Assembly: GCA_043804695.1 (NCBI GenBank)
Contig: JAZDIV010000105.1
Span: 1 to 12,189, forward strand
Direction: 5' to 3'
Length of the DNA: 12,189 nucleotides
From: PVC group bacterium
GTDB lineage: Bacteria; Auribacterota; Erginobacteria; Erginobacterales; Erginobacteraceae
The notes under the pieces were generated by a model. The model did not search any database. It worked only from the letters and a program-made list of their open reading frames with translations, and was not told the DNA's origin. Position 1 is the first letter of the stretch; every line of letters starts with the position of its first letter. The translations under genes were made by a program, and so were the position numbers. Below are positions 1 to 12,189 of this stretch, in pieces.

Positions 1-117
1 GAACCTGCCGGATTGTCTGCAGCTGATCAATAAGACAATCCGCACCAACGCCGGCCCGGCAGAGTAATTCAAATAATCTCCAGAATCCCTCAGACCAGCA
101 CCTGTCCTCCCTTTTTA

Positions 118-168
118 ACTTTCTCGCTTTTCCTCCAGAGGCGGACAGGCGCGCGAAAGCGAGAAAGT
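118..168. other. Perfect 13-bp inverted repeat (hairpin) upstream of the LigD-PE-like gene
   Basis: ACTTTCTCGCTTT (118-130) is the exact reverse complement of AAAGCGAGAAAGT (156-168). Loop bases GGACAGG (143-149) also complement CCTGTCC (101-107). Function unknown. Confidence 0.6.
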
Positions 169-236
169 GGAAATGCAAGATAGATGATTATGTGATCATC
201 GAATTGCTCAATCACTGCCAAAAGAAAGATAGACGA

Positions 237-971
237 ATGCAATTTATGATCCAGGAGTACCGTTCCGGTTCCAATAAAGCGCGGTATTATCTTCGGCTGG
301 AGAAGGACGGTGTATTCAAAGGCTGGGCAATACCAAAGGGGCTGCCAATAAAATGGAAGGACCAGCATCTGGCCATTCAAGTTGGTGATTTCAAGCTGGA
401 AGCGGCTGGTTTTGAGGGAAAGGTTGAGGAAAGTAAATTCGGTCCGGGGACGATCGCTATATTTGATCGAGGGGAATACCGGGTTTGTTCCTGGGAAGAC
501 GACAAGATTATTTTTGATCTGTCAGGTTCCCGGGCGAGGGGTTCCTTTGCCCTTAGCCGTTTCCCAAGACCCGGCCCGGGGCATTGGCTGCTGGGGCAGA
601 CGAAACCATGCCCCCAGTCTCCGAGCTTGAAAAAACGGGAGGCATCACCGCTTCCGTCTATTGATCAAGCTCCACCGGTCAAACATCCGTCGAAAATACC
701 CTTTAAAGAAGATCAATCCTCGAAATACCCTCCAAAGTCGGTGTGGCATAAGCCGGCCAAGAGCCGAGCATCAGCTAAAACATCCCAGCCCCGGTCAAGG
801 CCCCAGCCCCGCCGCCGTCGCCATAAAAAGAAGAACACTCTTCCCAGGTGGCTTGACAAGAAGAGACATAATAGAGAAGGACAGATGGCGGGGTGGTTGA
901 TGTTCGCATTTATTGGCATAGGGATCATAGGATTTATCAAGCTTATCCAATATATCATCAGCATCTTATAG
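237..971 (+). CDS. LigD-type 3'-phosphoesterase (PE) domain protein with degenerate active site, Pro/Lys/Arg-rich linker and C-terminal transmembrane helix
   Basis: FMIQEY..ARYYLRLEKDGVFKGWAIPKG..HLAIQVGDFKLEAAGFEG..FGPGTIAIFDRGEY aligns by eye with the LigD PE consensus FVVQKH..LHYDFRLE.DGVLKSWAVPKG..RLAV.VEDHPLEY..FEG..YGAG.V.IWD.GTY. ATG 237 is chosen because homology starts there (the ORF track starts at GTG 192). Hydrophobic tail WLMFAFIGIGIIGFIKLIQYIISIL. Confidence 0.8.
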   Translation: MQFMIQEYRSGSNKARYYLRLEKDGVFKGWAIPKGLPIKWKDQHLAIQVGDFKLEAAGFEGKVEESKFGPGTIAIFDRGEYRVCSWEDDKIIFDLSGSRARGSFALSRFPRPGPGHWLLGQTKPCPQSPSLKKREASPLPSIDQAPPVKHPSKIPFKEDQSSKYPPKSVWHKPAKSRASAKTSQPRSRPQPRRRRHKKKNTLPRWLDKKRHNREGQMAGWLMFAFIGIGIIGFIKLIQYIISIL

Positions 972-980
972 AAATGGACA

Positions 981-1052
981 GATCAGGGTCACACCCCAAA
1001 TAATAAGTTTATGATTTAATTATTCTGGAATTTAAATCTTGTGTATTCAACT
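981..1052 (+). repeat. Long intergenic repeat, copy A (truncated before the hairpin); core site 985-1008
   Basis: GATCAGGGTCACACCCCAAATAATAAGTTTATGATTTAATTATTCTGGAATTTAAATCTTGTGTATTCAAC aligns with the copies at 1724, 2878 and 11021. Confidence 0.9.
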
Positions 1053-1136
1053 TTCTGAACTTTTATAGTAACCTGTGAACAATCATATTGTGCACCCTTT
1101 CAATGGAAAGGCATGTTAATAAAAGGAGGAAGAGGT

Positions 1137-1718
1137 ATGAAGAAAGTTATGGTTATAGCGTTGGTGGTAAGTCTGGCCTTGTTCCTGGGCTTTTCCGCCC
1201 AGGCCCAGCCCAGTGTCGGCCTGGAAGCTCACGGGCTTTACGGTTTCGCGTTCAGCGATGATTACGCCAAGCTTGACAACGGCTGGGGCGGGGGGGGCTC
1301 GCTGGTACTCTGTCTGGGCGAACTGGTCAAATTGGATATCGGCGGTGATTATCTCCATACAAAAGCAAAGCTTGACAACAGCAGTGATGTCGATCTGATT
1401 CCGATTACCGCGACCCTCCGGGTCGGCCCCCAGATCGACCCGGTCTATCTCTACGTCGGCGGTGGCGCCGGATACAGTTTCAACGACCTTGGCTTGATTT
1501 TTGCCGGCCTCGAGCCGTACGTACTAAAAGATTGCTTTACTTACCACGGCTGCGCCGGCTGTGAGGTAAGTTTTACTTCGGAGAAACAGATCGGTCTGCG
1601 AGTGGAAGGACGTTACGTATGGATGAAGCCGGAGATTAGAACAAAGGCGACCGGAGCTACGGAAGACTGGAAGATGGATCACTTCCAGGCCAGAGCCGGC
1701 TTGATCTTCTACTTCTAA
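1137..1718 (+). CDS. Outer-membrane beta-barrel protein (small OmpW/OmpA-membrane-domain-like)
   Basis: AGGAGG/GAGG RBS before ATG 1137. Sec signal MKKVMVIALVVSLALFLGFSAQA. Amphipathic strands (LYVGGGAGYSF, LRVEGRYVW) and a C-terminal beta-signal ending in Phe (ARAGLIFYF). Confidence 0.85.
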   Translation: MKKVMVIALVVSLALFLGFSAQAQPSVGLEAHGLYGFAFSDDYAKLDNGWGGGGSLVLCLGELVKLDIGGDYLHTKAKLDNSSDVDLIPITATLRVGPQIDPVYLYVGGGAGYSFNDLGLIFAGLEPYVLKDCFTYHGCAGCEVSFTSEKQIGLRVEGRYVWMKPEIRTKATGATEDWKMDHFQARAGLIFYF

Positions 1719-1723
1719 AAACG

Positions 1724-1888
1724 GATCAGGACAATACCACAATTAATAAATTCACGAGTTAAATACTCTTGAACTTGAATCTTGTGTATCCAACCTCCCG
1801 GAAGGGAGGTTTTTCTTGTGTGCCTGGCTCTTAACCGATAAACTCCTTATTCGGTTATTGTTCTCATTCTCTATTCTCTTTAATCAAT
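1724..1888 (+). repeat. Long intergenic repeat, copy B (full, ~165 bp); core site 1728-1751
   Basis: Colinear with copies C and G: ATCAGG..ACC.CAA.TAATAA...TCTTGTGTATCCAACCTCCCGGAAGGGAGGTTTTTCTTG...CTCTTAACCGATA...CATTCTCTATTC. Confidence 0.9.
1792..1817 (+). terminator. Intrinsic terminator within repeat B
   Basis: Stem AACCTCCC, loop GGAA, stem GGGAGGTT, followed by TTTCTT. Lies downstream of the beta-barrel gene. Confidence 0.8.
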
Positions 1889-1905
1889 AGTCGAGATTTG
1901 ATATC
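1882..1905 (-). repeat. Degenerate 24-bp site copy (minus orientation)
   Basis: Reverse complement GATATCAAATCTCGACTATTGATT matches the 8702-8725 copy (GGAGTCAAACCTCGACTAATGACT) with identical spacing. Confidence 0.6.
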
Positions 1906-1918
1906 GATGACCACGAAG

Positions 1919-2005
1919 TGTCAAAGGGAAAGATTTGACCCCAAATACACAGATTTGACCCCAAATACAAAGGGAAAGATTTGACCCCAAATACACCAAA
2001 TACAC
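1919..2005 (-). repeat. 24-bp site (1919-1942, minus orientation) followed by tandem partial re-duplications
   Basis: TGTCAAAGGGAAAGATTTGACCCC at 1919-1942. AGATTTGACCCCAAATAC occurs at 1931, 1951 and 1977, CAAAGGGAAAGATTTGACCCC recurs at 1968-1988, and CCAAATACAC recurs at 1996-2005. Confidence 0.92.
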
Positions 2006-2007
2006 GC

Positions 2008-2040
2008 AATACAGACATACAACCGGATATTGAACGATGA
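2008..2040 (+). pseudogene. Probable 3' remnant of an AbiEi-type antitoxin gene
   Basis: Reads NTDIQPDIER-stop with TGA 2038-2040 overlapping the toxin ATG 2037 (ATGA coupling). Resembles the '..N.xIEPD' tails I recall for antitoxins paired with this toxin subfamily. Only ten codons remain. Confidence 0.5.
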
Positions 2041-2826
2041 TCCCGGAAGCATACGTCAGGGAATGGTATGGACTGGCCCCCTGGCAAACCTGGCCGAAAG
2101 CAGGACCCGATCCTCAGCCGTATGCTCGTGGAGCTCTTCCACAACAGCTTTATTGCCGGAAATTTGATTTTCCGCGGCGGGACGGCACTGCACAAACTTT
2201 TCTTTCCCCGGGCGCTCAAATATTCAGAAGACATCGACTTCGTACAAAGTGAGCCCGGTCAAATCGGTCCCATATTCGACGAGATTAGAGGCGTGTTCCA
2301 TGAATGGTTGGGGCATCCCCGGCGGAAGGTCGGACCGGGAGTGGCAACGTTGACTTACAGGGCTGCATCCGAAGATAATCCGCCACTCCCTTTGAGAATA
2401 AAAATTGAGATCAATACACGGGAACATTTTCAGGTGTGGCCCGTTGAGAATAAATCATTTCGTATCCAATCGAGGTGGTTCGAAGGGCTCGTCAGGATTC
2501 CGGTGTATTGTACAGATGAATTGCTGGCCACGAAGATGCGTGCTCTCTATCAGCGCAGAAAAGGCCGAGACCTGTTCGACCTGGCGGCGGCATTGCGGGA
2601 GGTTAACCTGTCCCCGGAACGTATCGTTAATGCGTTCAAAAAATATTCCGAGGCGGAAGGGCAGACGATCACCCGGAAAAGCTATCGGGCTAACCTGCTC
2701 GGCAAGCTTGATCATCCCGGATTCCTTTCCGACTGTATTCCTCTTCTGCGTTCCGGCATCGGATTTGATCCAAAAGAGGATTTCGATCTTGTTGACCGGG
2801 AACTGATAACCCGGCTGCCCGGTTAA
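2037..2826 (+). pseudogene. abiEii: AbiEii/AbiGii-family nucleotidyltransferase toxin (type IV TA), frameshifted near codon 21
   Basis: Family N-terminus MIPEAYVREW...APWQ in the frame from 2037. The body QDPILSR..FRGGTALHKL..YSEDIDF..KIEINTREH..LLATKMRALYQRRKGRDLFDL is in the frame of ORF 2068-2826. The frames switch at TGG CCG AAAG CAG GAC (~2091-2106). Confidence 0.88.
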
Positions 2827-2844
2827 TAAAATTCTGCGTGAGTG

Positions 2845-2868
2845 GGAGTCAAATCTTTCCTCTTAACA
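2845..2868 (+). repeat. 24-bp site copy, inverted partner of 1919-1942
   Basis: GGAGTCAAATCTTTCCTCTTAACA versus the reverse complement of 1919-1942, GGGGTCAAATCTTTCCCTTTGACA. Confidence 0.9.
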
Positions 2869-2877
2869 GTTGAAAAG

Positions 2878-3035
2878 AATCAGGGTCACACCCCAAATAC
2901 TAAGTTCATAATTTAATTGTTCTTGAATTTAGATCTTGTATATTCAACCTTCCGGAAGGGAGGTTTTTTCTTGCGTGCCTGACTCTTAACCAATACAATC
3001 TTTATGTTTTCATTCTCTATTCCCTTCAATCAATT
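2878..3035 (+). repeat. Long intergenic repeat, copy C (full); core site 2882-2905
   Basis: AATCAGGGTCACACCCCAAATACTAAGTTCATAATTTAATTGTTCTTGAATTTAGATCTTGTATATTCAACCTTCCGGAAGGGAGG...CTCTTAACCAATACAATCTTTAT...CATTCTCTATTCCC, colinear with A, B and G. Confidence 0.92.
2946..2972 (+). terminator. Intrinsic terminator within repeat C
   Basis: AACCTTCC-GGAA-GGGAGGTT followed by TTTTCTT. The single C>T change retains pairing as G:U on the + strand. Confidence 0.8.
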
Positions 3036-3338
3036 ATGATAAGTGGGGAATAGTGAATAGGGATTAGGGATTGGATTTTAAAAACCCCAGAGGCCACCTT
3101 TAAAACAGGCGGATACCGCAGTATCTTTTATTTTCCGGCGAAGAAGCTTTTGAACAGGTTAGCGCAGAACGCAGAGTGACACGGGTCAGCTAGTGTACTT
3201 CTTCCCCTGCCACATGAAGTGGCACGGGCCGGTGTCTCTTGAGAAATTGCTGTTAACTATGGAACTTTTCAGGTTTTTTCTTTGCTTGTTTATCCATACA
3301 TAATTGTTGGCGCACGGATCAAAAAAGGAGGCCGACTG

Positions 3339-4859
3339 GTGAAGACTAAAGTGCTCAGCCTGGCAGGCGGATTGCTTTTACTGGCAACTGTTAACCCGGT
3401 TAACGCGGAGATAGCCGCGCCGCCGGGAACGTCGGCGACCGAGCTGGACGCCTCCGGGAATGTCAGGAATTACGTCATTGCGGGCCCGGCGGGCAATTTC
3501 ATCCCGGAAGAGGGCATCCGGTCGGCCCGGTGGGATAACTGTACGTCCACCATCCCCACCCTGATCTCCCCCCCCGACGGGTCGGAACTTACCACCATCG
3601 CCCCTCTGTTCGAGTGGAATCCTCATACCGATTCCTGGGCGATCATGATGATGATGGAGGTGGCCCTGGACGCCGAGTTTTCAGATGTGATTGACAGCCT
3701 AACCACCAACTATCCCGTTTACCGCTTCTCAGATAATTTCGACCCGGCCACGACCTACTACTGGCGCACCTGGATGGTCTGCGAGGAGGGAGACGGCCCC
3801 TACTCGGAGGTCTGGTCTTTTATCACCGGTTCCGGGGGAGTCCTTCCCTCCGCCCCGGACCCGGTCGGGCCGCCCGACGGGGCCACGGTTCCGCTGGGAT
3901 CGACTCCGGTCAGAGTGAATTGGTCGGCGGTCTCCGGGGCGGAGGGCTATCAGGCAATGCGGCATGACAGGGGGGGCGGAACCTACCTTTACTCCAGCAC
4001 GGAGCTGTACGTGGATATGTCCTACCTGGATGAGAATACCACTCACGAGTGGTGGGTCAGGGCCCGGAACGATTACGGTTACGGCTCCGATTCGGCATCG
4101 CGGCGGTTTCGGCAAAACCTGGTTCTGGAGAGCGGGGATTATGACGGGGACGGGAGAGACGACATCGCCATCTTCCGCGATCGAACCGGGCTCTGGGCGG
4201 TCCGGGGCGTGACCAGGATTTACTTCGGAAAGCGTTATGATATCCCGGTGCCGGGGGACTACAACGGCGACGGGACGACGGAACCGGCGATCTTCCGGAG
4301 CGATTCCGGCCTCTGGGCGGCAAGAGGAGTGACCCGTGTTTATTACGGCGCCGCCGCCGATCTTCCGATCCCCGCGGATTACGACGGGGACGGTTCGTGC
4401 GAGGTGGGGATATTCCGGGGAGAGAGCGGGTTGTGGGCGCTGCGCGGGCTTACCCGGTTTAACTTCGGGGTTTACGGGGACACCCCATTCCCCCCCGGGT
4501 ATGACGGCAGCCCCGCGCCCGCGGAAACCGTGATCTTCCGTGCTTCCGCCGGCCTCTGGACGGTGAGGGGCATCACCCAGGTCCACTACGGGGCCGGCGG
4601 GGACTGGGCGGCGCCCGGCGACTATTTCGGCCCGGACTCCGCGCCGGCCATTTTCCGGGGCTCAAGCGGGCTCTGGGCGGTGATGGACCGGACCAGGTTG
4701 TATTTCGGCGCCGGCGGGGACGCGCCGGTGCCGGGTGATTATAACGGGGCTGACGGGGACGACATCGCGATCTTCCGCGATCGAAGGGGTCTTTGGGCGG
4801 TCCGGGGGGTGACCCGGGTCTATTTCGGAAGGTGGTACGACCTGCCGGTGACGAGGTAG
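3339..4859 (+). CDS. Secreted protein: two Ig/fibronectin-III-like modules plus a C-terminal six-repeat FG-GAP/VCBS-like domain
   Basis: AGGAGG RBS (3326-3331) before GTG 3339. Signal peptide KTKVLSLAGGLLLLATVNPVNA. FN3-like motifs PTLISPPDG..PLFEW..TTYYWR..GPYSEVWSF and VNWSAVSGAEGY..WWVRARNDYG. Six (G)DYxGDG..IFR..GLWA.RG.TR.YFG repeats from ~4131, ending DLPVTR. Confidence 0.85.
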   Translation: MKTKVLSLAGGLLLLATVNPVNAEIAAPPGTSATELDASGNVRNYVIAGPAGNFIPEEGIRSARWDNCTSTIPTLISPPDGSELTTIAPLFEWNPHTDSWAIMMMMEVALDAEFSDVIDSLTTNYPVYRFSDNFDPATTYYWRTWMVCEEGDGPYSEVWSFITGSGGVLPSAPDPVGPPDGATVPLGSTPVRVNWSAVSGAEGYQAMRHDRGGGTYLYSSTELYVDMSYLDENTTHEWWVRARNDYGYGSDSASRRFRQNLVLESGDYDGDGRDDIAIFRDRTGLWAVRGVTRIYFGKRYDIPVPGDYNGDGTTEPAIFRSDSGLWAARGVTRVYYGAAADLPIPADYDGDGSCEVGIFRGESGLWALRGLTRFNFGVYGDTPFPPGYDGSPAPAETVIFRASAGLWTVRGITQVHYGAGGDWAAPGDYFGPDSAPAIFRGSSGLWAVMDRTRLYFGAGGDAPVPGDYNGADGDDIAIFRDRRGLWAVRGVTRVYFGRWYDLPVTR

Positions 4860-4897
4860 TTGCGGAGAGGTTATTGAAGAGCGGTAAGCTGGGAAAG

Positions 4898-4925
4898 AAT
4901 CAGGGGCACACCCTGAATACTAACT
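4898..4925 (+). repeat. Short copy of the repeat core site (D1)
   Basis: AATCAGGGGCACACCCTGAATACTAACT versus copy C AATCAGGGTCACACCCCAAATACTAAGT. Confidence 0.85.
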
Positions 4926-4966
4926 AAAGAATTCCTTAAACATCCGATCCCAAGTATCGCCGGTCA

Positions 4967-5000
4967 AATCAGGACCATACCCCAATTAATAAGTTTATAA
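4967..5000 (+). repeat. Short copy of the repeat core site (D2)
   Basis: AATCAGGACCATACCCCAATTAATAAGTTTATAA is intermediate between copies A and B. It overlaps GGTCAAATC (4962-4970), a fragment of the other site variant. Confidence 0.8.
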
Positions 5001-5015
5001 AACCTGGTTCAATTA

Positions 5016-5836
5016 TCAGACACGTGCCTCGACAATGTGCCAACGGGATTCGGGGCTGTCAGGGAAACGGCCCGAAAGGTATCTCAGCATAAGATCGTCT
5101 ATTCTTCTTATTGTTACTTCTGAAAAACCTGATGATTTTAGCTGATCGATAAAAGTTTCCTCGTCATCGGTATTATCAAGGTTGAAGAAGAACCCGCGGC
5201 CAATCGATTTCATCAGTAATTCATTCAGTCGTTTGATCCTGGAGGCTTCCCAGTAATCAAAGATCATGAGGCTGTCGGCGGCAAGCTTCAGGTAACCGGG
5301 ATCAATAAGCCGTCTGGTCATTTCCGGTGGCAAGGAGAAAAGAAGTCCTTCTATCAGTACCAATGACTTTTCAGCGGGATTGTATCCGTTCTTGATCAGT
5401 TCACCCAGGAGATCACCGCTCAGGTCACAGGGGATATGTTTAATCCAGGCAGGAATAGTGACAGCATTTCCTGCCAGCACATCTTTTTTGTGTTTGATCT
5501 GTGCCGGGGTATCAACCTCGAAGACAGAACACCCGCCATCGGAAAGTCCCTTTAGATATATCGGGCGGCAGTCAAACCCGGCACCCAGGATTATCGCCTG
5601 AGACACTTGTGATGATATTTCCTCAAGAAGCGTGGAAGTAAACTTAAAGCCGCAGAGATTGTATGGCTCGTAAAAGGGTCGACCTTTCTTGCCATTTCAA
5701 AAAACTTGATACCGGGATCAGTGATAAAATACCCGGCAAAAGGGTCGTCTATCCCCATCTCCCGTGCCAAAGAGCCGGCCCGGATTACCACACAGCCATC
5801 TGCCGAGACCTCGCCCATCCCTGTTTCTTTATCCAT
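5016..5836 (-). pseudogene. Class I SAM-dependent methyltransferase (LCM/TIGR00027-like), split by a frameshift
   Basis: N-part MDKETGMGEVSADG..VIRA...IDDPFAGYF lies in ORF 5591-5977. C-part QAIILGAGFDCR..VFEVDTP..KK..IPCDL..SLVLIEGLLFSL..FDY lies in ORF 5016-5606, whose frame stays open upstream (YEPYNLCGFKFTSTLLEEISSQVSQ). One extra base in the A4 run at 5672-5675 joins the two parts. Confidence 0.82.
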
Positions 5837-5952
5837 TTTATTATCCAAGCTTTTTAAGCATCTCCTGGCAGGCTTCAATGAACCGGTCGTAATCTTGGCG
5901 CTGGTTCCAGAGGCAAGCATCGATACGCAGGGGGATTTCTGTGGGCGCGGGT

Positions 5953-6008
5953 GAATAAGGGTCTTTCCTCTTGACATTAGAATCTATTAGAACAGACCCT
6001 GATCTTTT
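5953..6008. repeat. Two degenerate, oppositely oriented site copies (E1 + 5953-5976; E2 - 5977-6008)
   Basis: TCTTTCCTCTTGACA (5962-5976) is identical to the 3' part of 10969-10992. Minus-strand AAAAGATCAGGGTC (6008-5995) matches the start of copies A and C. Confidence 0.7.
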
Positions 6009-6014
6009 CTGATC

Positions 6015-8404
6015 TTACCTCGTCACCGGAATATCGCCGGAGGTGCCGAAGTAAGCCCTTGATATCCCCCGTATGGCCCACAGCCCCGAAGTCCCCCGGA
6101 AGATACCGATGTCATCCCTTCCATCACCCTGATAGTCGGCGGGAACCGGCTGATCGGAACCCCTCCCGAAGTAACTTCTCGTTACTCCCTTGATGGCCCA
6201 GAGTCCTGCCGTCGGCCGGAAGATGCCGATATCCCAGCTCCCATCGCCATCGTAGTCTCCGGGAACGACTGTATCCGACGATGACCCGAAGTAGGACCTG
6301 GTCACTCCCCTGATCGCCCAGAGCCCTGAAGAACCACGGAAGATACCGATATTCTTCGAGGTATTCCCGGCATAGTACCCCGGGGCCGGGGTGTCAGCCG
6401 AGGAGCCGAAGTAGACACGTGTCACACCCTTAATGGCCCAGAGTCCTGAAGCAGCCCGGAACAGCCCGATATCCCAGCTCCCGTCCCCGTTGTAATCACC
6501 CGGCTGAGGAGAATCGCTGCCGCTCCCGAAATACGAACGGGTGACTTCCCGGACAGCCCAGAGACCGGCGGAACTCCGGAATATCCCGATCTCGGTCGTC
6601 CCGTCACCGTTGTAATCCCCGGGGACTGTCTCATCACTGGAGGAGCCAAAGTAGACGCCGGTCACCCCCCGCACCGCCCATAAACCTGCGGCAGAACGGA
6701 AGATGGCGATGTCAGAGATCCCGTCGCCGTTGTAGTCGTGGATCCAGGGCGGCACAGGCATGGCCCCATATTCATAGGAACCGATATCCACCCGGTCAGC
6801 GCGCCGGTATCCCCTCTGGTCATGGGAATTAACCATCTCCAGGGTCTGGCCGGTTGGATCATATTCGTTCCCATTGTCAATCCGGCGATACAGCGCGGGA
6901 CTTGAAACGGGGACGAGATAGATCAGGATATTATTATCGCTGATTACTCGATAGACCGATGCCCCGGCATTGATCGCCGGACTGTCGGAAGCAATGGAAT
7001 AGCAATCCGTCACCCCTCCGTGATAACCAAAACTTCCCAGCTTGGGATCGGAGTTTATGCAGCCGGGCCCGAAACCGCTGATGTCTCCTGAAACAGTGCT
7101 ATAGCGGATATGTGAATAATCAGTAAAACCTAAAAACTCGCCTCCGGGATTCCCCCAGAAAATGCTGGCCGTGGCATTAATTGGATAATCAGTTGAAACT
7201 TCTGCAATCCCACCACCAGATGGAGCCGAATTTTCACTGAATGTGCAGTTGGTCAGCATGAGCGAGGAGACGGGGACGTCGTTGAGGCATATCCCACCCC
7301 CGTAGGCTGTTGCCGAATTGCCGGAGAACGTGCAGTTGGTCAGGGATTCGCTGCCGGAGCCGTACATCCCTCCCCCGTATTGTGCCGAATTCCCGCTGAA
7401 CGTGCAGTTGGTCAGGATAGGGTCGCCATAGTAGTTGAATATTCCCCCCCCGAACTCGGCCGAATTCCCGCCAAACGTGCAGTCGGTCAGGGTGCCTTCG
7501 CCCATCATCCCCCCCCGAACTCGGCCGAATTCCCGCCGAACGTGCAGCCGGTCAGGGTGCCTTCGCCCAGCATTCCTCCCCCGAACTGGGCCGAATTCCC
7601 GCCGAACGTGCAGTCGGTCAGGGTGCCTTCGCCCATCATCCCCCCCCCGAACTGGGCCGAATTCCCGCTGAACGTACAGTCGGTCAGGGTGCCGGAGCCG
7701 TACATCCCCCCCCCGAACTGGGCCGAATTTCCGCTGAACGTGCAGTTGGTCAGGGCGGGTGAGGAGGAGTCGTCGTTGTAGTAGTTGTACATCCCACCGC
7801 CATTCCCCTGTCCGGGACCTTCCGCATTCCCCCCGGTGACGATGACGCCGTCGAGGAGAGCGCCGGCAACAATTTCAGGAGATTGATCAGAGTTATAGAT
7901 CACGTGGTAAACGTTCGTATAGTTTTCCAGAACGGGGAGGTCCTGACCCGGATCTCCGGTCGGTGGCGGATTGAAGTTTCCGCTCCCGTCGACAATCAGG
8001 GTTCCGTCATGCCAAGTATCGGAGGTTCCCCGGTCCCCTGAAAGGATGGTCTGGTTAGTAATCGGATCCCGTTGTTCCAACGAGGACTCCGTTCCCGCAA
8101 ACCCCCCATACACCTCGACATTATTCCGGAGGGCGAAGCAGTATTCCCGGGGGATACTGGCAGCGGTATGGGGGTTAAACTGCGGCTTATAGACCCCTTT
8201 CTTCACCCAGACCCGGTGAGGGCCTCCGGCGGTAACGTTCGCCAATTCGATGGCAACCTGGGGATCGGTCGCGGCGGTAAACCAGGAATTGAATGGGGGT
8301 GTGCCGGAACCATCTGATGCCACATAGAAGACATCGGCCGAGGCGGCTTGAACGAAGACGATGGAAAACGCAAAGAAGATATGCACCCAAGTTTTCTGCG
8401 TCAC
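6015..8404 (-). CDS. Secreted right-handed beta-helix (Pmp/pectin-lyase-like GGG repeats) protein with a C-terminal six-repeat FG-GAP-like domain; interrupted by a 1-nt deletion in a G-tract
   Basis: AAGGAG RBS before GTG 8404. Signal peptide ..HIFFAFSIVFVQAASA. Motifs VWVKKGVY, VEVYGGFAGTE..RD...TILSGD, repeated CTFSGNSAxxGGG, SPAINAG..DQRG..R..DIGSYE, then six DYxGDG repeats ending DIPVTR. ORFs 7505-8473 and 6015-7508 join if C8 at 7509-7516 were C9. Confidence 0.85.
7444..7753 (-). repeat. Intragenic tandem repeat, 66-bp (22-aa) unit, about five copies
   Basis: The GAA marker falls at 7452, 7517, 7583, 7649 and 7715 (spacings 65, 66, 66, 66). The unit encodes GEGTLTDCTFGGNSAQFGGGMM. More diverged copies lie at about 7290-7415. 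Confidence 0.95.
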
Positions 8405-8581
8405 GGCAAACTCCTTGGAATTATATAATGATACCTTCCTCCTTTTCATGGCAAGGAAATTTTTAGGGAGCATTTTAAACGTGAGAGAAACTTACCGCAG
8501 CTTTTATTAATTAACAGACGAATTGGATGTGATTGGATATTAAGTTTTTTTGCACAAAAGACGTTATACTATTAATGTTCA

Positions 8582-8710
8582 GATGAGTTGGGAAGATCAG
8601 GTAGAGACGGCATAGCGCATACTTATCAGCGAATCAAAAACAAAATGGAGAAGGATAAACAGCTGTTTCGCCGAGTGAATCGGATTTATCAAGAGATTAA
8701 CAGTCATTAG
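8582..8710 (+). mobile_element. Probable C-terminal remnant of a RAYT/Y1 (HUH) transposase carrying a DnaA-domain-IV-like tail
   Basis: The open frame reads ..GRSGRDGIAHTYQRIKNKMEKDKQLFRRVNRIYQEINSH-stop, resembling the last two helices of Bac_DnaA_C. It has no credible start and ends inside a copy of the 24-bp site. Recognition is by eye only. Confidence 0.5.
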
Positions 8711-8725
8711 TCGAGGTTTGACTCC
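8702..8725 (-). repeat. 24-bp site copy (minus orientation) 23 nt downstream of the treS stop
   Basis: Reverse complement GGAGTCAAACCTCGACTAATGACT shares the GTCAA-N10-(T/A)TGAC spacing with 10969-10992 and 16/24 positions with 985-1008. Confidence 0.75.
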
Positions 8726-8748
8726 GGGGCCTCTAAATATCCTTATGG

Positions 8749-10881
8749 TCAGTCGGTTGGGAAAAGGATGGCTTTACCGGAGAGGGCGTCGAGCTTGACG
8801 GTGAAGGCGCCGACGGGGGAGGCGGCACCTTCCGCTTCGCCGGTTATCAAGTTCTGCGCCGTGAGGCCCTGAAGGGCGCCGAGCGTAAATGTCTCCTCGA
8901 CGGACTCCCGGCCGAAGTTTAAAGCGGTCAGCTCGATTCCGAGTCCGTCCGGGAGGCGGTTGACCATCAGGACGGAACCCGGGTTTTTCACCTCCGGCAG
9001 GCCGATCCTCTCCGCGAGGTCCAGCTTGTATTCCTTCCGGATTTTGAGCATCTTCTTCAGACGCGAGGCGAAGGATGAAGGGTCCTTCAATTGTTGAGGG
9101 AGGGGGCCATAGAGCGCCTGGGCTTTCGGCATGCCGGCTGAGGACTTCTTTGCGGCGGGGTTGACGTCCATGAGGTCATAGGCTCCGCGGTTTACCCAGC
9201 GGTAGTCACCGTCGGCGAGGAGGGACGTGATCTCTCCGGTTGGAACAGGGAGCGCCCCCACCAGGTCCCAGCCGGAGAGTGCGAAAACGCCGGGTTGCAT
9301 GGCGTTGTACATCGCCATCAAGAGGTGCCCCTTCTTTAATTTATCCTTTTCCTCGTCAGTTATATTGCGGGGATCCTTCACACCGAGAGCAGCGGCGCAG
9401 AGCCCTGCGCAGGTGGTGCAGAGCCCGTTTCCGGAGAGCTTGTTGTAGGGGTAATCGGGCCCGGTCGCCAGACGGTGCATCTCGTCGATAATCTCCCGGC
9501 GCAGTTCCTCCCCCCTGACTTTCTTCCCTCCGTAATCGAAGAGGTCGTTGCCCTGCTCGGAGAATTGGACGAGCTCGTAGGTGATCTCGTCGTGATTCTG
9601 GAGAGCGTGAATGAGTTTCAGTGGTTTTACGCCGGAGGAGAACATCAGACTGAGGGTCAGGCGCAGGAAGCCGGCGTTGCCGGTGAGAAGGGCGTGGGCG
9701 TAGGCGGGACGGGTGATAAAGTCGTAGGAGAGGTCGGGGCCCAGCTCGGAAAACTCCTTGATGTCTTCGATGGTCAGGTTGAGTTCCTGGAAGGACCAGC
9801 CTCCGAGCTTGCGCATCAGCCAGGCGATGTACTCGCTGCTGGTGACCGAGAGGGGGTGCCCCTCCGACCAGCATTTGGCCGATCCGGGTTTTATCTCGAG
9901 ACCGAGAAAAGGATTGGCGTCGAGGCGGATCACGCGGGCGCCGAGATCGAGGCGGGTTTTGACAATGTCGCCGGCGATGAGACGGTTGGCGGCGAAGCTC
10001 GGGTCGAGCCAGTTCAGCGTGGGCTGGCCGGGCCTGAAATAGTGGAGGTAGACCCAGCGCCGCTCCTTCCCGTCGGTCCCGGTCACGACGGGCGTGGCAT
10101 TCCAGGCGGTCACCGGACCCCCGCCCGGGACAGAATAGAGGACGCGCTGCAGCTGGCCGGGGATATACCCCTTATCTTTCAATCTTTCCACGGTATCCGC
10201 GGGGAGGTTCACGCTGTCCTCGCCTTCGGAAACGTCGGGCAAAAGTCCCCAGTCGTCTTTTTCGATAGTCACCATGGAGTAAAGCCCCGGGTAGTCCTTA
10301 TAGCCCCGTTCGGCGAGGCGGAAGTCGGCGCCCTTGCCGGTATGGCCCGGGATGATATCCCCGATGATGATCGCCCCGTGTTTATGAGCCATTGCGACCA
10401 GCGCTTTATAATGCTCATCGTCTCCGAAAATCGGGTCGACATGGTAGCTGATACGGTCAAACCAGCCATCAACGGTCGGCGTGTAGCCTCGTCCCTGAAT
10501 TCCGCCGGCCCTTCTCACCGGTCCGGTGTGCATCGCCTGGATCCCGATCTCCTCGAAGGCGACCCAGAGATTTTCATTGCCCATAGCCTGAAGGACTGAC
10601 TCACCTTCCCCGGTGATGGTGGAGGAAGGATAGGCGGTGAACCAGACCGAGGCGGTTTCGATAAGTTTCTCCGGTTGGGGCAAAGCGTAAGGGTGGCGCC
10701 ACTGGTTACCCCGCCCGGATACCATTCCGGCTAACTCGCCGGCCTCCCGGAGCATGGCCCGATCTTCCAGCCATTGGATATACGAGTCGGAGCCGCCCGC
10801 GGCCCCTTCAGATGTTGTCGGGCCGAAGAAAATGGTGAAGATCAATAATGCCGCCGGGAGCAGTCCTTTAGGTGTGTTCAT
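8749..10881 (-). CDS. treS: Trehalose synthase / maltose alpha-D-glucosyltransferase, Pseudomonas stutzeri type (GH13), with an N-terminal signal-peptide-like extension
   Basis: AAGGAG-AAGGA RBS. Family motifs YIQWLEDRAML, ASVWFTAYP, HTGP..AGG..TPTVDG.FDRIS, IPGHTGKGADFRLAE, RRWVYLHYF..GQPTLNWLDPSFAA. Catalytic regions RLDAN, FQELN and LQNHDE are intact. Confidence 0.93.
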   Translation of the reverse strand: MNTPKGLLPAALLIFTIFFGPTTSEGAAGGSDSYIQWLEDRAMLREAGELAGMVSGRGNQWRHPYALPQPEKLIETASVWFTAYPSSTITGEGESVLQAMGNENLWVAFEEIGIQAMHTGPVRRAGGIQGRGYTPTVDGWFDRISYHVDPIFGDDEHYKALVAMAHKHGAIIIGDIIPGHTGKGADFRLAERGYKDYPGLYSMVTIEKDDWGLLPDVSEGEDSVNLPADTVERLKDKGYIPGQLQRVLYSVPGGGPVTAWNATPVVTGTDGKERRWVYLHYFRPGQPTLNWLDPSFAANRLIAGDIVKTRLDLGARVIRLDANPFLGLEIKPGSAKCWSEGHPLSVTSSEYIAWLMRKLGGWSFQELNLTIEDIKEFSELGPDLSYDFITRPAYAHALLTGNAGFLRLTLSLMFSSGVKPLKLIHALQNHDEITYELVQFSEQGNDLFDYGGKKVRGEELRREIIDEMHRLATGPDYPYNKLSGNGLCTTCAGLCAAALGVKDPRNITDEEKDKLKKGHLLMAMYNAMQPGVFALSGWDLVGALPVPTGEITSLLADGDYRWVNRGAYDLMDVNPAAKKSSAGMPKAQALYGPLPQQLKDPSSFASRLKKMLKIRKEYKLDLAERIGLPEVKNPGSVLMVNRLPDGLGIELTALNFGRESVEETFTLGALQGLTAQNLITGEAEGAASPVGAFTVKLDALSGKAILFPTD

Positions 10882-10968
10882 TTCCTTACTCCTTTCTTTT
10901 TAACTGTTCCCATTTTAATAAAAAGTTCGGGCTGCAGCCAGAAAAAATCAGGAAGACTCGAGTAAAGA

Positions 10969-10992
10969 GGGGTCAAATCTTTCCTCTTGACA
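10969..10992 (+). repeat. 24-bp site copy, inverted partner of 8702-8725
   Basis: GGGGTCAAATCTTTCCTCTTGACA is 22/24 identical to 2845-2868. Confidence 0.92.
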
Positions 10993-11020
10993 ATTGAGGG
11001 GATTAAAAAATCAGGGGAAA

Positions 11021-11160
11021 AAGCAGGGTCCCTCCCAATTAATAAATTCTTAATTTAATTATTCTGGAATTTAACTCTTGTGTCTCCAACCTCCCGGAAG
11101 GGAGGTTTTTCTTGTAAGCTCAGCTCTTAACCGATACAATCTTTATCTGGTGATTGTTTA
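11021..11160 (+). repeat. Long intergenic repeat, copy G; core site 11025-11047
   Basis: CAGGGTCCCTCCCAATTAATAAATTCTTAATTTAATTATTCTGGAATTTAACTCTTGTGTCTCCAACCTCCCGGAAGGGAGGTTTTTCTTG..CTCTTAACCGATACAATCTTTAT, colinear with A, B and C. Confidence 0.92.
11088..11113 (+). terminator. Terminator-like hairpin within repeat G
   Basis: AACCTCCC-GGAA-GGGAGGTT-TTTCTT, identical to 1792-1817. There is no + strand gene directly upstream here. Confidence 0.7.
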
Positions 11161-11273
11161 TATGCTCTAATCATATTTGCCAATTCCGGCGGCGCCATAC
11201 CGGTCTCGGCGGTTTCCTAGCCGGGCCGGCGTGTCCCGGCCGCCGGGGTCAACCAACGGATAAGAGGTGCACG

Positions 11274-12189
11274 ATGAAGATTGCGGTTATCGGCACAACT
11301 GTTTTGCTCTGCGCGCTGGGGGTCCTGGCGTCCGCCGCCCGGGCGACGGGATGGGAATACCAGAACCCCCGTTCGGAGAACCGGTTTCTGAACCGGGTCC
11401 GGACCGACTCCGCGGGCGGCGCCTTCGCGGTCGGGAACGAGGGGGTGATTCTCCGCTGCGACGGGGAACGCTGGTTGGCGATGCCGAGCGGGGTGGATTA
11501 CGACCTGCTGGACGTCTGCGTTTTTGACCCGGGCGCCGGGTTGGACGCCGTGGCCGTGGGCGGCTCCGGCACGGCTCTGGTCTTCGACGGTTCCGCCTGG
11601 TCCGAACTGGCGACTTCGACCGTCCTGGACCTGAACGGCGTCTGGGGGCCGGCCGCCGATGACCTCTTTGCCGTGGGGGAGGACGGGGTCATCCTGCGCT
11701 ACGACGGGGCGTCGTGGGGTTTGATGACCACCGTCGGCGTCCCGAACCTCTGGGCGGTATGGGGCGCTTCGACGACCGATGTCTTCGCGGCGGGGGACTG
11801 GGGGCTCATTCTCCATTATGACGGGACGGATTGGACGGTGATGACGGCCGCCCCCCACTGGCTCGACGGGATCTGGGGCAGTTCCGGCCAGGATGTCTTC
11901 GTGGTGGGAGCTTCCGGCCTGATCCTGCACTACGACGGGAGCGAATGGTCGTCGATGGACTCCGGGGCCTCCCTGGATTTCACCGACGTCTGGGGAGTCT
12001 CGGGGACGGATGTTTACGCGGTCACCAATTTCGGCAACGTGCAGGGCAAGATATACCGTTACGACGGGAGTTCCTGGGCCGAAGTCTACTCGGCCGACGC
12101 CGCCTTTAACGGGATCGGGGGATTCCCCGGAGGGGCCGTCTTCGTGGTGGGGGCCTGGGGCGTCATCCTCCGGGGGGAGGGGGGAAGCT
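11274..12189 (+). CDS. Secreted beta-propeller repeat protein (BNR/Ycf48-like), 3' end beyond the window; absent from the ORF track
   Basis: AGAGGT RBS then ATG 11274. My translation: MKIAVIGTTVLLCALGVLASAARATGWEYQNP..AFAVGNEGVILRCDGERW..LNGVWGPAADDLFAVGEDGVILRYDGASW..LWAVWGASTTDVFAAGDWGLILHYDGTDW..LDGIWGSSGQDVFVVGASGLILHYDGSEW.., with no stop before the window end. Confidence 0.9.
   Translation, partial: MKIAVIGTTVLLCALGVLASAARATGWEYQNPRSENRFLNRVRTDSAGGAFAVGNEGVILRCDGERWLAMPSGVDYDLLDVCVFDPGAGLDAVAVGGSGTALVFDGSAWSELATSTVLDLNGVWGPAADDLFAVGEDGVILRYDGASWGLMTTVGVPNLWAVWGASTTDVFAAGDWGLILHYDGTDWTVMTAAPHWLDGIWGSSGQDVFVVGASGLILHYDGSEWSSMDSGASLDFTDVWGVSGTDVYAVTNFGNVQGKIYRYDGSSWAEVYSADAAFNGIGGFPGGAVFVVGAWGVILRGEGGS

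Follow-up and report, generated by a model that had tools for sequence, protein, structure and literature searches.

The analysed DNA (hereafter the window) comprises positions 1 to 12,189 of contig JAZDIV010000105.1 (C105) of a PVC group bacterium of the family Erginobacteraceae. Its genes lie on both strands, encode proteins of up to 710 aa, and are functionally unrelated, in agreement with the first-pass annotation; their GC3 ranges from 0.51 to 0.77. No transposase gene is present in the window, only solo ends and copies of a repeat of ~175 nt (B). The first-pass annotation had assigned 13 sites to a single family. A recognizable core occurs at all 13, and 11 are solid, whereas the site at 5953 lacks AAATC and that at 5977 (minus strand) is weak. 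All six distances reported between a stop codon and the co-oriented site that follows it (13, 9, 18, 42, 14, and 23 nt) were reproduced exactly. By contrast, the proposed merged consensus has no exact match in the window, and its eight matches with up to three mismatches (4.96 expected) are attained in 26 of 200 shuffles.

The sites represent three related repeat types, TIR-A (GGGGTCAAATCTTTCCTCTTGACA), TIR-B (CAGGGTCACACCCCAAATAATAAGTT), and TIR-C (GGAGTCAAACCTCGACTAATGACTG), and the single-family reading is wrong. TIR-A and TIR-B, each counted alone, are far above chance. The TIR-A 24-mer has 17 matches with up to four mismatches on 11 contigs of this genome (11 of the 17 are exact), and the reversed pattern has none across the 41 genomes searched; the 26-nt pattern of TIR-B has 19 matches versus none for its reversed control. 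TIR-C is a diverged end resembling TIR-B and was recognized from its context, its counts (four matches versus two) being too close to those of the control. A 12-nt core pattern matches 17 times in the window (7.1 expected), a number attained in none of 200 shuffles.

Reading from the left, the first feature is a truncated B repeat (976..1100, plus strand; nhmmer E 1e-26) that lies 13 nt past the stop of a LigD_N gene, upstream of an OMP gene, and consists of a TIR-B head (984–1009) and an AT-rich hairpin, with no terminator. The second copy is a complete, MITE-like unit (1719..1905, plus strand; E 2.7e-51), in which TIR-B (1727–1752) is followed by an AT-rich hairpin, an intrinsic terminator (1792–1811) with a T run, and a promoter-like sequence (TTGTGT at 1816–1821, a 17-nt spacer, and TAAACT at 1839–1844), and which is closed by an inverted TIR-C on the minus strand (1881–1905). 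Directly upstream of an AbiEii gene, a minus-strand TIR-A (1919–1942) has two partial copies at its outer side (1919..1996); each partial copy (cores at 1951–1962 and 1977–1988) bears the flanking word GTATTT, a “stutter” at the outer edge of TIR-A. A solo TIR-A with two mismatches (2845..2868, plus strand) lies 18 nt downstream of the AbiEii stop codon and is separated by 12 nt from the TIR-B (2881–2906) of a further B copy (2873..3036, plus strand; E 1.9e-47). This copy has a terminator (2946–2965) and a promoter-like tail, but a search of its right end revealed no TIR-C.

Two solo TIR-B-like heads (4901..4995, plus strand) follow the stop of an fn3/FG-GAP gene, at 4901–4926 (four mismatches) and 4970–4995 (two mismatches). 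The weakest of the listed sites form a degenerate inverted pair (5953..6000) 14 nt past the stop of a beta-helix/FG-GAP gene, where the incomplete plus-strand TIR-A (5953–5976) abuts a minus-strand TIR-B-like site (5977–6000). A solo TIR-C on the minus strand (8701..8725), with 19 aligned identities to TIR-B, lies 23 nt past the stop of an alpha-amylase-family gene (8749..10881, minus strand). On the other side of this gene are an exact TIR-A (10969..10992, plus strand), which together with its inner 4 nt matches the transposon right-end type over 28 nt, and a last B copy (11015..11185, plus strand; E 1e-48). The latter comprises TIR-B (~11024–11048), a terminator (11088–11107), and a promoter-like TTGTAA, 17-nt spacer, and TACAAT (11112–11140), and lies upstream of a gene for a secreted repeat protein that starts at 11274.

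The B repeat, whose heads are at 985, 1728, 2882, and 11025, was overlooked in the first-pass annotation. Its TIR-B is joined to a hairpin, an intrinsic transcription terminator, and a tail resembling a sigma-70 promoter, and some copies are closed by an inverted TIR-C (window 1905, C151 2700, and C151 4283). The inverted repeat formed by TIR-B and TIR-C is imperfect, with 14–19 aligned identities to the 26-nt TIR-B. Strong nhmmer matches (E 1e-26 or better) number seven, four on C105 and three on contig C151 and nowhere else; among the relatives, long copies were found only in G004. The terminator hairpin is conserved in nine of nine aligned copies, and the tail retains TTG, the 17-nt spacing, and TAnAnT while the spacer sequence varies. 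All seven copies in this genome have the orientation of the downstream gene, and B is conserved at 72–86% nucleotide identity, compared with 40–55% amino-acid identity of the adjacent ADI-like protein. Folding yields three local hairpins with weak covariation (compensatory changes in 2 of 30 pairs). Neither an empty-site/filled-site pair nor a target-site duplication was found for B. In sum, B looks like a MITE that occupies entire intergenic spaces, and its sequence predicts both terminator and promoter functions.

In relatives, two paralogous elements of ~1.07–1.09 kb that encode Y1/HUH transposases (PF01797) of 335–341 aa are bounded by TIR-A and TIR-B, respectively, as terminal inverted repeats. 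ORFs of 338 aa (G009:C93) and 337 aa (G023:C79) lie between inverted copies of TIR-A spaced 1.07 kb apart; they score 49–52 bits against PF01797 (cut-off 23) and have REP-associated tyrosine transposase as their top NCBIfam match (72–74 bits; cut-off 80). The TIR-B paralogues encode 341 aa (G009:C77; PF01797 score 44 bits; 37% identity to the transposase of TIR-A) and 335 aa (G004:C53). Within the element, the ORF stop lies inside the right TIR and the -35 box inside the left TIR, the 3'-terminal TTGACA of TIR-A preceding TATCTT and the start codon by 16 nt. In the genome under study, TIR-A lies 177–756 nt from the ends of six contigs (C19, C67, C78, C81, C100, and C121), and transposase fragments run into these ends (on C81, 249 aa with 54% identity to the G009 protein). 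The gene is multi-copy, with at least six contig ends broken by copies; the transposase matches Bac_DnaA_C (23 bits, E 7.9e-5), and C106 carries an internally deleted TIR-A copy of 471 bp (5816–6286). A third such element, with a distinct TIR, is present on C43. At least three TIR families, each paired with a separate transposase paralogue, exist in the lineage. A search of this genome for a TIR-B or TIR-C transposase found none (best tblastn identity 36–38%; the assembly is 88% complete), so that B is at most presumed to be mobile there.

Within 23.2 kb (0.78% of the genome) lie 16 of the 40 scored sites, versus ~0.3 expected under an even spread, a clustering that a plain model of REPs scattered everywhere does not predict. 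The amylase gene comes with its own conserved upstream region as a block (8746–10941) that is 93% nucleotide-identical to G004:C50, the closest relative, with both flanks different; homology ends between the amylase stop codon and the TIR-C at 8701..8725 on one side and 27 nt before the TIR-A at 10969 on the other. The ending of this block near sites on both sides would be expected if TIRYT enzymes actively moved or captured TIR-bounded single genes and the window were an array of captured units, with the cargo replacing the transposase or one-ended events dragging neighbouring genes along. The same view is favoured by an inward-facing TIR-A pair on C151 (9885 plus, 10761 minus; 877 bp apart) with one B copy and, in addition, a SnoaL-like gene between its ends, the gene having been found in none of eight relatives from the same family and, overall, in 1 of 40 relatives; by a TIR-A pair with B alone inside (G004:C84, 1389 plus and 1663 minus); by the bracketing of an LCM methyltransferase, found in 4 of 40 relatives, by window sites 4970 (plus) and 6000 (minus); and by the presence of B in G004 but a TIR-A transposon in G000 at the same site upstream of an aminotransferase gene. 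However, there is only one clean cargo case, no unit of gene plus TIR was encountered in a second context, the amylase gene carries a conserved upstream region of its own, and most window genes are flanked by outward-facing ends instead of being enclosed in units. Several homology breaks relative to G004 lie 0–27 nt from a site, but the border at C151 5602 and a 2.84-kb indel at 6497–9339 have none, and ordinary inter-repeat recombination accounts for the breakpoints equally well. The first-pass annotation had itself named sites scattered equally behind housekeeping genes as evidence against capture; this evidence now weighs against its proposal because identical end types directly follow such genes (arginyl-tRNA synthetase, ArgS, at a distance of 14 nt; a class II aldolase at 23 nt; and a PLP enzyme at ~71 nt), albeit without an equal spread. 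A dedicated integron-like gene-capture platform is not supported, and an active gene-mobilizing array is unlikely, although the breaks near sites and the TIR-A pair around a non-transposase gene leave room for a more active gene-moving role.

Integrons do occur in this lineage. Integrases above the TIGR02249 cut-off are encoded by G001 (two), G027 (two), and G009 (one), a real cassette array in G027:C60 has TIR-A inside three to four attC-like units, and the genome under study retains a decayed, internally deleted intI-like frame (C32) and seven attC-like sites (C53, C99, C106, C30, and C93). Nevertheless, attC profiles built from a same-genus integron have no match at E up to 1 in the window or in C151 1–16000, none of their seven matches in this genome falls on C105 or C151, and neither of these two contigs carries an integron integrase. 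With the three local hairpins of B in place of a single long R''/R' stem, and with long genes on both strands, it is extremely unlikely that a classical cassette array or an integrase-less attC cluster went unrecognized. The promoter-like position of TTGACA in the transposon, together with the terminator, promoter-like tail, and gene orientation of B and its better conservation than that of the adjacent protein, would also fit immobile elements of a host regulon that selection maintains as operators, promoters, or terminators. Yet the matching sequences are assembly-breaking transposon ends, the flanking genes have no common function, and outer-edge stutters typify DNA processing rather than regulation, which makes host regulatory sites a very improbable explanation.

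The sites are probably the ends of TIRtron elements and their non-autonomous derivatives, accumulated in a rearrangement-prone region. A TIRtron unit consists of a Y1/HUH tyrosine transposase gene (TIRYT, a relative of RAYT) between inverted repeats of 24–28 nt that start with GGGGTCA or GGGTCA, and the enzymes may spread such ends in trans, working on single-stranded hairpin DNA. Insertions would survive mainly just 3' of stop codons, where they are either tolerated or targeted, and B would stop the upstream transcript and restart transcription for the next gene. Many dispersed copies would render this low-GC stretch liable to rearrangement, and because they promote rearrangement, the genes would appear as unrelated single-gene blocks.

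IS200/IS605 elements share the PF01797 superfamily and likely single-stranded hairpin substrates with the elements described here; they are not known to have terminal inverted repeats, in contrast to the present elements, and the IS200 NCBIfam model scores 17 bits (cut-off 55). As in attC arrays, a structured site recurs between unrelated genes just past the stop codon, but there is no IntI and no R''/R' architecture, and the attC sites of this genome lie elsewhere and are unrelated in sequence. B resembles MITEs such as NEMIS/Correia, RUP, and ERIC in being non-coding, 180–320 nt long, and gene-adjacent, with imperfect inverted ends and internal hairpins, terminator, and promoter-like box. 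It differs in that the source of its ends is a Y1 (single-strand) transposon instead of a DDE insertion sequence, that no target duplication was seen, and that copies occur on two contigs only. MITEs of this kind affect neighbouring genes; they are named in the background section of Di Nocera et al. (2013, PMC3733652).

In REP/RAYT/REPIN systems (Nunvar 2010, PMC2817692; Bertels & Rainey 2011, PMC3116915; Bertels 2017, PMC5581495), a Y1 gene likewise lies between inverted short repeats that are also dispersed intergenically, mostly 3' of genes, and form inverted doublets, and RAYT is the top NCBIfam match here. However, the present repeats lack the GTAG tag and number ~40 instead of hundreds, and the enzyme is twice as long, not single-copy, and below the RAYT cut-off. 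The closest match are TIRtrons, defined with the motif GGGGWSAS in a study that also places REPs mostly downstream of coding regions (PMC3733652), and their TIRYTs, mostly of TnpA subclass 2.1 with Bac_DnaA_C- or HTH_23-like C-termini (Quentin et al. 2018, PMC6006769). The motif GGGGWSAS is matched at seven of eight positions by TIR-A and likewise by TIR-B, and the transposase gene here differs in being multi-copy and breaking contig ends; the available parts of these descriptions do not mention a stop codon in the right TIR, a -35 box in the left TIR, a derivative bearing terminator and promoter, or outer-edge stutters. The Y1 HUH enzyme that the first-pass annotation had guessed at was rightly chosen, because the elements are of this published kind: they share with TIRtrons a transposase of ~340 aa with a DnaA_C/HTH-like C-terminus, long terminal inverted repeats beginning with GGGG(T)(C)A, moderately abundant TIRs that occur as singles, dimers, and clusters, and the co-occurrence in one genome of several paralogues that each have a separate TIR.

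The 13 related sites in the window most probably represent the ends of TIRtrons, i.e., elements in which the gene of a Y1/HUH tyrosine transposase (TIRYT, a RAYT relative) lies between terminal inverted repeats (TIRs), together with a MITE-like derivative, concentrated in a stretch of low GC content and poor synteny. The first-pass annotation had assigned them to a single family punctuating an integron-like cassette array. A recognizable core is present at all 13 positions, and the six stop-to-site distances (13, 9, 18, 42, 14, and 23 nt, each to a co-oriented site) were reproduced exactly. The merged consensus proposed for the sites has no exact match in the window, and its eight matches at up to three mismatches (4.96 expected) are equaled by 26 of 200 shuffles, which makes it non-discriminating.

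The sites fall into three related repeat types: TIR-A at 1919(-), 2845(+), 10969(+), and, as a partial copy, 5953(+); TIR-B at 985(+), 1728(+), 2882(+), 4902(+), 4971(+), 11025(+), and, weakly, 5977(-); and TIR-C at 1882(-) and 8702(-). Aligned to TIR-B, TIR-C agrees in 14–19 positions and TIR-A in 13. The source genome contains 17 matches to TIR-A at up to four mismatches (11 contigs; 11 of the 17 exact), which is far beyond chance; the reversed pattern yielded none in 41 genomes. TIR-B has 19 matches (control, 0), and TIR-C has four against two of its control, so that the latter type rests on its context. The source assembly comprises 2.97 Mb on 155 contigs (57.8% GC, 88% complete), of which the window is the entire contig C105, 12,189 nt in length. 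Of the 40 scored sites, 16 are located on C105 and in positions 1–11000 of contig C151, which make up 0.78% of the genome (~0.3 expected); the GC content of the two site-rich stretches is 55.2% and 51.3%, compared with a contig mean of 58.1% (SD 2.2).

The suggested link to a Y1/HUH enzyme (PF01797) proved to be right. Among the relatives (G-numbers, with C-numbers for their contigs), both TIR-A and TIR-B flank PF01797 genes (44–52 bits, three full-length genes). The intact TIR-A unit (G009:C93 and G023:C79) is 1.07 kb long and encodes a protein of 337–338 aa that matches PF01797 with 49–52 bits (cut-off 23); its best NCBIfam match is the REP-associated tyrosine transposase NF047646, with 72–74 bits just below the cut-off of 80. 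The right repeat contains the stop codon, and in the left repeat TTGACA is followed 16 nt on by TATCTT and then by the start codon. A paralog of 341 aa is encoded between a pair of TIR-B (G009:C77; PF01797 with 44 bits, 37% identity to the TIR-A enzyme), and so is a protein of 335 aa in G004:C53 (61% identity to that of G009:C77). The third full-length paralog (34–36% identity to the other two) is located in the source genome (C43, 48450–49412) and has its own inverted repeat of at least 22 nt (GGTGTCGCGTCTTGACATTGGACA), which likewise ends in CTTGACA. A crude-pattern search for TIR-like words beside the other six PF01797 matches in the genome had revealed none that were obvious, before C43 was shown to possess its own TIR.

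There is no PF01797 gene in the window, and the genome has fragments of such genes at contig ends. C67, C78, and C121 each carry an N-terminal transposase piece at an end, and the start of C81 encodes the last 249 aa of a TIR-A-type transposase (54% identity to the G009 protein). On C19, C67, C78, C81, C100, and C121, the distance between TIR-A and the contig end is 177–756 nt, and TIR-A faces the end in every case, as is characteristic of a multi-copy, assembly-breaking element. An inverted TIR-A pair surrounds a gene remnant on C106 (5816–6286). A close TIR-B enzyme was not found in the source genome, which is 88% complete (best identity 36–38%), and a check for contig-end overlaps joined neither C105 nor the left end of C151 nor C32 to anything.

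Four of the TIR-B sites in the window head a repeat of ~175 nt (B) that had been overlooked. A profile search of the genome recovered seven strong copies (E-value 1e-26 or better), four on C105 and three within 10 kb of the start of C151; at least six are present in G004. In its full form, B runs from TIR-B through an AT-rich hairpin and a predicted intrinsic terminator (AACCTCCCGGAAGGGAGGTT and a T run) into a tail of ~75 nt, in which TTG and TAnAnT, separated by a 17-nt spacer of variable sequence, are conserved over nine aligned copies. One tail scored promoter-like, and judging from its sequence, the tail would constitute a promoter. The orientation of B is that of the downstream gene in all seven copies of this genome. 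Some copies are closed by an inverted TIR-C (window 1905; C151 2700 and 4283), forming two-ended units of ~182 nt (window 1724–1905), 257 nt, and 317 nt (both C151) with imperfect ends (14–19 identities), which extend from just past one stop codon to ~45–60 nt ahead of the next start. TIR-A precedes TIR-B by 12–32 nt in three B copies of this genome and two of G004. With its multiple copies, its lack of coding sequence, its inverted ends, and a size in the range of MITEs (70–300 bp), B has the characters of such an element. A search of G001, G003, and G004 recovered no orthologous empty site, the flanks of the copy alignment show no evident target-site duplication, and RNA covariation is weak.

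The genes of the window have no functional relation to each other. They encode a LigD_N phosphoesterase (192–971), an OMP beta-barrel protein (1113–1718), an AbiEii-family protein (2068–2826, with the N-terminus in another frame at 2037–2100), an fn3/FG-GAP secreted protein (3282–4859), an LCM-family methyltransferase (5016–5977, minus strand; two frames, split near 5591–5606), a beta-helix/FG-GAP protein (6015–8473, minus strand; two ORFs, split at a C run at 7500–7515), an alpha-amylase-family protein (8749–10881, minus strand), and, from 11274 onward, a secreted repeat protein. The split of the beta-helix/FG-GAP gene and the frame change in the AbiEii gene could reflect assembly error, phase variation, or decay. 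In two of the proteins, the C-terminus is encoded by a ~720-nt module (4134–4859 and 6015–6750) made up of six FG-GAP-like repeats of 120 nt each, which has well over 100 matching places in each of several relatives (135 in G001, for example). Hairpin repeats of the type CCTGCCACAT[AG]AAGTGGCA[CG]GGG, unrelated to the TIR families, are located upstream of genes in the window (3204–3228) and on C147 of the source genome (~9930–10060). An intergenic stretch of ~31 nt within 8507–8540 has further copies on C152, C132, C45, and C31, and positions 8581–8722, which include a TIR-C, share 82% identity with G003:C366. A scan of the window against Rfam (E-value up to 1) yielded nothing beyond a weak fluoride-riboswitch match within a gene.

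The interpretation of the array as an integron-like platform for gene capture is not supported. Integron integrases that exceed the cut-off of TIGR02249 (265 bits) are present in G001, G027, and G009, and there is no match on C105 or C151. The best match in the source genome is an internally deleted integron-integrase-like gene on C32 (270–1190), whose 306-aa frame aligns as two segments (99.6 and 88.6 bits) and lacks model positions 111–247. In integrons, each cassette is followed by an attC site, an imperfect palindrome of the form R'' RYYYAAC ... R' GTTRRRY. Profiles derived from six such sites in the G001:C7 integron retrieved seven classical attC sites of ~130 nt in the source genome (E-value 8e-15 or better), all of them off C105 and C151 (C53, 2848–2982; C99, 5837–5963; three on C106, 62694–64848; C30, 16104–16221; C93, 10517–10632), and none in the window or in C151 1–16000 at E-values up to 1. 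The cassettes of integrons are co-oriented and mostly promoterless, whereas the genes of the window occupy both strands; the amylase gene has retained 60 nt of conserved upstream sequence. Derivation of B from a decayed attC was rejected because its tail bears too slight a likeness to attC 3' ends. On G027:C60 (L059, 40–4150), where small co-oriented ORFs form an AT-rich array (33% GC) with intervening attC-like sites (CCTAAC...GTTAGGC), TIR-A plus 22 nt is present in three to four of these sites at the same position, directly ahead of the AACTCTAACGTTAG end, which suggests that TIRtron ends are located within integron attC sites.

Ordinary dispersed repeats had been expected to lie equally behind conserved housekeeping genes. 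The same ends are indeed found in such places outside the window, which in kind speaks against the cassette reading, but they are not evenly spread. They follow the gene of arginyl-tRNA synthetase by 14 nt and a convergent DUF3604 gene by 57 nt (C106), the gene of a class II aldolase by 23 nt (C90), and that of a PLP enzyme by ~71 nt (C78); elsewhere, they precede the genes of an aminotransferase (C19) and of ParB (C24). The expected coincidence of breakpoints with sites was borne out for some rearrangement junctions. In comparison with G004, the closest comparator (84% nucleotide identity of gatB), the amylase block (8746–10941) is 93% identical to G004:C50 and has different flanks on both sides; homology ends at the stop codon, ~20 nt from TIR-C, and on the other side 27 nt short of TIR-A. 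The divergent neighbor of the amylase gene in G004 is a gene of 832 aa whose ortholog in the source genome resides on C147. Similarly, C151 9340–9878 is 93% identical to G004:C90, with homology ending 7 nt before TIR-A, and the region upstream of orthologous aminotransferase genes is occupied by a B copy in G004 and by a TIR-A transposon in the source genome. However, the border at C151 5602 and a 2.84-kb indel (6497–9339), which lies inside genes, are free of sites. Marking of some but not all junctions is the usual behavior of dispersed repeats. Gene order around homologs of the window genes in G001, G003, and G004 gave only single-gene matches, which is weak evidence either way, as these relatives are distant for most genes.

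An alternative explanation is that TIRYTs move single genes held between TIRs in place of the transposase. In the window, the ends on either side of genes such as those of AbiEii and the amylase face outward, which places these genes outside the elements and not inside. The clearest exception is found on C151 (L010), where TIR-A at 9885(+) and a four-mismatch TIR-A at 10761(-) face inward, 877 bp apart, with a B copy and, in the place usually held by the transposase, a SnoaL-like gene between them; the gene was found in one of 40 relatives and in none of eight family members. In a weaker case, the TIR-B head at 4970(+) and a weak TIR-B-like site at 6000(-) bracket the LCM methyltransferase gene of the window over ~1.03 kb, which equals a TIRtron in length. 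With these two cases, the transfer of cargo genes stays in play, albeit at low odds.

Directly outside many TIRs, there are one to four repeats of a unit composed of a flank word of 5–11 nt and the first 2–22 nt of the TIR. Such stutters occur at 1919–1996 in the window, elsewhere in the source genome (C19, ~39700–39790; C78, 269–360; C81, 733–800; C100, 20390–20475; C106, 6263–6330; C121, 238–290; C145, 2740–2870), and in G001, G003, G004, G006, and G031. By a strict test, i.e., recurrence of the 10-mer at the flank/TIR junction within 90 nt outside the TIR, 12 of 110 occurrences, which include some chance pattern matches, were positive (mean of 0.02 for shuffled flanks, two for an offset control word). 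The stutters might be scars of repeated nick/extend/rejoin cycles by the HUH enzyme and would then mark cleavage a few bases outside the TIR. The available portions of the TIRYT literature (PMC3733652, PMC6006769) contain nothing comparable. Short tandem words of the GGGATT type directly after a B copy in the window (3040–3075) resemble the stutters outside TIR-A elsewhere, for example on C121, but have no TIR, and may be a footprint. If the TIRYTs acted beyond the spread of their own ends, TIR-bounded units would exchange transposase for cargo (as at C151 9885–10761, with its putatively promoter-bearing B module and SnoaL-like gene), B copies would serve as portable terminator-plus-promoter joints, and stutters would be the scars of the process; such attC-independent shuffling of single genes by Y1/HUH enzymes seems quite improbable.

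With the sites read as TIRtron ends and a MITE-like derivative, this lineage is of value for the study of TIRYTs, as it combines several coexisting paralogous families, a miniature derivative seemingly equipped with both terminator and promoter, and edge stutters that possibly record the position of the enzyme's cut, which opens the enzymology and its effect on gene order to testing. For annotation, the lesson is that runs of unrelated genes punctuated by sites need not be integrons, even in an integron-bearing lineage.

Among known systems, the IS200/IS605 group does not accommodate these elements: the transposase reaches 17.4 bits with NF033573 (cut-off 55), and the elements have terminal inverted repeats, which IS200/IS605 elements are not known to possess. 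They also differ from REP/RAYT systems, which are defined by a GTAG/CGTC tag, hundreds of copies, and a single-copy enzyme: there is no GTAG tag, only ~40 sites were scored, the enzyme gene breaks at least six contig ends, and NF047646 remains below its cut-off (72–74 versus 80 bits). A full-text search of a literature collection for TIRYT or TIRtron returned only PMC3733652 and PMC6006769, whose available portions report no experiments on such elements. According to the accessible text of PMC3733652, a TIRtron is the gene of a RAYT-like Y1 transposase (TIRYT) with a long inverted repeat on each side, and many share GGGGWSAS. The same text describes TIR families as moderately abundant, in the form of singles, dimers, and clusters, and REPs as located mostly downstream of coding regions; that of PMC6006769 assigns 20 of 26 TIRYTs to TnpA subclass 2.1, which has C-termini resembling Bac_DnaA_C or HTH_23. 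Here, Bac_DnaA_C reaches 23.1 bits (E-value 7.9e-5), which is below its cut-off of 31.5, and HTH_23 reaches 15 bits. The outer ends of TIR-A (GGGGTCAA) and TIR-B (AGGGTCAC) each agree with GGGGWSAS in seven of eight positions, and the elements share with TIRtrons both the Y1/HUH transposase gene (PF01797) and the long inverted repeats that flank it.
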